A stretch of 64,000 nt of DNA from Egibacteraceae bacterium. Its GTDB lineage: Bacteria; Actinomycetota; Nitriliruptoria; Euzebyales; Egibacteraceae. Below, one piece after another: positions 1 through 64,000 of this stretch (its first letter is position 1; each line of letters opens with the position of its first letter). The DNA is taken from NCBI GenBank assembly GCA_030446745.1, contig JAUJMS010000006.1, positions 4,498-68,497 of the forward strand, read 5' to 3'. The position numbers were made by a program, and so were the translations under genes. The notes beneath the pieces are model-generated. The model saw only the letters and a program-made list of their open reading frames with translations, searched no databases and was not told the origin of the DNA.

Positions 1-394
1 CCATGCTCACGCGGCTGATGGCGACGCCGCGGTCGCCGGCGATGGCGGCAACCAGCAGGGCCGCACCGAGGATGAGGTAGAACTGGCCGCCGGCGTCCAC
101 GCCGTAGTTGGTCAGCATCGGCGCGAACGCCCAGCCGGCGACGATGATGCCGGGACTCCACAGGGCGGCGCGGCGACCGGCGAGTGCGGCCGAGGCGAGG
201 TACGCCGAGCCGATGAACAGCGGGATCCATCCCTTCGTCGGCAGCGCGCCGAACGGCTGGACGAGCAGCAGGACCAGCGCCGCGCCGACGAACAGCGGGC
301 CAGCCCGTCGCGCCCGCCACGACAGCGGCGCCATGGGCGTTTCGCTCGCCGGGGCGGCGGCAGTGGTTTCGCGGGGCGTTCCGACAGCCGTCAT
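1..394 (-). CDS. integral membrane protein, N-terminal part only (runs off the window start)
   Basis: Own minus-strand translation from ATG 394-392: MTAVGTPRETTAAAPASETPMAPLSWRARRAGPLFVGAALVLLLVQPFGALPTKGWIPLFIGSAYLASAALAG... Several hydrophobic helices. Absent from the ORF track because there is no stop inside the window. Confidence 0.45.
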   Translation of the reverse strand, partial: MTAVGTPRETTAAAPASETPMAPLSWRARRAGPLFVGAALVLLLVQPFGALPTKGWIPLFIGSAYLASAALAGRRAALWSPGIIVAGWAFAPMLTNYGVDAGGQFYLILGAALLVAAIAGDRGVAISRVSM

Positions 395-575
395 GTTCGC
401 TCTCCTTGTGCCTAGGCGACGTGCCTCTTGGCTCATCTCTTCCCGTACGCCGGCCCCACGTCACTAGATGTATTTCGCATACAGGCGATGTCGCCGAGCG
501 CAATTGGCCCTATCCACCGCGTAGCTATTCCTGTACACTGCGTATTCTCGGACACGACGCGCGGGGGTCGATCGA

Positions 576-1838
576 ATGCGACGTATGGCCATCCTGGTGG
601 TGCTGCTTGGCGCGGTGTTCACCGCTGTGCCAGCTGCCGGCGACGAGGCGACCTGCCACGGCAAGGCGGCAACGCAGTCGGGGTCGTTGGTCTACGGCAG
701 CGAGGGCGCCGACGTCATCGTCGGCACGACCGGCGACGACCGGCTGTACGCCGAGGGCGGCGACGACACGATCTGTGGGCGGGGCGGCAACGACATCATC
801 GACCCCGGGTTGGGCGACGACCTCGTCGACGGTGGCCGCGGCCGCGACACCGCGGAGTTGTCGGTGTACCAGGAGGACCGAGCGATCACCGTCGACCTGC
901 GCACCGGGCGCGCCACCGGTGAAGGCCGCGACCAGTGGGTGGTCGGAACCGTCGAGAACGTCACGCTGAACTGCAGCACGAACAACGACGACACGCTGAT
1001 CGGCGACGACCGCCGCAACGTGCTGTCGGGCGGATCCGGCGAGGACCGCCTCGTCGGCAACGGCGGCAACGACGTCCTGTACGGCACCGACCCGACGGTC
1101 GACCGCAACGACGCCGTCTGCTGGCGGTCCACGGGCGACCGCGACGTGCTCGAGGGCGGCGCCGGCGACGACGTCCTCCTCGGCCAGATCAACGGCGACA
1201 CCCTCGACGGGGGCGCCGGCTTCGACGTGCTCGACGGCGGCCACGCGACCGACACCTGCGAACGCGGCGAGCGGTACGTCGGCTGCGAGACCGCGAACCC
1301 GCCGGCGCCGCCGCCGGTGTGCGGCGACGCGGCGGACAACGACGGCGACGGGGCGGTCGACCACCCCGACGACCCCGAGTGCTCGTCGGCGGACGACCCG
1401 ACCGAGGACCGGTCGGACGACCCCCGCTGCAACGACGGGCGTGACAACGACCGCGACGGCGTCGCCGACTTCCCAGGGGACCGCGGCTGTCGGTCGCTTG
1501 GCGACAACAACGAGCAGGACCCCTGCCTCGGGGGGTGCCCCGATACGGTCTCGATCCGCTACGCGCCGAAGCGCGACAGCTTCGTCGGGCTCGTGGACAC
1601 GGCCGAGCGCCGCCGTTGCGACAGCTTCCGCCGGGTCCGCGTGCACCGGGTTCGCTCCGGCGACGACCCGGTCGTCGGCCGCGATAGGACCGACCGCGAC
1701 GGCAACTGGCGCGTGTCAGGGCTGCCGGACGCGCGGGGGCGCTTCTACGCCGTCGCCGCTCGGAAGGTGTACGTCGACTCGCTGGGGCGCGAACGCGTCT
1801 GCGACCCCGAACGCTCGGCGACGATCCGCGTCGACTAG
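576..1838 (+). CDS. secreted calcium-binding protein with RTX-type GGxGxD repeats and two Cys-bracketed DxDxDG motifs
   Basis: Signal-like MRRMAILVVLLGAVFTAVPAAG. Repeats GSEGADVIVGTTGDDRLYAEGGDDTICGRGGNDII, GGSGEDRLVGNGGNDVLYG, GGAGDDVLLG. CGDAADNDGDGAVDHPDDPEC and CNDGRDNDRDGVADFPGDRGC resemble MopE/thrombospondin-type-3 metal motifs. Confidence 0.75.
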   Translation: MRRMAILVVLLGAVFTAVPAAGDEATCHGKAATQSGSLVYGSEGADVIVGTTGDDRLYAEGGDDTICGRGGNDIIDPGLGDDLVDGGRGRDTAELSVYQEDRAITVDLRTGRATGEGRDQWVVGTVENVTLNCSTNNDDTLIGDDRRNVLSGGSGEDRLVGNGGNDVLYGTDPTVDRNDAVCWRSTGDRDVLEGGAGDDVLLGQINGDTLDGGAGFDVLDGGHATDTCERGERYVGCETANPPAPPPVCGDAADNDGDGAVDHPDDPECSSADDPTEDRSDDPRCNDGRDNDRDGVADFPGDRGCRSLGDNNEQDPCLGGCPDTVSIRYAPKRDSFVGLVDTAERRRCDSFRRVRVHRVRSGDDPVVGRDRTDRDGNWRVSGLPDARGRFYAVAARKVYVDSLGRERVCDPERSATIRVD

Positions 1839-1862
1839 GCACCGGCCGGCGGCGCGCCACCG

Positions 1863-1906
1863 CGGGCCTTTCATCGACGGCACGGGAGCGCAACGCCGGT
1901 GACAAG
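1863..1906 (-). repeat. copy A (inverted, most degenerate) of a ~48-nt intergenic hairpin element
   Basis: Reverse complement reads CTTGTCACCGGCGTTGCGCTcccGTGCCGTCGaTGAaAAgGCCCG. It aligns with the copies at 21933 and 30338. Lies 25 nt after the stop of the RTX-like gene. Confidence 0.6.
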
Positions 1907-1968
1907 GGGCGGGGCGGGGTGGTTGCCCGTGTTGCCGCCGCTGGGCGGTCAGCCGGGGAGCCGGCCGC

Positions 1969-2178
1969 TCAGCGGTGCTCGGCCGCCTCCGCCGCCCGGC
2001 GCCACGCCTGTGCCGCCGCGATCGAAGCGTGGCGCCGCACGCCTTTCGGGACGCTCCAGGGGCGCAGCGCGAAGCACACGGCCGACACCTCGGCGGCCGC
2101 CCGAAGGTTGCGCCCCTCGAGCGGCGAGGCCGCCACGGCAGGCGCCTCAGCGACCGAGCGCAGCTTGCGGACCGGCAT
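1969..2178 (-). CDS. small hypothetical protein translationally coupled to the upstream nucleotidyltransferase gene
   Basis: 69-aa ORF whose ATG overlaps the nucleotidyltransferase stop as ATGA at 2178. GC-rich third positions. Two VRK/RxxS-like motifs (PVRKLRSVAEA, PKGVRRHASIAAA). No family recognised. Confidence 0.3.
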   Translation of the reverse strand: MPVRKLRSVAEAPAVAASPLEGRNLRAAAEVSAVCFALRPWSVPKGVRRHASIAAAQAWRRAAEAAEHR

Positions 2179-2648
2179 CAGCCGTCCCCCAGACCGAACC
2201 GCTCGCGCAGGTTCGCGGCATCGGCTCGATCCTGCGGTCGAACGGTGTCCTTCTTCATCGCGTAGAGCATGCCCGCGGTGGCGACACGCACCCTCACGCC
2301 CGCGACGACCAGCTCCTCCGCCTCGATGTCGTCGTACTCGAAGGCGTCGCCCAGACGCGCCACGAGGTCGATTGTGAAGTCGCTCCCGGGTGGACCGTAC
2401 GCGATGACCGGATAGGGCCCGGCCAGATCCTCGGCATCGATCTGTCGGATGCTGTCGTCGTCGAACACCGCGTGCAGCGCGCGCTTGAGCCGTTCGACGT
2501 TGTCGCCGTCGGGCGCGACGAAGAAGTCGATGTCACGGGTCGCGCGCACCAGTCCTTGCGCGGCCAGCGCCATGGACCCGATGAGGACGTAGCGCACCTG
2601 TTCGCGCTCGAACGCGGCGAGGACCGCGCGCACCTGTTCGAACTGCAT
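2178..2648 (-). CDS. nucleotidyltransferase-fold protein (AbiEii/DUF6036-like)
   Basis: MQFEQVRAVLAAFEREQVRYVLIGSMALAAQGLVRATRDIDFFV... shows the G[SG]-x9-DxD pattern of minimal nucleotidyltransferases. Start taken at the internal ATG (15 codons into track ORF 2178..2693). Confidence 0.65.
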   Translation of the reverse strand: MQFEQVRAVLAAFEREQVRYVLIGSMALAAQGLVRATRDIDFFVAPDGDNVERLKRALHAVFDDDSIRQIDAEDLAGPYPVIAYGPPGSDFTIDLVARLGDAFEYDDIEAEELVVAGVRVRVATAGMLYAMKKDTVRPQDRADAANLRERFGLGDG

Positions 2649-2751
2649 GGTCCGCGATGGTAGTGGCCGGGTGCCCGCCGCCCGGTGCCGCACGGCGGCG
2701 GGGGCGCTCCGTCGTGGAACGCCCCCGCCTGCCGGTGGTACGAGTTGAGCG

Positions 2752-3621
2752 CTAGTTGGCGCTGGTTCCGCGGAAGCGGAAGTTGGGGTGGTTGTCGAAC
2801 ACGTGGACGTTGCGGATCTCCAGCCGCGCCCGGTTGAGCACGCTGATCCCGGCGTCAGCGCTGCCGCTGACGGTGGTGTCCACGATCGAGCCGCGGCTGC
2901 GGTCCTCGAACTCCACGCCCCGGCCCGGGTCGGCCTCGCCGACGCCGGCGGTGCCCTTGCGGAAGCCCGTTGCGCTGACGTCGCTGTCGGTGATCGTCAC
3001 GCGTGAGCGTCCGACGGCGTGAATGCCATAGTCCAGGTTGTTCTCGACACGGACCTCGTCGAGGATCGCGTGGGCGTCGCGGCGCACGAGGATCCCGACC
3101 CGCCAGTTGCGCACCATGACGTTGCGCACGATGGTGCGGCACTCGTCGCAGCCGCGGATCACGATGCCGGGACGGGTGGCGCGCTCCTCGTTGCCGGGCT
3201 CACCCTGCACGACCGCGTCGATGTTCGCGTCGACGCCGCGGGCTGCCTCCAGCGACACGTTGCCGCCCTCGGTCGGCTTGAGCACCACGACCTCGGGGAA
3301 GGTGCCGTTGGCGACGATGGTGACGCGGCCGTTCTGCGCCACCGCCGCGAGCGCGGCGTTGATCGTGCCGAAGTTGTTGTCGCCGTCGAGGTCCTCCGCC
3401 ATGCGGATCCGGCCGTCGCCGTCGTAATCACCGCAGGTCCCGTTGAGCACGGGCGAGTTCATCAGGCCGGTGGCCGTCATGCCGGAACCCGGCCCGAAGC
3501 AGTTGCCTTCAACGAACACCGGGTGGTTCGCGAGCGCGGGGCTGGCCACCGCCAGGGCGCTGAGCACCAGACCGAGGACCAGGGGGACGGCCGTGGCGCG
3601 GGTCGTTACCTTCGTACGCAT
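2752..3621 (-). CDS. secreted right-handed parallel beta-helix repeat protein
   Basis: Signal peptide MRTKVTTRATAVPLVLGLVLSALAVASPALA. DYDGDGRIRMAEDLDGDNNFG Ca-type loop. Repeated xVxNNxxxGIxV-like beta-helix rungs (VMVRNWRVGILV, VRVENNLDYGIHAV, TVSGSADAGISV). Start at the internal ATG, 20 codons into the track ORF. Confidence 0.7.
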   Translation of the reverse strand: MRTKVTTRATAVPLVLGLVLSALAVASPALANHPVFVEGNCFGPGSGMTATGLMNSPVLNGTCGDYDGDGRIRMAEDLDGDNNFGTINAALAAVAQNGRVTIVANGTFPEVVVLKPTEGGNVSLEAARGVDANIDAVVQGEPGNEERATRPGIVIRGCDECRTIVRNVMVRNWRVGILVRRDAHAILDEVRVENNLDYGIHAVGRSRVTITDSDVSATGFRKGTAGVGEADPGRGVEFEDRSRGSIVDTTVSGSADAGISVLNRARLEIRNVHVFDNHPNFRFRGTSAN

Positions 3622-3733
3622 TGCGCTTTCCCTTTCGAGTCGATGACGACGGTGGCGGGGTTCGCGGTCGCGATCCACCATCGCCAGGGAATACGGGCGC
3701 TGTCGCTGAACCGTCCAGCGAGGAGAAAGAAAA

Positions 3734-4324
3734 GTGGCCGGGATGCGGGGCGTCGTGGAAGAGCCCGCGGGGCTGCGCTACGAACCCGAGTTCGTCAGCG
3801 TCGAGGAGGAGACGACCGTGCTCACGGCCCTCGACGAAATCGGCTTCGTCCAGGTCCGGATGCGCGGACAGGTGGCGCGGCGCACGGTGCGCCACTTCGG
3901 CTACGACTACGGCTACGAGTCGTGGCAGTTGACGCCGACCGACCCGTTGCCCGCGTCACTGGGCTGGCTGCGCGACCGCTGCGCCGCCTTCGCGGCGGTC
4001 ACGCCCGACGAGCTCGCGCAGATCCTCGTCACCCGCTACCCGCCGGGGGCGACGATCGGCTGGCACCGCGACGCGCCGATGTTCGGCCCGGACGTCGTCG
4101 GCGTCTCGCTCGGCGCGGACTGCCGCATGCGCTTCCAGCGCAACGTCGGCGGGCAGCGCCGCGTCTACGAGCTGCGGCTGGCGCCCCGGTCGGCGTACGT
4201 GCTCAGCGGGGCGGCGCGCTCGGCGTGGCAGCACAGCATCCCGCCGGTATCGCACCTGCGCTACTCGATCACCTTCCGCACCCTGCGCGACCCGGCAGGC
4301 TGGGCTGCCACCGGCGCGACGTGA
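3734..4324 (+). CDS. alkB: Fe(II)/2-oxoglutarate-dependent dioxygenase, AlkB family
   Basis: GYDYGYES..., ILVTRYPPGATIGWHRDAPMFG (HxD), WQHSIP (distal His), RYSITFR (2OG-binding Arg). The start could instead be the ATG at 3743. Confidence 0.75.
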   Translation: MAGMRGVVEEPAGLRYEPEFVSVEEETTVLTALDEIGFVQVRMRGQVARRTVRHFGYDYGYESWQLTPTDPLPASLGWLRDRCAAFAAVTPDELAQILVTRYPPGATIGWHRDAPMFGPDVVGVSLGADCRMRFQRNVGGQRRVYELRLAPRSAYVLSGAARSAWQHSIPPVSHLRYSITFRTLRDPAGWAATGAT

Positions 4325-4340
4325 CCGGGCCCCACGCGGG

Positions 4341-4661
4341 TCAGGCGCCGGTGGGCGGTGGGGCCGCGTCGGGGTCGACGAGGTCGGCGTACTCGGCGTG
4401 GTCACGGATGTACGCGGCGATGAACGAGCACCGCGGCTGCACCGCCAGCCCCTCGGCACGGGCGGTGTCGAGTGCCGTGGCGGCAAGCTGACCACCGATC
4501 CCGCGGCCCTCGAACCGCGGCGCCACCTCCGTGTGGTGCAGCACCATCTGGCCCGAGGCGGCGACGTACTCGGCGACGCCGGCGAGCTCGTCGTCGACAT
4601 ACGCCTCGAAGCGGTGACGCTCGGGATTGTGGCTGACGCGCACGTCGGCGTGGTCGGTCAT
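4341..4661 (-). CDS. small GNAT-like N-acetyltransferase (YjdJ type)
   Basis: 106 aa. HNPERHRFEAYVDDELAGVAEYV...HTEVAPRFEGRGIGGQLAATALDTARAEGLAVQPRCSFIAAYIRDH matches the single-domain GCN5-related family pattern. Confidence 0.7.
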   Translation of the reverse strand: MTDHADVRVSHNPERHRFEAYVDDELAGVAEYVAASGQMVLHHTEVAPRFEGRGIGGQLAATALDTARAEGLAVQPRCSFIAAYIRDHAEYADLVDPDAAPPPTGA

Positions 4662-6238
4662 CGCTGGTCCTCCTCGGCGGTGGCGTTCGGCGGGGTCCCC
4701 GCCAACTGGGGCTGCACGGGTGGAGCGTCCACGGCGCAGTGGCGCTGCCGCGACGGGCGCCTGCGGAGGCGGGCCACGTCGCCGTCGCGCAGGCGGTCGC
4801 TGACGAGCAGCGCCGCCAACGCCCCGCCGGCGCCGACGAGCACGGCGCTGACGGTCATGGCGTTGCCAAAGCTCGCCGTGAGCGCGGTGGGGTCACGGTA
4901 GGCATCGCCGCTGAGCCCGGCGACGGCCGGCAGGACCGCCACGGCGAGCAGTCCGGCACTGCGCGCGACCGCGTTGTTCACGCCGGACGCGACGCCGCTG
5001 TGATCGTCGTCGACCGCCGCGAGCACCGTCGCGGTCAGCGGCGCGACGACGCCCGCGAGCCCCAGGCCAAACACCGTGACGGCGGGCAACACCGTCTCGA
5101 TGTAGCCGGCGCCGGCTTCGATGCGTCGCAGCAGCAGCAGACCCGCAGCCATGACCAGCGGCCCGACGGTTAGCGGCAGACGCGGTCCGACGCGTTCGGC
5201 GAGCGCGCCCGCGCGGGGCGACAACACCAACAGCAGCGCCGTGATCGGCAGCAACGCCGTCCCGGCCGCCAGCGCGGAGTACCCGGCGACCTGCTGGAGT
5301 TGCACGACGAGCAGGAAGAACGTCGCACTGATGCCGGCGTAGACCGCGAACGTGACGAGGTTCGCGGCGGTGAACTGGCGCGAACGGAACAAGCGCAGCG
5401 GCAGCATCGGGTGCGCGCTGCGGTGCTCGACGAGAAGGAATCCGGCGAGCAGCGCGGCGCCGAGGACGCCCGCCGCAACGACCGCGGTCGAGGCACCCTG
5501 CTCGCCGACGGTGATGAGCGCCCACGTCGTCGATGACAGCCCAGCCGCCGCCAGTGCGGCGCCGGCGACGTCAAAGCCGGGCACCGCCGCGGGGCGGCGG
5601 GTCTCGGGCACCGCACGTGCGGCGACGACGTGCACCAGGAGCGCAACGGGCAGGTTCACGAGAAAGATCCACCGCCACGACAGCGTGTCGATCAGCCATC
5701 CGCCGACGACCGGCCCCACGGCGGCGGCGATGCCGGTCAGGCCCGACCACGCACCGACGGCGCGGGCGCGGTCGGCCGGGGCGAACGAGGACTGGAGGAT
5801 CGCCAGGCTGGCAGGCGTGAGCAACGCCGCGCCCACGCCTTGCAGCGCCCGGAACGCGGCGAGCGCGGGAACGTTCGGCGCGAGCCCGCACAGCAGCGAC
5901 GCGCCGGCGAACCAGGCGACACCGAGCCGGAACATGCGGCGACGCCCGAAACGATCGGCCAGCGCCCCGCCGAGCAGGATCAGCGCCGCCAACGCGAGCG
6001 TGTAGCCGTTCAGCGTCCACTGCAGGCCGCTCACGTCGGCGCCGAGGTCCTCGCCCAGCGCCGGCAGCGCGACGTTGACGGTCGTGACGTCCAGGAACAC
6101 CAGGCCCGAGCCCGCCACCGTCGCGAACAGCACGCCGCGCGCCGCGGCGCTACCCCAGCGGATCGGCGCGTCCGCCGTCGCGGCGTCGGGATCAGCGTCG
6201 GTCACGTCCGCGTCGCTGGAACGCGCTCGGCGAGCCAC
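4658..6238 (-). CDS. MFS transporter, DHA2 (EmrB/QacA-like, about 14 TMS) drug:H+ antiporter family
   Basis: 526 aa and uniformly hydrophobic. LGGALADRFGRRRMF loop motif. LxxPxxG-type helices. Stop overlaps the start of the next gene by 4 nt. Confidence 0.85.
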   Translation of the reverse strand: MARRARSSDADVTDADPDAATADAPIRWGSAAARGVLFATVAGSGLVFLDVTTVNVALPALGEDLGADVSGLQWTLNGYTLALAALILLGGALADRFGRRRMFRLGVAWFAGASLLCGLAPNVPALAAFRALQGVGAALLTPASLAILQSSFAPADRARAVGAWSGLTGIAAAVGPVVGGWLIDTLSWRWIFLVNLPVALLVHVVAARAVPETRRPAAVPGFDVAGAALAAAGLSSTTWALITVGEQGASTAVVAAGVLGAALLAGFLLVEHRSAHPMLPLRLFRSRQFTAANLVTFAVYAGISATFFLLVVQLQQVAGYSALAAGTALLPITALLLVLSPRAGALAERVGPRLPLTVGPLVMAAGLLLLRRIEAGAGYIETVLPAVTVFGLGLAGVVAPLTATVLAAVDDDHSGVASGVNNAVARSAGLLAVAVLPAVAGLSGDAYRDPTALTASFGNAMTVSAVLVGAGGALAALLVSDRLRDGDVARLRRRPSRQRHCAVDAPPVQPQLAGTPPNATAEEDQR

Positions 6239-6869
6239 GCGGTGGCTGCGGTGATCGTGGTCGGATGCACGCTGTGGCCGTCCGGGTGCCAGTGGACGTC
6301 GACGGCGGCGCCACGCTCGCTCAGCGCGCGGGCGAGCGCCTCGACGTGGCGCGGCGTGGCGACGGGGTCGTGCGTCCCGCCGCCACAGAACACCGCTACG
6401 CCGGTCAGGTCCGACGGCGGCGAGGCGGAAAGCATCGGCATCGCGGCGAGCAGCGCGGCCGCACGCACGGGCTGCGGGGAGACCAGCAGCAGGGCCCCGG
6501 CGATGTTCGCGCCGTTGGAGAACCCGACCGCGACGACCGGCCGCCCGCCGAGGTCGTAGCGGTCGCGAGCCGCGGTGACGAAGGTGCCGAGCTCGTCGGC
6601 GCGCGCCGTCACCTCGTCGTCGTCAGACGTGAAGGGGTCGGCCGAGCTGTCGCCGGTCGGGATGCGCCGGAAGAACCGCGGGGCGTCCCGTCACGCTCGA
6701 CGACGCGGCCTCGGGGTGCGAGCAGCGCCGCGTCGGGCCGCAGCGCCCGACCCAGATCGAGCAGGTCGCGCTCGTCGCCGCCCGTGCCGTGCAGGCACAG
6801 CAGCACCGAGGCGTCGGCGGCGCCCGGCACGAACACGTGCGTGAACCCGGCGAGGAACTCGGTCGCCAC
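6202..6869 (-). pseudogene. phospholipase/carboxylesterase-family alpha/beta hydrolase, split by a 1-nt frameshift near 6676
   Basis: ORF 6609..6869 gives VLLCLHGTGGDERDLLDLG...VVERDGTPR. One nt later the frame continues FFRRIPTGDSSADPFTSDDDEVTARADELGTFV into ORF 6202..6612 (VAVGFSNGANIAG nucleophile elbow, GGGTHDP, HPDGHSV). Only 2 nt (CC, 6676-6677) sit where a Gly codon is needed. Confidence 0.7.
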
Positions 6870-6890
6870 GCGCTCAGCGCCGCATGTCGT

Positions 6891-8765
6891 TCACCGGGTA
6901 CTCGGCTGATCGGTCACGCGCCGGTTATCCGCGACCGGTCGGTGCCGGCGAAGAGGCGACGAGCATGGCAGCTCCTGCATCGGCGGCGGCGGAGGTTTGC
7001 CGTCTGGGGCGCCGCGGTCGTTCGGCGTCAAGATCGGTCGCGGATCATGCCACCCCGTCGGGTTGCTGCGCTTCGACCGCCGTCTCTGCGTTGCGGACCG
7101 GATCGACGGATGCCGCCGATTGCGTCGAGGCGATTCATCGCGCGCGTGTGGGGGGCGTCGCGCATCGTGGCGGAGTGACGGTCGCGGCCGTGCGTCGGAA
7201 ATTCGGTGGCCGCGCCGTCCCGGCTGAGGTCCGTCAGCCTCGGCCGCGTCGCCGGGGCGCCCGCCCCCGCCCGAACCGGCCGATCGGTCCTTCGGCGCTG
7301 CGTTGGAGGACTTCCGCGCGGGGCGGGCCTTGGGCGCCGGACGCGACTTCGAGGCGGGACGCGCCTTGGGCGCCGGACGCGACTTCGGGGCCGGACGCGC
7401 CTTGGGCGCCGGACGCGACTTCGGCGCCGGACGCGCCTTGGGCGCCGGACGCGGCTTCGGCGCCGGACGGGCCTTGGGCGCCGGACGCGGCTTCGCGCCG
7501 GACGCGCCTTGGGCGCCGGACGCGGCTTCGGCGCCGGACGCGCCTTGGGCGCCGGACGCGGCTTCGCGGCGGACGCGCCTTGGGCGCCGGACGCGGCTTC
7601 GGCGCCGGACGCGGCTTCGGCGCGGGACGTGGGCGCCGGACGCGGCTTCGAGGCGGACGCGCCTTGGGCGCCGGACGCGACGTCGCCGCCGTACGCCCAC
7701 GCCGGTCGCGATCCCGGTCGGCATGTCCGTCGCGACCACGCCGGCCGCGGTCCCGGTCGGCATTCGCGTCGCCGCCACGCCGGCCGCGATCCCGGTCAGC
7801 CTGCGCGCCCTTGGCCCCCGGCCGTCGTCGCCGATGGCCTTGTCACGGCGAGCATCACGGTCTCGGACGCTGGCGCCCCGCCGGTCGTCGCGAGCGCGTT
7901 TCGCACTCCCCTTCGCTGCTTCGGAGCGCCGACCGCGAGGCGCCCGTACGGTGTCCTCGTCCTCGGCCGGGGCGTCGAGCGCTGCGGCAAGCCGCCCCCG
8001 CCGGTCGAGCGCGACATCCGTGTCGGCATCCGCACGCACGGCGTCGGCGTCGGTCACTCCGTCGTCGCCGCCGTCCGCCGGATCCTCGGCAGATCCGGCG
8101 GCTTCTGCCGGTGCCACGCCGGCGGCCGACGGCAACGGCGTTGCCGCCGTCGGCGACAGCGCCCGCAAGCTCGCCGCGGTCCGCACGTCCGCCACCGTCG
8201 CCAGGGTGGCGAGGGTGGCAATGCGGGTCGCGGTCGCAGCGGCGAGCGTGATCGGGGCGTCGACGGCGCTCGGTGGGCCGAGCACCGTCGGACCACCGGC
8301 CACGGTCTCGCCGGCATCGACAGCGTCGGCGGATACGCCCGCGGTGGTGGCGGCGGGCGGTGCGCCGACCGCGTCAGCGACACCCGAGGCGGGCGCGGGG
8401 AGCAATGCCAGCAGCGGCGCGGCGGCAGGCGCGGTCCCAGCGTCGACCTCCGCCGCCGCGGTCGGCGACTCGGGCGCGATGCCGCCGCCCGCAGACGGTG
8501 CCGGCGCCACCGCTGAACCCGGCGGGGCGCCGACCTGCGCCCCGGTGTCACCGTCGCCTGGCTCGGATGCCGGCGGCTGTGCCGGTGGAACGGTGACGCC
8601 GCGGACGACCTGGAACGAGCTGCCGGCGGTGTCGGGGGTTCGCAGCAGCGGCCAGTCACGCTCGAGCGGCGCCATGCCGACCGTGCCGGCGGCCACCACG
8701 GACAGCGTCAACAGCAAGCCGAGCGCGGTGGTGGCGACCATGCCACGCGCGCCGTAGCCCGCCAT
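6891..8765 (-). CDS. membrane-anchored Ala/Pro-rich low-complexity protein with a K-x-R-P-A-P hexapeptide repeat array; C-terminal end uncertain
   Basis: N-terminal anchor MVATTALGLLLTLSVVAAGTV, then Ala/Pro/Asp-rich sequence, then KARPAPKPRPAPKARPAPKSRPAP... The same DNA repeat is read in three frames inside the ORF, so the true 3' part is unclear. Confidence 0.45.
   Translation of the reverse strand: MAGYGARGMVATTALGLLLTLSVVAAGTVGMAPLERDWPLLRTPDTAGSSFQVVRGVTVPPAQPPASEPGDGDTGAQVGAPPGSAVAPAPSAGGGIAPESPTAAAEVDAGTAPAAAPLLALLPAPASGVADAVGAPPAATTAGVSADAVDAGETVAGGPTVLGPPSAVDAPITLAAATATRIATLATLATVADVRTAASLRALSPTAATPLPSAAGVAPAEAAGSAEDPADGGDDGVTDADAVRADADTDVALDRRGRLAAALDAPAEDEDTVRAPRGRRSEAAKGSAKRARDDRRGASVRDRDARRDKAIGDDGRGPRARRLTGIAAGVAATRMPTGTAAGVVATDMPTGIATGVGVRRRRRVRRPRRVRLEAASGAHVPRRSRVRRRSRVRRPRRVRREAASGAQGASGAEAASGAQGASGAKPRPAPKARPAPKPRPAPKARPAPKSRPAPKARPAPKSRPAPKARPASKSRPAPKARPARKSSNAAPKDRSAGSGGGGRPGDAAEADGPQPGRRGHRISDARPRPSLRHDARRPPHARDESPRRNRRHPSIRSATQRRRSKRSNPTGWHDPRPILTPNDRGAPDGKPPPPPMQELPCSSPLRRHRPVADNRRVTDQPSTR
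7309..7690. repeat. tandem 18-nt repeat array, about 21 units alternating GCCTTGGGCGCCGGACGC / G(A/G)CTTCGGCGCCGGACGC
   Basis: Read directly from the sequence. Three units are 17 nt and one is 13 nt, and each changes the reading frame. Confidence 0.85.
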
Positions 8766-8861
8766 CGTGCCGTCCTTTCGCGTCGCCGACGCGAACGCGC
8801 CGCCATCAGTCTATGGACTTGTACCCGCCGTGTCCATGGATATACGCTGCGTAACGGCGCG

Positions 8862-9824
8862 TCACTCCGCGCGCATGACTGCGTCGCTCGGTCGGCGCCG
8901 CAGCGCACGCCATGCGAGGACTGCCAGGCCGAGCGGCAGCAGTAGCGGCGCGGCCCCCACGACGGTCACCACCATCGCCCCGACGACCGTGACGAACGCA
9001 TCCCGCGCGGTCTCCCACGCGCGCGCCAGACTCGGTTCGTCGGCCGGCGGCTCCGCCGGCAGGCCGGCACCCGGCTCGAACAGCCGCACGGTCAGGGTCG
9101 AGAAGGCCGTCCTCGCATCGAGGAACTGCAGGCGGCCGGTGAGCCGCTCGATCTCGGTCTGCACCACCTGCAGCTGCTGCTGCACGGCGATCGCGTCCTC
9201 CACGCCGTCGGCCTCGTCGAGCAAGCCGCGGTAGAAGCGTTCCTGCGCCTGCTGCTGGCGCAGCCGCGCGCGCAGGTCGACGTACTCGGCGCTCACGTCT
9301 TCCGAGGTGATCCGCCGCGACCGCACGGTGCCGATGTCAGCAATGCCGGCGAGCAGACGCTCGTAGGCGTCGACCGGGACGCGCACCGTCACCGCGCCCG
9401 ACGGTTCGTCCGCCTCGGTCGCGTCGGTGCGCGAGGACACGACCGTGCCCCCGAGGCGCTGCGCCGTGTCGACCACACGCTGGAAGCCCTCGTCGAACGC
9501 ACCGTCGGCGACTTCGAGGACCACCGTGCCGTCTTTGATGATCCGCTCGCCGACGGGCGCGGCCGCGAACGCGTCGAGCGCCTCGTCGACATCGCGGCCG
9601 TCGCCGTCGTCCGCAACCGGCGCGGCCGCCTGCAGCTCGCCGACGGCTCGCGAGTCCCTGGCGCGCGCGGCCTCCGGGGCCGAGGCTTCCGTCGCTTCGG
9701 CGTCGCCGGCGCTGGCGGCGGCGCCTTGCGGAGCCGCGACTTCTTCGACGCCCCCGCCCGCCGAGCAGGCGACCGCCGACAACGACGCGACGGCGATGGT
9801 CAGTACGGCGAACGTGCGGCGCAT
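8862..9824 (-). CDS. lipoprotein with DUF4349-like architecture and a C-terminal membrane anchor
   Basis: Lipobox MRRTFAVLTIAVASLSAVAC. IIKDGTVVLEV...VTVRVPVDAYERLL...SEDVSAEYVDLRARLRQQQAQE...LQFLDARTAFSTLTVRL. C-terminal hydrophobic VVGAMVVTVVGAAPLLLPLGLAVLAW. Confidence 0.7.
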   Translation of the reverse strand: MRRTFAVLTIAVASLSAVACSAGGGVEEVAAPQGAAASAGDAEATEASAPEAARARDSRAVGELQAAAPVADDGDGRDVDEALDAFAAAPVGERIIKDGTVVLEVADGAFDEGFQRVVDTAQRLGGTVVSSRTDATEADEPSGAVTVRVPVDAYERLLAGIADIGTVRSRRITSEDVSAEYVDLRARLRQQQAQERFYRGLLDEADGVEDAIAVQQQLQVVQTEIERLTGRLQFLDARTAFSTLTVRLFEPGAGLPAEPPADEPSLARAWETARDAFVTVVGAMVVTVVGAAPLLLPLGLAVLAWRALRRRPSDAVMRAE

Positions 9825-9887
9825 GGCGGCCTCCTGCGAGTCGACGACGCCGGTTCGACGCCGCCGGCACGCCGCAGGTTCCGCCGA

Positions 9888-11300
9888 CTACAGCGGTCCG
9901 GAGCCGCCCGCGCCGAGCGGCCCGCGCGCCATGTTCGCGAAGCGCGAGTGATGGCCGATGAACGACAACCGCACCGTGCGCAGCGGACCGTTGCGGTGCT
10001 TGGCGACGATGAGCTCGGCCTCGCCCTTGGCGGCGGAGTCCTGGTCGTAGACCTCGTCGCGGTAGACGAAACACACGATGTCGGCGTCCTGCTCGATGCT
10101 GCCGCTCTCGCGGAGGTCGGACAGCTGCGGCCGGCGGTCGCTGCGGTCCTCAGGTTTGCGCGACAGCTGCGACAGCGCGACGACGGGCACGTCGAGCTCC
10201 TTGGCGAGGATCTTCAGCCCGCGACTGAGCTCGGACACCTCCTGCACGCGGTTCTCGACGCGGTGGTGGGACTGCATCAGCTGGAGGTAGTCGATGATGA
10301 TCAGGCTCAGGCCGTGCTTCTGCTTCAACCGCCGGCACTTGGAGCGGATCTCCATGAGGTTGATGCCTGGCGTGTCGTCGATGAACAGCGGCGCCTCGGC
10401 GAGCCGGCCCATCGCCTGGGACAGCTTCGGCCAGTCGTTCTCGTGGAGTCGCCCGGTGCGCAGGCGGTCCGAGTCGACGCGGGCCTGCGCGGCCATCACC
10501 CGTTGGACGAGTTCCATCTGGCTCATCTCCAGCGAGAACATCACCACCGGCTGGCGCAGCTCGACGGCGACGTGCGTTGCGAGGTTGGTGACCAGCGTCG
10601 ACTTCCCCATCGCGGGACGTGCGGCGAGGATGATCAGGTTCGACGGCTGCAGCCCGGCGGTGAGCTCGTCGAAGTCGATGAACCCCGTCGCGAGCCCCGT
10701 AATCGCCGAGTCGTTCTCGTGGAGTCGCTCGATCAGCTCGAAGCTCGCGGTCAGCAGCTCCTTCATGGAGGTGAACTGGCTGACACGACCGCGCTGCGCG
10801 ACGTTGTAGATCGCGCGCTCGGCGGCGTCCACCGCCTCGTCGACGCCCTGTTCGGGTTCGTAGCCGAGCCGGGTGATCGCCGTCCCGGCGTCGATCAGCC
10901 GTCGGCGCAGCGCCTGGTCGGCGACGATGCGCCCGTAGTACAGCGCGTTGGCGGCGGTCGGCACGAGGCGGACGATCTCGTTGAGCCCCACGGCGCCGCC
11001 GACGTCGTCGAGGGTGCCGCGCCGCTCGAGCTCGTCGGCCAGCGTCACGGTGTCGACCGGCTCGCCGCGGTCGTACAGGTCGCGCGTCGCTTCGAAGATC
11101 GTGCGGTGCGCGCCGCGGTAGAAGTCCTCGGGCGCGAGGATCTCGCTGACGTCGGCGATCGCGTCGCGTGACAGCAGCATGCTGCCGAGCACGCTGACCT
11201 CGGCGTCGAGGTTGTGGGGCGGGACCCGGTCGTAGTTGCTCCGGGTGGGCGGTGGTGCGGCGGGGGAAGGAGCGCCGGCATCGAGTGACTGAACGGTCAC
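9888..11300 (-). CDS. dnaB: replicative DNA helicase DnaB (no intein)
   Basis: PPHNLDAEVSVLGSMLL, Walker A AARPAMGKSTLV, IIIDYLQLM, LSQLSR, DLRESGSIEQDAD. 470 aa. Confidence 0.95.
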   Translation of the reverse strand: MTVQSLDAGAPSPAAPPPTRSNYDRVPPHNLDAEVSVLGSMLLSRDAIADVSEILAPEDFYRGAHRTIFEATRDLYDRGEPVDTVTLADELERRGTLDDVGGAVGLNEIVRLVPTAANALYYGRIVADQALRRRLIDAGTAITRLGYEPEQGVDEAVDAAERAIYNVAQRGRVSQFTSMKELLTASFELIERLHENDSAITGLATGFIDFDELTAGLQPSNLIILAARPAMGKSTLVTNLATHVAVELRQPVVMFSLEMSQMELVQRVMAAQARVDSDRLRTGRLHENDWPKLSQAMGRLAEAPLFIDDTPGINLMEIRSKCRRLKQKHGLSLIIIDYLQLMQSHHRVENRVQEVSELSRGLKILAKELDVPVVALSQLSRKPEDRSDRRPQLSDLRESGSIEQDADIVCFVYRDEVYDQDSAAKGEAELIVAKHRNGPLRTVRLSFIGHHSRFANMARGPLGAGGSGPL

Positions 11301-11315
11301 GAGCGTCTCCTAGTG

Positions 11316-11765
11316 CTACGTCGCGCGCACGACCTCCACACGCACGGTGGCCGTCAGCTCCGGGTGCAGGCGCACCTCGACGGCGTGCTCACCAAGGGCT
11401 TTGAACGGTCGGTCCAGCGGCACACGGCGCCGGTCGAGCGGCACGCCGAGCTGCGCCGTGATGGCCGCGGCCACGACGCTGTTGCCGACCGACCCGTACA
11501 GCGTCCCGTCGTCGCCCGCCTTTGCGGGCACCGTCACGACCTTGGACTGCAGCCGCGTCTTGACCTCCCGCGCCTCGGCAAGCGTGCGGGCGTCGCGCTT
11601 GACCCGGGCCTGGCGCATCGCCTCGGCGTCCTTGACGGCGCCGCGCGTCGCGCGCATCGCGAGGTTGCGCGGCACGAGATAGTTGTTGCCATAGCCGTCG
11701 GCGACGTCGACGATGTCGCCGGCGCCGCCGAGGTTGGCGACGTCCTGCTTGAGGATGACCTTCAC
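11316..11765 (-). CDS. rplI: 50S ribosomal protein L9
   Basis: MKVILKQDVANLGGAGDIVDVADGYGNNYLVPRNLA... 149 aa, in the rpsF-ssb-rpsR-rplI order. Confidence 0.95.
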   Translation of the reverse strand: MKVILKQDVANLGGAGDIVDVADGYGNNYLVPRNLAMRATRGAVKDAEAMRQARVKRDARTLAEAREVKTRLQSKVVTVPAKAGDDGTLYGSVGNSVVAAAITAQLGVPLDRRRVPLDRPFKALGEHAVEVRLHPELTATVRVEVVRAT

Positions 11766-11777
11766 CGCTGCCCCGCC

Positions 11778-12014
11778 CTAGCGCGTGCCGTAGGGCAGCA
11801 GCGCCATCTCGCGGGCGTTCTTGATCGCCTGGGCGAGCAGCTTCTGGTACTGCGGCGTCGTGCCGGTCACCCGCAGCGAGCGGATCTTGCCGCGGTCACT
11901 GACGAACTTCTTCAGCAAGGCGACGTCTTTGTAGTCGATGTACTCGATCTTGTTCTTGCTGAAGTAGCACTCTTTGCGCTTCGGTGGCTTGGTTGAGCGG
12001 GGCTTGGGAGGCAT
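11778..12014 (-). CDS. rpsR: 30S ribosomal protein S18
   Basis: Internal ATG, 39 codons into track ORF 11778..12131: [51 protein letters not shown]... Confidence 0.95.
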
Positions 12015-12042
12015 CGCGTTCTCCTGACAGCGCGGCCGGAAA

Positions 12043-12501
12043 CTAGAAAGGGACCTCGTCGGCGGCGGGCGCCTGGGCGGGCGCCGGCGCGCCGGACCAC
12101 GCGGTGTCGCGGCCGCCGCCACCGCCGCCACCGCCGCGGCTCATCTTGGTGACCTTGGCGGTCGCCCACTTCAGGCTCGGGCAGACCTCGTCGGCCTCGA
12201 TCTCGGTGACCCAGCGGGTCTGCCCGTCCTTGTCCTCGTACGAGCGGCTACGCAGCCGGCCGGTGACCATCACGCGGGCACCGCGGGTCAGCGACTCGGC
12301 AACGTTCTCCGCGTAGTCGCGCCACACGTTGACCTGGAAGAACCCGTCAAGACGTTCGTCCCACTGGTTCGTGTCCTTGTTGAAAAACCGCTGGTTCACC
12401 GCGACGCGGACGTTCGCGACCGCGACGCCCGCCGGCGTGTACCGCAGCTCGGGATCGTCGGCGAGGTTTCCCACGATGGTGATGACGTTGTCGTTGGGCA
12501 T
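12043..12501 (-). CDS. ssb: single-stranded DNA-binding protein
   Basis: OB-fold [29 protein letters not shown]...[24 protein letters not shown], Gly-rich linker, acidic tail ADEVPF. Confidence 0.95.
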
Positions 12502-12578
12502 TGAAAGCTCCTCCCGGGTCAGGTCGTCGCCGCGAGGCGGCCGACTTCAGTCCCCGGCGTCTCGCCGGGGTGTCGGGG

Positions 12579-12884
12579 TCAGGACGCGCGCTTGACGCGC
12601 GGCCCTGGCCGGACGACCTTGTGCCGGACGACCTCGTCGGCGATGCGGAGCTGTCGCTCGAGCTCGACCAGTCCGGGCGAGGACAGCTGCAGGTCGATGA
12701 CCGTGTAGTAGCCCTCGTTCATGTGGTCGATCTCGTAGGCGAACTGCCGCTTGCCCCAGTGGTCGACGCGCTCGACTGTGCCGCCCTGCTCGCCGATGAG
12801 CGTGGTGAACCGCTCGACGGTCTGCGAGACGGCGTTCTCGTCGAGTTCGCCGTTCGTGATCACCATGAGTTCGTACGTGCGCAA
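12579..12884 (-). CDS. rpsF: 30S ribosomal protein S6 (TTG start)
   Basis: MRTYELMVITNGELDENAVSQTVERFTTLIGEQGGTVERVDHWGKRQFAYEIDH... Confidence 0.95.
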   Translation of the reverse strand: MRTYELMVITNGELDENAVSQTVERFTTLIGEQGGTVERVDHWGKRQFAYEIDHMNEGYYTVIDLQLSSPGLVELERQLRIADEVVRHKVVRPGPRVKRAS

Positions 12885-13732
12885 TGGACCATCCTGTGGT
12901 CGTGTGGCCCCCGCGGTCGGACGCGCCGAGAGCGCATCCCGCCAGGAGCAGGACGGTGACGTCTGCTGACGCTAGCACCGCCGGACACCGCGAACCAATC
13001 CGACGACGCCACCGTACCGGGGCGGTGTGACAGCCCAGGAGGCTACGGTGACGACGCTGTGGATCCCGCGCGCTGGCCCTACAAAGCCGAGCGCCGCCGC
13101 CGGGGATCGCGGCGCCTGGACCGGCTGGCCGCTATCCCCGGGGCGGCGCTCGATGCGCCTGCGCTTACAGCCGGGGCTTGTACGCAGGCCAGCGCGTCGT
13201 CCCACCGTTGGCGTGACCACGGGCGTCCGACATCCGGCTCGGCGGAGCCGTCGCTGACGAAGCGCGCGCGCCGCCGGAGTGCATGTGCAGCGGCGTACTC
13301 CACGGCATCGGCGGAGCGCCGCTCCTCGGCCGTGGTGCCGACGAGCCCGCCGCGGTTGTCGGCGCGGCGGCGCGCAGCAGTGCAAACCCGGCGAGCAGCG
13401 CGACCATTGCCGCCGCGAGCTGGATCGGCGCCGCCGTACCGGTCGCCGCGAGCGCACCACGCTCGATCACTGCACCGAGCACTGCGGTCCGTGGCGCACC
13501 ACGCGACACCTGATCGGCGGCAGGCCGGTCCGGGACGTCGGGGCGCCGATCGCGCGGTCCGTCGGTGTCGCCGCCGCGCGGCGGGCGATCGGTGTCGTTG
13601 CCGTCGGACCGCGGACGGTCACCGTCGTCCGGGTCTGGGCGTTCGACGACGATCGGGCTCACCCTTGTCGTGGGCTCGTCCGTGGGCGTCGGGCGTTCGG
13701 TCACGATAGGTCGGACGCCCTCCGAAGGCCTG

Positions 13733-13975
13733 GTCGTCGGCTCGTCCGTCGGCTCGTCCGTCGGCTCGTCCGTCGGCTCGTCCGTCGGGGTGTCCGTCGG
13801 CTCGTCGGTCGGGGTGTCGGTCGGCTCGTCGGTCGGGGTGTCCGTCGGCTCGTCGGTCGGGGTGTCGGTCGGCTCGTCGGTCGGGGTGTCGGTCGGCGTG
13901 TCCGTCGGCGGCGTGTCCGTCGGCCCGGTCGTCGGCGGCGTGTCCGTCGGCCCCGTCGTCGGGGTGTCCGTCGGG
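13733..13975. repeat. 12/24-nt tandem repeats encoding PTDE/PTDT linker (minus strand)
   Basis: GGCTCGTCCGTC x4, then GGGGTGTC(C/G)GTCGGCTCGTCGGTC units. Minus strand reads PTDEPTDEPTDEPTDTPTDEPTDTP... Confidence 0.8.
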
Positions 13976-14159
13976 TTGACGCAGCGGGCGAGGTCGGCGG
14001 GCGTCGTGACGACGAAGCTGGGATGCGCGCGCTGAACGCCTCCATCGCGTCGACCGAGTTCACGCTGACCTCGATCGGGTTCTGCCCGGTCTGCAGCGCC
14101 GGAACCCGTCGTCCGGGTTGCCGACGAACTTGCAGACCAGCACCTTGTTGTCGTCTTCG

Positions 14160-14345
14160 GTCGGCCTGTCCGTCGGCCCGTCGTCGGCGGCGTGTCGGTC
14201 GGCCCCGTCGTCGGCGGCGTGTCGGTCGGCCCCGTCGTCGGCGGCGTGTCGGTCGGCCCCGTCGTCGGCGGCGTGTCCGTCGGCCCCGTCGTCGGCGGCG
14301 TGTCCGTCGGCCCCGTCGTCGGGGTGTCCGTCGGCGGCGTGTCCG
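14160..14345. repeat. ~30-nt tandem repeats encoding TDTPPTTGPT linker (minus strand)
   Basis: GTCGGCCCCGTCGTCGGCGGCGTGTC(G/C), about 6 copies, read directly. Confidence 0.8.
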
Positions 14346-14869
14346 TCGGTTGACGCAGCGGGCGAGGTCAGCGGGCGTCGTGACGACGAAGCTGGGATGC
14401 GCGTCGCTGAACGCCTCCATCGCGTCGACCGAGTTCACGCTGACCTCGATCGGGTTCTGCCCGGTCTGCAGCCGGAACCCGTCGTCCGGGTTGCCGACGA
14501 ACTTGCAGACCAGCACCTTCTTGTCGTCTTCGGTCGGCCTGTCCGTCGGCCCGTCGTCGGCGGCGTGTCGGTCGGCCCGTCGTCGGCGGCGTGTCGGTCG
14601 GCCCGTCGTCGGCCCGTCGGTCGGCCCCGTCGTCGTCGGTCGGTCGCCCGTCGGCGTTGACGCAGCGGGCGAGGTCAGTCGGCGTCCGCCCGTCGGTCGG
14701 CCTCCATCGTGTCGACCGGCCCGCCCGTCGGAGTGTCGGTCTGGCCCGCCCGTCGGGGTGTCCGTCGGGTTGACGCAGCGGGCGAGGTCGGTCCGTCGGC
14801 CCGTCGTGACGACGAAGCTGGGCCCGTGCGCGTCGCTGAACGCCTCCATCGCGTCGCCCGGAGTTGACG

Positions 14870-15170
14870 CTGCCCGTCGGGGTGTCGGCCCGCCCGTCGG
14901 GGTGTCGGTCGGCCCGCCCGTCGGGGTGTCCGTCGACGCCCGTCGGGGTGTCCGTCGGCCCGCCCGTCGGGGTGTCCGTCGGCCCGCCCGTCGGGGTGTC
15001 CGTCGGCCCGCCCGTCGGGGGGTGTCCGTCGGCCCGCCCGTCGCGGGGTGTCCGTCGGCCCGCCCGTCGGGGTGTCCGTCGGCCCGCCCGTCGGGGTGTC
15101 CGTCGGCCCCGTCCGTCGGGGTGTCCGTCGGCCCGGTCGTCGGGTCGCTGTCGCCCGCCCGTCGGGGGGT
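14870..15170. repeat. 24-nt tandem repeats encoding TPTGGPTD linker (minus strand), with unit-length variants
   Basis: GTCCGTCGGCCCGCCCGTCGGGGT, about 10-11 copies. Variants CGGGGGGTG, CGCGGGGTG and GGCCCCGTCCGTC change the unit length. Confidence 0.8.
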
Positions 15171-15454
15171 GACCGCTCACGCGCGTCGGGGTGTCCCTCG
15201 GCCCACCCGACGAAGTCCGCCGGGATCACCGTCCGGGTTCTGCTCGGTCGCTGTCGAAACGTCGCCGACGTCCCCGACCCCCTCGAACCGCTGCGACGAA
15301 CTTGACGAAGAGCCAGCACCTTCGACGGCGTTCTTCGGTCCGAGAACGTCACCGTCGGCCCGACCCACTCGAAGTCGACGGTCCGCGAACAGCAAGACCA
15401 CGTTCTCGGTCGGCCGCCCTTCAGCCGCCCCCACCGGCCGCCGCGGGGTCGACG

Positions 15455-16275
15455 GTGTCCTTCTCCGCCGCGGCCTGCTCAGCCGCCCGCTTGTCCGCCG
15501 CCCCGCCTCAGTCGCCTTCTCCGCCGGCCTGCCAGCCGCTTGGCCGCCGCCTCTTCCTCAGCCGCCTTCTCCGCCGCAGCCTGCTCAGCCGCCCGCTTGG
15601 CCGCCGCCTCTTCCTCAGCCGCCTTCTCCGCCGCAGCCTGCTCAGCCGCCCGCTTGGCCGCCGCCTCTTCCTCAGCCGCCTTCTCCGCCGCAGCCTGCTC
15701 AGCCGCCCGCTTGGCCGCCGCTCAGCCGCTCCGCCGCAGCCTGCTCAGCCGCCCGCTTGGCCGCCGCCTCTTCCTCAGCCGCCTTCTCCGCCGCAGCCTG
15801 CTCAGCCGCCCGCTTGGCCGCCGCCTCTTCCTCAGCCGCCCTCCGCAAGACCCGCCGCAGCCTGCTCAGCCGCCTTCTCCGCCGCAGCCTTGGCCGCCGC
15901 CTCGAAGTCTTCCTCAGCCGCCTTCTCCGCCGCAGCCTGCTCAGCCGCCCGCTTGGCCGCCGCCTCTTCCTCAGCCGCCTTCTCCGCCGCAGCCTGCTCA
16001 GCCGCCCGCTTGGCCGCCGCCTCTTCCTCAGCCGCCTTCTCCGCCGCAGCCTGCTCAGCCGCCCGCTTGGCCGCCGCCTTCTCAGCCGCCTTCTCCGCCG
16101 CAGCCTGCTCAGCCGCCCGCTTGGCCGCCGCCTCTTCCTCAGCCGCCTTCTCCGCCGCGGCCTGCTCAGCCGCCCGCTTGGCCGCCGCCTCTTCCTCAGC
16201 CGCCTTCTGCCGCGGCCTGCTCAGCCGCCCGCTTGGCCGCCGCCTCTTCCTCAGCCGCCTTCTTGGCCGCAGCGT
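15455..16275. repeat. 57-nt tandem repeat array (about 14 units) encoding the 19-aa unit AKRAAEQAAAEKAAEEEAA on the minus strand
   Basis: Unit CTTGGCCGCCGCCTCTTCCTCAGCCGCCTTCTCCGCCGCAGCCTGCTCAGCCGCCCG. Frame-breaking variants near 15710-15755 (46-nt unit), ~15841 and ~16209 (both -2 nt, both creating ...AEGG-stop). Confidence 0.9.
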
Positions 16276-16761
16276 CCGCCACAACCTTTTCGGCCGCGGC
16301 CTCGTCAGCGAGGAACTGCTCCACGGCAGCGGCTTCCCCGGTAGCGGCCGTTTTCGCGGCGAATGCCGCGGTGGTCGGCCCAAACGCGATGAGCAGCGTC
16401 AGGAGGGACAGGAACAGGTGCCGGGTGATCCGGCGACGATTCGAGGAACGCATCAGTGGCCCTACCCGAGTTACCGGTTCCCACAGGAACCGAAGCGGTA
16501 CGTCGAATCCGGGTCGGGCTCGCCACTCGCTTCACTCAAGGGGCGGGAAAGCCGCTCAAGCGGCTCCCCCAGGCGACCGAGTACCCCCTCGAGGATCACT
16601 GCATCCCGGTGGTGCGATGGTTCCAGAACGGGCGGCCGATCGGGCCGCCTCGCGGCGCCCCCCTCGGTGTGTCCCTCCCGCCTGCGTGCTTCCGTCCAAG
16701 GACCTGCGTAACGCGGCCCTCACTGTGCGTACGGTCCCCACCGAGCGGAAGACGCCCCCGC

Positions 16762-16799
16762 ACAGGGGACTGCACCCGCCCCCATACAGGGGACTGCAC
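16762..16799. repeat. 14-nt direct repeat ACAGGGGACTGCAC x2 (24-nt period) in the leader/promoter region of the surface-protein locus
   Basis: Exact copies at 16762-16775 and 16786-16799, about 310-345 nt upstream of the 16453 start. Confidence 0.6.
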
Positions 16800-16823
16800 G
16801 TCGGAGTGTGCCCGCTGTCGCGG

Positions 16824-16856
16824 TAAAACGCAACCCCAAACCGCGTCGAGTTGCGT
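16824..16856 (-). terminator. intrinsic-terminator-like hairpin downstream of the LOG gene
   Basis: Minus-strand RNA ACGCAAC-N15-GUUGCGU followed by UUUUAC. Lies 27 nt after the stop at 16883. Confidence 0.5.
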
Positions 16857-16882
16857 AATCGACGTCTGGAAACTTTTTCCAC

Positions 16883-17503
16883 TCAGCGTGGCGGCACGTC
16901 CGTAGCCTCGAGGGCCACCTCGGAGTCGTCCACACCGTCCCCCGACACAGGCCGGTACGACGCGAGCGCGGCGATCGTCGCTGGGACGTCCGTCGTGACG
17001 TCGAACAGGTCGAGCAGGCCCTCGCCAGCGAGGCGCTCGGCCACCATCCGGCGCAGCTGGCCGAGCAGCGGATCCCAGTAGCCCCCCGAGTCGAGGACGA
17101 CGATCGCACGGTCGTGGTAGCCGAGCTGTTTGAGGGTGAGGATCTCGACGAGTTCTTCGAGCGTGCCGATGCCGCCCGGCAGCACGACAAAGGCATCCGC
17201 GCGGTCGTCCATGATCGCTTTGCGTTCGCGCATGGTGTCGGTGCGGATGAGCTCGGTGACCGCCTCGAGGGCGACCTCGCGCTCGGCGAGGCGATGCGGG
17301 ATGACGCCGGTGACATGCGCGCCGGCGGCGAGCGCAGCGCGCGCGACCTCGCCCATCAACCCGATGCTGCCGCCGCCGTAGACCAGCGACCAACCGCGCC
17401 CCGCAATCGCGCGCCCAAGCTCGGCGGCCGCCGCCCGGTGTTCGGGCGCTGCGGCTTCGCTGGACGCGCAGTACACGCAGACCCGAAGTGGTGCGGTCGT
17501 CAT
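16883..17503 (-). CDS. LOG-family (TIGR00730-type) cytokinin riboside 5'-monophosphate phosphoribohydrolase-like protein
   Basis: VCVYCASS, LVYGGGSIGLMG, VLPGGIGTLEEL (PGGxGTxxE). Start at the internal ATG giving 206 aa; the long upstream extension of the track ORF was rejected. Confidence 0.85.
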   Translation of the reverse strand: MTTAPLRVCVYCASSEAAAPEHRAAAAELGRAIAGRGWSLVYGGGSIGLMGEVARAALAAGAHVTGVIPHRLAEREVALEAVTELIRTDTMRERKAIMDDRADAFVVLPGGIGTLEELVEILTLKQLGYHDRAIVVLDSGGYWDPLLGQLRRMVAERLAGEGLLDLFDVTTDVPATIAALASYRPVSGDGVDDSEVALEATDVPPR

Positions 17504-17629
17504 CGGCCGCGATGCTAGCCATGCGGGTCCAGCGCGGATGTCCGCCGGCGCCCCTGGGGACCCGCCGCGGGCGCCCGCGTCGGGAACTGGCAGAACTGCC
17601 TGCGTCCGACGCACGCGATACTCGACCGG

Positions 17630-17989
17630 ATGCCCCTGACCACCGCCCGCGCCGGCCTGGACACCGCCGAGCTGCTCACCACCGCGGCCGCGGCGGCGAT
17701 GTCCACGGCGCTCTACCTGCGCTTCGACGGCCCGTACCTGGCCCGGGGCGTGGTCGGTGACGTCGTCGGCTTCACCGCGCTCGCCGTGCCGCTCGTCGTC
17801 GCGCGGCGGCGAGCACGCCACGAGGCGCTCGTGTGTCTCGCCGGGATTGCCGTCGTGCATCTCACCAGCGCCGATTGGCCGCTCGCGCTGCCGTCCGCGG
17901 TGTGGTGGGCGGTCGTCACCGTCACGCTGGGCGGCTACCTCGCGGCTCGACGTCGGCTTCTGGCAGCGGCGGCGCCAGCCGGCGGGTGA
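17630..17989 (+). CDS. small hypothetical membrane protein (DUF2809-like guess)
   Basis: 119 aa with 3-4 hydrophobic helices ([44 protein letters not shown]). Its 3' end overlaps the convergent SDR gene by 68 nt. Confidence 0.4.
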   Translation: MPLTTARAGLDTAELLTTAAAAAMSTALYLRFDGPYLARGVVGDVVGFTALAVPLVVARRRARHEALVCLAGIAVVHLTSADWPLALPSAVWWAVVTVTLGGYLAARRRLLAAAAPAGG

Positions 17990-18749
17990 CGCGCGCCACC
18001 GCACGGGCGACGACGGTGCGCGGCAGCAGGCGGGTGGTGAAGATGCCGGCGTTGTTGCCGACGCCGTGCACGGTCGAGGCGACGATGCCGAGACGCGCGA
18101 GTCCCCAAGCGACCACGGCGTCGGGGTCCGCGCCGCCCCGCGCGCCGGCCCCGAAGCCGGCCACCGCGTGGAACTCCGTCGCGGTCGACCCCGGCGACAC
18201 GGTCAGGACATCGATGCCGGTGCCGGCCAGCTCGCCGTACAGGCTCTCGCCGAGCACCAGGTCGAACGCCTTCGTGGCGGCGTAAACGCTCAGGTACGGC
18301 GTCGCCTGGTACGCCACGACGCTGGCGACGAACACGACGGCGCCGCGACGGCGTTCGAGCATCTGCGGCAGGAACGCGTGCGTCAGGCACACCGGCGCGG
18401 TGGCGTTGACGGCGACCATCGCCGCGAGGGTCGCGGGGTCGGCGTCCAAGAACGCGCCGGCGCGACCGGCGCCGGCGTTGTTGACGAGGACGCCGACCGG
18501 GCGCTCGTCAACCACCGCGACGAGCCGCTCGGCGCAGTCGGGCACCGCCAGGTCCAGCGGGGCGACGAGCGTGTCGACGCCGTGGTCTCGCCGCAGCGCC
18601 GCGGCAAGCGTCGAGAGCCGATCCTCGCGCCGGGCGACGAGCACGACCGGCACGCCGTCGGCGGCGAGCCGGCGGGCGAACGCCGCGCCGAGCCCCGACG
18701 AGGCGCCCGTGACCACCGCCCAGCCGCCGTAGCGTCGTAACGAGCGCAT
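17922..18749 (-). CDS. short-chain dehydrogenase/reductase (SDR)
   Basis: [16 protein letters not shown] (TGxxxGxG), NNAG, YAATKAF (YxxxK). GGAGG-like RBS before the internal ATG at 18749. Confidence 0.85.
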
Positions 18750-18898
18750 CGTTCCTCCCCTTGGCGACCGGCGGGGCGCACGCCGCGGGCCGCGACGCGG
18801 TGGCGCTGCACGCCCCCGGTAGGCTGCCCGCCGCTCGCCGCCGCGTCGAACCGATGCGCCGACCACGCGGGCGCACGCCATATAAAAGGAGCGAGACC

Positions 18899-19762
18899 GT
18901 GGCAGGAGTCGAGGGACGCGTCGTCGCGGTGACCGGCGCCGGCGGAGGACTGGGTCGCCAGCACGCGCTGTTGTTCGCGCAGCGTGGTGCGAAGGTCGTC
19001 GTCAACGACCTCGGCGGCGCCCGCGACGGCACGGGGGCGGGCTCGCAGATGGCCGACGCCGTCGTGGCCGAGATCACCGACGCCAGCGGCGAGGCGGTCG
19101 CCGACTACGCCAACGTCGCGAGCAGCGACGGCGGCGCCGCGGTGGTGCAGTCGGCGCTCGACGCGTTCGGGCGCATCGACGTCGTCGTGAGCAACGCGGG
19201 GATCCTGCGCGACGTCACCTTCGCCAAGATGACCGACGAGCAGTGGGACGCCGTCGTCAAAGTCCACCTGTACGGCACCTACCACGTCACCCGCGCCGCC
19301 TGGCCGCACCTGCGCGAACAGGGTTTCGGCCGAGTCATCGTGACGACGTCGACGTCGGGGCTGTACGGCAACTTCGGCCAGGCCAACTACGGCGCCGCGA
19401 AGCTCGGGATGGTCGGCCTCATCAACACCCTCGCGCTCGAGGGACGGAAGTACGGGATCACGGCGAACGCCATCGCGCCGATCGCAGCGACGCGCATGAC
19501 CGAAGACATCATGCCCGGCGACATGCTCGCGAGCCTCGACCCGGCGTACGTGTCGCCGCTCGTGGTCCACCTCGCCGGCGACGAGTGCAGCGACAGCGGG
19601 ATCGTCGTCCTCGCGGGCGGTGGGCACTACGCCCGCGTCGCGGCGATGCAGGCCACGGGCGTGCGCTTCGACAGCGTGCCCAGCGTCGACGACATCGCCG
19701 CCCAGTGGCCGGCGATCCTCGACCTCGAGGGTGCGCAGCTCGGTCGCCCGTTCTCGGGCTGA
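18899..19762 (+). CDS. SDR, 3-hydroxyacyl-CoA dehydrogenase-like (HSD17B4 N-terminal type)
   Basis: [51 protein letters not shown] start 8 nt after AAAGGAG. Confidence 0.85.
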
Positions 19763-19810
19763 CCGCAGCGGTCCGCGTTTGCCGCCGCCCCGAGGCGGTT
19801 AGGTGACCGC

Positions 19811-20269
19811 GTGATGCGCTCGTCCACCGCCCCGCGCCGGCTGCTGACCGCCTGCGCCGCCGTCGCGCTGCTGGCGACGGGGTGCTTCGGCGACGGAGCT
19901 GACGCGATCAAGGCCGAGGCCGAGGCCGACGCCGAGGTGGACCGCGACCTGCCCGAGTGGCTCGTGCGGGTGTTTCCGGCGCCCGGTCAGGAGACGACCG
20001 CGACGCGCGCGATCCAGGTCCGCCACAACGCCGTCGCCCCGGACGAGGGCATCCGGCTGATCCTCGACGGCGTCGACGTGACGACCTACGCCACGAACGG
20101 TCGTGGGCTGCTCGAGTACGACGTGGACCAAACGGCGTCGCCGGTGGAGCTGAAGCCGGGGATGCACCGGGCGGCGCTCGAGTACCTGCGCGTCAGTCCG
20201 GAGAGCGAGTTCGACCCAGAGCAGCGCGAGGTTCTCGACACCTATACCTGGGAGTTCGAGGTCTCCTGA
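19811..20269 (+). CDS. hypothetical lipoprotein
   Basis: Lipobox LLTACAAVALLATGC. 152 aa, no family recognised. Confidence 0.55.
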   Translation: MMRSSTAPRRLLTACAAVALLATGCFGDGADAIKAEAEADAEVDRDLPEWLVRVFPAPGQETTATRAIQVRHNAVAPDEGIRLILDGVDVTTYATNGRGLLEYDVDQTASPVELKPGMHRAALEYLRVSPESEFDPEQREVLDTYTWEFEVS

Positions 20270-21006
20270 CCGCCGGGCACGTCACCGAACTGCTCTACAG
20301 CACCGACGCGTACCTGCGCGCCTTCGAGGCGACGGTCGCCGCCGTCGACGCCGCCGAGCATCGCGTTGCGCTGGACCGCAGCGCCTTCTACCCGGGCGGT
20401 GGCGGCCAGCCCGCCGACACCGGGACGCTGCGCTGGGACGGCGGCGCGGCGACGGTGACGACCGCTGAACGGGCCGGACCCACGGTGTGGCACCGGCTCG
20501 CCGGCGACGACCCACTGCCCGACCCCGGCACGCCGCTGGCAGGCGCGCTCGACTGGGACCGCCGTCACCTGCTCATGCGCACCCACACCGCCTTGCACGT
20601 GCTGTGCGGCGTCATCTGGGCCGACTACGGCGTCGCGGTGACCGGCGGGAACATGACCCCGGGCGCCGGCCGGCTCGACTTCGAGCTCGACGCGATGTCC
20701 GCCGAGCTCGGCGCGTGGGCGCAGCGGCGGGTCAACGAGGAGGTCGAGCGTGCTCGGGCGGTCATCGTCGACTTCGTGTCGCGCGCCGACGCCGCGAACG
20801 ACCCCGCGCTGATCCGCACGAAGGCCTCGTTGATCCCCGCCACCGTCGACCCGCTGCGCGTCATCGACATCGTCGGGCTGGACCGCCAGGCCGACGGGGG
20901 CACCCACGTCGCCGCGACGGCCGAAGTCGGTCGCGTCGTCGTGACCGGCACCGAGTCGAAGGGTCGGGGCAACAAGCGCATCCGCCTCGCGCTTTCCGAC
21001 GCCTGA
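20266..21006 (+). CDS. AlaX-type alanyl-tRNA editing protein (Thr/Ala-tRNA synthetase second additional domain); start codon unresolved
   Basis: ELLYSTDAYLRAFEATV, AFYPGGGGQPAD, HTALHVL, DRQADGGTHV (zinc motifs HxxxH and CxxxH-like). No ATG/GTG/TTG near the conserved N-terminus. A CTG at 20266 overlaps the upstream stop as CTGA. Confidence 0.7.
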   Translation: MTAGHVTELLYSTDAYLRAFEATVAAVDAAEHRVALDRSAFYPGGGGQPADTGTLRWDGGAATVTTAERAGPTVWHRLAGDDPLPDPGTPLAGALDWDRRHLLMRTHTALHVLCGVIWADYGVAVTGGNMTPGAGRLDFELDAMSAELGAWAQRRVNEEVERARAVIVDFVSRADAANDPALIRTKASLIPATVDPLRVIDIVGLDRQADGGTHVAATAEVGRVVVTGTESKGRGNKRIRLALSDA

Positions 21007-21095
21007 GACGCCACACCGGGGTGCGGCGGTTACGGTCCGCGACGGGCGGGCATAGGGGCCGCGATTCCCTTCCGTCTGTATTCCGAGGAGGCGCC

Positions 21096-21926
21096 ATGTC
21101 CGTGCTCGCCCAAGTCGACACCAACCCGTTGCAAGACGCGTTGCGCAAGGCCGCCAGCTTCATCCCGACGTTCCTCGCCTTCTTGGCGATCCTGATCATC
21201 GGCTACTTCGTCGCCAAGGCGATCGCCAAGGTCTTGGACCGGCTGTTGGAGGGTGTCGGGTTCGACCGGGTAGTCGAGCGCGGCGGGGTCGGCAAGGCGA
21301 TGGCCAAGTCGAAGTACGACGCCAGCGACATCATCGGCAAGCTCGTCTTCTACGCGCTGTTCCTGTTCGTGTTGCAGATGGCCTTCGGCGTGTTCGGCCC
21401 CAACCCGATCAGCGACCTGATCTTCGCCGTGATCGCGTTCCTGCCCAAGATCATCGTCGCGATCATCATCGTCGTCGTCGCATCGGCGGTCGCGGCCGGC
21501 GCCCGCGAGATCATCGACGCGAGCCTCGGGGGCCTGTCGTACGGGACGATGCTGGCCAACGTCGCGTCGGGCGCGATCCTGCTCGTCGGCGTCTTCGCGG
21601 CGCTCAACCAGATCGAGATCGCCCCGGAGATCATCAACGGCCTGTTCTACGCGGTCCTCGCGGTGGTGGCCGGCTCGGCGATCGTCGCGATCGGCGGCGG
21701 CGGCATCCAACCGATGCGCCAGCAGTGGGAGCGGGCGATGGACCGCATCGAACAGGAAGCGCCGGCGATCCGCGAGGAAGCGGCCAACACCTCCAAGGAA
21801 GATCTCACGGCCCGCGCCGAGCAGCGTCGCCAGCAGGCGTCCTCGTCGGGCACCGGCGGCTCGGTGCGCCCCGGAGGGGACCCGACCATCAACCTGCCAA
21901 ACGACCAGGCGACCCGTCGCCGCTGA
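21096..21926 (+). CDS. membrane protein with conserved-TM-helix repeats (PF05552-like, MscS-associated type)
   Basis: FIPTFLAFLAILIIGYFVAKAIAKVLDRLLEGVGFD and repeated similar helices. GAGGAGG RBS before ATG 21096. Disordered charged tail. Confidence 0.7.
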   Translation: MSVLAQVDTNPLQDALRKAASFIPTFLAFLAILIIGYFVAKAIAKVLDRLLEGVGFDRVVERGGVGKAMAKSKYDASDIIGKLVFYALFLFVLQMAFGVFGPNPISDLIFAVIAFLPKIIVAIIIVVVASAVAAGAREIIDASLGGLSYGTMLANVASGAILLVGVFAALNQIEIAPEIINGLFYAVLAVVAGSAIVAIGGGGIQPMRQQWERAMDRIEQEAPAIREEAANTSKEDLTARAEQRRQQASSSGTGGSVRPGGDPTINLPNDQATRRR

Positions 21927-21932
21927 CCCCCA

Positions 21933-21984
21933 CCGGGCCTTGTCACCGGCGTTGCGCTGTGGTGCCGTCGGTGACAAAGCCCGG
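21933..21984 (+). repeat. copy B of the ~48-nt hairpin element (best palindrome)
   Basis: CCGGGCCTTGTCACCGGCG-TTGCGCTGTGGTGC-CGTCGGTGACAAAGCCCGG: a 19-bp stem with 2 mismatches, 7 nt after the stop at 21926. Confidence 0.7.
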
Positions 21985-22080
21985 GTCCGAACGGCCGCAG
22001 GACGCGTCGACCAGGCGTCACGCAAGCTCCCCGGCTGTCGACGGCCGCAGGGCGCGTCGACCAGGCGTCACGCAAGCTCC
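21981..22080. repeat. 50-nt tandem duplication spanning the 3' end of the GNAT gene
   Basis: ACGGCCGCAGG(A/G)CGCGTCGACCAGGCGTCACGCAAGCTCC at 21991-22030 and 22041-22080. Two track ORFs start 50 nt apart with the identical MRDAWSTRPAAV. Confidence 0.85.
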
Positions 22081-22559
22081 AGGGCGTAGCCCTCGTAGCG
22101 GACGCCCGGGGCGGGCTCGTGGTCCAACGCCGGGGCGCGGACGAACCCCATGCGGTCCGTGAGCTCGCGGACGGTCTCCATCTCCTGGGTCGTGGTCAAC
22201 ACCAGGCGATGCTTGCCGGTCTCGAGGGCGTGCTCACGGGCAGCCTCCATCAGCGCCCGCCCCACGCCGTGACCGCGTTCCGGCGGTGGCACGGCGAGCA
22301 GGCGGACCCCACAGGTCCCCTCCTGAGCGCCCCGCCACCCCGTGAACACGGTCACCGACCCGACCAGGCGCCCGTCGCACTCGGCGACGAGCAGCTGCGC
22401 GTCGGCCAGACGGCCGCGCACGTTGGCGATGTCGTTGGCGAAGGTCGACCACGCGTCGGGCGACATGCGCGCCGCGTACTCGGCGTACGCGTCGACGATC
22501 AGCGACGCGACGTCGTCGAGCTCGTCGTCGCGGGCGGGGCGGATCGTCGGCCCGGTCAT
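22068..22559 (-). CDS. GNAT-family N-acetyltransferase
   Basis: IRPARDDELDDVASLIVDAY..., LLAVPPPERGHGVGRALMEAA (Q/RxxGxG/A acetyl-CoA motif). Internal ATG giving 163 aa; the 539-aa track ORF was rejected. Confidence 0.8.
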   Translation of the reverse strand: MTGPTIRPARDDELDDVASLIVDAYAEYAARMSPDAWSTFANDIANVRGRLADAQLLVAECDGRLVGSVTVFTGWRGAQEGTCGVRLLAVPPPERGHGVGRALMEAAREHALETGKHRLVLTTTQEMETVRELTDRMGFVRAPALDHEPAPGVRYEGYALELA

Positions 22560-22963
22560 CGCCACGTCCCGCCCGGAAACGCCTTGACCTCCAGCGCGTT
22601 GCCGGAGGGGTCGCGCAGAAAGAAGGTGTGCTGCTCGCCCGGCTCGCCGACGAAGCGGCTGTGCGGGGCGACGAGGAACGGCTCCCCGGCCGCCCGCAGC
22701 CGGTCGACCAGCGCCTGCCATGCCTCCAGGTCGAGGACGACCCCGTGGTGGCGCACCGGGACGGCGTCGCCGTCGACCACGCAGGTGGTGGGGTCGGCGA
22801 CGTAGCCGTCCACGGCGTGCAGCGACAGTTGGTGGCCGTACAACGACAGGTCCGCCCAGTCCGGCCCGCTGCGCCGCCGCTGCGCTCCCAGACGCTCCGC
22901 GTAGAACGCCGCCGCCGCGTCGACGTCGGCGACGGGCAGCGACAGATGGAAGGCGGGGACCAT
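22556..22963 (-). CDS. VOC (glyoxalase/bleomycin-resistance/dioxygenase) family protein
   Basis: MVPAFHLSLPVADVDAAAAFYAERLG...HHGVVLD...FFLRDPSGNALEVK. Stop overlaps the GNAT start as ATGA. Confidence 0.8.
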   Translation of the reverse strand: MVPAFHLSLPVADVDAAAAFYAERLGAQRRRSGPDWADLSLYGHQLSLHAVDGYVADPTTCVVDGDAVPVRHHGVVLDLEAWQALVDRLRAAGEPFLVAPHSRFVGEPGEQHTFFLRDPSGNALEVKAFPGGTWR

Positions 22964-23069
22964 GGCCGGCCGAGTCTAGGACCGCGACCCGAACCGGGGT
23001 CGGGCGTCGCCCCGCGCCGCGCGCCGTGGTAGCAATAGCGTCCCGGCTGGACCGAAAGGCTTCTCCGCG

Positions 23070-23939
23070 ATGTCGCGCAGCGCCCGCGCGTGCCTCGGGT
23101 GGCTCGTCGTGCTGGCCGCGGCGGCGGGGCTGGCGGGAGGACTGGCCGGCGCACCGGCCGGGGCCCAGACCGAGGTGCTGTCGCCCGCCGAACGCGAGCG
23201 CGCCGCCACGATCTACGCCAGTCAGTGCGCGACCTGCCACGGGGCCGACGCGCGCGGGGGTGTCGTGCCCGCCACCGGCGACCCGGTTCCGGCGCTGGCC
23301 GGCAACCCCGCGGTCACGGTCGCCTACCTCGACCTTGTCATGCGAACCGGGCGCATGCCGCCGCCGGAGGACGACCCCTACGACAACCGCGCGCGAGACG
23401 TCGTGCTGACCGACGAGGAGCGCCGCATCGTCGTCGCGTATTTGGCCGACGCGGTCGAGATCGCCGGCGAGCTCCCCGACCCGCCGCCGGGTAACGCCGC
23501 GCGCGGGCGGGAGGTGTACGCGACGAACTGCGCCCAATGCCACGGCTCGACGGGCGCGGGCGGGGTCGCGGGCGCCGGCGCGTGGACCCCGGCCGTCAAC
23601 GACAAGCTCCCGGTCACCATCGCGGAGGCCGTCCGCGTCGGCCCGTTCGAGATGCCGGCGTTCGACGCCGAGCAGATCAGCGACCAAGAGGTCGGCGACA
23701 TCGCCGCCTTCCTCGCCGAGGTCGCCGCCGAGACCGGCACGCCGATCGGGCTGCTCGAGCTCAACCCCGTCTACGCGTCGGGGATCGCGGCGCTGTTCTC
23801 GTTGGCGGTGGTGCTGTCGCTGCTATGGATCGCGGGCCGTCCCACCTGGTTTCCGGACCCGCGTGGCCAGCGCCGCGGCGCTCCGCGAACCGACCCGGTC
23901 GTCCAGCACGGCGGCGACGCCGACAAGGACCCGACGTGA
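23070..23939 (+). CDS. qcrC: cytochrome bc1 complex dihaem cytochrome c subunit
   Basis: Two CxxCH motifs (CATCH, CAQCH), signal peptide, C-terminal TM helix ([19 protein letters not shown]). First gene of the qcrCAB order. Confidence 0.9.
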
Positions 23940-24835
23940 CCTCGCCGGGGCAGCCCCCGCACGACCCCGACGCCGACCCCAAGGCGGAGCTGCGCGTCAT
24001 CGCCGCCGAGACGCCGCCCGACAGCACGCTCAACGACAGCTTCGTGGTGCTCTCGGCCGGCGGGGCGGCGGTGCTCGCGGTCGTGTTCGCCGTGGCACTG
24101 CTCGCCGGCGGGCCGCTGCCGCTGTACGGCGGGGCGCTCGCCGCCGGGCTGCTGTTGCTCGCCGTCGCGGTGCGACGCTACTTCACGGACCGCTTCCCCG
24201 ATGTCGAGGCGGTCGAGCCGCGGGCCATCCCCGGTGCCGAGGCGGCCGAGAACGAGCCGCTGGCGGACGTGGCGCCCGTCGGGCCGCGGCGCACGTTTCT
24301 CAAACGGTTCCTGCTCGCCGCCGGCGCCGTCTTCGGCGTCGGGATCGCTGTACCGCCGATCGCCTCGCTCGGTCCCGCGCCTCGGTCGACGTTGCGCACG
24401 ACCGCGTGGCGCGAGGGCCGGCGGCTGGTGACGACCGACGGCGTGCCGGTGCGCGCCGCCGACATCGCCGAGGGCGGCCTCGCGAGCCTCTGGCCCGAAG
24501 GCGCGGTGGGCGAGGAGCGTGCCGCCGTCGTGCTGCTGCGGCTGTCGGACCCGCCGCGCCCGCCGACGGTCGCGGCGTGGGTCGTCGCGCCGGGCCTCGT
24601 CGCGTACTCCAAGGTGTGCACCCACGCCGGCTGCCCGGTGGCGCTCTACCGCGAGCGCGACAACGCGCTGTTCTGCCCCTGCCACCAGTCGACCTTCGAC
24701 CCGAGCCGGGGCGCGGTGCCGACCTTCGGGCCGGCCGCCCGCGCGCTGCCGCAGCTGCCGCTGGGGGTGGACGCCGACGGCTTCCTCGTCGCGCTCGGCG
24801 ACTTCCAGGCCCCCGTCGGCCCCGCCTTCGACTGA
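23936..24835 (+). CDS. qcrA: cytochrome bc1 complex Rieske iron-sulfur subunit
   Basis: CTHAGCP and CPCHQS [2Fe-2S] boxes, N-terminal TM helices. GTG start overlaps the qcrC stop as GTGA. Confidence 0.9.
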
Positions 24836-24883
24836 TGCGCCCCGCACAGGAGCGGCCATGAGCCCAGATCCGAGGACGACGCT

Positions 24884-26308
24884 GTGACGCCGCTGTTCGC
24901 CCTGTTGTTCGATCGTCTCGATGAGCGCCTGGCCCTGCGGTCGCCCAGCCGCAAGGTCGCCAACAAGGTCTTCCCGCACCACTGGTCGTTCCTGCTCGGC
25001 GAGGTCGCCCTGTTCTCGCTCGTCGTGCTCGTCGCGACCGGCATCTTTCTCACGATGTTCTACCGGCCGTCGACCCAGTCGACCGTCTACACGGGCTCCT
25101 TGGAGCTGTACCAGGGCCGCGCGGTGCCCGCCGCCTTCGAGTCCATCCTGCGGCTGAGCCACGACATCCCCGGCGGGCTGCTGTTCCGGCGCATCCATCG
25201 TGGCGCGTCGCACCTGTTCATCGCGGCGAGCGTGCTGCACATGCTGCGCATCGTGCTCACCGGCGCCTTCCGCCGGCCGCGCGAGATCAACTACCAACTG
25301 GGGCTCGGCCTGCTGACGTTCGCCTTCATGGCCGGGTTCACCGGCTACTCGCTGCCGTACGACTCGCTGGCCGGCACGGGAATCCGCATCGCCTACTCCG
25401 AGCTGCTGAGCTTCCCCTTCATCGGCGACCGGATGGCGTTCTGGGTGTTCGGCGGCGACTTCCCGACCGGCGACGTGATCCCGCGCTTCTTCGTCTTCCA
25501 CGTGCTGCTGCTGCCCGCGATCATCCTCGGCGCGGTCGGCCTGCACCTGCTGCTCGTCGGCCGGCAGCGCCACACCCAGTTCCCCGCGCGCGGGATCGAC
25601 GGTCACGCCATGATCCTCGGCAAGCCGCTGTGGCCGGCGCAGTTCGCGGAGTCGGCGACGCTGATCCTGTGGCTCGGCGGGCTGCTGACCGCCGCCGCGG
25701 TGTTCATCCCGTGGAGCGACGTCAGCCTGCTCGGCCCCTACGTCCCCGGCGAGGTGGGCAACAACGCCCAACCGGACTGGTTCCTGTTCTGGGTCGACGG
25801 GGCGCTGCGCATCTTTCCGCCCTTCGAGGTGCGCCTGCCCGGCGTCGTGATCTCGGGCCCCTTCGTCGCCGGCATCCTGCTGCCCGGCGCGGTGTTCACC
25901 GGACTGGCGCTCTACCCGTTCCTCGAACGGCGGGTCTACGGCCTGCGCGGCGACTGGCACGTGTTGCAGAACCCACTGGACATCCCGCTGCGCGCCGGCG
26001 TCGCCCTGGGCACGTTCAGCTTCGTGCTGCTGCTGTCGGCCGCCGCGACCAACGACATCCTGTCGCGGCTGACGGGGATCCCGATCGAAGACGTCTTGCT
26101 GTTCTTCCGCGTCACCTGCCTGGTCGTGCCGCCGCTGCTCGGCCTGGGGATCGCGTCCTACGCGCGCCGGCGCCTGCGCGCCCGCGGCCGGGTCGTCGCC
26201 CGCGACGAGCGTGAGGCGGTGCGCTCGTACGTGCCGGAACCGCACGGTCCGACCGCCGCCCCGCCGCCGCAGCAGGCCGCGCCGGCATCACCGGTCCGGC
26301 CTGACTGA
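24884..26308 (+). CDS. qcrB: cytochrome bc1 complex cytochrome b subunit
   Basis: FPHHWSFLLGEVALFSLVVLVATGIFLTMFY, RRIHRGASHLFIAASVLHMLR, FVFHVLLLPAIILGAVGLHLL (haem-ligand His pairs). 474 aa. Confidence 0.9.
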   Translation: MTPLFALLFDRLDERLALRSPSRKVANKVFPHHWSFLLGEVALFSLVVLVATGIFLTMFYRPSTQSTVYTGSLELYQGRAVPAAFESILRLSHDIPGGLLFRRIHRGASHLFIAASVLHMLRIVLTGAFRRPREINYQLGLGLLTFAFMAGFTGYSLPYDSLAGTGIRIAYSELLSFPFIGDRMAFWVFGGDFPTGDVIPRFFVFHVLLLPAIILGAVGLHLLLVGRQRHTQFPARGIDGHAMILGKPLWPAQFAESATLILWLGGLLTAAAVFIPWSDVSLLGPYVPGEVGNNAQPDWFLFWVDGALRIFPPFEVRLPGVVISGPFVAGILLPGAVFTGLALYPFLERRVYGLRGDWHVLQNPLDIPLRAGVALGTFSFVLLLSAAATNDILSRLTGIPIEDVLLFFRVTCLVVPPLLGLGIASYARRRLRARGRVVARDEREAVRSYVPEPHGPTAAPPPQQAAPASPVRPD

Positions 26309-26309
26309 C

Positions 26310-26327
26310 CGACGCGTCAGCGCGTCG
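26310..26327. terminator. hairpin between the convergent qcrB and receiver-like genes
   Basis: CGACGCG-TCAG-CGCGTCG, a perfect 7-bp stem overlapping the stop (26317-26319) of the minus-strand gene. No U tract. Confidence 0.35.
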
Positions 26328-26685
26328 ACCGGCCAGCGGCCGCGACGACCGCCGCGGCAAGCTGCGCGCGCAGGTCCCCGTGGCGCACGACCGCCGCGGC
26401 CCCGGACAGCTCGACGTCGGCGCGCTCGTCAGGGGGCAGCCAGGTGTGGACCACCACGGGCCGGGCCTGGGAGACGAGGTCCGCAGCCGTGCCGTCGGGC
26501 AGATGCAGCCCCGTCACGACGACCGCGCCAGGGGCATCGCGCGCCGTCGTCACCGTGGCGGCCTCCGCTACGACGACCACGTCGCGGGTCGTGGCCAGCA
26601 CCCAGCGCAGCCCGTCACGCACGCCCGCCATCGCGTCGACGAGCACGACGGTGACCGGCTCGCCCGCCGTTGCGCCGTCGGGCAC
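26317..26685 (-). CDS. stand-alone NarL-type receiver-like domain lacking the phospho-acceptor Asp
   Basis: VTVVLVDAMAGVRDGLRWVL (DD replaced by DA). VVVTGLHLPDG where D-L-x-M-P is expected (Asp replaced by Gly). VVVHTW, AAAVVRHGD (Lys replaced by Arg). No HTH output. 122 aa. Confidence 0.5.
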   Translation of the reverse strand: MPDGATAGEPVTVVLVDAMAGVRDGLRWVLATTRDVVVVAEAATVTTARDAPGAVVVTGLHLPDGTAADLVSQARPVVVHTWLPPDERADVELSGAAAVVRHGDLRAQLAAAVVAAAGRSTR

Positions 26686-26794
26686 CGTCGCGTCCGTCCT
26701 ATGATGGCCTGCCTCGCCGCGGCAGCGTAGCGGCGGGCCTGCCGCGAAGGCGCGCCCGCCCTCGGCCGCCAGCCGACCGGAGGTTGCCGCACCC

Positions 26795-27820
26795 GTGCTG
26801 TCCGACCCCGTCCTCTACGCCGGCTTCGCGGTCGTCGTCACGATCCTGCTCGCCGTCGACCTGCTCGTCGTCCACAAGGACAGCCACGCCGTCTCGCTGA
26901 AGGAAGCCGGCATCTGGTCGGCCATCTGGATCGGCTGCGCCGTGGTGTTCGGGCTGTTCGTGGCCCGCCTCCACACCGGCGAGCCCGGCGCGAACGTGAC
27001 GCTGGACTACTTCACCGGGTACGTCATCGAGAAGTCGCTGTCGGTCGACAACGTCTTTCTGTTCGTGCTCATCTTCGGGGCGCTGTCGGTCCCGCGCGAG
27101 CTCCAGCACCGCGTGCTGTTCTACGGCGTCGCGGGCGCCATCGCGATGCGCACCGCGCTGATCTTCACCGGCGCCGCCCTGATCGAGCGCTTCGACTGGA
27201 TCCTGTACCTGTTCGGCGCGTTCCTCGTCTACACCGGCGTCAAGACGTGGATGCAGCGCAACGACCACCCCGACGTCGGCAACTCCAAGCTGCTGCGGCG
27301 CATCCGCAACGTGCTGCCGACCACCGACGGCTACCGCAGCGACCGGTTCTTCGTCCGCGAGGGCGGTCGCCTGCTGGCAACGCCGATGTTCATCGTGCTG
27401 ATCCTGGTCGAGTTCACCGACCTGATCTTCGCGATGGACTCGATCCCGGCGATCTTCGCGATCACGCAGGACCCGTTCATCGTCCTGACGTCGAACATCT
27501 TCGCGATCCTGGGCCTGCGGGCGCTGTACTTCCTGCTCGCCGGCGTCGCCGACAAGCTGCGCTACCTCAAAGCCGGCCTGGCGGTGATCCTCGGCTTCGT
27601 CGGCGTCAAGCTGCTCGTCGAAAGCCTCGAGCACGACGGCATCGAGGCGATTGGTCCGGTGCCGTTGCCGTCGATCGACCCGCTGACCAGCCTCGGGATC
27701 ATCATGGGCATCCTCGCGGTGGCGATCGTCGCGAGCCTGCGCAACCCGCTGCCTCCGGGGGAGGAGGCACCCGCCGGCGTGGCGCCGTTCGAGCAGGCAG
27801 GCGCCGGCCGCGACCGATGA
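26795..27820 (+). CDS. terC: TerC-family integral membrane protein
   Basis: YFTGYVIEKSLSVDNVFLFVLIF and second half FTDLIFAMDSIPAIFAIT. GGAGG 9 nt before the GTG start. Confidence 0.85.
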   Translation: MLSDPVLYAGFAVVVTILLAVDLLVVHKDSHAVSLKEAGIWSAIWIGCAVVFGLFVARLHTGEPGANVTLDYFTGYVIEKSLSVDNVFLFVLIFGALSVPRELQHRVLFYGVAGAIAMRTALIFTGAALIERFDWILYLFGAFLVYTGVKTWMQRNDHPDVGNSKLLRRIRNVLPTTDGYRSDRFFVREGGRLLATPMFIVLILVEFTDLIFAMDSIPAIFAITQDPFIVLTSNIFAILGLRALYFLLAGVADKLRYLKAGLAVILGFVGVKLLVESLEHDGIEAIGPVPLPSIDPLTSLGIIMGILAVAIVASLRNPLPPGEEAPAGVAPFEQAGAGRDR

Positions 27821-29163
27821 CCGACACGGCGCCGCCGGACCCCCCGCCGCCGCCAGACCCGCCGCCGCGGCCAAGCCCGGACCTGGCGCCGTCGGCAGCG
27901 CCCGCCCCGGCGCGGCGCGAGGGGGCGTGGCGGCCCACCGCCACGCTCGTCGGGGTCGGCGTCCTGCTCGCGGCGGTCCTGCTGCTCGCGTGGTGGACCA
28001 AGGCGCGCTGCCTGGGCGACCGCGGCTGGGAGGCCGGCGAGCAGTACCTGCGCTGGTGCTACACCGACATCTACCCGCTGTGGTTCGCCGAGCGCCTCAG
28101 CGATGGCGCGACGCCCTACCTCGACCACCCCGTCGAGTATCCGGTGCTCATCGGCGCCCAGATGTGGCTCGTCGCGGGCCTGGTGCGCGCGTTCGTGTTC
28201 GACCGCGGGCTGTGGCCACTCGCCTTCTTCCACATCACCGCCCTGCTGACCGTGCCGGTGTGGGCGCTGACCGTCGAGCGCCTCGCGCGCCTCGGCACGC
28301 CGACCGCGCGGCTGCTGTGGGTCGTCGCCGCGCCGACGCTGGTCGCCTACGCGTTCATGAACTGGGACGCGGTGGCGGTGTTGCTGCTCGTGCTGGCCGT
28401 CGACCTGCACCGGCGCGAGCGCGACACGCTCGCCGGCGTCGCCGCCGGGCTCGGGGCGGCCGTGAAGTTGTTCCCGGCGTTCCTCGTGCCGGTCGTCGTC
28501 GTCGCGCGCCTCGCGCAGGGGCGCGGTCGCGACGCCGCCCGGCACCTCGGCGCCGCCGCCGCGGCGTGGTTGGCGGTCAACGTGCCCGTCTACCTGGCGG
28601 CGCCGGACAACTGGGCCGAGTTCTGGCGACTGAACCGGCGCCGACCGGCGGACTGGGACAGCCTGTGGTACCTCGCCGAGCAGCTGCGCGGCAGCCGCTT
28701 CGACCTCGCGGCGCTGAACCTGTGGTCGGCCGTGCTGTTCGTCGCGGGCGCCGCCGCGATCGTCGCCGTGGGGCGCCGACGGCTGGCCGCCGACGAGCAG
28801 TGGCGACTCGTCCTGCCGGTGCTGTGCTGGTTCTTGCTGACCAGCAAGGTCTACTCGCCGCAGTTCAGCCTGTGGTTGCTGCCGCTGCTCGCGCTCGCGC
28901 TGCCGCGGGCCGCCCCGTTCGCCGCCTTCGTCGTCGCCGACCTGTTCGTGTTCGTGACGCGGTTCCCGTTCCTCGGCGGCGCTGCCGGCTTCGCGCCGGC
29001 GCCCGGCTACGGGGTGTTCGCCTTCGGCGTCGCGGCGCGAGCGGTCGTGCTGGCCTGGGTGATCGCCGAGACGCTCGCCGTCCGCCCGCCGGCGCTGACC
29101 GCGCCCACGCCGCGCGCCGGGGGGCGCACGTGGCCACTGCCCGCACGGGCCGACGCCGGCTAG
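27817..29163 (+). CDS. polytopic membrane protein, GT87/DUF2029-like GT-C glycosyltransferase family (Rv0051-like by synteny), paralogue 1
   Basis: ATG overlaps the terC stop as ATGA. Pro-rich N-terminus. WWTKARCLGDRGWEAGEQYLRWCYTDIYPLWF, HPVEYPVLIG, AYAFMNWDAV, AAVKLFPAFL, LTSKVYSPQFSLWLLP. About 10 TM helices. Confidence 0.7.
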   Translation: MTDTAPPDPPPPPDPPPRPSPDLAPSAAPAPARREGAWRPTATLVGVGVLLAAVLLLAWWTKARCLGDRGWEAGEQYLRWCYTDIYPLWFAERLSDGATPYLDHPVEYPVLIGAQMWLVAGLVRAFVFDRGLWPLAFFHITALLTVPVWALTVERLARLGTPTARLLWVVAAPTLVAYAFMNWDAVAVLLLVLAVDLHRRERDTLAGVAAGLGAAVKLFPAFLVPVVVVARLAQGRGRDAARHLGAAAAAWLAVNVPVYLAAPDNWAEFWRLNRRRPADWDSLWYLAEQLRGSRFDLAALNLWSAVLFVAGAAAIVAVGRRRLAADEQWRLVLPVLCWFLLTSKVYSPQFSLWLLPLLALALPRAAPFAAFVVADLFVFVTRFPFLGGAAGFAPAPGYGVFAFGVAARAVVLAWVIAETLAVRPPALTAPTPRAGGRTWPLPARADAG

Positions 29164-30376
29164 TACCGGGGAGCGTCGCGGCGCTGCTCGCCGCGACGCT
29201 GACCCTCGCGTGGCTGACCAAGGCGCGCTGCCTGCTCACCGACGCGTCGTGGCAGGCCGGCGAGCAGTACCTCGGCTGGTGCTACACCGACATCTACCCG
29301 CTGTGGTTCGTCGAGCGGCTCAACGAGGGCGCGGTGCCCTACCTCGAGACCACCCCGTCGAGTATCCCGTGCTGACCGGGGCGTGGATGTGGACGGCGAA
29401 CCAGCTCGCGGCGCTGTTCCCCGCAGCCGTGCAGGGTCGCGCGTTTCTCCAGGTGACCATGGCCATGGGCGCCGGTTGCCTGGTCGCGACGCTGGTCGTC
29501 CTGGCACGGCTGGGGCTGCCGCCGCAGCGTCTCGCCTGGTTCGCCGCCGCGCCGACCATCGTCGCGTATGCGTTCATGAACTGGGACGCGCTGCCGGTCT
29601 TGCTTGCAACCGTCGCGCTGGCGCTGCACCGGCACGGCCGTGACGCGGGGGCAGGCATCGCGGCCGGCCTGGGCGCCGCCGCCAAGCTGTATCCGGTGCT
29701 GCTCGTGCCGCTGTTCGTACTCGCGCGCCTCGGCAGTGGCCGGCCGCGCGGCGCGGCGGTTACGGCGGGCGCGGCCGCGGGGGCGTGGCTGGCCGTGAAC
29801 GTGCCGGTCGCGCTCGCCGCGCCGGCGGGCTGGGGCCGGTTCCTCGAGCTGTCGCGCACCCGGCTCGCCGACCACGACAGCCTCTACCGGATGGCCGAGG
29901 TGTACCTGCTGCCCGGCGACGCCCGCTTTCCCGTCGGCCCGCTGAACCTGGTCACCGGAGCGCTGTTTTTGATCGCTGCGGTCGTGATCGTCGTCGCCGG
30001 CCTGCGCGTGCGCGCCGCCGCCGACGCGGCCGAGCTGTTCTTGCCGCTGCTCATCGCCTTCCTGCTGACCAGCAAGGTCTACTCGCCGCAGTTCAGCCTG
30101 TGGCTGCTGGCCCCGCTCGCGCTGAGCCTGCCGCGGCTGCGGCCGTTCCTCGTGTTCTGCGCGGCCGACCTCGCCGTGTTCCTGACGCGCTTCCCGTGGC
30201 TCGGCGGGCGTCAGGGGTTCACCCCCGCGCCCGGCTACGGCTGGTTCGCGGCCGCCATCGCCGCCCGCGCCGTCGTACTCGGCTGGATCGCGTGGGTCAG
30301 CGTGCGCGAACGCCCCGCCTACCAGATCCCGACCCGACCCTTGTCACCGGCGCTGCGCTTTCGGTGCCGTCGCTGA
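29130..30376 (+). pseudogene. GT87/DUF2029-like paralogue 2, interrupted by a +2 (GA) frameshift at ~29347-29349
   Basis: The 27927 frame ends ...LAWLTKARCLLTDASWQAGEQYLGWCYTDIYPLWFVERLNEGAVPYLE. ORF 29210..30376 continues DHPVEYPVLTGAWMW...AYAFMNWDAL...AAAKLYPVLL...LTSKVYSPQFSLWLLAP. Paralogue 1 has CTCGACCAC where this copy has CTCGAGACCAC. GTG 29130 is the only plausible start. Confidence 0.6.
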
Positions 30377-30386
30377 CAAGGCCCGG
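30338..30386 (+). repeat. copy C of the ~48-nt hairpin element, overlapping the stop of GT87 paralogue 2
   Basis: CCCTTGTCACCGGCGCTGCGCTTTCGGTGCCGTCGCTGACAAGGCCCGG, between convergent genes (stops at 30376 and 30406). Confidence 0.7.
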
Positions 30387-30405
30387 TTGACGGGTGACGT
30401 CAGGG

Positions 30406-32916
30406 CTACGGGGAATCGGCCGTCGCGTCGCTGTTCCCGGTCTTGCCGCCACCCTTGCCGCCGGGATCTTCTTCCGTTGGCTCCGGCTCGGGCTCGGCCT
30501 CGGCCTCGGTCGGCTCGGGCTCGGGCTCGGGCTCCGGCTCCGGGGACGGGCTCGGCTTCGGGGCGCGGGTGGGGTCCGGCTCCGGTTCCGGTTCCGGCTC
30601 CGGCTTCGGCTTGGGTGCGGGCCGCGGTTTGTCCTCCGGTTCCGGTTCCGGCTCCGGTTCCGGCTCCGGCTCCGGCTCCGGCTCGGTCTGCTCGGGTCGC
30701 GGCTGGGGCTCGGTCTCTTCGGCTGCCTCGTCGCTCGGCGGCGGCGGCGGCGCGGTCGGCTCGGGCTCGGTCACCCTGTCCTCAGGCTTCTCGCTCGGCG
30801 CCTCCGTCGGCTCGGGTGTGCGCGTCGGCTCGACGTCGACGCACACCGGCGTGCCCTCGGGGTCCTCGCTCAGCGCCTCACGGCGCCCGCAGTCGGGGGT
30901 GGCGGGCGGACTCGGCCGGGTCACCTTCAGCCCGCCCGGCGGCGGCGGGAAGTCCTCGGGCGGCACACCGTCGAGCGCGGCCAGCATGAACGCGCGCCAC
31001 GTCTTGGCCGGCAGGCTGCCGCCGGTGAACTTGCCCTCCATCGGCTTGTTGTTGTCGCGGTTGCCCATCCACACCGCGGTCGTCAGCTGCGGCGTGTAGC
31101 CGACGAACCAGGCGTCGCCGTTGTTCTGCGTCGTGCCGGTCTTGCCGGCCGCGGGCCGGTCGATGTCCGCGGCGGTGCCCGAGCCGCGGGTGACGACGCC
31201 GCGCAGGACGTCGGTGACGGTCAGGGCGACGCGCTCGCTGACGACCCGCTCGCCCTTCGTCGGCGCGCGGTACAGCGTCTCGCCGCCGCGGCGGACCTCC
31301 TCGACGGTGTGCGCGTCGCGGTGCACGCCGCCGGTCGCGAAGGTGCTGTACGCCTCGGCCATCTCCAGCGGCGTGACGTTGGAGGTGCCGAGCACCAGCG
31401 ACGGAACCACGGCGAGCTTGCTGTCGATACCGGCCTTCTGCGCCACCGCCCGCACGCGCTCGGGACGCACGTCGCGGTCGAGCACGACCTGGGCGTAGAC
31501 GGTGTTGACGGACTTCTCGGTCGCTTCGCGCAGGCTGAGCTCACCGTAGGCCGCGCCCTCGTAGTTCTCGGGGGCCCAGCCGCCGTCTGGCTGGTCGCGG
31601 TCGAGCATCCGCTCCAGCTCCGCCTCGGTGTACTTGATCTTGGCGGGTGCGTCGAAGTAGCTCTCGGGCGACTTGCCGGCGTCGACCCACGCGGCCAGCG
31701 CGAACGGCTTGAACGTCGAGCCGGGCTGGCGCGCCGCCTCGGCGAGGTTGAGCTGGCTGCGCCCGTAGTCCTTTCCGCCGACGAGGGCGCGGATGCCGCC
31801 GGTGTCGTTGTCGACCGCGACGAGCGCCGCGGTCGGCTCGATGCGCGACGCGACGAACGACTCGCGGTACGTCTGCTCGGCCTCGCGCTGCAGCGCCATG
31901 TCCAGCGTCGTCGTGACGACCAGCCCCGAGTAGATCTCGTTGGCGCCGACCTCGCGCTCGAGCTCTTCCTGCACGCTCTGCAAGAAGTAGGGCGCCGACT
32001 TGAAGACGACCCCTGCGGCCTTGCGCGTGCGTGGCGGCTTGGCGGCGAGCTTGCCGGCGCGCGCGGGCGCGAGCCACCCCTTGTCCACCATCTGGCCGAG
32101 GACGTAGCGGTAACGCCCCTGCGCGTCGTCGGGGTTGTCGCGCGGGTCGTAGGCCGACGGGGCGGCGATGATGCCGGCGAGCATCGCGGCCTCGTCGACG
32201 CGCAGCTTGGCGGCCGGCTTGTCGAAGTAGGCGGTGGCAGCCGCCTCGATGCCGTACGCCCCGCGGCCCCAGTAGATCGAGTTGAGGTAGAACTCGAGGA
32301 TCTCGTCCTTGGAGTAGCTGCGCTCGAGTTTCACCGCCAGGGCGGCTTCGCGGACCTTGCGCAGCAGCGACCGCTCGTCGTCGGTCGTGGCGTTCTTGAC
32401 GTACTGCTGGCTGATCGTCGAACCGCCCTGGCTGATCTCACCGGCCGTCACGTTGCGCAGCGCGGCGCGGAAGATGCCCGGCAGGCTCAGCCCGCGGTGC
32501 TCGTAGAACGCGGCGTCCTCGGCGGCGAGCACGGCGTCGCGCACATGGTCGGGCAGCGCGTCGAGTTTCACGTCCTCGCGGCTGGTCTCGGCCTGCAGCG
32601 TCGCGATCTCAGCACCGGTGGTGTCGAGGATGACGGTGGCGCGCACCCCGATGTCGTCGGGCAGCGGCACGGCCGTGAAGAAGTAGAAGAACAGAGTCAC
32701 CGCCGCGAACGCGAGCCCGGCGAGCGGCAGGGCCAGCAGCAGCGCGACGGGGCGGCGGTACCACGGCCGCCGCCGTGTGGCGGGGCTTGCCGCGGGCGCG
32801 CCGCCCTTGGTCGGCCGCGCCGCTCGCGCGCGGCCCGGCCGCGGGGGGGCACCGGACGGTCGGGACCGGCGCGCACCCGGCGAGCGCCTCCGCGGAGGCT
32901 GGAAGGTGCCGGTCAT
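30406..32916 (-). CDS. ponA: class A penicillin-binding protein (GT51 transglycosylase plus transpeptidase) with a ~190-aa Pro/Glu-rich C-terminal tail
   Basis: [23 protein letters not shown] (GT51). STFKPF, SVN, KTGTT (transpeptidase). N-terminal TM helix. Tail [16 protein letters not shown]...[12 protein letters not shown]. Confidence 0.9.
30478..30700. repeat. hexanucleotide GGCTC(C/G) microsatellite-like tracts (Glu-Pro dipeptide repeats of the PBP tail)
   Basis: Read directly: runs of GGCTCCGGCTCGGGCTCG... in three blocks. Confidence 0.8.
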
Positions 32917-32959
32917 GGTTGCAAGTGTGCCACCTGCGGACGGCGGCCCGGATGGCCGG

Positions 32960-33361
32960 TCAGCCGGCGTGCGCGCGGCCCAGCAGGTAGCTCTCGACGA
33001 GGTGGTTCCAGCCGCACACCAGGCAGCACTCGACGACGTAGGCGGAGAACGAGCGGTGGCGCGACGCGAGGCCGTCGAGCTCCTCGCGCGTCCACACGAT
33101 GTGCCCGGACAGGCGTTTCAGGTCGTCGCCGTAGACGTAGGTGACCAGCCGCAGGCTGTTCGCCTCGTCCAGCGCGACGTCCGCGCGGTCGTCGGCGAGG
33201 CGGCAGATCGGACACGTGCGGGCGGTGGTCTGCCCGACGTTGCGGGCGGCACGCAGCAGCTCAGGGTGGGCGTCGCAGACGTCGGTGACCGCAATCGCGC
33301 CGCGGGTGACCTGCCGCACCAGCGCGCGCTTGGCGATGCGGTAGTCGATGAAGCCCTTCAT
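32960..33361 (-). CDS. Rv0049-like (DUF5318-type) small Cys-containing protein
   Basis: [41 protein letters not shown]...CPICR...[20 protein letters not shown]. Conserved position between the PBP and PadR/ino1 genes. Internal ATG, 133 aa. Confidence 0.7.
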
Positions 33362-33462
33362 CGCCGCAGTGGTCGTCGCGCTCGGCCGTCCAGGGCAGTG
33401 TCCATGGCGCCGGAGAGTGTAGGCGGCGTGCCCGCAGGCGGCGCGGTCGGGCGGCGAGCGTG

Positions 33463-33490
33463 TTGACGCGCGGCGGCAGCGATGTAGCAT
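33463..33490 (+). promoter_or_regulatory. sigma70/HrdB-like promoter for padR-ino1
   Basis: TTGACG (33463-33468), 16-nt spacer, TAGCAT (33485-33490). Followed by the inverted repeat CATCG-TCG-CGATG at 33511-33523 in the leader. Confidence 0.5.
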
Positions 33491-33569
33491 GGCGCTATAT
33501 CGGCCTGATACATCGTCGCGATGCATCGGGCCCACCGCGACGCCAGCCGTCCGAGGAGTGAAGAACCCG

Positions 33570-34190
33570 ATGCTCGAGCTCGCCGTCCTGGGACTGCTCA
33601 AAGAGCGGGCCATGCACGGCTACGAGCTGCGCAAGCAGCTCGGGCAGAAGCTCGGCTTCTTCTGGACCGTGTCGTTCGGCTCGCTGTACCCGACGCTGAA
33701 GAAGCTCGAGCGCCGCGGGGTCGTCGAGAAGTTCTTCCCGCCCGAGCAGACGTCGCGGCGCAAGCAGGTCTACCGGATCACGCCGGCCGGCGAGGCGCTG
33801 TTCCTGGAGCTGCTGACCGAGGGCGCGCACAGCAGCTGGGAGGAGGACAAGTTCCCGCTGCGCGTGGCGTTCTTCCGCTACCTGGGGCCCGAGACGCGGG
33901 TGCGGCTGCTGGAGCGGCGCAAGGCCTACCTCGAGGACAAGCTCGCCGAGGGGCGCCGGTCCCTGTCGCGGGCGAGTCGCGCCGACACCTGGACCGTGTC
34001 GCTGGTGCGCCACGGTGTCGAGACCACCGAGCACGACATCACCTGGCTCGACGCGCTGATCGCCGCGGAGCGCGCCGCGCTCGAGTCCGCCGCCGCCCCG
34101 CCCTCCGCTGCTCCGCCGGCGGCCGCCCCACCGACCAGCGCCGGCGACCGCACGCCCGACGACGTCCCGACCGAACTGCAGACCAAGTGA
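33570..34190 (+). CDS. PadR-family transcriptional regulator
   Basis: [52 protein letters not shown]...VYRITPAGE (winged HTH), long C-terminal domain. GAGGAG RBS. Confidence 0.85.
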
Positions 34191-34207
34191 CCCAAGGAGA
34201 CCAGCTC

Positions 34208-35347
34208 ATGGGCGCCAAATCCGTCCGCGTCGCTATCGTCGGCGTCGGCAACTGCGCCAGCTCGCTGGTGCAGGGCGTGCACTACTACCGCGACGCCGAC
34301 CCGGACGAGCGGGTGCCCGGTCTCATGCACGTCGAGCTCGGCGGGTACCACGTGCGCGACATCGAGTTCGTCGCGGCGTTCGACGTGGACGCGAAGAAGG
34401 TCGGCCGTGACCTCGCCGAGGCGATCGTCGCGCCGCCCAACAACACGATCACCTTCGCCGAGGTGCCGCCGATCGGTGTCGAGGTGCAGCGCGGCCCCAC
34501 CCTCGACGGCTTCGGGGAGTACTACGCCCAGGTCTGCCAGGAGAGCGACCTGCCGGTCGTCGACGTGGCCGCCGAGCTGCGCCGCGCAGGCGCCGACGTG
34601 CTCGTGTGCTACCTGCCGGTGGGCTCCGAGCGGGCGGCGCGGGCCTACGCCGAGGCGGCGCTGGACGCCGGCGTCGCCTTCGTCAACTGCCTGCCGGTGT
34701 TCATCGCCAGCGACCCCGCGTGGGCGGCACGGTTCACGGAGGCGGGGGTGCCGATCATCGGCGACGACATCAAAAGCCAGGTCGGCGCCACGATCACCCA
34801 CCGGATCCTGACGCGCCTGTTCGAGGACCGTGGCGTCGCCATCGACCGCACGTACCAGCTGAACTTCGGCGGGAACATGGACTTCATGAACATGCTGGAG
34901 CGGTCGCGGCTGTCGTCGAAGAAGGTGTCCAAGACCCAGTCGGTCACCTCCCAGATGGCCGCGGGCATGCCGAAGGACGCGATCCACATCGGCCCGTCGG
35001 ACCACGTGCCGTGGCTGGAAGACCGCAAGTGGGCCTACATCCGCATGGAGGGCCGCAACTTCGGCGACGTCCCGCTCAACGTCGAGCTGAAGCTGGAGGT
35101 GTGGGACTCGCCCAACTCGGCCGGCGTGGTCATCGACGCGGTGCGCTGCGCGAAGCTGGCGCTTGACCGGGGGGTCGCTGGTCCGCTGCTCGGCCCCTCC
35201 AGCTACTTCATGAAGTCACCGCCGGCGCAGTACCCCGACGACGTGTGCCACCGCCTGGTCGAGGAGTTCATCGCCGGCCCGGTCGCCGCCGCCCCGGGCG
35301 ACAGCGTGCAGCTCGAGGCCACCGTGGAGGTCGGCGCGGCTCGCTGA
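34208..35347 (+). CDS. ino1: myo-inositol-1-phosphate synthase
   Basis: [58 protein letters not shown]. 379 aa, in the PadR-ino1 synteny known from mycobacteria. Confidence 0.9.
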
Positions 35348-35357
35348 GCCGACGGCG

Positions 35358-35789
35358 TCACAACCGCCCCGCCCGCCCCGCGGGGGCGTAGCGGTACCAC
35401 ACCCGCCCGTGGACGCCGCGCAGCGGCAGGGCGCCGTAGTCGCGGCTGTCGGTGCTGTGCGCGGCGTTGTCGCCGAGCACGACGACCTCGCCGGCACCGG
35501 CACGCAGCGTCGCGCCGGCGACCGCGACGGTCTGGCCGGGCAGCGCCGCGACGCGCTTGACGACCCAGCGCTGCGACGCGGTCGGGTCGCGCACGACGAC
35601 CATGTCGCCGCGGCGCAGGCGCCGGACGGGGCGCACGAGCACATGGTCGCCGGGCAGCAGCGCCGGGGCCATCGACAGGCCTTTGACGGCGACCCGGCAC
35701 GGGCCGCGCGACCACACACAGGCGACGAGCGCCACCAGCGTCGGCACGCTGTCGAACAGCGTCGTGCGGCTCGTTTCCGCCACCAGCAT
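35358..35789 (-). CDS. sodX: S26-family peptidase, Ni-SOD maturation protease
   Basis: KGLSMAPAL (Ser nucleophile), RGDMVVV, VKRV (Lys), GDNAAHSTDSRDYG. Divergent from sodN. Confidence 0.8.
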   Translation of the reverse strand: MLVAETSRTTLFDSVPTLVALVACVWSRGPCRVAVKGLSMAPALLPGDHVLVRPVRRLRRGDMVVVRDPTASQRWVVKRVAALPGQTVAVAGATLRAGAGEVVVLGDNAAHSTDSRDYGALPLRGVHGRVWYRYAPAGRAGRL

Positions 35790-35850
35790 CTGGATAGGGT
35801 AGGAACGACCGGGCCTGCAGCCCCGCAACCGCCGTCAAGGAGTTCCAGCG

Positions 35851-36303
35851 ATGTCTCTCGCCGCTCGCCTGCTCACGCTCGTCGACCGCGTCGCCGCCCC
35901 CGTCGACGCGTACGCCCACTGCGACATCCCCTGCGGCGTGTACGACCCCGAACAGGCGCGCATCGAAGCGGAGTCCTGCTTCAAGATCATCGAGAAGTAC
36001 GCCGGCAACGACGACCCGCTGTTCCGCCAGCGGTGCGTGCTGGTCAAAGAGCAGCGCGCCGAGCTGGCGAAGCACCACATCTCCGTGCTGTGGAGCGACT
36101 ACTTCAAGCCCGAGCACCTCGCCCAGTTCCCGGACCTGCACGACGTGTGCTGGCGCGCGGTCAAGCAGTGCTCGGCCGTCAAGCGCTCCCTGGACCCAGG
36201 TGAGGCGCAGACGCTGCTCGACCTGATCAACCAGATCGACAAGATGTGGCAGGAGACCGGCGGCGTGGCCACGACCCGCACCAACGGCCGCCCCGGCGGC
36301 TGA
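35851..36303 (+). CDS. sodN: nickel-containing superoxide dismutase precursor
   Basis: Pro-peptide MSLAARLLTLVDRVAAPVDAYA, then the Ni-hook HCDIPCGVYDP. AAGGAG RBS. Confidence 0.9.
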   Translation: MSLAARLLTLVDRVAAPVDAYAHCDIPCGVYDPEQARIEAESCFKIIEKYAGNDDPLFRQRCVLVKEQRAELAKHHISVLWSDYFKPEHLAQFPDLHDVCWRAVKQCSAVKRSLDPGEAQTLLDLINQIDKMWQETGGVATTRTNGRPGG

Positions 36304-36372
36304 CCGCGGGCCGCCGCGTTGCCACCAGGCCCCGCCACCGGCGGGGCCTTTCCACTGCCTGGAGGGATCCCC

Positions 36373-38510
36373 GTGGCACCAGGCCCCGCCGCCGAGCCGG
36401 TCGACGCCGACCCGGTCGACGCCGACCTCGCCGACCTCGCCGACGCCTACGGCGTCGCGACGCGCTACGACGACTACCTGCGCCGCCCCGTCGACGTGGC
36501 GGCGACGCCGGTGCGCCTCGCGCTGGCTGCCATGGGCGTGGCGGCCGGGGACGCGGCGCAGGTCCGCGAGTCACTCGAGACGGTCCGCGCCGCCGCGGCG
36601 CGCCGCCTGCTCGCCCCGGGCCCCGTCGTGCGCGCCGACCGCGGCGCCCGTCTGGCGGTCGCGGCGGGCGGCCGCCGCGTCCGCGTCACGCTGCGCCTGG
36701 AGGAAGGCGCCAGCCGCGAGCGCGCGGTCGTCGGCGACGCCCTCGGCGTGCCCGCCGGCCTGCCGACCGGCTACCCCCGCCTAGACGGGGTGGTCTCGAG
36801 GTCGGCGACGCGACGGCGAGCGAGACGCTCGTCGTGGGGCCGGCGCGCTGCCCGCAGCTGCAGCAGCGACCCGGCTGGGGCTGGATGGTGCAGCTGTACG
36901 CCGCCCGCAGCGCCGCGTCGTGGGGGATGGGCGACTACGCCGACCTGGGCACCCTCGCACGCTGGGGCGGCGAGCTCGGCGCCGACCTGCTGCTCGTCAA
37001 CCCGCTGCACGCCGCGACCCCGGTCCTGCCGCAGGTCGACTCGCCGTACTACCCGTCCAGCCGGCGCTTCCGCAGCCCGTTGTACCTGCGGGTCGAACAG
37101 CCGCCCGAGTTCGCCGCCCTGCCGCCGGCCGAGCGCGAGCGGATCGCGGCGCTGGCCGAACAGGCACGCGCCGCCGGCGGCGGCGACCGCATCGACCGCG
37201 ACGCGGTGTTCCGGGCCAAGACCGCGGCGCTGGAGCGACTCGCCGCCGTCGACGCGGGCGACCAGCGACGCGCCGCGTTCGCCGCGTGGCGCGACCGCGA
37301 AGGCCGCGGCGTCGTCGACTTCGGCATTTTCTGCGCGCTGGCCGAGCGCCACGGCGTGCCGTGGCAGGACTGGCCGCCGGCGTTGCGCCACCCCGACGCG
37401 CCGGCGGTCGCGGCGGCGCGCGACGAGCTCGCCGCCGACCGGGTCGCGTTCCACGTGTGGCTGCAGTGGCTGTGCGACGGGCAGCTCGCCGACGCGCAGG
37501 CGGCGACCGGCGCGGGGATGGCCGTCGGGATCGTCCACGACCTCGCCGTCGGCGTCGACCCGGGCGGGGCGGACGCGTGGGCGCTGCAAGACGACCTCGC
37601 GCTGGGCGTCACCGTCGGCGCGCCGCCCGACGGCTTCAACCAGAAGGGGCAGGACTGGCGGCTGCCGCCCCTGCTGCCGGCCCGTCTGCCCGCCACCGGC
37701 TACGCCCCGTTCCGCGACATGCTGCGCTCGGTGCTGCGCTCCGCCGGTGGCATCCGCGTGGACCACGTCATGGGCCTGTGGCGGCTGTGGTGGGTGCCCG
37801 CCGGCCGGTCCGCCGCCGAGGGCACCTACGTGCGCTACCCGGCCGACGCGCTGCTGGGCGTGCTCGCGCTCGAGGCGGAGCGCGCGGGCGCGCTGGTCGT
37901 CGGCGAGGATCTCGGCACCGTCGCCGCCGGCGTGCGCGAGACGATGGCCGAACGCGGCGTGCTGTCGTCGCGGGTGCTGTACTTCGAGCGGGTCGACGAC
38001 GACCCGCAGCAGCCGCGACTGCCGGCGGCGGACTACCCCGAGCTGGCGCTGACCTCGATCACCACCCACGACCTGCCCACCGCGGCCGGGTGGTGGGCCG
38101 ACGAGGACGTCCGCGTCCAGACCGAGCTCGACCTGTACGGCAGCGCCACGACGCCGCAGGCAGAGGCCGCGCGCAAGGCCGGCGAGCGCGCGGACATGCT
38201 CGAGCTGCTGGGCAGCGAAGGTCTGCTTCCCGACGGCGAGCCCGACGACGAGGCGCTGGTCGTCGCGATGCACGCCTTCCTCGCGCGCACGCCGTCGTTG
38301 CTCGTCGCGACCGGGCTGGGTGACGCGCTCGGCGACCGCCGGCAGCCGAACATGCCGGGCACCACCGACGAGTACCCGAACTGGCGGCTGCCGCTCGCGC
38401 GCAGCGGGCCGGCGGGTGCCGAGCCGGTGCCGCTCGACGAGGTGCTCGGCGACGCGCGCGTCCGGCGCATCGCGGCCGCCCTCAGCAACCGGACGCGCAG
38501 CGCACCGTGA
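36373..38510 (+). pseudogene. malQ: 4-alpha-glucanotransferase (amylomaltase, GH77), with an apparent 1-nt frameshift near 36793-36798
   Basis: N-terminal domain in the 36319 frame (LADLADAYGVATRYDDYLRRPVDV...LPTGYPRLDGVV). The rest is in the 36246 frame (LEVGDATASETLVVGPARCPQ..., GWGWMVQLYAARS, DSPYYPSSRRF, IRVDHVMGLWRLWWVP, VVGEDLGTV, TTHDLPT, NMPGTTDEYPNWR). GTG 36373 follows GGAGGG. Confidence 0.8.
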
Positions 38511-38601
38511 CGGAAGGTGACGCTGCGTGTTTGAAGGGGTCCGAGGTGCGGGCATACCGGCCGAGCACGGACCGCCACCGCCCACGACACGAGGACGCGG
38601 C

Positions 38602-40233
38602 ATGACGCCTGCGAGCACGGACACGGCTAGCAGCCGCGTGCTCGTCGTGGACGACGACCCGACGGTCCGGGAGCTGTTCACCGAGGCACTGGAGCTCGCC
38701 GGCTTCGAGGCGGTGCCTGCCGCGGGGGGGCAGGCGGCGCTGGACCTGCTCGAACGCGACGGCGTCGAGGCGGTGCTGCTCGACAGCCAGATGCCGGGGA
38801 TGGACGGCCTGGCGGTGCTGCGCGCGATCCGCGGCCGACCGCGGCTACGCACGCTGCCGGTGATCCTGGTGACCGGCGCCGCCGAGGTCGCCGACCGGGT
38901 GCGCGGCCTGGAGGCCGGCGCGAACGACTACCTCGCCAAGCCGGTCGACGTCGCGGAACTCGTCGCCCGCGTCCGCACGCAGCTGCGCAGCCAGGCGGCG
39001 TGGATGCGGCTGCTCGAAGGCCAGCTGCGCGACCGAGCGACGGTGACCGAGGCGCTGTGCCGGCTGCGGCCCGAGCACACCCCCGAGGTGACGGCGGACC
39101 TGATCTGCGGGGAGATCGCCCGCCTGCGCAACCTGACCGGGGTGGCGCTGATCGCGTTCACCGACGACGGCGGCGCGGTCACCCTCGCCCGCCATGGGCA
39201 CGTGGCGCGGGCGGTGCGCACCGGTCTCGCGTTACCGGAGGTGACCGCGAAGTCGCTGCGGGAGCGGGCGGCCCGCGGGGCCTGGACCGAGGAGCGCGTC
39301 GCCCAGCCGCCCGGGGCGACCGGGCCGCCGCTGCTCGGTGCGGACGCCGCCGTCGCGGCCTACGCGCCGCTGCACAGCCAGGGCCGGCTGCTCGGCCTGC
39401 TGGGGCTGTCGAGCGGTCCCGCGGCCGACGACGCGCCGACCGACGCGATCGCGCAGGCGCTGTCCGCGGCGATCGACTTCGCGGCGGTATCCGCCGCGCT
39501 GCTCGGCCCGGGGCTGCGCCAGCGGTTCGAGCTGCACACCTCCCAGGCCGAGCTCCGCCGACTGCTCGACGGCGAAGGGTTCACGCCGGTGTTCCAACCG
39601 ATCGTCGACCTCGCAACCGACCGGGTGGTGGGCGACGAAACGCTGACGCGCTTCGCCGACGGCGTCGCGCCGCAGCGCCGCTTTGCGGAGGCCGCGCGCG
39701 TCGGGATGGGGCACGCATTCGAGCGCGCGACGATGGTCGCGGCCCTGCTCGCGGCCACCGACCTGCGCGACGTGTGGGTCAGCGTGAACGTCTCGCCCGG
39801 GTTCCTGGCGGCCGGCGGCGCCGAGGAGCTGCCGCGGCCGGCGACGTGCAGCCTGGTCCTCGAGCTCACCGAACACGACCCGGTGGAGGACTACAGCGAG
39901 ATTCGCCGCGCCATCGAGCGCCTCGACGGCGTGCGACTGAGCATCGACGACGCGGGGGCTGGCTACGCCTGCCTCACCCACGTCCTGACGCTGGGACCGG
40001 CGTTCATCAAGCTCGATCGCGGCTGGGTGGTCGGCATCGACGCGGACCCCGCCCGCCAGGCGCTGGTCGCGGGGCTGCAGTCGTTCGCCGAGCGGACCGG
40101 CGCGACGATCATCGCGGAGGGGATCGAAACCGAGGCAGAGCTCGCGACGCTGCGCGAACTCGGCGTGGCGCTCGGGCAGGGCTACCTGCTGGGCCGGCCG
40201 CTGCCGGCCACGGCCCTGGTGGCAAGCCGCTGA
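38602..40233 (+). CDS. response-regulator receiver - GAF-like - EAL domain protein (putative c-di-GMP phosphodiesterase)
   Basis: REC: VLVVDDDPTV, LLDSQMPGMDG, VILVTG, YLAKP. EAL domain: FQPIVDL, GDETLTRF, LELTE, SIDDAGAGY, IKLDR, AEGIETE, GQGY. Confidence 0.8.
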   Translation: MTPASTDTASSRVLVVDDDPTVRELFTEALELAGFEAVPAAGGQAALDLLERDGVEAVLLDSQMPGMDGLAVLRAIRGRPRLRTLPVILVTGAAEVADRVRGLEAGANDYLAKPVDVAELVARVRTQLRSQAAWMRLLEGQLRDRATVTEALCRLRPEHTPEVTADLICGEIARLRNLTGVALIAFTDDGGAVTLARHGHVARAVRTGLALPEVTAKSLRERAARGAWTEERVAQPPGATGPPLLGADAAVAAYAPLHSQGRLLGLLGLSSGPAADDAPTDAIAQALSAAIDFAAVSAALLGPGLRQRFELHTSQAELRRLLDGEGFTPVFQPIVDLATDRVVGDETLTRFADGVAPQRRFAEAARVGMGHAFERATMVAALLAATDLRDVWVSVNVSPGFLAAGGAEELPRPATCSLVLELTEHDPVEDYSEIRRAIERLDGVRLSIDDAGAGYACLTHVLTLGPAFIKLDRGWVVGIDADPARQALVAGLQSFAERTGATIIAEGIETEAELATLRELGVALGQGYLLGRPLPATALVASR

Positions 40234-40234
40234 C

Positions 40235-40699
40235 TCAGACCCACTTGGCGAGCCACAGCGCCTCGCCGAGCTGTTCGAGGTTGGCCAGCTGCGCCTCGGC
40301 GTCGTCGACGTGGTGCTCCTCGTCGGTGAGCAGCCGCTCGAACAGCGTGCGCGACCCGGGGTCGCCCGCGGAGCCGCAGACCCCGATCGCGCGGCGGTAC
40401 CGCTCGACGGCGCCCTTCTCCATCTCGTAGTTCAGCCGAAACTGTTCGATGACCGTCTCGCCGACGCCGACGGTGAACAACCGCTGCAGGTTGGGCACCC
40501 CGTCGAGAAACAAGATCCGCTCGATGAGCGTCTCGGCGTGGCGCATCTCGCCGATCGACTCGTCGTAGTAGTCCTTGGCCAGCGTTGCGTAGCCCCAGTT
40601 GGCCGTCATCTTCGACGCGATGAAGTACTGGTTGACCGCGGTCAACTCGCCGGTCAGCGCCTCGTTGAGGACCTCGATGACCTCCGGACTGCCCTGCAT
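40235..40699 (-). CDS. bfr: bacterioferritin
   Basis: [31 protein letters not shown]...[10 protein letters not shown]...[11 protein letters not shown]...EEHHVD (di-iron ligands, haem Met at ...IGEM). 154 aa. GGAGG RBS. Confidence 0.9.
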
Positions 40700-40736
40700 G
40701 GCGACCTCCGACGCGAGACGGGCTGCGTCGGCCAGC

Positions 40737-40952
40737 CTACGGGTGCGTCGCGACCGCGTCGAGCGTGACGGACGCCGCGGCGGCCGGACAGTCGCGGCAC
40801 GCAGCGAGCAGCCGGGTGATCGCCGGCACGCACCCGCCGCACTCGCTGCCGGCACCGCAGGCGGCGGCGACGTCGAACTCGTCGCGAGCGCCGCGGGCGA
40901 TCTCGTCGAGGATGCGCCGGTCGTTGACGGCACGGCAGTGGCAGACGAGCAC
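40737..40952 (-). CDS. bfd: bacterioferritin-associated ferredoxin (BFD-like [2Fe-2S])
   Basis: MLVCHCRAVNDRRI...CGAGSECGGCVP gives the Cys-x-Cys...Cys-x2-Cys pattern. Immediately upstream of bfr. Confidence 0.8.
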   Translation of the reverse strand: MLVCHCRAVNDRRILDEIARGARDEFDVAAACGAGSECGGCVPAITRLLAACRDCPAAAASVTLDAVATHP

Positions 40953-40966
40953 GAACGCCTCCGGTG

Positions 40967-40982
40967 GTAAGGCTGCCCTTAC
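40967..40982. promoter_or_regulatory. candidate operator palindrome upstream of bfd-bfr
   Basis: GTAAGG-CTGC-CCTTAC inverted repeat, 5 nt upstream of the bfd RBS. About 12/19 match to the IdeR iron box when aligned on TAAGGCT. Confidence 0.3.
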
Positions 40983-41022
40983 GAGAATAGCGCCTGTCCT
41001 GATGCGGCGCGCAACCCGCCGC

Positions 41023-42447
41023 TCAGGCGCCGCCGATTCCCTGCTCGCGCGCCCAGCGGTCCAGCAGCGCGTACGCCTCGGCGGGCTCGATGGGGCCGTG
41101 GTCCAGGCGCGCCTCGAGCAGCATCCGGTACGCCCGCCCGACCGCCGGGCCGGGCGCCAGGCCGAGGTGGGCCATGATCTCGTGGCCGTCCAGCGGCGGA
41201 CGGATCCGCTCCAGCTCCTCTTGGGCTTGCAGTGCGGCGATGCGTGCCTCGAAGGCGTTCATCGCGTCCGCGAAACGCCTCGCCTTTTTGCGGTCGCGCG
41301 TGGTGACGTCGGCGCGGGTCAGCGCGTTGAGCCGCTCGAGCTGGTCGCGCCGGCCGGCGTCGCGCACGTAGCGGCGAACCGCCGCGTCGGTCCACGCTCG
41401 GTCGCCGTAGCCGTGGAAGCGCAAGTGCAGATGGACGAGGTCGCTGACGTCGTCGACGGTGTCGTTGGGGTAGCGCAGCGCCGTCAGGCGTTTGCGTGCC
41501 ATGCGCGCGCCGACGTGGTCGTGGCCGTGGAAGGTGACCTTGCCGTCGCCGCAGAACTCGCGCGTCGCCGGCTTGCCGATGTCGTGGAGCAGTGCCGCCA
41601 ACCGCAGCGTCAGGTCGTCGGCTCGACAGCGGTCGACCACGGCCATGGTGTGGGCGTAGACGTCTTTGTGGGAGTGCAGCGGGTCGCGTTCCATGCGCAG
41701 CGCCGGCACCTCCGGCAGGAACCGGTCAGCAAGACCGGTGTCGCATAGCAGGTCCATGCCAGCCGCCGGCGTCGGCGCGCACACCAGGCGGCTCAGCTCG
41801 TCGCGCAGCCGCTCACGGCTGACCGTGTCGAGAGTGGGGGCCAGCGCCGTCGCGGCCGCCCGCGCCGCCGCGTCGGGGCGGGCGTCGAGCACCGCGGCGA
41901 AGCGCGCCAGGCGCACCATGCGCAACGGGTCGTCCGCGAAGCTGGACTCCGGGGCGACGGGCGTCCGCAGGACCCGGTCGCGCAGGTCGGCCAGCCCGCC
42001 GAACGGGTCGACGAAGTGGTGGTCGGGCAGCCGCACCGCCATCGCGTTGACCGTGAAGTCGCGGCGCGCCAGGTCGGTGTCGATCGTGCCGGCGAACGCC
42101 ACGTCAGGGTGACGCGAGCCGGCGGTGTACGCCTCGCAGCGGAAGGTGGTGACCTCGAGCTTCCACCCGGCCTTGGCGGCGCTGACCGTGCCGAAGCGCG
42201 CCCCGGTCAGCCAGATCGCGTCGGCCCAGCCGCGCAGCAGCTCCTCGCTGCGCTCCGGCGGCGCGGACGTCGCGAAGTCCAAGTCGTCCTGCACGCGGTC
42301 GAGGAAGGTGTCGCGGACCGTGCCGCCGACGAGGTACAGCTCGTAGCCGGCCGCTGCGAAGCGTTCGCCCAGCTCGTCGGCGACGGGGTAGCGGGCGACC
42401 ATCCGTCCGAGCTGGCGCTCCTGCGCCGGGGTGAGGTCGTCGCCCAT
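41023..42447 (-). CDS. cca: CCA-adding tRNA nucleotidyltransferase / poly(A) polymerase with HD domain
   Basis: YLVGGTVRDTFL, DLDF, RRDFTVNAMA, HD motif LLHDIGKP. 474 aa. Confidence 0.85.
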   Translation of the reverse strand: MGDDLTPAQERQLGRMVARYPVADELGERFAAAGYELYLVGGTVRDTFLDRVQDDLDFATSAPPERSEELLRGWADAIWLTGARFGTVSAAKAGWKLEVTTFRCEAYTAGSRHPDVAFAGTIDTDLARRDFTVNAMAVRLPDHHFVDPFGGLADLRDRVLRTPVAPESSFADDPLRMVRLARFAAVLDARPDAAARAAATALAPTLDTVSRERLRDELSRLVCAPTPAAGMDLLCDTGLADRFLPEVPALRMERDPLHSHKDVYAHTMAVVDRCRADDLTLRLAALLHDIGKPATREFCGDGKVTFHGHDHVGARMARKRLTALRYPNDTVDDVSDLVHLHLRFHGYGDRAWTDAAVRRYVRDAGRRDQLERLNALTRADVTTRDRKKARRFADAMNAFEARIAALQAQEELERIRPPLDGHEIMAHLGLAPGPAVGRAYRMLLEARLDHGPIEPAEAYALLDRWAREQGIGGA

Positions 42448-42519
42448 CGTCGGGATGCTACGGGCGGGCGGCGCGACCTCCCGCCGGGATGTGCGCGGGC
42501 GGGGGCCCGGCGGTGTGGC

Positions 42520-43599
42520 TTACGCGTCGAGGCCGGCGGCGCGCACCGCGATGCGGAAGTCGTGCGGGCTGGTGGCGGCGTTCATCGCGTCGCGCAGCGT
42601 GACGCGCACCTCGCGGTACAGGGTAAGCAGGTGCTGGTCGAACGTCTGCATCCCGTAGTACGCCCCGTCGGCGATGGCGTCCTCGATCTGGGCCGTCTTG
42701 GACGGGTCGACGACGAACTCGTGCAGGCGCGTCGTCATGACCAGGCACTCGATGGCCGCGACGCGCCCGCCGCCGACCTGCGGCAGCAGCCGCTGGCACA
42801 CGATGCCCTTCAGCGAGTTCGCCAGCGACAGGCGGACCTGGTGCTGGGAGTGCGGCGGGAACAGATCGACGATGCGGTTGATCGTCTCGGTCGCGTTCGT
42901 CGTGTGCAGCGTCGACACGACCATGTGACCGGTCTCGGCCGCCTGGAGCGCGGCGCTGACCGTCTCGGTGTCGCGCATCTCGCCGATGAAGATGACGTCG
43001 GGGTCCTGGCGGGCCACCGAGCGCAGCGCTGACGAGAAGCCGCCGGTGTCCACGCCGATCTCGCGCTGGTCGATGATCGCGAGCTGGTCGCGGTGGAGGA
43101 TCTCGATCGGGTCCTCGATCGTGACGATGTGGCAGCGCCGCGTCGCGTTGATGTGGCTGATCATCGCCGCGGTCGTCGTCGTCTTGCCCGAGCCGGTCGG
43201 CCCGGTCACGAGCACGAGCCCACGGTGCTCCTCGGCGAGCTTGCGGATCGCGGGCGGCAGGTTGAGGTCCTCGATCGTTTGGGCGCTGGGCAGCACTCGG
43301 CGCAGCACCATGCCGACCGACCCGCGCTGGCGGAACACCGCGACGCGGAAGCGTCCGCAGCCGGCGAGCGAGTACGCCAGGTCCGCCTCGTTGCCGGCCA
43401 TGAACGACGCCCACAACTCGTCAGACATCGCCTCGCGGGCGAAACGCAGGGTGTCCTCGCCGCCCAGCTGCGGCAGGTCGTGGACCTCCGACAGCTCCCC
43501 GTCGATGCGGATGTACGCCGGCCCGCCCGCCTTCAGGTGCAGGTCGGAGCCGCCCTTGTCCACCAGCAGGCGTAGGTAGGCGTGGAAGTCCACGGACAC
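42520..43599 (-). CDS. pilT: PilT-family type IV pilus retraction ATPase (orphan)
   Basis: GGSDLHLKAGGPAYIRIDG, Walker A GPTGSGKTTT, TIEDPIE, PDVIFIGEMRD, GHMVVSTLHT. GTG 43599 gives 359 aa. The track ORF runs to 43743 through a duplicated Ala/Arg tract. Confidence 0.8.
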   Translation of the reverse strand: MSVDFHAYLRLLVDKGGSDLHLKAGGPAYIRIDGELSEVHDLPQLGGEDTLRFAREAMSDELWASFMAGNEADLAYSLAGCGRFRVAVFRQRGSVGMVLRRVLPSAQTIEDLNLPPAIRKLAEEHRGLVLVTGPTGSGKTTTTAAMISHINATRRCHIVTIEDPIEILHRDQLAIIDQREIGVDTGGFSSALRSVARQDPDVIFIGEMRDTETVSAALQAAETGHMVVSTLHTTNATETINRIVDLFPPHSQHQVRLSLANSLKGIVCQRLLPQVGGGRVAAIECLVMTTRLHEFVVDPSKTAQIEDAIADGAYYGMQTFDQHLLTLYREVRVTLRDAMNAATSPHDFRIAVRAAGLDA

Positions 43600-43681
43600 G
43601 ATCCCTTCTCGCAGCGACAGTCCTTCCGCGAGGTTGTCGGCGCTGCGCGCGGCGATCTTGACCGCGGCGGCGGTTCCGCCC

Positions 43682-43729
43682 CGCGTCGCGCCTTCGCGCG
43701 CCGCGCGCGTCGCGCCTTCGCGCGCCGCG
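43682..43729. repeat. exact 24-nt tandem duplication in the pilT / NUDIX divergent region
   Basis: CGCGTCGCGCCTTCGCGCGCCGCG x2, read directly. Would encode AREGATRA-AREGATRG if translated. Confidence 0.85.
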
Positions 43730-43757
43730 CCCGCCTCGCCCAACGTAGGATTCCGCT

Positions 43758-44249
43758 ATGGCCCGCTACCCCACGAGGCACGCCGTCTCGGCCGGCGGGC
43801 TGGTGTTCGACGACCGGCCGGACGGCCGCTGGGTGGTGCTCATCTCGCGGCGCAACGCCGCGGGCGCCCTGCAGTGGACGCTGCCGAAGGGCGGGCTCGA
43901 AGACGGCGAGGATCTCGAGGCGGCGGCGGTCCGTGAGGTGCTCGAGGAGACGGGGCTGCGCTCGACGATCACCGGCAAGCTCGGCGTCGTCGACTACTGG
44001 TTCGTGTGGAAGCCCGACGAGATCCGCTACCACAAGTACGTCCACTACTTCTTGATGGCCTTCGTCGACGGCGACACCCAGGCCCACGACGACGAGGCAG
44101 AGGACGTCGTGTGGCTGCCGCTGTCCGCCGCGGTGGAGCGCCTCACTCACCCCAACGAGCGCCGACTGGTGCAGGCAGCAGCACCGGGGGGCGACGGCGA
44201 CGCCGTCGCGGTGCGCAATGCGGCGGTCGAGGCTGGGCCGGGGCGCTAA
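43758..44249 (+). CDS. NUDIX hydrolase (MutT4-like by position)
   Basis: Nudix box GGLEDGEDLEAAAVREVLEETGL. 163 aa. Divergent from pilT/cca. Confidence 0.85.
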   Translation: MARYPTRHAVSAGGLVFDDRPDGRWVVLISRRNAAGALQWTLPKGGLEDGEDLEAAAVREVLEETGLRSTITGKLGVVDYWFVWKPDEIRYHKYVHYFLMAFVDGDTQAHDDEAEDVVWLPLSAAVERLTHPNERRLVQAAAPGGDGDAVAVRNAAVEAGPGR

Positions 44250-44268
44250 ACGCACTACACTCGCGGCC

Positions 44269-45891
44269 GTGACCGACGCCGGCGACCGGACCGAGACGCT
44301 CGGGCCGACGGTCGCCGCCGCGGGTGACGAGCCGGTGGTGCTCGGGGGCCGTTACGAGCTGACGCAGCGCATCGCGAGCGGCGGGATGGCCGCCGTGTGG
44401 CGCGGCTACGACACGGTCCTCGCGCGCACGGTCGCGGTCAAGCTGCTCCACGATCACCTCGCCGCCGACGCCGGGTTCCGCGAACGGTTCCGTCGTGAGG
44501 CGATCGCCGCGGCGAAGCTGACCCACCCCCATGTCGTCAACCTCTACGACACCGGCACCGAGGGCGACCGCGTCTACCTCGTCATGGAGTTCGTCGACGG
44601 CGCGACTTTGCGCGACGTCATCGCCGACCTCGGGTCGCTGGCGCCCGGTCAGGCCGCCGACATCGGCGAGAAGGTGGCGCGCGCCCTGCACTACGCCCAC
44701 GAACGCGGCCTGGTCCACCGCGACGTCAAGCCGGCCAACATCCTCATCGGCGACGACGGGGCGGTGAAGGTCGCCGACTTCGGGATCGCGAAGGCCGAGG
44801 AGGCCGACGGCGACCTGACCAAGACCGGCATGGTGCTCGGCACGGCGGCCTACGTGGCTCCCGAGCAGATCACCGGCGCAGCGCCGATCGACGGACGCGC
44901 CGACCAGTACGCGCTGGGCTGCGTCCTGTACGAGGCGCTGACGGGGCGCCCGCCGTTCAAGGGCGACTCGGCCGTCGCCACGGCGGCGCAGCGACTGGAC
45001 ACGGCGCCGCCGCCGCTTCGTGCGGTCCGCCCGGGTCTTCCGCGCGGCCTGGACGCCGTCGTGATGCGCACGCTGCGGCGGACGCCAGCGGACCGCTTTC
45101 CGTCGGCGCGCCAGCTCGCCGACGCGCTCGCGCCGTTCGCCGACAGCGACCGCGCCCAGACCGCGGCGCTGGCACGCACGGTGCCGGGCACGACCGCCAC
45201 CGCGACGTTGCCGCGGGCGGCGCCGCCACGACCGCCGCTGCGGCGCGCGGGCCGCGCCCTGCACCGGGAGCGCCGCTGGGTCGTGCCGGTGTTCGCGCTG
45301 GCGCTGGTCGCCGGTGCCGGCGTCGGCTTGGCGCTCGCGGGCGGCGCGCTCGACCCCAGCCGGCTCGAGCGCCCGCAGGCGTCGCCGGCGGCGCCGGCCG
45401 CCAAGCCGTCGCCGGTCGCGCCGCCGCCCAAGCCGGGGCCCCTCGAGGTCACCGGGGCCACGGCGTTCGACCCGCAGCGCGACGGGCGGGAGAACGACGA
45501 GTCACCGCCGGCGCTGTCCGACCGCGACCCGTCCACGACCTGGCGCACCGACATCTACAACAGCGCCGAGTTCGGCGGCTTGAAGGACGGCGTCGGCTTC
45601 GTCCTGGACCTCGGCGACCAGCAGCGCGTCACCGGCGTCGAGCTGGCGACGACGACGCCGGGCGCCAACTACCAGGTGTCGGTCGCCGAGCGCGCCGCCG
45701 ACGAGATCGGGGGGCTGGCCCGGGGGATGACGGTCACCGACGCCGACGCCAGCGAGCAGGTGAGCTTCGACCGCGCGCCGGTCGGGCGCTACGTCCTGGT
45801 GTGGGTCAGCGCCCCGCTGCCAGGCAGCGGCAGCAGCTACAAGGCCGAGTTCTCCGAGATCGTCGTGCGCGGCACGCCCGAGCGTGGTTGA
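44269..45891 (+). CDS. transmembrane Ser/Thr protein kinase with an extracellular discoidin/CBM-like domain
   Basis: IASGGMAAVW, VAVKLL, HRDVKPANIL, DFGIAK, APEQ. TM helix WVVPVFALALVAGAGVGLALAGG. C-terminal DPSTTWRTDIYNS...GVGFVLDLG...YVLVWVS. Confidence 0.85.
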   Translation: MTDAGDRTETLGPTVAAAGDEPVVLGGRYELTQRIASGGMAAVWRGYDTVLARTVAVKLLHDHLAADAGFRERFRREAIAAAKLTHPHVVNLYDTGTEGDRVYLVMEFVDGATLRDVIADLGSLAPGQAADIGEKVARALHYAHERGLVHRDVKPANILIGDDGAVKVADFGIAKAEEADGDLTKTGMVLGTAAYVAPEQITGAAPIDGRADQYALGCVLYEALTGRPPFKGDSAVATAAQRLDTAPPPLRAVRPGLPRGLDAVVMRTLRRTPADRFPSARQLADALAPFADSDRAQTAALARTVPGTTATATLPRAAPPRPPLRRAGRALHRERRWVVPVFALALVAGAGVGLALAGGALDPSRLERPQASPAAPAAKPSPVAPPPKPGPLEVTGATAFDPQRDGRENDESPPALSDRDPSTTWRTDIYNSAEFGGLKDGVGFVLDLGDQQRVTGVELATTTPGANYQVSVAERAADEIGGLARGMTVTDADASEQVSFDRAPVGRYVLVWVSAPLPGSGSSYKAEFSEIVVRGTPERG

Positions 45892-46540
45892 CGACGAGGC
45901 GCTCGTCGCGGCGTTCGTCGCGGGCGATGCCGGGGCGTTCGACGAGCTGGTGCGCCGCTACGCCCGGCGGGTGTACGGCATCTGCCTGCGCTACTTCGGC
46001 GACCCGACCGACGCCGAGGACGCCGCCCAGGAGACCTTCGTCGCGCTGCTGCGCCGCGCCGAGACCTACACCGGCGCTGCGGCGTTCTCGACGTGGCTGT
46101 ACCGGGTCGCCACCAACGCCTGCAACGATCTGGCGCGCAAGCGCGCACGGCGCCCACAGGCCGCCGGCGTCGACGTCGCGACCCTCTCCGACGTCGCCAC
46201 GCCCGACGACCTGCTCGCCGACCGCGAGCTCGGGCTCGAGCTGCACGCGGCGCTGCGGACGCTGGACCCGGCGACGCGCGCGGCGGTGGTGCTCCACGAC
46301 GTCGGCGGCCTGCCCTACGCCGACGTCGCCCAGCGCCTCGGCGTGGCGGTCGGCACCGCCAAGTCGCGGGTGTTCCGCGGTCACGCGCGGCTCGCGGCGG
46401 CGCTGGTCCACCTGCGCGACGAGCCGGTCGCCGCATCCGGAGGGGAACCCCCGCCCCGGTGCCGCCTCCAACCGTGCGACCATGACCGATTCTTCCGCTC
46501 CCGCCGACGACGCCGCGCTGTCGGCCTACCTCGACGGTGA
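45884..46540 (+). CDS. ECF sigma factor (SigM-like by position); last ~30 codons probably out of frame
   Basis: Region 2 DAEDAAQETFVALL...STWLYRVATNACNDL. Region 4 LPYADVAQRLGVAVGTAKSRVFRG. GTG overlaps the kinase stop. The ORF overruns the anti-sigma ATG by 59 nt. Confidence 0.8.
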   Translation: MVDDEALVAAFVAGDAGAFDELVRRYARRVYGICLRYFGDPTDAEDAAQETFVALLRRAETYTGAAAFSTWLYRVATNACNDLARKRARRPQAAGVDVATLSDVATPDDLLADRELGLELHAALRTLDPATRAAVVLHDVGGLPYADVAQRLGVAVGTAKSRVFRGHARLAAALVHLRDEPVAASGGEPPPRCRLQPCDHDRFFRSRRRRRAVGLPRR

Positions 46541-47483
46541 GCTGTCGCCGGCCGAGACGGCCGCACTCGACGCCCGGATCGCCGCCGACCCGGCGCTGGC
46601 CGCACGGCTCGACGCGCTTGCCGACGCGCTCGTCGCGCTGCGCGGCGTCGACGCCGCCGTCCCGCCCGACGGCTTCGAGGCGCGGCTGCGCACGCGCCTG
46701 GACACCGAGCGCCGGCGCGGCGGCGCGGGCGCGCCGCCGCCCGCCGCGCCCCCCCCGGCGCCGGCGGGGGCGACGACGGCCGACCTCGCCGCGGCGCGCG
46801 CGCGCCGCGCCCGCTCCACGCGCTGGTGGACCGGCGCGGGGGCGGTCGCCGCGGTGCTCGTCGGCGTCGCGGTCGTCGGCGTCGGTCTGCGCAGCGGCGG
46901 CTCCGCGGGGCTCAGCGCGGAGTTCGCAGCACCTCCGGGCGGTGACGCCCGGGCCGGCCGCTCCGCGCCGCTCGCACCCGCCGCCGGAGAGGCCGAGTCG
47001 GCGACCGAGGCCGCCGGCGGCGCGCAGGACGCGCCGTCCGCTGGGGCAGGCGACGCCCGACGCGACACGGACGATGCGGCGGCCGCAGCGCTGGCACCGG
47101 TACTCGTCGACGAGGCGGTGGCGTTGGCCGACCCCGCGGCGGTGGCCGACCGCTTCGCGGCGCTACCGGAGACCGCCGCGCTGCTCGGCCGCCCGCGCGA
47201 CGAGGCGGCGTCGCTCGCGCGGTCCTACGGCGCCGCGGTCGAACGGGCCGAGCCGTTCGACGGGGGCGTGGCGCCGGCCGGGTGCCTCGACACGGTGCTG
47301 ACCGCCGCGACCGGTCCGCTCGTGCCCGCACGGGTCGAGCGCGTGGTCTACCAGCGGCGCCCGGCACTCGCGTACGTCCTGGTCGGCGCGAGCGGCGGCA
47401 GCGCCGCCCTGGACCGGGTGGAGGTCTGGATCGTCAGCCCCGACGACTGCGCGACCGTGCTGTTCCGGCAGGTCGAACGCTGA
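46482..47483 (+). CDS. anti-sigma factor, single-pass membrane protein
   Basis: [33 protein letters not shown] helix [22 protein letters not shown], extracytoplasmic domain. Immediately follows the ECF sigma gene. Confidence 0.6.
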
Positions 47484-47487
47484 CCGG

Positions 47488-47982
47488 TCAGCCGCGCAGC
47501 CCGCGCGCCGCCCCGTAGGCCGCCGCGGCGACCCCGAGCAGCGCGAACGGCCGCATCAGCAGCGCAAGTCCCACGGTGAGCACGCCACCGGCGAGCACGC
47601 CGGCGAGGACGCCGAGCGCGACGGCGCCGGCGAGAAACGGCTGCTGGCTCTGGCCGGCCGCGCCCCACGCGACCGCGCGCCCGACCCCGAAGCCGAGCAG
47701 CCCCGGCAGGATCACCGAGCCGAAGCCGACCTGGCCCAGCACGGCGTTGAGCACGAGACCGCCGGCGATCGCCACCGCCAGACCCGCGCCGCCGCCCTTG
47801 AGGTAGTGCTCGGGCCGCCCCATGGCACGGGCGCGGCGTGGCACGCGCGCACAGCGGGGGCACTTCTGGCCGACCACCGACTGGCGCATGCAGCGCGGGC
47901 AGATGGGCGCGTCGCAGCTCGAGCACGACACCCGGGTCTCGACCGCTGGATGGTTGACGCACCGGGGGACCGTCTGCTCCAC
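47488..47982 (-). CDS. B-box-type zinc-ribbon membrane protein
   Basis: [37 protein letters not shown] (8 Cys/His ligands), followed by 3-4 Gly/Ala-rich TM helices. 164 aa. Confidence 0.5.
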
Positions 47983-48033
47983 CGGGCTAGTGTAGGCAGC
48001 GCCGCCACCGAGAAGACCGACGCAGGAGCCGCC

Positions 48034-48981
48034 ATGCCGGAGCCCTCCGACCCGCGTGAGGTCGTCGTCATCGGGTCAGGCCCGGCGGGTCTGACCGCTG
48101 CCCTGTACACCGCCCGTGCCGACCTCCACCCGCTGGTCTTCGAGGGCCTGGAGGCGGGCGGCCAGCTCATGCTGACCACCGAGGTCGAGAACTTTCCCGG
48201 CTTCCCGCAGGGCCGCATGGGCCCCGAGCTGATGAACGACCTTCGCAAGCAGGCGGAGCGCTTCGGCGCCGAGATCGTCACCGCCGACGTCGACCGCGTC
48301 GACTTCCGGTCCGGCTCGCCGTTCACGGTGACGGTGGGCGACCGCGACTACCGCGCCCGCACGGTGATCGTCGCGACCGGCGCGACGGCGCGCTGGCTGA
48401 GGCTGCCCAACGAGCAGCGGCTCATCGGTCGCGGGGTGTCGTCGTGTGCCACGTGCGACGGCTTCTTCTTCCGCGACAAGGAGCTCGTCGTCGTCGGCGG
48501 CGGCGACTCGGCGATGGAAGAGGCGACGTTTCTGACCAAGTTCGCCACCAAGGTCACCGTCGTGCACCGCCGTGACGAGCTGCGGGCGACGAAGATCATG
48601 CAGGACCGCGCCTTCGCCAACGAGCGGATCAGCTTCACGTGGAACGCGCAGGTCGTCGACGTCCTTGGCGACGAGGCCGTGACCGGCGTCGTGCTCGCCG
48701 ACACCGTCACCGGCGACCGCCGCGAGCTGCGCACCGACGGCGTGTTTCTCGCCATCGGCCACGACCCGACGACCGCACTGTTCCGCGGCAGCCTCGAGCT
48801 CGACGACGCCGGCTACATCGTCGTCCGCGAACCGACGACGGCGACCAGCGTCGACGGGGTGTTCGCCGCGGGCGACGTCGTCGACCACGTCTACCGGCAG
48901 GCAATCACCGCCGCCGGCATGGGCTGCAAGGCCGCAATCGACGCGGAACGGTGGCTCGGGATCGACGCGCACAATTGGTGA
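48034..48981 (+). CDS. trxB: thioredoxin-disulfide reductase
   Basis: [16 protein letters not shown], redox [34 protein letters not shown]. Confidence 0.9.
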
Positions 48982-49068
48982 TAACCCCGTTCTCCCCGCC
49001 GCCGTGCGCGACGGCGCCGTAGTAGCCTCCCGCCCCACAAGTCCGGCACGTTCGGGACCTACACATCC

Positions 49069-49129
49069 GCGGCTCGGCTGTCCCCCCGTCAGCCGAGCCG
49101 CGAGCGAGGGGCGCTTCGGCGCCCCTCGC
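49069..49129 (+). terminator. two consecutive perfect GC-rich hairpins in the trxB-trxA spacer
   Basis: GCGGCTCGGCTG-TCCCCCCGT-CAGCCGAGCCGC (12 bp), then GCGAGGGGCGC-TTCG-GCGCCCCTCGC (11 bp, UUCG loop). No U tract. Confidence 0.45.
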
Positions 49130-49223
49130 GGCGTTGCGCGGCGTCGCGCGGCGGGCGGCGGGGAATAGCTGCCGGCACGCACCGGTTGCACCGGGGCGTC
49201 GACCGACCTGTGAGGAGAAGCCC

Positions 49224-49550
49224 ATGAGCAGCGCGAAGCCCGTCACCGACCAGGAGTGGGACGCCGAGGTCATCGCCTCGGACACGCCCGTGCTCGTCGA
49301 CTTCTGGGCCGAGTGGTGCGGGCCGTGCCGGATGGTCGGACCGGTCGTCGACGAGATCGCCGACGAGAAGGCCGGCACGTTGAAGGTGCTCAAGCTCAAC
49401 GTCGACGACAACCCGGAGGTCGCCCGCAAGTACCGGGTCATGTCAATCCCGACGCTGATGGTGTTCTCGGGCGGTGACGAGCGTAAGCGCATCGTCGGGG
49501 CGCAGGGCAAAGCCCAGCTGCTCGCCGCCGTCGAGGACGCGCTCGCGTAG
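49224..49550 (+). CDS. trxA: thioredoxin
   Basis: VLVDFWAEWCGPCRM (WCGPC), IPTLMVF. 108 aa. GAGGAG RBS. Confidence 0.9.
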   Translation: MSSAKPVTDQEWDAEVIASDTPVLVDFWAEWCGPCRMVGPVVDEIADEKAGTLKVLKLNVDDNPEVARKYRVMSIPTLMVFSGGDERKRIVGAQGKAQLLAAVEDALA

Positions 49551-49690
49551 CGTCTCCGGCGCGGCGTAGGCCCTTCGGGCGGCGCTGGCCGGAGGGGCAC
49601 TCGGTGCGCTGCCGTCGGGGCGGCGCGAGCCGGGCGCGACCGCCGGCGGCCGGGGAAGCGCGGTCGCCGGACTCCTAGACTGCGGCCATC

Positions 49691-50770
49691 GTGACGAGAC
49701 TCATTCGCGCCGGCGACTCCGGGGCGGCGGTCGCGGACGTTCAGCAGCGTCTCGCGCGCGTTCTCGGCGAGGCGCTGCCCGCCGACGGCCGCTTCGGCGA
49801 CACGACGCTGTCCGCGGTCCGCCGTTTCCAGCGCGACCGCGGCCTGCCGGCCGACGGCATCGTCGGGCCCGAGACGTGGCGCTCGCTGGTCGAGGCCGGT
49901 TGGACGTTGGGCAGCCGGATGTTGTGGCACTCGCGGCGCATGATGCGCGGCGACGACGTCCGCGACCTCCAGCACCGACTCAACCGGCTCGGCTTCGACG
50001 CCGGGGCCGAGGACGGCGTGTTCGGACCGCTCGCGCGTGCCGCGATCGAGGAGTTCCAACGCAACGTCGGCCTGACCGTCGACGGCGTCGCCGGGCCACA
50101 GACGGTCGCCGCGCTGCAGCGCGTCCAGCGCGCGCACCAGTCCGGCGGCGTGGGGGTCCGTGCGCGCGAGCGCGAGTGGCTGCGCGGCCTGTCGGGACGC
50201 TCGCTGGCCGGCGCGCGGATCCTCGTCGACCCCAGCCACGGCGCCGGCGACCCCGGCCACGTCGGCCCCTCGGGCGTCAGCGAGGCCGAGGTTGCCTGGC
50301 AGGTGTCGTCGCGCGTGGCCGCCCGGCTCGCCGCCCGCGGGGCGCACGCCGTGCTGTCGCGCGGGCCGGCGAGCAACCCGACCCCGCGCGAGCGCGCCCG
50401 GCTGGCCAACGAACAAGGCGTCGACGTCACCGTGTCGGTCGGCGTCAACGCGCTGCGTGCGCCGGCCGCCTCGGGCGCCAGCACCTACTACTTCGGCGCG
50501 CCGCACTTCGTGTCGGAAAGCGGCTACCGCCTCGCGTCACTGGTGCAGTCCGCGATGCTCGACGCCGGCTGGGGTCCCGACTGCCGGGTCCATCCCATGA
50601 CCTGGTCGATCCTGCGCGAGACCCGCATGCCGACCGTCGTCGCCGAGCCGGGGTTCATCACATCCGCCCGCGACGAGCCAAGGCTGGTGCGTCCCGCGGA
50701 TCAGGACCGGCTGGCCGAAGCGCTCGTGAGCGCGCTCGCACGCTTCTTCGAAGGCGCCGACGCCGCGTGA
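49691..50770 (+). CDS. cwlM: CwlM-type protein: two peptidoglycan-binding domains plus an amidase_3 domain
   Basis: GDSGAAVADVQQRL...DGRFGDTTLSAVRRFQRDRGLPADGIVGPETW and a second copy. ILVDPSHGAGDPG, VSVGVNA, VVAEPGFIT. Conserved position after trxBA. Confidence 0.8.
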   Translation: MTRLIRAGDSGAAVADVQQRLARVLGEALPADGRFGDTTLSAVRRFQRDRGLPADGIVGPETWRSLVEAGWTLGSRMLWHSRRMMRGDDVRDLQHRLNRLGFDAGAEDGVFGPLARAAIEEFQRNVGLTVDGVAGPQTVAALQRVQRAHQSGGVGVRAREREWLRGLSGRSLAGARILVDPSHGAGDPGHVGPSGVSEAEVAWQVSSRVAARLAARGAHAVLSRGPASNPTPRERARLANEQGVDVTVSVGVNALRAPAASGASTYYFGAPHFVSESGYRLASLVQSAMLDAGWGPDCRVHPMTWSILRETRMPTVVAEPGFITSARDEPRLVRPADQDRLAEALVSALARFFEGADAA

Positions 50771-51423
50771 CGCTGGGCCTGCAACGCCGGGCGCACCGGC
50801 GCGGGCGCCCGTTCGCGCTTGCTCAGTGCGGTCAGGACGTGCTCCAAGGCCTGACCCACCGATTCCTGCCAGCGGACGGTCTTGCGCAGGTCGAGGCGCA
50901 GCAGCGGGTGCTCGACGTCGTCGTGGAGCACCTCGAACCCGCAGGCATGCAAAAAGCCGTCAGGGACGACGCACGCGCCGAACGCGTCGGCATTCACGGC
51001 CCAGCGAGCGGCGTAGGCCTCCAGCGCCCGTGACCCGCGGCGGTGCGTCTCACGCAGGACGCTGTGGAGCAACAGCTTGGCCGCGCCGCTGTCGCGGCAG
51101 GCGGGATCGACCCACAGCGTGGCGAGCAGCAACGCATCGTCGGACACCGCATGAGGCATCCGCCGCACCCGCGGGAAGTGCTCCGGCGGTCCGAAGGTCG
51201 CGTACCCCACGAGTCGGTCGTCGAGGTAGAGCGCCTTGCCGGGGGAGCCCCACTCGAGCTGCGTCGCCTGCCACCACGCTTCCTTGCATTCCGCGCCCCG
51301 CGCCTCGTCGCCGGCGCGCGGGCCGCGGGGCGCGCCCGGGACCTCCCAGAACACGCACGCGCGACACGCCTGCGGCAGGTCGCCGAGGTTCGCCAGCGTC
51401 AGGTCGTGCACCCGCCGGGTCAC
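50701..51423 (-). CDS. GNAT-like acetyltransferase (Rv3916c-like by position)
   Basis: LPQACRACVFWE, LLATLWVDPACRDSGAAKLLLHSVL, ACGFEV. 3' end overlaps cwlM by 70 nt, so the C-terminus is uncertain. Confidence 0.6.
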   Translation of the reverse strand: MTRRVHDLTLANLGDLPQACRACVFWEVPGAPRGPRAGDEARGAECKEAWWQATQLEWGSPGKALYLDDRLVGYATFGPPEHFPRVRRMPHAVSDDALLLATLWVDPACRDSGAAKLLLHSVLRETHRRGSRALEAYAARWAVNADAFGACVVPDGFLHACGFEVLHDDVEHPLLRLDLRKTVRWQESVGQALEHVLTALSKRERAPAPVRPALQAQRHAASAPSKKRASALTSASASRS

Positions 51424-51674
51424 CGCGGGCCTCGGTCAGTCCTCCGGTCGCGGGCAGCAGCCGTCGCCGCGACGCCGGAGCGCTGCGCACGGTCGGGGCG
51501 GGGCGTGAGCGCCGCCGCGAGGCCGCCCGCGGCGACCCCGACGAGCAGGCCGACGACGGCGCGTACCATCGGGTGCGGCCCGCTGTCCTCGCCGAGGCCG
51601 GCGGGGTGGTCGGGTGGCGGCGCGACGTCCAGCGGCGGCACCAACCGCACCGGCGACGGTCCCTTCTGCGCCAC
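51420..51674 (-). CDS. possible small single-pass membrane protein
   Basis: Stop overlaps the GNAT GTG as GTGA. One hydrophobic helix MVRAVVGLLVGVAAGGLAAAL. No family recognised. Confidence 0.25.
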   Translation of the reverse strand: MAQKGPSPVRLVPPLDVAPPPDHPAGLGEDSGPHPMVRAVVGLLVGVAAGGLAAALTPRPDRAQRSGVAATAAARDRRTDRGPR

Positions 51675-51860
51675 CGCGGCCTCCTGCTCTTCGATGACGG
51701 CGGCCTGCCGAGGGCCGGCCGCGAGTCGTCAGTGTACCGGGGCGCCGAATCCGCCGAGCGCCCGCCGGCGTGGTGCGGTCCGTCGAGTGCAGGCCGTCGC
51801 CGCCCGGCGACCGCTCCGCGGGGCCGGTGTACCCTCGCCCGAGCCGCCGAGGAGGCCGGG

Positions 51861-53108
51861 GTGCCGTCGATCACCAGCGACCCGAACCTGTCGCGCTACG
51901 CCAGCCGAGCCCGGGGAATGTCGGCGTCAGAGATCCGGGCGCTGTTCGCCGTCGCGAGCCGCCCCGACATCGCGTTTCTCGCCGGCGGCATGCCCGACAC
52001 CTCCGCGCTGGACTACGACGCGGTGGCGGCCGTCACCGACGAGGTGATCCGCACGGTGGGGCCAACCGCCCTGCAGTACGGAGGCGGGCAGGGTCTCGCC
52101 CCGCTGCGCGAGCAGTTGGTCACGGTGATGGCCGCCGAAGGGGTGCCCGCACGCGCCGACGACCTTGTCGTCACCACCGGCGGCCAGCAGGGTCTCGACC
52201 TCGTCGCGAAGCTGTTCTGCGATCCCGGCGACGTCGTCGTCGCCGAGGGGCCTTCCTACGTCGGCGCGCTCGGTGCCTTCGCCGCCTACCAGGCTGAGGT
52301 CGTCCACGTCGCCATGGACGCCGACGGGCTCGACCCCGCGGCCCTCGCCGCGACCCTTGACCGGCTCGCTGCTCGAGGACGCGTGCCGAAGTTCCTCTAC
52401 ACCGTCCCCAACCATCAGAACCCGGCCGGCTCGTCGCTGTCGGTCGCCCGGCGCGCGGCGGTCGCCGAGCTGGCGGCGCGCTACGACGTCCTGATCGTCG
52501 AGGACAACCCCTACGGCCTGCTCGACTTCAAGGGCGAGATCCGGCCGTCGCTGCGGTCGTTAGCCCCCGAACGGACTCTCTACGTCGGCACGCTGTCGAA
52601 GATCCTGTCCCCCGGGCTGCGGGTGGGGTGGGTCGTCGCGCCCGAGCCGGTGCGCGACAAGCTCGTGGTCCTGAAGGAGGCCGCCGACCTTTGCCAGTCG
52701 AACCTGACCCAGTACGTCGCCGAGCGCTGGTTCGCCACCCAGCCATGGATGGCGCAGGTCGAGACCTACCGTGAGGTGTATCGCGAGCGCTGCGACGCGA
52801 TGCTCAGCGAGCTCGCCGCGAGCTTTCCGTCGGCGTGCCGCTGGACCGTCCCGACCGGCGGGTTCTTCGTGTGGGTCCAGCTGCCGTCGGGGTTCGACAG
52901 CCGCGGTCTGCTCGCCAAAGCACTCGGAGCGCGGGTCGCGTACGTTCCCGGCGCCGCCTTCTACGCCGACGGTGGCGGGGCAGAGCAGCTGCGCCTGTCC
53001 TTCTGCTTTCCGCCGCCCGACACCATCCGCGACGGTGTGCGCCGCCTCGCCGGCGTCATCGAGGCCGAGCGGGAGCTCGTCTCGGCGATCTACGCGGCCG
53101 GGCGATGA
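51861..53108 (+). CDS. PLP-dependent aminotransferase, class I/II (2-aminoadipate/LysN-like subgroup)
   Basis: GGMPD, LQYGGGQGL, YTVPNHQNPAG, EDNPYG, PLP-Lys motif LSKILSPGLRVGW, RLSFC. GTG follows GAGGAGG. Confidence 0.85.
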   Translation: MPSITSDPNLSRYASRARGMSASEIRALFAVASRPDIAFLAGGMPDTSALDYDAVAAVTDEVIRTVGPTALQYGGGQGLAPLREQLVTVMAAEGVPARADDLVVTTGGQQGLDLVAKLFCDPGDVVVAEGPSYVGALGAFAAYQAEVVHVAMDADGLDPAALAATLDRLAARGRVPKFLYTVPNHQNPAGSSLSVARRAAVAELAARYDVLIVEDNPYGLLDFKGEIRPSLRSLAPERTLYVGTLSKILSPGLRVGWVVAPEPVRDKLVVLKEAADLCQSNLTQYVAERWFATQPWMAQVETYREVYRERCDAMLSELAASFPSACRWTVPTGGFFVWVQLPSGFDSRGLLAKALGARVAYVPGAAFYADGGGAEQLRLSFCFPPPDTIRDGVRRLAGVIEAERELVSAIYAAGR

Positions 53109-54040
53109 CGCCGTTGCACGTGGCGGTGCTCGCCGGCGGGGTGTCGTTCGAGCGCGAGGTGAGCCTGCGGTCGGGGCGTCGGGTCGCCGACGCACTCGGC
53201 GACCGCGGTCACCGTGTGACGCGCCTGGACCTCGACGAACGGCTGGTACCCACGCTGGCGGACGGTGGCGTGGACGTCGCCTATCTGGCGCTGCACGGCA
53301 AGGCCGGTGAGGACGGCAGCGTCCAGTCGCTGCTGGAGCTCGTCGGGGTGCCCTACACCGGTCCCGACGCCGTGGCGTCGGCTCTTGCCTGGGACAAAGG
53401 GGTCGCCAAGGGACTGTTCCGACGCGCCGGCCTCGCGACGCCCGCGTGGGTGGCGCTGTCCTCCGATGCCATCCGTGACCTCGGCGCGGCCGGCGCCTTG
53501 GATCGCATCGTCACCCAACTCGGGACGCCGCTGGTGGTCAAGCCGTCGCGCGGCGGCGCTGCGCTCGGCGTCCGCATCGTCGACGACCCGGCGCAGCTGC
53601 CGCCGGCGCTCGTCGCCTCGTACAGCTACCACGCCGTCGTGCTCGTCGAGCGTTTCGTCGCCGGCACCGAGGTCGCCGTCTCGATCGTCGCGGGCGAGGC
53701 CCTTCCTGCCGTGGAGATCGTGCCGAAGGCCGGCCCGTACGACTTCTCGGCCCGCTACACCCACGGCGCGACCGACTACTTCGTCCCTGCGCGGCTCGAT
53801 CCTGCAACGCTCGAGCGCTGCGAGGTCATGGCGCTGCGGGCGTGGGAGGTCACCGGCTGCCGCCACGTCGCGCGCGCCGATCTCATCGTCGATGAGGACG
53901 GCTGCCCGTGGCTGCTCGAACTCGACACGTGCCCGGGGATGACCGAGACCTCGTTGCTGCCGCTCGCGGCGGCGGCGCACGGCTGGTCCTTCGCCGACCT
54001 GTGCGAGCGGATCCTGTCGGTCGCGCTGCCGTCGGCGTAG
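53105..54040 (+). CDS. ddl: D-alanine--D-alanine ligase
   Basis: VAVLAGGVSFEREVSLRSG, LHGKAGEDGSVQSLLE, DKGVAKGLF, VVKPSRGGAALGV, ELDTCPGMTETS. ATG overlaps the upstream stop as ATGA. Confidence 0.9.
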   Translation: MTPLHVAVLAGGVSFEREVSLRSGRRVADALGDRGHRVTRLDLDERLVPTLADGGVDVAYLALHGKAGEDGSVQSLLELVGVPYTGPDAVASALAWDKGVAKGLFRRAGLATPAWVALSSDAIRDLGAAGALDRIVTQLGTPLVVKPSRGGAALGVRIVDDPAQLPPALVASYSYHAVVLVERFVAGTEVAVSIVAGEALPAVEIVPKAGPYDFSARYTHGATDYFVPARLDPATLERCEVMALRAWEVTGCRHVARADLIVDEDGCPWLLELDTCPGMTETSLLPLAAAAHGWSFADLCERILSVALPSA

Positions 54041-54140
54041 CGCTGCTCGGGAAGGGCCTGCGGCCTAGCCTTTCCGCCTCGGGGCGGTCGCTTCGTGGCG
54101 CAGCGGCCGGCTGAGCGCGTTTTCCCTGGTCAGCGCGGTG

Positions 54141-55034
54141 TCATTCGTCCTGGAGCGACGTGCCCGCACCCCGCGCGACGACCGCGAGGAGACGTTCGAG
54201 GTCGTGCGCGCCGGCGTAGTCGATCACCACCCGACCACGGCGCGGCGACCCGGTGATCCGCACCCGAGTGGCGAGCGCGTCGCTGAGGCGACGTTCCAGG
54301 TCGCCGTACGGCGACGCCGCCCGAGCCTTCGCGGCGGCGGCGAGATCGGGCATGACACCATCGTCGGTTGCGGGTTCCGTGAGGCGGCGCACGAGTTCTT
54401 CGGCCGCGCGCACGGACAGGCCCTCGCCGACGACACGTTGCGCCACCCGGCGTTGGGTCCCGGCGTCGGGCAGCGCGAGGAGTGCCCGCGCGTGGCCGGC
54501 ACTCAATGCGCCGGTGGCGACGTGGTGCTGCAGCTCTGGTGGCAGGGTGAGCAGCCGCAGGGTGTTGGACACCGCGGACCGGGACTTGCCGAGCTTGCTC
54601 GCCAGCGCCTCGTGCGTGATGCCGAAGTCGTCACGCAGCTGCTGGTACGCCGCCGCCTCCTCGAGGGGATTGAGGTCGGCGCGGTGGACGTTCTCTACCA
54701 GTGCTTCCGTGAGCAGGTCGGCGTCCTCGGTGTGGCGCACGACGGCCGGGATCTCGGCGAGACCGGCGAGCCGTGCGGCGCGGAAGCGACGCTCCCCGGC
54801 CACGATCTCGAATCGCTCTCCGGCGACGGGGCGCACGACGATGGGCTGCAACACGCCGACCTCACGCAGCGAGTGGGCCAACTCCTCCAGGGCCGCGTCG
54901 TCGAAGACGCCCCGCGGCTGTCTGGGATTCGGCTGGATGGCGGTGAGTGGCAGGGACAGGAGTCCGCTGCGGCCGGGTTCCGCCGTGGGGATGAGCGCCC
55001 CGAGGCCTCGTCCCAGCCCGCTTGGTCGGCTCAC
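54141..55034 (-). CDS. parB: chromosome partitioning protein ParB
   Basis: LPLTAIQPNPRQPRGVFD, LQPIVVRP, IVAGERRFRAARLAG, HTH SKLGKSRSAVSNTLRLL. Confidence 0.9.
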   Translation of the reverse strand: MSRPSGLGRGLGALIPTAEPGRSGLLSLPLTAIQPNPRQPRGVFDDAALEELAHSLREVGVLQPIVVRPVAGERFEIVAGERRFRAARLAGLAEIPAVVRHTEDADLLTEALVENVHRADLNPLEEAAAYQQLRDDFGITHEALASKLGKSRSAVSNTLRLLTLPPELQHHVATGALSAGHARALLALPDAGTQRRVAQRVVGEGLSVRAAEELVRRLTEPATDDGVMPDLAAAAKARAASPYGDLERRLSDALATRVRITGSPRRGRVVIDYAGAHDLERLLAVVARGAGTSLQDE

Positions 55035-57454
55035 CGTTGTGCCCCTTCGTCGCTGTTGTGCAACCGCTCGAGCACCTCCGCGGCGAGGCGCCGGTACGCC
55101 CGCGCGCCGCGCGACGAGGGGTCGAAGACGGTGATCGGCTGGCCATAACTCGGCGCTTCAGCCAGCCGGACGGAACGCGGGATGCGCGTGGTGAAGACGC
55201 GCTCGCCGAAGTGGGCGATGACCTCGTCGACGACCTGCTGACCCAATCGCGTCCGGGCGTCGAGCATCGTGAGCACGAACCCGGTGATCTCCAGCGCCGC
55301 GTTGAGGTTGTCCTTGATGAGCTCGGCGTTGCGCCGCAGTGCCCCGAGTCCCTCCAGGGCGTAGTACTCGCACTGGATCGGCACGACGACGCCGTCGGCG
55401 GCTGAGAGGGCGTTGACGGTCAACAGGCCGAGGCTCGGCGGGCAGTCGATGAGCACGACGTCGAAGTCGCTACGCACATGCTCCAGCGAGCGACGAAGCC
55501 GTTGTTCCCGGCTGAACGCCGTCACCAGCTCGATCTCGGCGCCGGCAAGGTCAATGGTCGCCGGCAACACGAACAGATTCCGCACACTCGTCGGCTCGAC
55601 GGCGTCAACGATGTCGGCGTTGGACACGAGCACGTCGTAGACGGTCGGCCGGCCGCTCGCGACCCGGACGCCAACGCCTGAGGTCGCGTTGCCTTGTGGA
55701 TCGAGGTCGACGAGCAGCACGCGGGCACCGAGGTCGGCGAGGGCCGCGGCCAGGCTCACCGCGGTCGTCGTCTTCCCGACCCCACCCTTCTGGTTGGCGA
55801 CGGTGAGCACCCGTGCCCGCTCGAACCGTGGCGCCGACACCGGCGTGGAGGCGGTGTCAAGCACAGCGCGGACGTCCTCGACCGCCGGGTCCAGGCGCGA
55901 TGGTTCCACGTGAAACAATGGCCCGGAGGCCACGGGGGCGGTCGCGAGATCCGGGGCGGCCGGGGCGTCAGCGTTGCGCACCGCTCCGGGCGCCGGGCGG
56001 TCGGCGGCGACCGGTACCTCAGCGCCCGCCGCGGGCGGCGACGCGCCGGCGGCCTCACCGCCGCCGGGAGCCGCGGCAGCACCGTGCTCCACGGTCGCGT
56101 CGTGCGATCCCCCCTCGTCCGCTCCGCCAGCGCCCTGTGTGGGTACGTCTCCAGGCCACTCACCGCGGACCGGGTGAGCGCCGGCGGTTTGGTCCGCATC
56201 CGCCGAGGCGTCCGGCGCGCCGCGCGGCGCCGAAACGCCAGATGGGGCCGCGGCGCCGCCGTCCTCGCCGAGGTGCATGACCGAGCCAGCGGACGCCTTG
56301 GCGGTCCGATCGCTACCCACCGCCGAAACGCCAGGCGTGGCCGCGGCCCCGCCGTGGCCGCCGACGTCCACGACCGAGCGGACGGACGCCCGGGCGGCCT
56401 CCTCCCTGTCGGCCGCCCCCACGGCGGCGGATGGCTCGGGTTCAGCGCCTGGGCCCATGTCAGCCGGAGCCTCCGTCGTCGGCATCTGCGACCCGGCGTG
56501 CGGACCGCGCTCGCGGTCAACGGCCGCCACCACGGGAGTCTCCGGCACGTGAGGCCGGGCCGGCACGGCGCCTCCGGCGCTCGCATGGACTGCGGTGCCG
56601 TCAGCATCGTCGGCGGGGGTGGCGTCCCGGCGCCTTTCGAACTCGGGCGCGGAGTCGTGAATCTCTCGTTTGGCCGGAACATCCAACGCGGTGTCGACCT
56701 CGCGTACGCCGCGCACCGCCGACGAGTCACCGCCGGTCGGCGGGTCGGGCATGTCGCGCGCGGCCGGAACGTCCGACCATCCGACAGCGGGACGGTCACG
56801 GTCTGGCGCCGACGAGCCCGAAGGCGACTTCAGGCTCGCGTTGCCGACATCGCCCTCGGCCGCCGGGTCCGGCACCTCCCGTACGGCCGGAACATCGGAC
56901 CGGGCGGCCGCGCCGGGTTCACCCAGCACCGGCGCCGACAGTCTTTGCGGCGCTGGCGCGCCCCAGTCGCCGCCATCAGCCTCCGCCCCTGGCTCGGGCA
57001 GCTCCCGCGCGGCCGGAACATCGAAGCCGGCGTGGACGCCTTGCTCATGCGCCGGCGCTGACGCGCCGGCCGACGCTTCCTCCCCGCCGTCGCCACCGCC
57101 CTTTGCCGCCGAATCGGACACCTCCCGCGCGGCCGGAACGTCGAACCGAACGGCGGCGCCGAGGTCCATGTCCCCGGCTGCCGCTCGGTGGCCGCCGCGG
57201 ACCGTTCCCTGGGGGTCGCCCGCGCCGGCCGCCAGTCGTCTCCCCGAGTCGCCATCGGCTCTCGGAACGTCCGACGTCGCCGCGACACCGTCGGCAGGGC
57301 GGGCTGGCGGCGCGGCGCCCGGCCGGGCCTCCGCGCCACGAACGATGCTGCCCCGGTTCGCGGGCGGCGCCGCGCCCGTGGGGCCCGGTTCGCCGTGCGC
57401 CTCGTCGCCAACGCCGGTACCGGCCCAGTACCGATACCAGCGTTGAGGGGTCAT
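55031..57454 (-). CDS. parA: ParA/Soj partitioning ATPase with a ~510-aa low-complexity N-terminal extension
   Basis: Core VLTVANQKGGVGKTTT, LLVDLDPQGN, VLIDCPPSLG. The frame stays open, with GC-rich third positions, up to ATG 57454, which overlaps the rsmG stop as ATGA. A shorter product from an internal start cannot be excluded. Confidence 0.75.
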   Translation of the reverse strand: MTPQRWYRYWAGTGVGDEAHGEPGPTGAAPPANRGSIVRGAEARPGAAPPARPADGVAATSDVPRADGDSGRRLAAGAGDPQGTVRGGHRAAAGDMDLGAAVRFDVPAAREVSDSAAKGGGDGGEEASAGASAPAHEQGVHAGFDVPAARELPEPGAEADGGDWGAPAPQRLSAPVLGEPGAAARSDVPAVREVPDPAAEGDVGNASLKSPSGSSAPDRDRPAVGWSDVPAARDMPDPPTGGDSSAVRGVREVDTALDVPAKREIHDSAPEFERRRDATPADDADGTAVHASAGGAVPARPHVPETPVVAAVDRERGPHAGSQMPTTEAPADMGPGAEPEPSAAVGAADREEAARASVRSVVDVGGHGGAAATPGVSAVGSDRTAKASAGSVMHLGEDGGAAAPSGVSAPRGAPDASADADQTAGAHPVRGEWPGDVPTQGAGGADEGGSHDATVEHGAAAAPGGGEAAGASPPAAGAEVPVAADRPAPGAVRNADAPAAPDLATAPVASGPLFHVEPSRLDPAVEDVRAVLDTASTPVSAPRFERARVLTVANQKGGVGKTTTAVSLAAALADLGARVLLVDLDPQGNATSGVGVRVASGRPTVYDVLVSNADIVDAVEPTSVRNLFVLPATIDLAGAEIELVTAFSREQRLRRSLEHVRSDFDVVLIDCPPSLGLLTVNALSAADGVVVPIQCEYYALEGLGALRRNAELIKDNLNAALEITGFVLTMLDARTRLGQQVVDEVIAHFGERVFTTRIPRSVRLAEAPSYGQPITVFDPSSRGARAYRRLAAEVLERLHNSDEGAQR
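55902..55917. promoter_or_regulatory. parS centromere-like site (15/16 to TGTTCCACGTGAAACA)
   Basis: GGTTCCACGTGAAACA inside parA, encoding LFHVEP just upstream of the ATPase core. Confidence 0.8.
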
Positions 57455-58173
57455 CGAGGCGGCCTTCCAAGCGGATGGCGACGCGGCATCCCGTCGCGGC
57501 GGGGGTAGCCCGCCGGCGGGTCGCCCACCGCTCGCATGGTAACAAGCCAGGTCGGTCGCTCGACGGTGGCGACGTCGCTGCTGTGCACATCGGCGAAGCG
57601 CAACAGCGACAGCGCCTGTCGCGCCTGCGCCAACTCCTCGCGCCACGCAGGACCCTTGACGGCGGCGAGGACACCGTCGGCTCGCAGGAAGCCGCGCGCC
57701 AGTTCGGCCAAGGTCACGAGCGGTGCAACGGCTCTCGCGATGACGCCGTCAAAGCTGCCGCGCTCGGCAGGCTCGTGCGCGACCGTCTCCGCCCGTCCGT
57801 GAAGCGCGGCGACGTTGTCCAGCCCCAACGTTGCCGCGAACGCCTCGACGGCCGCGATCTTCTTGCGCGTGGCATCGAGCAACACCCACGCGACGGTCGG
57901 ATACCGCACCGCGAGCACCAGTCCGGGCAGGCCGCCGCCCGTTCCGAGGTCGAGCCACCGCGAGCCGGGCGCGGGCGACAGCGCCGCCCCGACCGCAAGC
58001 GCTTCGCGAACGTGTCGCTCGTAGACGGTGGCGCGCTCGCCGGCTGCCACGAGGTTGTGCGGCGAATCCGCGATGAGGCCTGCCAAGCGACGCAGGACCG
58101 CGTCATCGGAATGGCTGTGACCTGCGGAAATGCCCTCACTCGCCCGCTGTGGCGAGTTACGCTGCGCCGCCAT
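57451..58173 (-). CDS. rsmG: 16S rRNA (guanine527-N7)-methyltransferase
   Basis: WLDLGTGGGLPGLVLA SAM motif, VIARAVAPL. Internal ATG with a GGGGAGGGG RBS gives 240 aa. Confidence 0.9.
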   Translation of the reverse strand: MAAQRNSPQRASEGISAGHSHSDDAVLRRLAGLIADSPHNLVAAGERATVYERHVREALAVGAALSPAPGSRWLDLGTGGGLPGLVLAVRYPTVAWVLLDATRKKIAAVEAFAATLGLDNVAALHGRAETVAHEPAERGSFDGVIARAVAPLVTLAELARGFLRADGVLAAVKGPAWREELAQARQALSLLRFADVHSSDVATVERPTWLVTMRAVGDPPAGYPRRDGMPRRHPLGRPPR

Positions 58174-58621
58174 ATCGAAGTACCCCTCCCCGCGGCCGTT
58201 GTCGCGCCCGCCCGACCGCAGAACGTGGCGTCCGGCGCGTCGACGAACGCGTCCGGCGACAGCGCTCTCACCGATCAGGCGAGGCTTCGGACTCCCACCC
58301 GTCACGACCGGTCACCGTGGCGCGGCGACGAGACGTCGCCCGACAGGGTGTCCCCGCTGCGGGCAGACGACGCTCGTAGGCGGTTTGCAGCCGAAGCCAT
58401 CACCTGCGTCGGGACCACACCTGCGAGGCGCTTCGTACTCGGCGCGTTGGCTGCTCACGGCTCGGCAGCGCACGGAGCCCGCTGGTGGCAGGCTATACCA
58501 GCCTCCCGTTGGATCTTCGGGTTGCGCGTGGCGAAACGGTTCCATGACGGCGGGGATGCGACTGGGCCGGTGGGCCGCCGTCCCCCGGCACCGGTCGTCT
58601 CAGGCTAAAGCGCACGCATGT

Positions 58622-58637
58622 CGTTTCACATGAAACC
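58622..58637. promoter_or_regulatory. degenerate parS-like site (13/16)
   Basis: CGTTTCACATGAAACC, 10 nt downstream of the jag stop, at the edge of the long jag-rsmG spacer. Confidence 0.4.
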
Positions 58638-58646
58638 CGAGTCGGA

Positions 58647-59249
58647 TTACCCCTCGGGGTGTAACACCACGCGGCGTCTGGGTTCGGCGCCCTCGCTCGA
58701 GGACGTCACGCCCCGCGTCTTGGCCGCGAGGTCGTGCATGAGTTTGCGCTCGTAGGCGTCCATCGGCTCGAGCGCCACCGGCTCGCCGGTTTCGCGGACC
58801 TGCGCGATGGCATCCCGGCAGCGGTCTCGCAACTTGTCGAGGTGTCGCCCGCGGTAGCCCTCGACGTCGACGCGCACGTGGGACCGTCGCTCGGTCTGGC
58901 GCTGCACCGCACAGCGGACAAGCTCCTGGAGGGCGTCGAGCGTGGCGCCACGGCGGCCGATGAGTAATCCCGAGCCAACGTCCTCGAGGTTGATGAGGGC
59001 CTGTTCGTCGGTGATCTCGATCTCGATGTCGCCGGGCAGGTCGAGTCGGTCGAGCAGGCCCTCGACAAAGTCGGCGGCCAGGTCTGCCTCTTGGTCGAGT
59101 TGCGCCATCCGCTCCTCGGGCGTGAGCTCCGCGACCTCGCCACCTGCGTCGGCCTCGGCGCCGCCCTGCGCCGTGGCTGCGTCGGTGTCCGTCACATCGG
59201 ATCCCTTCTGTCCGCGCCGGTCCGCCCCTACGGCGGCGGCACTGTCCAT
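58647..59249 (-). CDS. jag: Jag/KhpB-type RNA-binding protein (KH plus R3H)
   Basis: LLIGRRGATLDALQELV (KH GxxG), ERKLMHDL (R3H), VTSSSEG. Follows yidC. Confidence 0.85.
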   Translation of the reverse strand: MDSAAAVGADRRGQKGSDVTDTDAATAQGGAEADAGGEVAELTPEERMAQLDQEADLAADFVEGLLDRLDLPGDIEIEITDEQALINLEDVGSGLLIGRRGATLDALQELVRCAVQRQTERRSHVRVDVEGYRGRHLDKLRDRCRDAIAQVRETGEPVALEPMDAYERKLMHDLAAKTRGVTSSSEGAEPRRRVVLHPEG

Positions 59250-59312
59250 GTGGTGGTCAACCTACTGCCGCCGCTGCCGACGCCGCACGGCACGGCGGTC
59301 CGTTCCAGCGGC

Positions 59313-60047
59313 TCAGGTGGCCGCCCCGGAGCCGCGGAACATCACGTACTGCTGCGCGATGGTCCACACGTTCGTGGTGATCCAGTACAGCAGCACCCCG
59401 ATGTAGAGGTTGAGCGAGAAGAACACCAAGATCAGCGGCATCGCGTAGAGCATCATCTTCTGCTGCGCCTGCTGCTGACCGACCGCGGCGGTGTTGGCCA
59501 TCATCTGCTTGCTCGACAGGTACGTCGTCAGGCCCATCAGGAACACCAGCCCGTAGGCGGGCGCACCGATCTGGGTCACCGTCGCCGCGAGGTCGCGGAC
59601 AAAGTAAAACGAGGCGTCACGCAGCTCCGGCAGGCGCTCGGTGTTGCGCAGGACCGAGAACAGCGCGAAGAACACCGGCATCTGTGCCGCCAACGGCAGG
59701 CACCCCGCCGCCGGGTTGACGTTGTGCTCCTTGTACAGCGCCATCATGGCCTCTTGCTGCTTGGCCCGTTGGTCCCGATACTTCTCGGGATTCGTGCGCA
59801 TCAGCCCCCGCTCGGCTTTGTACTTGCTCTGGATTTTCTTCATCTCGGGCTGCAGCCGCTGCATGGCGCGCTGGGACCGCGTCTGCTTGACCGCCAACGG
59901 CAGCAGGAAGAGCCGTACCGCGATGGTGAGCAGGATGATCGCCCACCCCCAGGCCGCCGACGGCCCGAACAGCGGCGTGACGGCGCTGTGGAAGAACCGC
60001 AGCACCTGCTCGATGATGTCGAGCAATCCGTCCCAGGGGCCAGACAC
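59313..60047 (-). CDS. yidC: membrane protein insertase YidC (short, Gram-positive type)
   Basis: WGWAIILLTIAVRLFLLPL, MQRLQPEMKKIQSKYK, NPAAGCLPLAAQMPVFFALF, LYWITTNVWTIAQQ. GTG 60047 follows AGGAG. Confidence 0.9.
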   Translation of the reverse strand: MSGPWDGLLDIIEQVLRFFHSAVTPLFGPSAAWGWAIILLTIAVRLFLLPLAVKQTRSQRAMQRLQPEMKKIQSKYKAERGLMRTNPEKYRDQRAKQQEAMMALYKEHNVNPAAGCLPLAAQMPVFFALFSVLRNTERLPELRDASFYFVRDLAATVTQIGAPAYGLVFLMGLTTYLSSKQMMANTAAVGQQQAQQKMMLYAMPLILVFFSLNLYIGVLLYWITTNVWTIAQQYVMFRGSGAAT

Positions 60048-60072
60048 GACGTCTCCTGTTCTCCAAGCCCGC

Positions 60073-60333
60073 TTAGGGCGTCGCCGCGGCGCCGCGGCGC
60101 GGCGGCACGTGGTCGATCCCACCCGCACAGAACGGATGGCAGCGCGCGAGCCGACGCACGGTCAGCCAGCTGCCGTAGACCGCGCCGTGAGCCGTGAGCG
60201 CCTCGAGCGCGTAGGCCGAGCAGCTCGGCTCGAAGCGGCACGGGCTGGGCCCGGCGCGGGGCAGCCAGCGGTACGCACGCACGGGGACGCAGAGCAACCG
60301 CGCGGCAAGGCTCATCCGTCGCTGGCGCGTCAT
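60073..60333 (-). CDS. yidD: membrane protein insertion efficiency factor YidD
   Basis: YRWLPRAGPSPCRFEPSCSAYALEAL...RLARCHPF. Confidence 0.85.
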   Translation of the reverse strand: MTRQRRMSLAARLLCVPVRAYRWLPRAGPSPCRFEPSCSAYALEALTAHGAVYGSWLTVRRLARCHPFCAGGIDHVPPRRGAAATP

Positions 60334-60689
60334 GCCGGCGCGCCCGCCCGTGCCGCCACATTCGCTCGCGTTGTCGCGCGGTCCACCAGCGCCGCCACCT
60401 CCGCGCGCAGTGCGGCGTACTCGCGCTCCACCGCGGCCGCCCGCGCAACGACGACGAGGTCAGTCCCGGCCGGCAACACCGTGGTCGCCAGCGCGGCCCG
60501 TAGCCGTCGCTTCGCGCGGTTGCGCGCGACCGCCCCGCCGACCTTGCGCCCCGCCACCACGGCGGCGCGGGGCGGCGCGTCGTTCCCCAGACAACGGGCG
60601 TAGACGACCAACGCCCGGCCATGGGCGGACGTCCGAGCAGCGAGGACGGCTCGGATCTCGCGCGAGGCGGTCAATCGGCGGGCAGGCAT
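60330..60689 (-). CDS. rnpA: ribonuclease P protein component
   Basis: [17 protein letters not shown] (RNR motif). Stop overlaps the yidD start. Internal ATG 16 codons into the track ORF. Confidence 0.85.
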
Positions 60690-60875
60690 GGCGAACTCGA
60701 ACATTTCCCGGCGCCGGCGCGGCGCCCTGCGACCCACGATAGGACGGCCCCCTCCGCGGCGCCGACGACGACGCGCCGACGACGTCCAAGCGCCGGCCTT
60801 GCCGACGTGCGCGACGGGCCCGCCGACGCCCTCCCGCCGGGCGGGCCCAGGCGCGGGCCGGGCGCGACCTCGGTG

Positions 60876-61010
60876 TCAGGCGGTGAGGCGCTTACGCCCC
60901 TTGGCCCGCCGACGCTTGACGATGGCCTGGCCCGCACGGTCTCGCATGCGTGCCGTGAACCCATGCTTGCGCTTGCGCCGTCGGTTGTTCGGCTGATACG
61001 TGCGCTTCAT
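60876..61010 (-). CDS. rpmH: 50S ribosomal protein L34
   Basis: Own translation: [44 protein letters not shown] (44 aa, too short for the track). Confidence 0.9.
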
Positions 61011-61158
61011 CGCTGGCAGTCCAATGGTCGTGGCGCAAGCTCAACAGCGCCAATACGGCCCGCATGTGGTCGCGGACGCGGCATCCGCGCCGACTATCGA
61101 CCAGCAACCATAGGAAGGCCACGTCGAGGCGTCAACCAAGCGTCGCGCCACCTCGCGC

Positions 61159-61368
61159 TGTGGAGAACCCCTTGCGGCCCCATTTCAGCGCCCCGTATAC
61201 TCCAGCCGTCTTGCACGCCCGGCGGGCCACGGAGCGACTCCGCGACGCGTCGCCGTGCCGATACACCGCTTCCCCGGTGTCGCAGCCGACGCGTCTCGTC
61301 GTCGTTGCCACACCCGGTGGGTGCCGGAAGGTCCGTCTTTCCACACGTGTGGAAGGCGTTGTGGACAA
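61159..61368. promoter_or_regulatory. dnaA upstream region with DnaA boxes and a perfect 16-bp palindrome
   Basis: TGTGGAGAA (rc TTCTCCACA) 61159-61167. TTCCACACGTGTGGAA 61339-61354. TGTGGACAA (rc TTGTCCACA, perfect actinobacterial box) 61360-61368. Confidence 0.6.
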
Positions 61369-61436
61369 AGGTCTCCGGCACACCCCAGTCGCGCCGAACC
61401 GATCCGCGGTCCGGCAGCGCGCGAACAGGAGCAGCG

Positions 61437-62846
61437 GTGCCCGAAGCCACCCTCGTGGAGCTCGACGACCTGTGGACACGCTCCCTCGGCGAGCTGCAGG
61501 AGTCGTTGACCAGTGCGGCACTGCGGGCGTGGCTCGACGACACCCGCCCCGTGGGATTCAGCCAGGACACCGTCGTGCTCGCCGCACCTCACAGCTTCGC
61601 GCGCGAGCAGCTCGACGTCCGCTACGGCGCGGCGCTGCGCGGCGCGCTGACCCGCGCCGCGGGTCGGGCGCTCAACGTCGTCATCACCGTGCGCCCCGAA
61701 CCGGTGGCGCCGCCCGACGGCGTGCCGACGACCGCGGCGCCACCGACCGCCGAGGAGCGCCGTGCCTGGGCGCCGGAGCCCTTCGCCCGCGGCGGCGGTG
61801 ACCGTGCCACCCCGCTCAACGAGAACTACACCTTCGATCGGTTCGTGATCGGGGCGAGCAACCGCTTCGCGCACGCGGCGGCCTTCGCGGTCGCGGAGGC
61901 GCCGGCCAAGGCCTACAACCCGCTGTTCATCTACGGCAGCGCCGGCCTGGGCAAGACCCATCTGCTGCAAGCCGTCGGCCACTACACGACCAGCCTGTAC
62001 CCGTCGCTGAAGCTGCGCTACGTCACCTCCGAGCAGTTCACCAACGAGTTCATCGACGCGATCAGCAACCACCGCCAGGTGCCGTTCCAGCGCCGTTACC
62101 GCGACGTCGACGTCTTGCTCATCGACGACATCCAGTTCTTGGAGAACAAGGAGCGCACCCAGGAGGAGTTCTTCCACACCTTCAACGCGCTCCACAACGC
62201 CGAAAAGCAGATCGTGATCTCGTCGGACCGCCCGCCCAAGCAGATCGGCCACCTCGAAGACCGCCTCCGCACCCGGTTCGAGTGGGGGCTGATGACCGAC
62301 ATCCAGCCGCCGGACCTCGAGACGCGGCTGGCGATCCTGCGCAAGAAGTCGACCCACGACCGTATGCCGGTGCCCGACGACGTGCTCGAGCTCATCGCCA
62401 GCCGCATCCAGTCCAACATCCGCGAGCTGGAGGGCGCCCTGATCCGGGTGACGGCCGCCGGCAGCCTCCAGCACACCGAGGTCACGCTGCCGATGGCCCA
62501 GGTGGTGCTCAAAGACCTGTTCCCCGACGGCGGCAACTCCGAGATCTCGGTGACGCTGATCATGACCGAGACCGCTACCTACTTCGGCTTGACGCTGGAC
62601 GACCTGTGCTCGCCGAACCGGACCCGCCAGCTGGTCAACGCCCGCCAGATCGCCATGTACCTGACCCGGGAGCTGACCGACCTCAGCCTGCCCAAGATCG
62701 GCCAGGCCTTCGGTGGCCGGGACCACACCACGGTCATGCACGCCAACGCCAAGATCAGCGGTCTGATGAAGGAGCGCCCCGCGATCTACGAGCAGATCCA
62801 AGAGCTCACGAGCCGGGTCAAGACCAGCGCCCGCCGGGCGCGCTGA
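61437..62846 (+). CDS. dnaA: chromosomal replication initiator protein DnaA
   Basis: [63 protein letters not shown]-terminal DNA-binding HTTVMHA. GTG 61437 follows AGGAG. Confidence 0.95.
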
Positions 62847-63152
62847 CCTGTGGAGACGGCGGGGACGGCGGCGGGGACAGGCGGTGGACAACGCGGAGCG
62901 GCCCACAGTGCCACCGTTGGCATTCGCGTCGATGTGCACAAGCCGGCGGTTGCCCACAGCGGCGTCACAGCGCCACCCCCACGTCGCCCACACACGCGTC
63001 GGCCCGCTGACCAGCGACAGGGCGGGTCGTCCCCAAGCGTGGCGTTGCTCTACGACGGTGAAGATCTTGAATCGATGAACCACCTTTGAACCCGGCAGCG
63101 CACGCGGACGTGGACAACCCGCCCGCGGCCGTCCGCCAACCAGGAGGATGCG
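62847..63152. other. putative oriC (dnaA-dnaN intergenic DnaA-box cluster plus an AT-richer patch)
   Basis: Boxes (rc) GTCTCCACA 62849-57, TTGTCCACC 62883-91, TTGTGCACA 62933-41; direct TTGCCCACA 62950-58; (rc) TTGTCCACG 63109-17. AT-richer GAAGATCTTGAATCGATGAACCACCTTTGAA at ~63060-63092. Confidence 0.65.
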
Positions 63153-64000
63153 ATGAAGTTCCGCGCTGAACGCGGCGAGTTCGTCGATGCGGTGTCGTGG
63201 GCCCTGCGCTCGGTCGGGGCACGCGCCACCCTGCCGACGCTGTCGGGCGTGCGCCTGGAGGTGCGCGGCGACCGGCTGGTGCTGTCCTCGACCGACCTCG
63301 AGCTGTCCAGCGAGCTGTCGCTGCCGGTCCAGGGCGAGCGCGACGGCATCGCGCTCGTGCCCGGGCGCCTGCTCGGCGACGTCGTGCGCACCCTGCCCAA
63401 CGCCGCCGTCTCGGCCGACGCGGACACCGACCGGCTGCGGTTGCACTGTGGCCGCGCGCAGTTCGACCTGCGCCTGATGTCAGCCGAGGACTTCCCGCGG
63501 CTGCCCGAGCCGAGCGCGGACGCTGCGGTGGCGGTGCTCAAGGCCGAGGAGTTCGCTCGCACCGTCGCCCAGGTCGCCCGGGCGGCCAGCGGCGACGACG
63601 CCCGACCGGTCCTGACGGGAGTGACGTTGGAGGCCACCGCGGGAACGCTGACCGCCGCGGCCACCGACTCCTACCGCCTCGCCATGCGCACGGTGCCGTG
63701 GGACCAGGGCGCCGAGTGCACCGCGCTGGTGCCCCGACGGGCGCTCGAGGAGGCGCGGCGCTCCGCAGAGCTGCTCGGCAGCGAGGTTCGCCTGGTGTTC
63801 GAGCCCGCCCAAGTGACCTTCGCGTTCGGCGACCGTCGCCTGACGAGCCGGCTGATCGAGGGCACGTTTCCCAACTTCCGCCAGCTGCTTCCACCCGGCT
63901 TTGAGCGCCGGCTCGATGTCGACCGCGGTGAGCTTCTCGAGGTCGTTCGGCGCGTCGCCGTGGTCGGTGAGGTCAACACCGCCGCCACGCCGGTCACGTT
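63153..64000 (+). CDS. dnaN: DNA polymerase III beta sliding clamp (partial, runs off the window end)
   Basis: Own translation after AGGAGG: MKFRAERGEFVDAVSWALRSVGARATLPTLSGVRLEVRGDRLVLSSTDLELS...ATDSYRLA...LIEGTFPNFRQLLP. Confidence 0.95.
   Translation, partial: MKFRAERGEFVDAVSWALRSVGARATLPTLSGVRLEVRGDRLVLSSTDLELSSELSLPVQGERDGIALVPGRLLGDVVRTLPNAAVSADADTDRLRLHCGRAQFDLRLMSAEDFPRLPEPSADAAVAVLKAEEFARTVAQVARAASGDDARPVLTGVTLEATAGTLTAAATDSYRLAMRTVPWDQGAECTALVPRRALEEARRSAELLGSEVRLVFEPAQVTFAFGDRRLTSRLIEGTFPNFRQLLPPGFERRLDVDRGELLEVVRRVAVVGEVNTAATPVT

Follow-up and report, generated by a model that had tools for sequence, protein, structure and literature searches.

The minus strand between 16453 and 13165 of the window (the whole 64-kb stretch of DNA analysed) carries one modular secreted surface-protein gene, present or former. 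The features are listed in Table 1. The gene lies within ~3.8 kb of inserted DNA (roughly 13040–16880) that is specific to this lineage, a Nitriliruptoria/Euzebyaceae-like actinobacterium, and that separates a LOG-family gene from the rpsF-ssb-rpsR-rplI-dnaB cluster. This insertion context had been overlooked in the original prediction. The insert would form one minus-strand transcription unit, in which a riboswitch of the c-di-GMP-II-GCG type is followed by the surface-protein gene, and the encoded product would be a fibrillar secreted protein of approximately 1,100 aa.

Exact look-ups of the Ssb and RpsR proteins of the window gave no entry, and scans of genomes and metagenomes with the LOG neighbour reached only relatives that are 60–76% identical. 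In 15 related Nitriliruptoria loci, the slot between the LOG-family gene and rpsF spans 0.2–1.9 kb, and the repeat gene is missing from it in all 15. No orthologue was found in these scans or in a metagenome scan with module D (see below), and the latter gave no close relative of the module either. Absence from the slot in the related loci and the lack of an orthologue suggest that the gene is dispensable. The other ORFs tile the window and appear unbroken; eight adjoining or suspect ORFs belong to distinct Pfam families or have no match. Outside the locus, one (EP)n array of the window stays in frame. A second tandem-repeat gene (7311–7696, 5 kb away), not mentioned originally, shows the same 1-nt slips. 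No GGDEF or EAL gene lies within the 64-kb window, and, in agreement with the original prediction, neither does a sortase gene (the TLxTC motif occurs in no plausible ORF).

Table 1. Features of the surface-protein locus in the order of transcription (window coordinates)
Feature	Position	Strand	Basis
c-di-GMP-II-GCG riboswitch aptamer, Rfam RF03170	16503–16615	-	covariance-model match
Leader, putative expression platform	16454–16502	-	sequence and MFE folds
Start codon and Sec-type signal peptide	16358–16453	-	by inspection
57-nt (19-aa) Ala/Glu/Lys repeat, about 13 copies	15460–16273	-	TRF, alignment of units
Spacer (originally a 'degenerate module')	15210–15459	-	frame uncertain
24-nt array, DTPTGGPT	14884–15209	-	tandem-repeat analysis
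Module B, C-terminal half only	14751–14875	-	profile positions 31–62
Module C, two short fragments (VD.MEA ... DLARCVN)	14648–14718	-	sequence comparison
Module D, complete two-Cys domain, one frame	14349–14549	-	family profile, AlphaFold
27-nt array, DTPPTTGPT	14152–14343	-	tandem-repeat analysis
Module E, split over three frames	13955–14176	-	alignment with D
24-nt PTDT/PTDE array (Pfam PT repeat)	13735–13974	-	PF04886
LAATG (13452–13438) and 21-residue hydrophobic segment (13437–13375)	13375–13452	-	sequence
Post-TM tail, abnormally long, 70 codons to TAA	13165–13374	-	weak codon bias

Riboswitch, probable helical stalk and linkers

The RF03170 aptamer is the sole Rfam match across the 64 kb, with a score of 54.7 bits (gathering score 47.9; E = 3.5e-7 in the 64-kb window), and it covers the complete model (positions 1–85 of 85). 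The conserved cores GGA.GC..GA, UCGGUCGCCUG and UGGCGAGCCCGACC are identical in the aptamer. A 28-nt hairpin is inserted in a loop, and the outer P1 pairs mismatch the model. The 3′ end of the aptamer is located 50 nt upstream of the ATG at 16453, on the same strand. The riboswitch had escaped the first reading of the sequence. The leader contains a GGUUCC-UGUG-GGAACC hairpin and an AGGG Shine-Dalgarno (SD)-like element about 8 nt ahead of the AUG. MFE folds suggest possible base pairing between the SD/AUG region and the aptamer's conserved 3′ strand, the predicted alternative pairings being AGUGGC:GCCACU, GCCCGA:UCGGGU and CCGG:CCGG; the fold of the expression platform is not statistically distinguished from shuffles (z of -1.5 to -1.65). 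Binding of the ligand to the aptamer would release the SD/AUG region from this pairing, which would make the element an ON switch, with the surface protein produced at a high c-di-GMP-like signal. The proposal follows the logic known for the c-di-GMP-II riboswitch-controlled sortase substrates of Clostridioides difficile. To our knowledge, the ligand of the GCG variant class has not been established experimentally.

Translation from the ATG at 16453 would begin with MRSSNRRRITRHLFLSLLTLLIAFGPTTAAFA, a Sec-type signal peptide by inspection, as had been predicted. It consists of a basic n-region, a hydrophobic h-region and an AFA↓A cleavage-type site (MRSSNRRRITRH-LFLSLLTLLIAFG-PTTAAFA↓A), thus providing the N-terminal signal expected of a sortase substrate. 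The 57-nt repeat that follows encodes AEKAAEEEAAAKRAAEQAA. TRF gives 12.8 copies (score 717, 15536–16273); the 19-aa Ala/Glu/Lys repeat is as originally described, with about 13 units in place of about 14. The array is broken by deletions of 2, 2, 4+7 and ~8 nt, after which off-frame TGA stops occur. It probably encodes a long α-helical stalk, which would be an EAAAK-like helix of ~250 aa. The spacer downstream of the stalk had been taken for a degenerate module (15440–15200). Even frame-repaired, it matches no profile, blastn subject, Pfam family or homologue, and nothing at the DNA, profile or database level links it to the Cys module; this assignment is rejected.

The DTPTGGPT array comprises 13.5 copies (about 10 had been counted) and contains units of 20, 22, 25, 26 and 26 nt. 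The 27-nt array has 6.9 copies over 14152–14335 and reads DTPPTTGPT in one frame and ADGHAADDG in another; its unit is nine residues, not the ten (TDTPPTTGPT, ~6 copies) initially proposed, and its last unit has GGG, not GGGG. The PTD(E/T) array, correctly recognised from the start, scores 36.6 bits over 13744–13974 against PF04886 (cut-off 26.2) and shares its frame with all downstream sequence. The PT repeat alone was matched on the locus by Pfam and NCBIfam; it is a low-complexity linker only and functionally uninformative.

Two-cysteine modules and the C-terminal segment

The Pro/Thr-rich spacer arrays would carry small disulfide-type modules. A 60-aa two-cysteine module is present in two full copies (D and E), which account for the two Cys modules of the original prediction, and in two partial copies (the C-terminal half B and the fragments C) that it did not include. 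At the DNA level, module B is 85% identical to module D, with in-frame insertions. Module E is 96% identical to D with 3 gaps, its frames being split by +2 (GC) and -1 (A) indels. A word-indexed homology search with module D came back empty; a full HMMER scan then revealed a family, with 271 representative proteins matched at E ≤ 1e-3, 16 of them at E ≤ 1e-10; the lowest E is 2.4e-18, and the best matches show 55–67% identity. The family consensus is KVWVCKxVGxPG..RLxTGxNPIxVSVNS.DA..AFSDAHPSFVV...C. Against the family profile, module D scores 95 bits (E 1e-28), and it keeps the invariant or near-invariant residues V12, V14, C15, G19, G30, N32, P33, I34, V36, F47, D49, H51, V56 and C65. Chance can account neither for this profile match nor for the riboswitch hit. 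To match the family, module E must be stitched together from its three frames, and of module B only the C-terminal half matches. Neither Pfam nor NCBIfam has a model for the family, whose members, mostly secreted proteins, are named only 'hypothetical protein' in the sources. By these sequence matches, module D is a bona fide member of a widespread, uncurated surface-protein domain family.

Among the best 150 of the 271 matches to module D, signal-like N-termini are found in 133, and 43 have LPXTG or LAXTG with a TM and a basic tail (LAxTG type in 20 of these 43). Judged from such signals, members of the family are very often sortase substrates. Most carry one or two copies of the domain directly after the signal peptide, whereas here the copies are located within PT linkers, behind the helical stalk. 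The AlphaFold model of module D has a pLDDT of 57 from the single sequence and 84 with an alignment; Foldseek found no match to its fold in the PDB (best E 5.4). An Rfam scan of four loci encoding members of the family and four related loci detected no riboswitch, so the pairing of riboswitch and two-Cys domain is not shown to be general.

The LAATG motif is followed by the hydrophobic segment TAAPIQLAAAMVALLAGFALL, exactly at the coordinates originally predicted. All six frames of the 64 kb contain just three cases of LA.TG with a hydrophobic stretch behind it. The locus thus has the L(P/A)XTG motif and ~20-residue hydrophobic segment of a sorting signal, and it lacks the short basic tail and stop: the TM is followed by one Arg and then by 70 codons in frame, and no frame contains a stop codon within 65 codons of the TM. 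Sorting-signal HMMs do not match the sequence as recorded (TIGR01167 and PF00746 included). With the tail artificially trimmed and repaired, TIGR01167 reaches 14.6 bits (cut-off 15.9) and NF058583 19 bits (cut-off 65). The LAATG sorting signal is therefore not canonical. The original proposal of sortase anchoring gains from the frequency of sortase substrates in the two-Cys family and loses from the missing canonical tail and stop and the sub-threshold HMM scores. We regard LAATG and the TM as a candidate class-E-type sorting signal or a plain C-terminal membrane anchor; the protein would accordingly be attached by a class E sortase or simply held in the membrane.

Frame breaks: decay or consensus error

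No single frame runs uninterrupted from start to stop. Reading from the ATG at 16453 ends after 85 codons. In a shortest-path computation, a stop-free route to the TAA at 13167–13165 takes no fewer than 6 frame switches (7 pieces), the same lower bound of seven pieces as in the original prediction. Codon-usage-guided decoding needs ~20 switches, and placing every repeat in its consensus frame ~16–20. GC3 is ~1.0 in the repeat frames, with a phase that rotates over the length of the locus; at 13170–13560, codon bias is weak. With the stop at codon 85, the switches, two truncated modules and a C-terminal signal without a proper end, the gene is dead in the sequence as recorded. That nothing is translated past codon 85 as recorded would be due either to a decaying pseudogene or to sequencing errors in the repeats, and the original prediction had posed this dichotomy rightly.

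We lean slightly towards a riboswitch-led, lineage-specific, adhesin-like gene that is dispensable and recently inactivated, now a decaying pseudogene, and give this reading about an even chance; that the breaks are real we likewise rate at roughly one in two. The loss of the N-terminal half of module B and the fragmentary state of module C correspond to ~100-nt deletions, not to 1–2-nt slips, and small indels cannot repair them. Nor can they restore a canonical C-terminal end: after the TM, in unique, non-repeat sequence, no frame offers a basic tail and stop. Immediately 5′ of modules D and E, in matching positions, both copies have GGG in place of GGGG, a state most simply explained by inheritance through duplication. 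The indels measure 1–11 nt (many of them 2–11 nt), run in both directions and lie mostly outside homopolymers. We also count for real decay the dispensability of the locus, the weak codon bias at 13170–13560 and the seemingly unbroken state of the other genes in the window.

Somewhat short of an even chance is that the gene and its riboswitch control are intact in the organism and that errors of consensus or polishing, confined to repeats and near-identical duplicates, produced the breaks. Such errors could come from a long-read consensus that short reads were unable to polish in repeats or at 75–79% GC, or from a metagenomic consensus that merges strains with different repeat copy numbers. 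The D/E duplicate (~290 nt) shows 5 indels versus 2 substitutions, and the central 57-nt units differ mostly by indels. A spectrum in which indels equal or outnumber substitutions among near-identical copies is the usual signature of long-read consensus error and not of neutral decay. The differences between repeat copies are deletion-biased, and only ~1/14 of the indels are a multiple of 3 in repeats that are otherwise 95–100% identical. Breaks are seen nowhere but in tandem arrays and near-identical duplicates, and this in two distinct repeat genes (the slips at 7311–7696 are compatible with either a technical or a biological cause), while the window's other genes seem unbroken. The riboswitch, start codon, signal peptide and module D look pristine, and the codon-position GC signal of the repeats is perfect. 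A related nanopore MAG (L009) demonstrates that frameshift errors occur in public assemblies of this clade. Against consensus error, the required error density would be >300-fold above that of the rest of the window, which also holds the in-frame (EP)n array.

Functional frame changes, either by programmed recoding or by slipped-strand phase variation in a contingency gene for a surface protein, are very improbable. Tandem repeats of surface proteins are classic substrates for phase variation, and the locus would be under second-messenger control. However, 6 or more independent switches would be needed; they differ in size and direction and have no slippery motif in common, and phase variation works by one length-toggling tract, not by 6–20 scattered lesions. 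More improbable still is that the true gene lies on the plus strand (the 1021-aa ORF at 13279–16344, or 15191–16711) and that the minus-strand features are its shadows. The open frame there is very long. Its GC3 signal, however, holds no constant phase but rotates from end to end, the translation is Arg-rich junk without a Pfam match, and it is the minus strand that has the 95-bit domain-family match, the signal peptide and the correctly oriented riboswitch. These plus-strand ORFs are effectively refuted. Frame-slipped tandem-repeat genes at two sites of the window should be flagged as pseudogenes or as assembly-quality problems before proteins are inferred from them; gene callers may otherwise pick the opposite-strand shadow ORF.

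Significance and comparison with known systems

We put forward tentatively, and regard as rather doubtful, that the GCG-variant riboswitch in Nitriliruptoria is a genuine on-switch of a LAXTG-type fibrillar surface protein with an undescribed two-Cys domain. If true, the GCG variant class would gain a concrete cell-surface or adhesion regulon in high-GC Actinobacteria, and the unnamed two-Cys family its first regulatory context, on condition that the gene is intact in vivo now or was until very recently. Second-messenger riboswitches that drive sortase-type adhesins are already documented in Clostridia; the same logic would operate here in a high-GC lineage that branches deeply within the actinobacteria, and would involve a variant aptamer and an uncharacterised, widespread surface domain. 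Two testable leads follow, the ligand sensed by the GCG variant and the binding partner of the two-Cys domain.

In Paraclostridium, tandem c-di-GMP-II riboswitches lie upstream of surface-anchor genes (PMC9481103), and in C. difficile c-di-GMP positively regulates the sortase substrate CD2831 (PMC6447587). As in these systems, the gene immediately behind a c-di-GMP-II-clan riboswitch encodes a secreted surface protein that is rich in repeats and has a C-terminal sorting-type signal, and its expression would be ON at high signal. Unlike the Clostridia systems, the aptamer belongs to the GCG variant class (RF03170) and not to canonical c-di-GMP-II, the host is a high-GC actinobacterium of the Nitriliruptoria type, the motif is LAATG and not (S/P)PXTG, none of the domains is related to those of the collagen-binding or Cna type, and the coding region is broken.

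Class E sortases (SrtE) use LAXTG (PMC5148588), and their substrates in Actinobacteria include the chaplins of Streptomyces and the SrtE-dependent proteins of Actinoplanes (PMC5148588, PMC13251363). The locus shares with these an LAXTG-type pentapeptide and a hydrophobic segment near the C-terminus of a secreted actinobacterial protein. It differs in the missing short basic tail and stop, in HMM scores below cut-off, in having no chaplin or hydrophobin-like domain and in the lack of a sortase within 64 kb.

Streptococcal M-protein-like wall proteins consist of a signal peptide, long α-helical repeats, a Pro-rich wall-spanning region and a sorting signal. The same order of parts is found here, with no sequence homology to the M-proteins. 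Unlike in the M-proteins, the repeat is a 19-residue Ala/Glu/Lys unit with EAAAK, nearer to a single stable helix than to a heptad coiled coil, and the Pro/Thr region is interrupted by globular two-Cys modules.

Organisation of the locus

The locus at 16453-13165, led by a riboswitch, is a gene for a secreted surface protein of modular build, or what remains of such a gene. It was translated in all three minus-strand frames, and every element named in the original prediction was located on that strand. The observation stands, and its reading is upheld in part: sortase anchoring is plausible only, and the segment 15440-15200, which had been called a degenerate module, is unsupported as a module, with no match to the two-Cys family profile, even after frame repair. 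The plus-strand ORF at 13279-16344 (1021 aa) is rejected as an Arg-rich shadow, with a GC3 phase that rotates and no Pfam match; a gene caller risks annotating it by mistake.

Features of the surface-protein locus and its leader
Feature	Position	Strand	Details
RF03170 aptamer	16615-16503	minus	c-di-GMP-II-GCG riboswitch
Signal peptide	opened by ATG at 16453	minus	typical Sec, MRSSNRRRITRHLFLSLLTLLIAFGPTTAAFA
57-nt repeat	15536-16273	minus	encodes AEKAAEEEAAAKRAAEQAA; Tandem Repeats Finder, 12.8 copies, score 717
24-nt array	14884-15209	minus	DTPTGGPT; Tandem Repeats Finder
Module B	14875-14751	minus	C-terminal half only
Module D	14549-14349	minus	full-length, single frame
27-nt array	14152-14335	minus	DTPPTTGPT; Tandem Repeats Finder
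Module E	14176-13955	minus	full-length, across three frames
24-nt array	13744-13974	minus	PTD(E/T); Tandem Repeats Finder
LAATG	13452-13438	minus	
Hydrophobic segment	13437-13375	minus	21 residues

The two-Cys modules and the C-terminal end

The modules were mapped by searching the window's six-frame translation with the family profile and, in addition, by blastn. Module D is complete (95 bits), and the DNA of module B is 85% identical to it, with in-frame insertions; blastn located two short module fragments at 14718-14648 (module C). A word-indexed search with module D found no match. An exhaustive HMMER scan of 1.84 billion representatives gave 271 matches at E<=1e-3 (best E 2.4e-18; 55-67% identity). 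The family alignment has the consensus KVWVCKxVGxPG..RLxTGxNPIxVSVNS.DA..AFSDAHPSFVV...C, in which the two cysteines are invariant, and module D retains all invariant and near-invariant positions. Among the best 150 of the 271 matches, signal-like N-termini occur in 133, an ending of LPXTG/LAXTG, TM segment and basic tail in 43 (20 LAxTG, 23 LPxTG), and a further ending, TM and basic tail without the motif, is found in 39. The family has no model in Pfam or NCBIfam and its members are labelled 'hypothetical protein' in the sources. The AlphaFold model of module D, built with the alignment, is confident (pLDDT 84) and consists of four short strands and two helices, with no fold match in the PDB. 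A domain that is undescribed yet widespread is of moderate interest. Small family members also lie among phage-like genes (YopX, Rad52, CHAP/LysM endolysin, VRR-NUC) in two other loci (L164 4001-4342 and L165 4001-4372), so the domain is not limited to chromosomal sortase substrates. In the closest single-domain relatives (protein matches P0012, P0013, P0019, P0023, P0026, P0028, P0035, and P0036), the signal segment ends in A(W/F/Y)(M/F)SDSG, which we take to resemble the SipW/TasA-type alternate signal-peptide class.

LAATG is well placed with its hydrophobic stretch, and since such a combination occurs just three times in all six frames of the window, a chance origin is unlikely. LAXTG is used by class E sortases (PMC5148588). 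The hydrophobic segment is followed by one Arg and then 70 further codons, and no frame has a stop within 65 codons of the segment. TIGR01167 did not match the recorded sequence; once the tail had been trimmed and repaired, and only then, it reached 14.6 bits (cut-off 15.9). The anchoring by sortase that had been proposed is plausible by analogy with the family, but two defining features failed as recorded, the short tail with its stop being absent and the TIGR01167 score falling below cut-off; the alternative would be a plain C-terminal membrane anchor. No sortase gene was found within the window, as had been noted before.

Frame breaks and their origin

The ORF from 16453 runs for 85 codons before a stop, and the GC3 phase shifts repeatedly over the length of the locus. 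By a shortest-path calculation, reaching the TAA at 13167-13165 without a stop takes a hard minimum of six frame switches (seven pieces), which agrees with the at least seven reading-frame pieces originally counted. Codon-usage-guided decoding gave about 20 switches, and a homology-guided parse with every repeat in its consensus frame about 16, a model-dependent figure; the 27-nt array, for instance, also yields ADGHAADDG in the frame of module E. When the arrays are cut into units, these are otherwise near-identical and set apart by small indels. The short 57-nt units measure 55, 54, 46, and 49 nt (deletions of 2, 3, 4+7, and ~8 nt), the off-length 24-nt units measure 25, 26, 26, 22, and 20 nt, and there are 27-nt units with GGG replacing GGGG. 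Modules D and E share ~96% identity including gaps (3 gaps), their core of ~290 nt differing by two substitutions versus five indels. Only about 1 in 14 indels is a multiple of three; indel sites include 16210, 15834, 15758-15712, 15052-15026, 14348, 14101, and 14021. The remainder of the window is tiled by ORFs, and all eight other ORFs tested by Pfam match distinct families or none.

A second frame-slipped repeat gene, the minus-strand ORF 6891..8765, carries an N-terminal TM segment, gave no match in a Pfam search, and contains an 18-nt KPRPAP/KARPAP array at 7311-7696. Three units of this array are 17 nt long and one is a 31-nt composite, so that the one open ORF reads the repeat in three frames (RRVRRP, then EAASGA, then KPRPAP). 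Unlike these two repeat loci, the (EP)n/KP-rich low-complexity tail at 30479-30717 (minus), the C-terminus of a gene of ~900 aa, is in frame. In the minus-strand ORF 55031-57646 (871 aa), a ParA/AAA_31 ATPase domain is confined to residues 612-858; the N-terminal extension of ~600 aa shows a rotating GC3 phase and a tandem duplication of 93 nt (56228-56397), so translation probably begins much further downstream.

We put the chance that the locus is a real pseudogene at about even. In favour of this, modules B and C are incomplete, a C-terminal end that departs from the canonical form sits in unique sequence, and the GGG state is common to sites upstream of both D and E. Indels as long as 11 nt occur, and not only in homopolymers; the codon bias over 13170-13560 is weak; and the insert is dispensable and lineage-specific. 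That the gene is intact in the organism, with one ORF of ~1,100 codons, and the frame breaks are consensus errors is a serious possibility, which we rate somewhat short of even: indels dominate the differences among near-identical copies, only tandem repeats are broken, and this in two separate genes, the repeat frames show a perfect GC3, and no damage is seen in the riboswitch, signal peptide, or module D. Neither programmed recoding nor phase variation accounts for 6-20 lesions that are scattered and heterogeneous.

Genomic setting and riboswitch

A LOG-family gene (16883-17479) flanks the locus on one side; rpsF, ssb, rpsR, rplI, and dnaB flank it on the other, and all of these genes run on the minus strand. 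The nearest relatives among genomes and metagenome contigs are MAGs of Euzebyaceae/Nitriliruptorales (LOG identity 60-76%). The LOG–rpsF slot measures 208-1935 bp across 15 related loci and is empty or holds other cargo. Translations read by eye resemble a toxin–antitoxin module in one relative (a small ORF pair, L002 10716-11362) and a glutamine amidotransferase and ABC-type ATPase fragment in another (L003 6402-8337). Since none of the 15 loci has the two-Cys domain and the conserved rpsF leader reaches only to ~13036, the stretch ~13040-16880 is, judged by this comparison, a lineage-specific insert; the slot has the look of an insertion hotspot adjoining the highly conserved ribosomal-protein cluster. 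In a related nanopore-derived Euzebyaceae MAG (L009 13742-14977), dnaB is split over several frames, which marks frameshift errors genome-wide in that assembly; dnaB is intact in the window.

The aptamer is the sole Rfam match in the 64 kb (54.7 bits, gathering score 47.9, E 3.5e-7, full model covered), and it stops 50 nt short of the ATG. Its conserved cores match the consensus exactly but its outer P1 pairs do not, and one loop carries an inserted 28-nt hairpin. In minimum-free-energy folds, the conserved 3' strand (AGUGGCGAGCCCGACCCGG) pairs with the region of the AUG and of an AGGG Shine-Dalgarno-like element; at z-scores of only -1.5 to -1.65, this pairing hints at a putative translational ON switch. 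Past the LOG stop codon and ahead of the riboswitch lie two tandem 24-nt units (16753-16799), each with a CCCC...GGGGG hairpin; they may be a LOG gene terminator or a protein-binding site. No GGDEF/EAL genes were found within the window. We know of no established ligand for the GCG variant in the variant-riboswitch literature, and this aptamer class within a deep actinobacterial lineage is of moderate interest.

Surface-anchor genes preceded by c-di-GMP-II riboswitches have been described (PMC9481103), and CD2831, a sortase substrate of C. difficile, is positively regulated by c-di-GMP (PMC6447587). Second-messenger-controlled surface adhesins are a kind already known, of which the locus is a further member.

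What the first reader, a model, noticed from the sequence alone, without database searches (positions are those of the whole stretch)
55918..57454. ParA with a ~510-aa disordered N-terminal extension carrying six spaced DVPAAREVPDP-like motifs
ATG 57454 overlaps the rsmG stop as ATGA. From there the frame stays open, with GC-rich third positions, for ~510 codons before the Walker-A core (VLTVANQKGGVGKTT). The extension holds six copies of [FSL]DVPx[AVKD]... : SDVPRADGD, FDVPAAREVSDS, FDVPAARELPEP, SDVPAVREVPDP, SDVPAARDMPDP, LDVPAKREIHDS. They are spaced 30-43 codons apart. The DNA core GGCCGGAAC(A/G)TC (56672, 56762, 56885, 57011, 57131; CTCGGAAC at 57261) is far better conserved than the spacers. 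Actinobacterial ParA extensions that I know of are tens to ~100 residues and mediate polar (DivIVA/Scy-type) contacts; several hundred residues with a multivalent motif is unusual. Alternatively the conservation is at DNA level: the coding strand reads GA(T/C)GTTCCGGCC, which contains the GTTCC of the parS left half. That would make it an array of protein-binding sites hidden in coding sequence next to the true parS at 55902.
Basis: partly seen in the sequence, partly recalled or inferred. Interest (0 to 1): 0.72.

Follow-up and report, generated by a model that had tools for sequence, protein, structure and literature searches.

The report
ParA with giant disordered N-terminal tail
The chromosome-partitioning ATPase ParA of this high-GC actinobacterium really is made with a roughly 545-residue floppy N-terminal tail. 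The tail starts with a conserved WYRYW peptide and carries six copies of a short DVPxxRE(V)P(D) peptide motif. This is an extreme, lineage-specific variant of a known protein, and its function is not known.

Summary
An 807-codon ORF (55031-57454, minus strand) starts at an ATG that overlaps the rsmG stop and runs without a stop into a canonical ParA/Soj core. It holds six in-frame DVPxxRE-type motifs.

The extension is coding. It shows strong period-3 composition. Its first 11 residues (MTPQRWYRYWA) match a cap found at the extreme N-terminus of about 70 of the 120 closest ParA homologues (Egibacteraceae/Nitriliruptorales). The closest relative (L081, core 92% identical) keeps one continuous ORF across 22 in-frame indel blocks, with the same cap, six motif copies and one parS.

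The motif is conserved as a peptide, not as DNA. In L081 its codons differ synonymously (GTG/GTT/GTC, CCG/CCC) and the window's 12-mer GAYGTTCCGGCC does not occur there.

No Pfam domain was found in the tail, and AlphaFold2 gives pLDDT below 50 for residues 1 to about 520.

Best reading: an acidic disordered tether with a terminal anchor peptide and a multivalent array of short linear motifs. What it binds is inferred, not shown. More distant relatives have 20-245-residue linkers that carry in-frame parS sites instead. It is a new variant of a known kind, of moderate interest.

The parts
55031..57454 (-). parA ORF, 807 codons plus stop. The ATG overlaps the rsmG stop (ATGA) and the stop overlaps the parB GTG start (GTGA).
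   Evidence: This exact 807-aa product is in the NCBI-derived protein collection.
57463..57468 (-). Shine-Dalgarno-like GGAAGG, 8 nt upstream of the ATG. The same hexamer is conserved upstream of the ATG in the orthologue L081.
57422..57454 (-). N-terminal cap MTPQRWYRYWA. WYRYW is residues 6-10 (57425-57439).
   Evidence: The cap is present in about 70 of the 120 closest ParA homologues. It is invariant in alignments A2 and A3, but these contain only sequences chosen for having the cap. Window versus L081: pN/pS 0.16 at pS 0.43. It is absent from the 80 more distant ParA loci L001-L080.
55894..57421 (-). Acidic low-complexity linker, residues 12 to about 520. Across the 512-residue extension: D+E 75 against K+R 41, and A+G+P about 50%. 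Predicted disordered.
   Evidence: Composition. No Pfam family at E<=1. AlphaFold2 pLDDT below 50 and no secondary structure. pN/pS against L081 is 0.67.
57239..57271 (-). Motif copy 1, DVPRADGDSGR. It is degenerate and aligns to DVPRRWTGEQP in L081.
57110..57142 (-). Motif copy 2, DVPAAREVSDS
56990..57022 (-). Motif copy 3, DVPAARELPEP. It aligns to L081 DVPAPHEVPDR.
56864..56896 (-). Motif copy 4, DVPAVREVPDP. It aligns to L081 DVPVVREVPDG: 9 of 10 residues identical, pN/pS 0.09 at pS 0.49.
56741..56773 (-). Motif copy 5, DVPAARDMPDP
56651..56683 (-). Motif copy 6, DVPAKREIHDS. It aligns to L081 DVPVAREVPDG.
56201..56386 (-). Two copies of a 93-nt (31-codon) in-frame tandem duplication inside the linker (SV[VM].[VL]G..GGAAA..GVSA). 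Most of this stretch has no counterpart in L081.
55902..55917 (.). parS (minus strand TGTTTCACGTGGAACC), embedded in frame and read as FHVE.
   Evidence: L081 has the equivalent site at 1801. Homologues carry 1-6 such FHV[EK] sites in the linker.
55034..55813 (-). ParA/Soj ATPase core, residues 548-807. The deviant Walker A KGGVGKT is at 55769-55789.
   Evidence: Pfam AAA_31 E=2.4e-61 and CbiA. PDB 8RAY E=8.5e-80 and T. thermophilus Soj 1WCV/2BEK. AlphaFold2 pLDDT is mostly above 80.
54141..55034 (-). parB (ParB_N, HTH_ParB, ParB_C), immediately downstream
57451..58305 (-). rsmG (GidB), immediately upstream in the same operon orientation

Best explanation
What it is (shown). The window encodes a chromosomal ParA/Soj ATPase whose translation starts at ATG 57454, coupled to the end of rsmG. 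The protein has four parts. The first is an 11-residue N-terminal cap, MTPQRWYRYWA, conserved across the Egibacteraceae/Nitriliruptorales-like clade. The second is an acidic, Ala/Gly/Pro-rich, intrinsically disordered linker of about 510 residues. The third is six peptide motifs inside that linker, consensus [x]-D-V-P-x-x-[R/H/P]-E-[V/L/I/M]-[P]-[D/E], spaced 30-43 residues apart. The fourth is one in-frame parS followed by the normal 260-residue ATPase core. The motifs are conserved at the peptide level, as islands in a fast-evolving linker.

How it works (inferred). The tail acts as a long flexible tether. The Trp/Tyr/Arg-rich cap is the anchoring or partner-binding end, binding a scaffold or the membrane interface. 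The six repeated motifs are multivalent, low-affinity docking sites for a partner protein that positions or regulates ParA. This would be analogous to the way mycobacterial ParA uses its short N-terminus for DivIVA.

In this lineage the linker grew by in-frame duplication. In relatives, the same linker is short and mainly hosts parS sites.
For: Coding and start site:
- There are no stops in the 512 codons (P about 0.002).
- Period-3 composition is strong: G is 0.61/0.24/0.38 at codon positions 1/2/3.
- All five inter-motif spacings and the 93-nt tandem repeat are multiples of 3.
- Among repeat copies, pN/pS is below 1 only in the ParA frame (0.69) and in its wobble-sharing antisense shadow (0.56, which contains a stop). 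It is 1.2-2.0 in the other four frames.
- The ATGA overlap and the GGAAGG are present.
- The cap is conserved in about 70 of 120 homologues at the extreme N-terminus. In L202 the cap also sits directly after the rsmG stop.

Orthologue L081 (ParA core 92% identical):
- It has a continuous 682-codon ORF from an ATG one nucleotide after the rsmG stop, with the same cap, six motif copies and one parS.
- There are 22 gap blocks in the linker, and both ORFs stay open.
- pN/pS is 0.16 for the cap, 0.10 for the core and 0.67 for the linker, and 0.09-0.47 for the four properly paired motif copies, at pS 0.4-0.9.

Peptide-level rather than DNA-level conservation: the motif codons differ synonymously between orthologues, and L081 has no match within one mismatch to the 12-mer.

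Disorder: no Pfam family at E<=1; AlphaFold2 pLDDT below 50 and no secondary structure for residues 1 to about 520; composition as.

Precedent for a ParA N-terminus binding a polar scaffold: M. smegmatis ParA and DivIVA (PMC9298525).
Against: - There is no direct evidence of translation, such as proteomics or Ribo-seq.
- The motif array has been seen in only two genomes. Homologues with at most 84% core identity have the cap but not the DVP motifs.
- No partner is identified. AlphaFold2 monomer models dock neither the cap nor the motifs onto the core, in the 807-aa protein or in a short-linker homologue.
- Codon bias in the tail is weak. The RSCU score is 0.16 against 0.53 in the core, similar to rsmG at 0.21.
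- The low AlphaFold2 confidence partly reflects an alignment that is empty over the linker.
- The repeat units clearly arise by recent duplication. The L081 copies at 1188 and 1386 differ by only one residue in the 15 residues shown. Part of the similarity between copies is therefore ancestry, not selection.
- All six window copies use GTT for Val, a codon that makes up 2% of Val codons in confident genes. This is a mild anomaly that peptide-level selection alone does not explain.
Confidence: 0.7

Rival explanations
1. Neutral low-complexity expansion. The cap and the core are functional, but the 500-residue linker is only an expanded spacer. The DVP units are young duplicated repeat units without a specific binding function, and only length, charge and flexibility matter.
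For: - Linker length ranges from about 20 to 245 residues among homologues and reaches 425-547 in L081 and the window.
- In-frame duplications are ongoing: the 93-nt tandem repeat in the window and near-identical copies at 1188 and 1386 in L081.
- Overall linker pN/pS is 0.67, and the value between repeat copies is only 0.69.
- The motif array is confined to two genomes.
- (D/E)VP repeats are a common low-complexity theme in unrelated ORFs.
Against: - Between orthologues at pS 0.4-0.9, the motif cores stay aligned and conserved (9 of 10 residues in the best pair) while the spacers are scrambled by indels.
- Both genomes retain six copies.
- Substitutions within the motif are conservative (V/L/I/M, D/E, R codons CGG/CGC/CGA/CGT), as shown.
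Confidence: 0.25
2. Cis-acting autoregulation. The acidic tail, or its aliphatic motifs with a central Arg, folds back on the ParA dimer. It would act either as a DNA mimic competing with nucleoid binding or as a pseudo-ParB peptide occupying the ParB-binding pocket, and so tune ATPase or DNA-binding cycles.
For: - The extension has net charge of about -34.
[quoted passage not shown] The DVPAAREVP motif has aliphatic residues around a conserved Arg.
Against: - The motif does not resemble the window's own ParB N-terminus (GLGRGLGALIP).
- Arg is replaced by His or Pro in two L081 copies.
- AlphaFold2 monomer models show no docking. Dimers could not be modelled.
Confidence: 0.12
3. DNA-level array. 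The conserved GAYGTTCCGGCC cores are binding sites hidden in coding sequence, either parS-like half-sites for ParB or sites for another protein.
For: - Five exact 12-mers lie within 470 nt and nowhere else in the 64 kb.
- They contain GTTCC, as the parS left half does.
- All six copies use the rare Val codon GTT (2% of Val codons in confident genes), and 3 of 6 L081 copies do too.
- In relatives, the repeated element in this same linker is a DNA element, parS, read as FHVE or VPRET.
Against: - The orthologue does not conserve the DNA. No L081 site is within one mismatch of the 12-mer, and Val is GTG, GTT or GTC.
- A scan for the 16-bp parS with up to 3 mismatches finds only 55902 and 58622, and none of the motif positions.
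- The right half of the motif (CGGGAG) does not mirror the left half.
- Half of the conserved-residue codons do vary synonymously between the window's own copies (GAY, CGG/CGC/CGA, CCC/CCG, GAT/GAC).
- Retention of GTT is compatible with a single founder copy and a pairwise pS of about 0.4.
Confidence: 0.05
4. Mis-called start. The real ParA starts near the core (for example GTG 55909 inside the parS, giving 292 aa), and the upstream 1.5 kb is non-coding or a different gene. A softer version is that both a long and a short isoform are made.
For: - NCBI-type annotation of the two relatives checked calls only 272 aa (L081, L202).
- High-GC DNA gives long chance ORFs, and several overlapping ORFs of 250-725 aa exist here.
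- Solved chromosomal ParA structures are 255-276 aa.
Against: - The WYRYW cap at the far 5' end is conserved in about 70 homologues, always in frame with the core.
- The orthologue keeps the frame through 22 indel blocks.
- There is period-3 composition and a frame-specific pN/pS.
- The other frames translate to Arg-rich sequence or contain stops.
- No promoter-like or terminator-like site is found inside, although that scan is weak for this phylum.
- A short isoform made in addition to the long one is not excluded.
Confidence: 0.05

Closest known systems
Chromosomal ParA/Soj (type Ib deviant Walker A ATPase; T. thermophilus Soj 1WCV/2BEK, PDB 8RAY, H. pylori Soj 6IUB)
   Same: The core (residues 548-807) matches at E=8.5e-80 to 1e-51 and has Walker A KGGVGKT. 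It lies in the order rsmG-parA-parB with a parS nearby.
   Different: The solved proteins are 255-276 residues. This one is 807, with about 547 residues in front of the first core strand.
Actinomycetota ParA with a short N-terminal extension that contacts DivIVA/Wag31 (M. smegmatis; PMC9298525)
   Same: Both have an extra N-terminal segment on a chromosomal ParA in the same phylum. In M. smegmatis the extreme N-terminus (residue 3) matters for partner binding. Here the extreme N-terminus (WYRYW) is the best-conserved part.
   Different: The characterised extension is 20-25 residues (PMC9298525). This one is more than 20 times longer, has a different cap sequence and adds a repeated internal motif. 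No DivIVA interaction has been tested.
ParA homologues of Egibacteraceae/Nitriliruptorales MAGs (P0004-P0122; e.g. P0042 421 aa, P0077 478 aa, P0075 501 aa)
   Same: The core is 65-84% identical. Most have the same WYRYW cap, and the linker is acidic, low-complexity and contains in-frame parS (FHVE).
   Different: Their linkers are about 20-245 residues and carry 1-6 parS sites but no DVPxxRE array. The window has one parS and six DVP motifs.
Orthologue in GCA_030773835.1 (L081), annotated there as a 272-aa ParA
   Same: It has the same architecture: cap, six DVP-type motifs, one parS, and a core that is 92% identical.
   Different: Its tail is about 425 residues rather than 547. The spacers cannot be aligned, it lacks the 93-nt duplication, and the extension is not annotated in the public record.
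Type Ia plasmid ParA (P1 ParA, F SopA) with an N-terminal regulatory domain
   Same: It is also a ParA with a substantial N-terminal addition.
   Different: From general knowledge, that addition is a folded DNA-binding (HTH) domain of about 100 residues. Here no domain is detected and no structure is predicted. The SopA model scores 74 bits against a cut-off of 725.

Membership tests
Chromosomal ParA/Soj ATPase | Deviant Walker A motif xKGGxxK[ST] | tested here: met
   NQKGGVGKTT at residues 554-563
Chromosomal ParA/Soj ATPase | Family-level profile match above the curated threshold | tested here: met
   Pfam AAA_31 scores 207 bits (cut-off 27) and CbiA 94 bits (cut-off 25.4). The NCBIfam ParA_partition equivalog scores 119.8 bits, below its cut-off of 180. 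That model is the plasmid-type equivalog.
Chromosomal ParA/Soj ATPase | Operon partner ParB and a parS centromere nearby, in an origin-proximal context | tested here: met
   parB, with ParB_N, HTH_ParB and ParB_C domains, overlaps the parA stop. A parS lies at 55902-55917. yidC, jag and rsmG lie upstream. The relative L202 shows rpmH-rnpA-yidD-yidC-jag-rsmG-parA-parB.
Chromosomal ParA/Soj ATPase | ATP-dependent dimerisation, non-specific DNA binding and ParB-stimulated ATPase activity | not testable with these tools
   This needs biochemistry.
Type Ia plasmid ParA (N-terminal HTH regulatory domain) | A folded N-terminal DNA-binding domain | tested here: not met
   No Pfam family at E<=1 in residues 1-535. 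AlphaFold2 predicts no secondary structure before residue 523.
Mycobacterial-type ParA N-terminal DivIVA-binding extension | A short (20-25 aa) N-terminal extension whose first residues are needed for DivIVA binding | not tested
   The length differs greatly (547 against 20-25; PMC9298525). No sequence comparison with M. smegmatis ParA was made, and binding cannot be tested here.
Short linear motif (SLiM) array in an intrinsically disordered region | Short conserved islands in a disordered region, kept in orthologues while the flanks diverge | tested here: met
   Alignment A1. For the four paired motif copies pN/pS is 0.09-0.47, against 0.67 for the linker as a whole. This rests on one orthologue only.
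Short linear motif (SLiM) array in an intrinsically disordered region | A defined binding partner or domain | not testable with these tools
   No partner is identified, and the AlphaFold2 monomer models are uninformative on this.
parS centromere site (applied to the DVP-motif DNA) | A 16-bp palindrome close to TGTTTCACGTGAAACA | tested here: not met
   A scan allowing up to 3 mismatches finds only 55902 and 58622. The motif DNA GTTCCGGCCGCGCGGGAG lacks the mirrored right half, as the sequence shows directly.

The most novel reading that the evidence does not exclude
In this clade the ParA linker may be a dual-use stretch, in which centromere DNA (parS arrays read as FHVE or VPRET) and peptide sequence co-evolve. 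Under this reading the DVPxxRE repeats of the window and L081 descend from parS copies read in the V-P-R-E-T frame (GTT CCA CGT GAA AC). This would explain the otherwise rare GTT codon. The repeats would then either have been co-opted as a multivalent peptide motif or still be bound at the DNA level by some protein.
Probability: 0.07. Interest if true: 0.8.

Novelty: new variant of a known kind. Interest (0 to 1): 0.5.

Why it matters
Characterised chromosomal ParA proteins are about 255-350 residues. Their N-terminal additions, where studied, are 20-25 residues and mediate contact with a polar scaffold (PMC9298525).

Here a whole clade has a conserved, undescribed N-terminal WYRYW cap. No paper in the searchable library contains that string. 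The cap is joined to the ATPase by a linker of very variable length.

In the window's lineage the linker has grown to about 500 residues and gained six conserved peptide motifs. If the cap and motifs are docking sites, they define a new way of positioning or regulating ParA. They also give concrete peptides to use as bait.

There is a practical point as well. Public annotation of the two relatives checked cuts off this N-terminus (272 aa called in each; L081's real ORF is 682 aa). The feature is therefore missing from their deposited protein sequences.

Tried and rejected
1. Searches for homologues of the extension found nothing. These were search for homologous proteins with the window's tail and with L081's tail, a full phmmer scan of 1.84 billion representatives, and pattern scans of genome contigs and metagenome contigs. 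These negatives say little, because phmmer at that database size cannot detect even the true orthologous tail of L081, and L081's tail is not annotated as protein.

2. A two-copy degenerate DNA pattern for the motif was specific in the window and in the loci already held. In metagenome contigs it was swamped by unrelated (D/E)VP tripeptide tandem repeats, and none of the hits lay next to a ParA.

3. The first genome-contig scan with the ParA core returned mostly Acidimicrobiia and Streptomyces loci at 47-69% identity. These suggested the wrong class at first. The protein search then showed the true neighbours to be Egibacteraceae/Nitriliruptorales-like.

4. GC3 frame plots and RSCU scoring could not separate the ParA frame from antisense shadow frames in this Ala/Gly/Asp-rich sequence. 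I relied instead on period-3 G content, frame-specific pN/pS and comparative data.

5. Exact look-ups of ParA and ParB to name the source genome failed. Only the existence of the 807-aa product in the NCBI-derived set was confirmed.

6. AlphaFold2 was run on the full protein and on a short-linker homologue to see whether the cap docks on the core. Confidence for the cap was low in both, so there is no docking evidence.

7. The promoter and terminator scan found nothing in 54.9-58.7 kb. This is uninformative for this phylum.

8. The idea that the motif is a parS with a 6-nt central insertion was checked by eye. Only about 8 of 14 positions match, and the motif is better described as two [DE]VP half-units. 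It is kept only as a low-probability evolutionary speculation.
Full report
**Observation**

The minus strand of 54.1-60.2 kb carries yidC, jag, rsmG (57451-58305), a long ORF ending in a ParA core (55031-57646 from the first GTG), and parB (54141-55034).

ATG 57454 overlaps the rsmG stop as ATGA and is preceded by GGAAGG at the usual distance. The parA stop overlaps the parB GTG as GTGA.

From the ATG the protein is 807 residues. Pfam places the ATPase core at 548-800.

Their spacing is 43, 40, 42, 41 and 30 codons.

The 12-mer GAYGTTCCGGCC occurs five times within 470 nt and nowhere else in the 64 kb window. DVP occurs 7 times where 0.44 is expected. A parS with two mismatches lies at 55902-55917. 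A separate 93-nt in-frame tandem duplication lies at 56201-56386.

**Is the extension coding?**

An open frame alone is weak evidence at 77% GC. Several overlapping ORFs of 250-725 codons exist here, and GC3 and codon-usage scores do not single out the ParA frame. Four other lines of evidence do.

1. The ParA frame has no stop in 512 codons, while the others have 1-14. Shuffles give P about 0.002.
2. Period-3 composition is strong: G is 0.61, 0.24 and 0.38 at codon positions 1, 2 and 3. The ParA frame translates to an acidic Ala/Gly/Pro-rich sequence, whereas the other frames either contain stops or read as Arg-rich sequence.
3. All five inter-motif distances and the 93-nt tandem unit are multiples of three.
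4. Among repeat copies, pN/pS is below 1 only in the ParA frame (0.69) and in its wobble-sharing antisense shadow (0.56), which contains a stop. It is 1.2-2.0 in the other four frames.

The exact 807-residue product is also present in the NCBI-derived protein collection.

**Relatives**

Searching with the tail alone found nothing. This is uninformative, because phmmer at that database size cannot detect even the true orthologous tail.

Searching with the core was decisive. The closest homologues are ParA proteins of MAGs labelled Egibacteraceae, Nitriliruptorales or Actinomycetota, at 65-92% identity and 252-501 residues as called.

About 70 of these 120 begin with the peptide WYRYW within their first 5-25 residues, for example MSQQPWYRYWA and MTRPWYRYWAQ. 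The window begins MTPQRWYRYWA, and the five residues are invariant in alignments of 64-65 sequences chosen for carrying the cap.

After the cap comes an acidic linker of variable length that contains 1-6 in-frame FHV[EK] tetrapeptides. Each of these is a parS site inside the coding sequence.

The cap is absent from 80 more distant ParA loci from Acidimicrobiia, Streptomyces and others. No paper in the searchable library contains the string.

A conserved peptide at the far 5' end, always in frame with the core across linkers of about 20-550 residues, is strong evidence that translation starts at ATG 57454.

**The orthologue L081**

The best hit (P0003, 92% identical in the core) is annotated as 272 residues. 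Its contig (L081, GCA_030773835.1) has 1.2 kb between rsmG and the called start.

That interval is one continuous ORF in the ParA frame. It starts at an ATG one nucleotide after the rsmG stop, behind the same GGAAGG. It encodes MTAPKRWYRYWA, six motif copies (DVPRRW, DVPAPHEVPDR, DVPVVREVPDG, DVPVAREVPDG, DVPGPPEVPEE, GVPGVREVLEE), one parS read as FHVEH, and the core.

The protein alignment has 22 gap blocks in the linker, yet both ORFs stay open.

Window against L081, pN/pS is 0.16 for the cap, 0.10 for the core and 0.67 for the linker. It is 0.09-0.47 for the four motif copies that pair properly, at pS 0.4-0.9.

A second relative (L202) shows the same pattern of annotation. Only 272 residues are called, while the WYRYW cap sits right after the rsmG stop.

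**Peptide or DNA?**

They do.

The L081 copies read GAC GTG CCG GCG, GAC GTT CCG GTG (twice), GAC GTT CCG GGG, GGC GTC CCG GGC and GAT GTG CCC CGG. No site in L081 lies within one mismatch of the window's 12-mer.

Within the window, half of the conserved-residue codons vary synonymously between copies: GAY, CGG/CGC/CGA, CCC/CCG and GAT/GAC. The hydrophobic position varies conservatively (V/L/M/I).

The motif DNA is not a parS. A scan allowing three mismatches finds only 55902 and 58622.

One mild anomaly remains. All six window copies and three of six L081 copies use GTT, which makes up 2% of Val codons in confident genes (11 of 562). With a pairwise pS of about 0.4 between copies, and clear evidence of recent duplication, descent from one founder copy is a sufficient explanation.

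A few homologues read parS as VPRET (GTT CCA CGT GAA AC; P0098, P0103, P0119). Descent of the DVPxxRE unit from a parS copy therefore cannot be excluded. I rate it as unlikely, because the motif looks more like two [DE]VP half-units.

**Structure**

Residues 1-535 match no Pfam family at E<=1.

AlphaFold2, given a 65-sequence alignment, predicts the core confidently. For residues 1 to about 520 it gives pLDDT below 50 and no secondary structure. The alignment is essentially empty over the linker, so this is supportive rather than conclusive.

Composition points the same way. A+G+P is 44-53%, very few residues are aromatic outside the cap, and D+E is 75 against K+R 41.

Neither this model nor a model of a 293-residue homologue docks the cap on the monomeric core.

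**Mechanism**

Shown:
- It is a ParA/Soj ATPase in a standard rsmG-parA-parB-parS context.
- It has a conserved N-terminal cap.
- It has a fast-evolving acidic linker that grows by in-frame duplication.
- It has six motif islands conserved at the peptide level in the one available orthologue.

Inferred: the tail is a flexible tether. Its Trp/Tyr/Arg-rich end binds something in trans, either a scaffold or the membrane interface. Its repeated motifs provide multivalent weak docking for a partner that positions or regulates ParA.

The nearest experimental precedent is the 20-25-residue N-terminus of M. smegmatis ParA, which is needed for DivIVA binding (PMC9298525).

An autoregulatory reading is a live alternative. 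In it the acidic tail acts as a DNA mimic, or the aliphatic motif with a central Arg acts as a pseudo-ParB peptide (compare PMC12462528). A third alternative is that the DVP units are young repeats with no specific function.

**Comparison with known systems, and novelty**

The core is an ordinary chromosomal ParA. The closest solved structures are 8RAY and T. thermophilus Soj, all of 255-276 residues.

It is not a type Ia plasmid ParA, because the tail has no folded domain.

The new elements are:
- the clade-wide WYRYW cap;
- the extreme linker length (about 547 residues here and 425 in L081, against about 20-245 in the other homologues);
- the DVPxxRE(V)P(D) array, so far seen in two genomes.

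This is a new variant of a known kind. It is interesting to people who study ParABS systems because it gives defined peptides to test. However, it is lineage-restricted, lies in little-studied organisms and has no demonstrated function. I score interest at 0.5.

Noticed in passing
P0004-P0122; window 55902-55917; L081 1801-1816: In the closest ParA homologues (Egibacteraceae/Nitriliruptorales MAGs), the linker between the cap and the ATPase core carries 1-6 in-frame FHV[EK] tetrapeptides. Each is a parS site, so the centromere array lies inside the parA coding sequence. A few homologues read the same palindrome as VPRET instead.
   Followed up: partly
window 57425-57439; L081 666-680; L202 about 3761-3775: A WYRYW peptide at the extreme N-terminus of ParA is conserved in about 70 of the 120 closest homologues. 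It is absent from 80 more distant actinobacterial and Firmicutes ParA loci, and the string is not found in the searchable literature.
   Followed up: partly
L081 648-1874; L202 about 3737-4000: The public annotation of both relatives examined truncates ParA to 272 residues. The conserved cap and linker are left as apparent intergenic DNA, so the extension is missing from their deposited protein sequences.
   Followed up: yes
window 58622-58637: A second, weaker parS-like site (CGTTTCACATGAAACC, 3 mismatches) lies in the spacer between jag and rsmG.
   Followed up: no
window 56201-56386: A 93-nt (31-codon) in-frame tandem duplication, two copies at 73-80% identity, lies in the distal half of the linker. 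Most of this stretch has no counterpart in the L081 alignment.
   Followed up: partly
window 55853-55888: AlphaFold2 places a single short helix (residues 523-534, VEDVRAVLDTAS, low confidence) between the parS-encoded FHVE and the first core strand. EDVRAV loosely resembles the DVPAVRE motif.
   Followed up: no
L082-L201 (e.g. L194, L106, L188): The metagenome hits to the degenerate motif pattern are long (D/E)VP tripeptide tandem repeats (PEVPDVPEVP...) in unrelated ORFs, most of them from lower-GC contigs. They are not linked to ParA.
   Followed up: partly
P0002: The 90%-identity cluster that holds the 807-aa ParA is represented by an unrelated 55-residue ENA fragment. This looks like a clustering artefact.
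   Followed up: no
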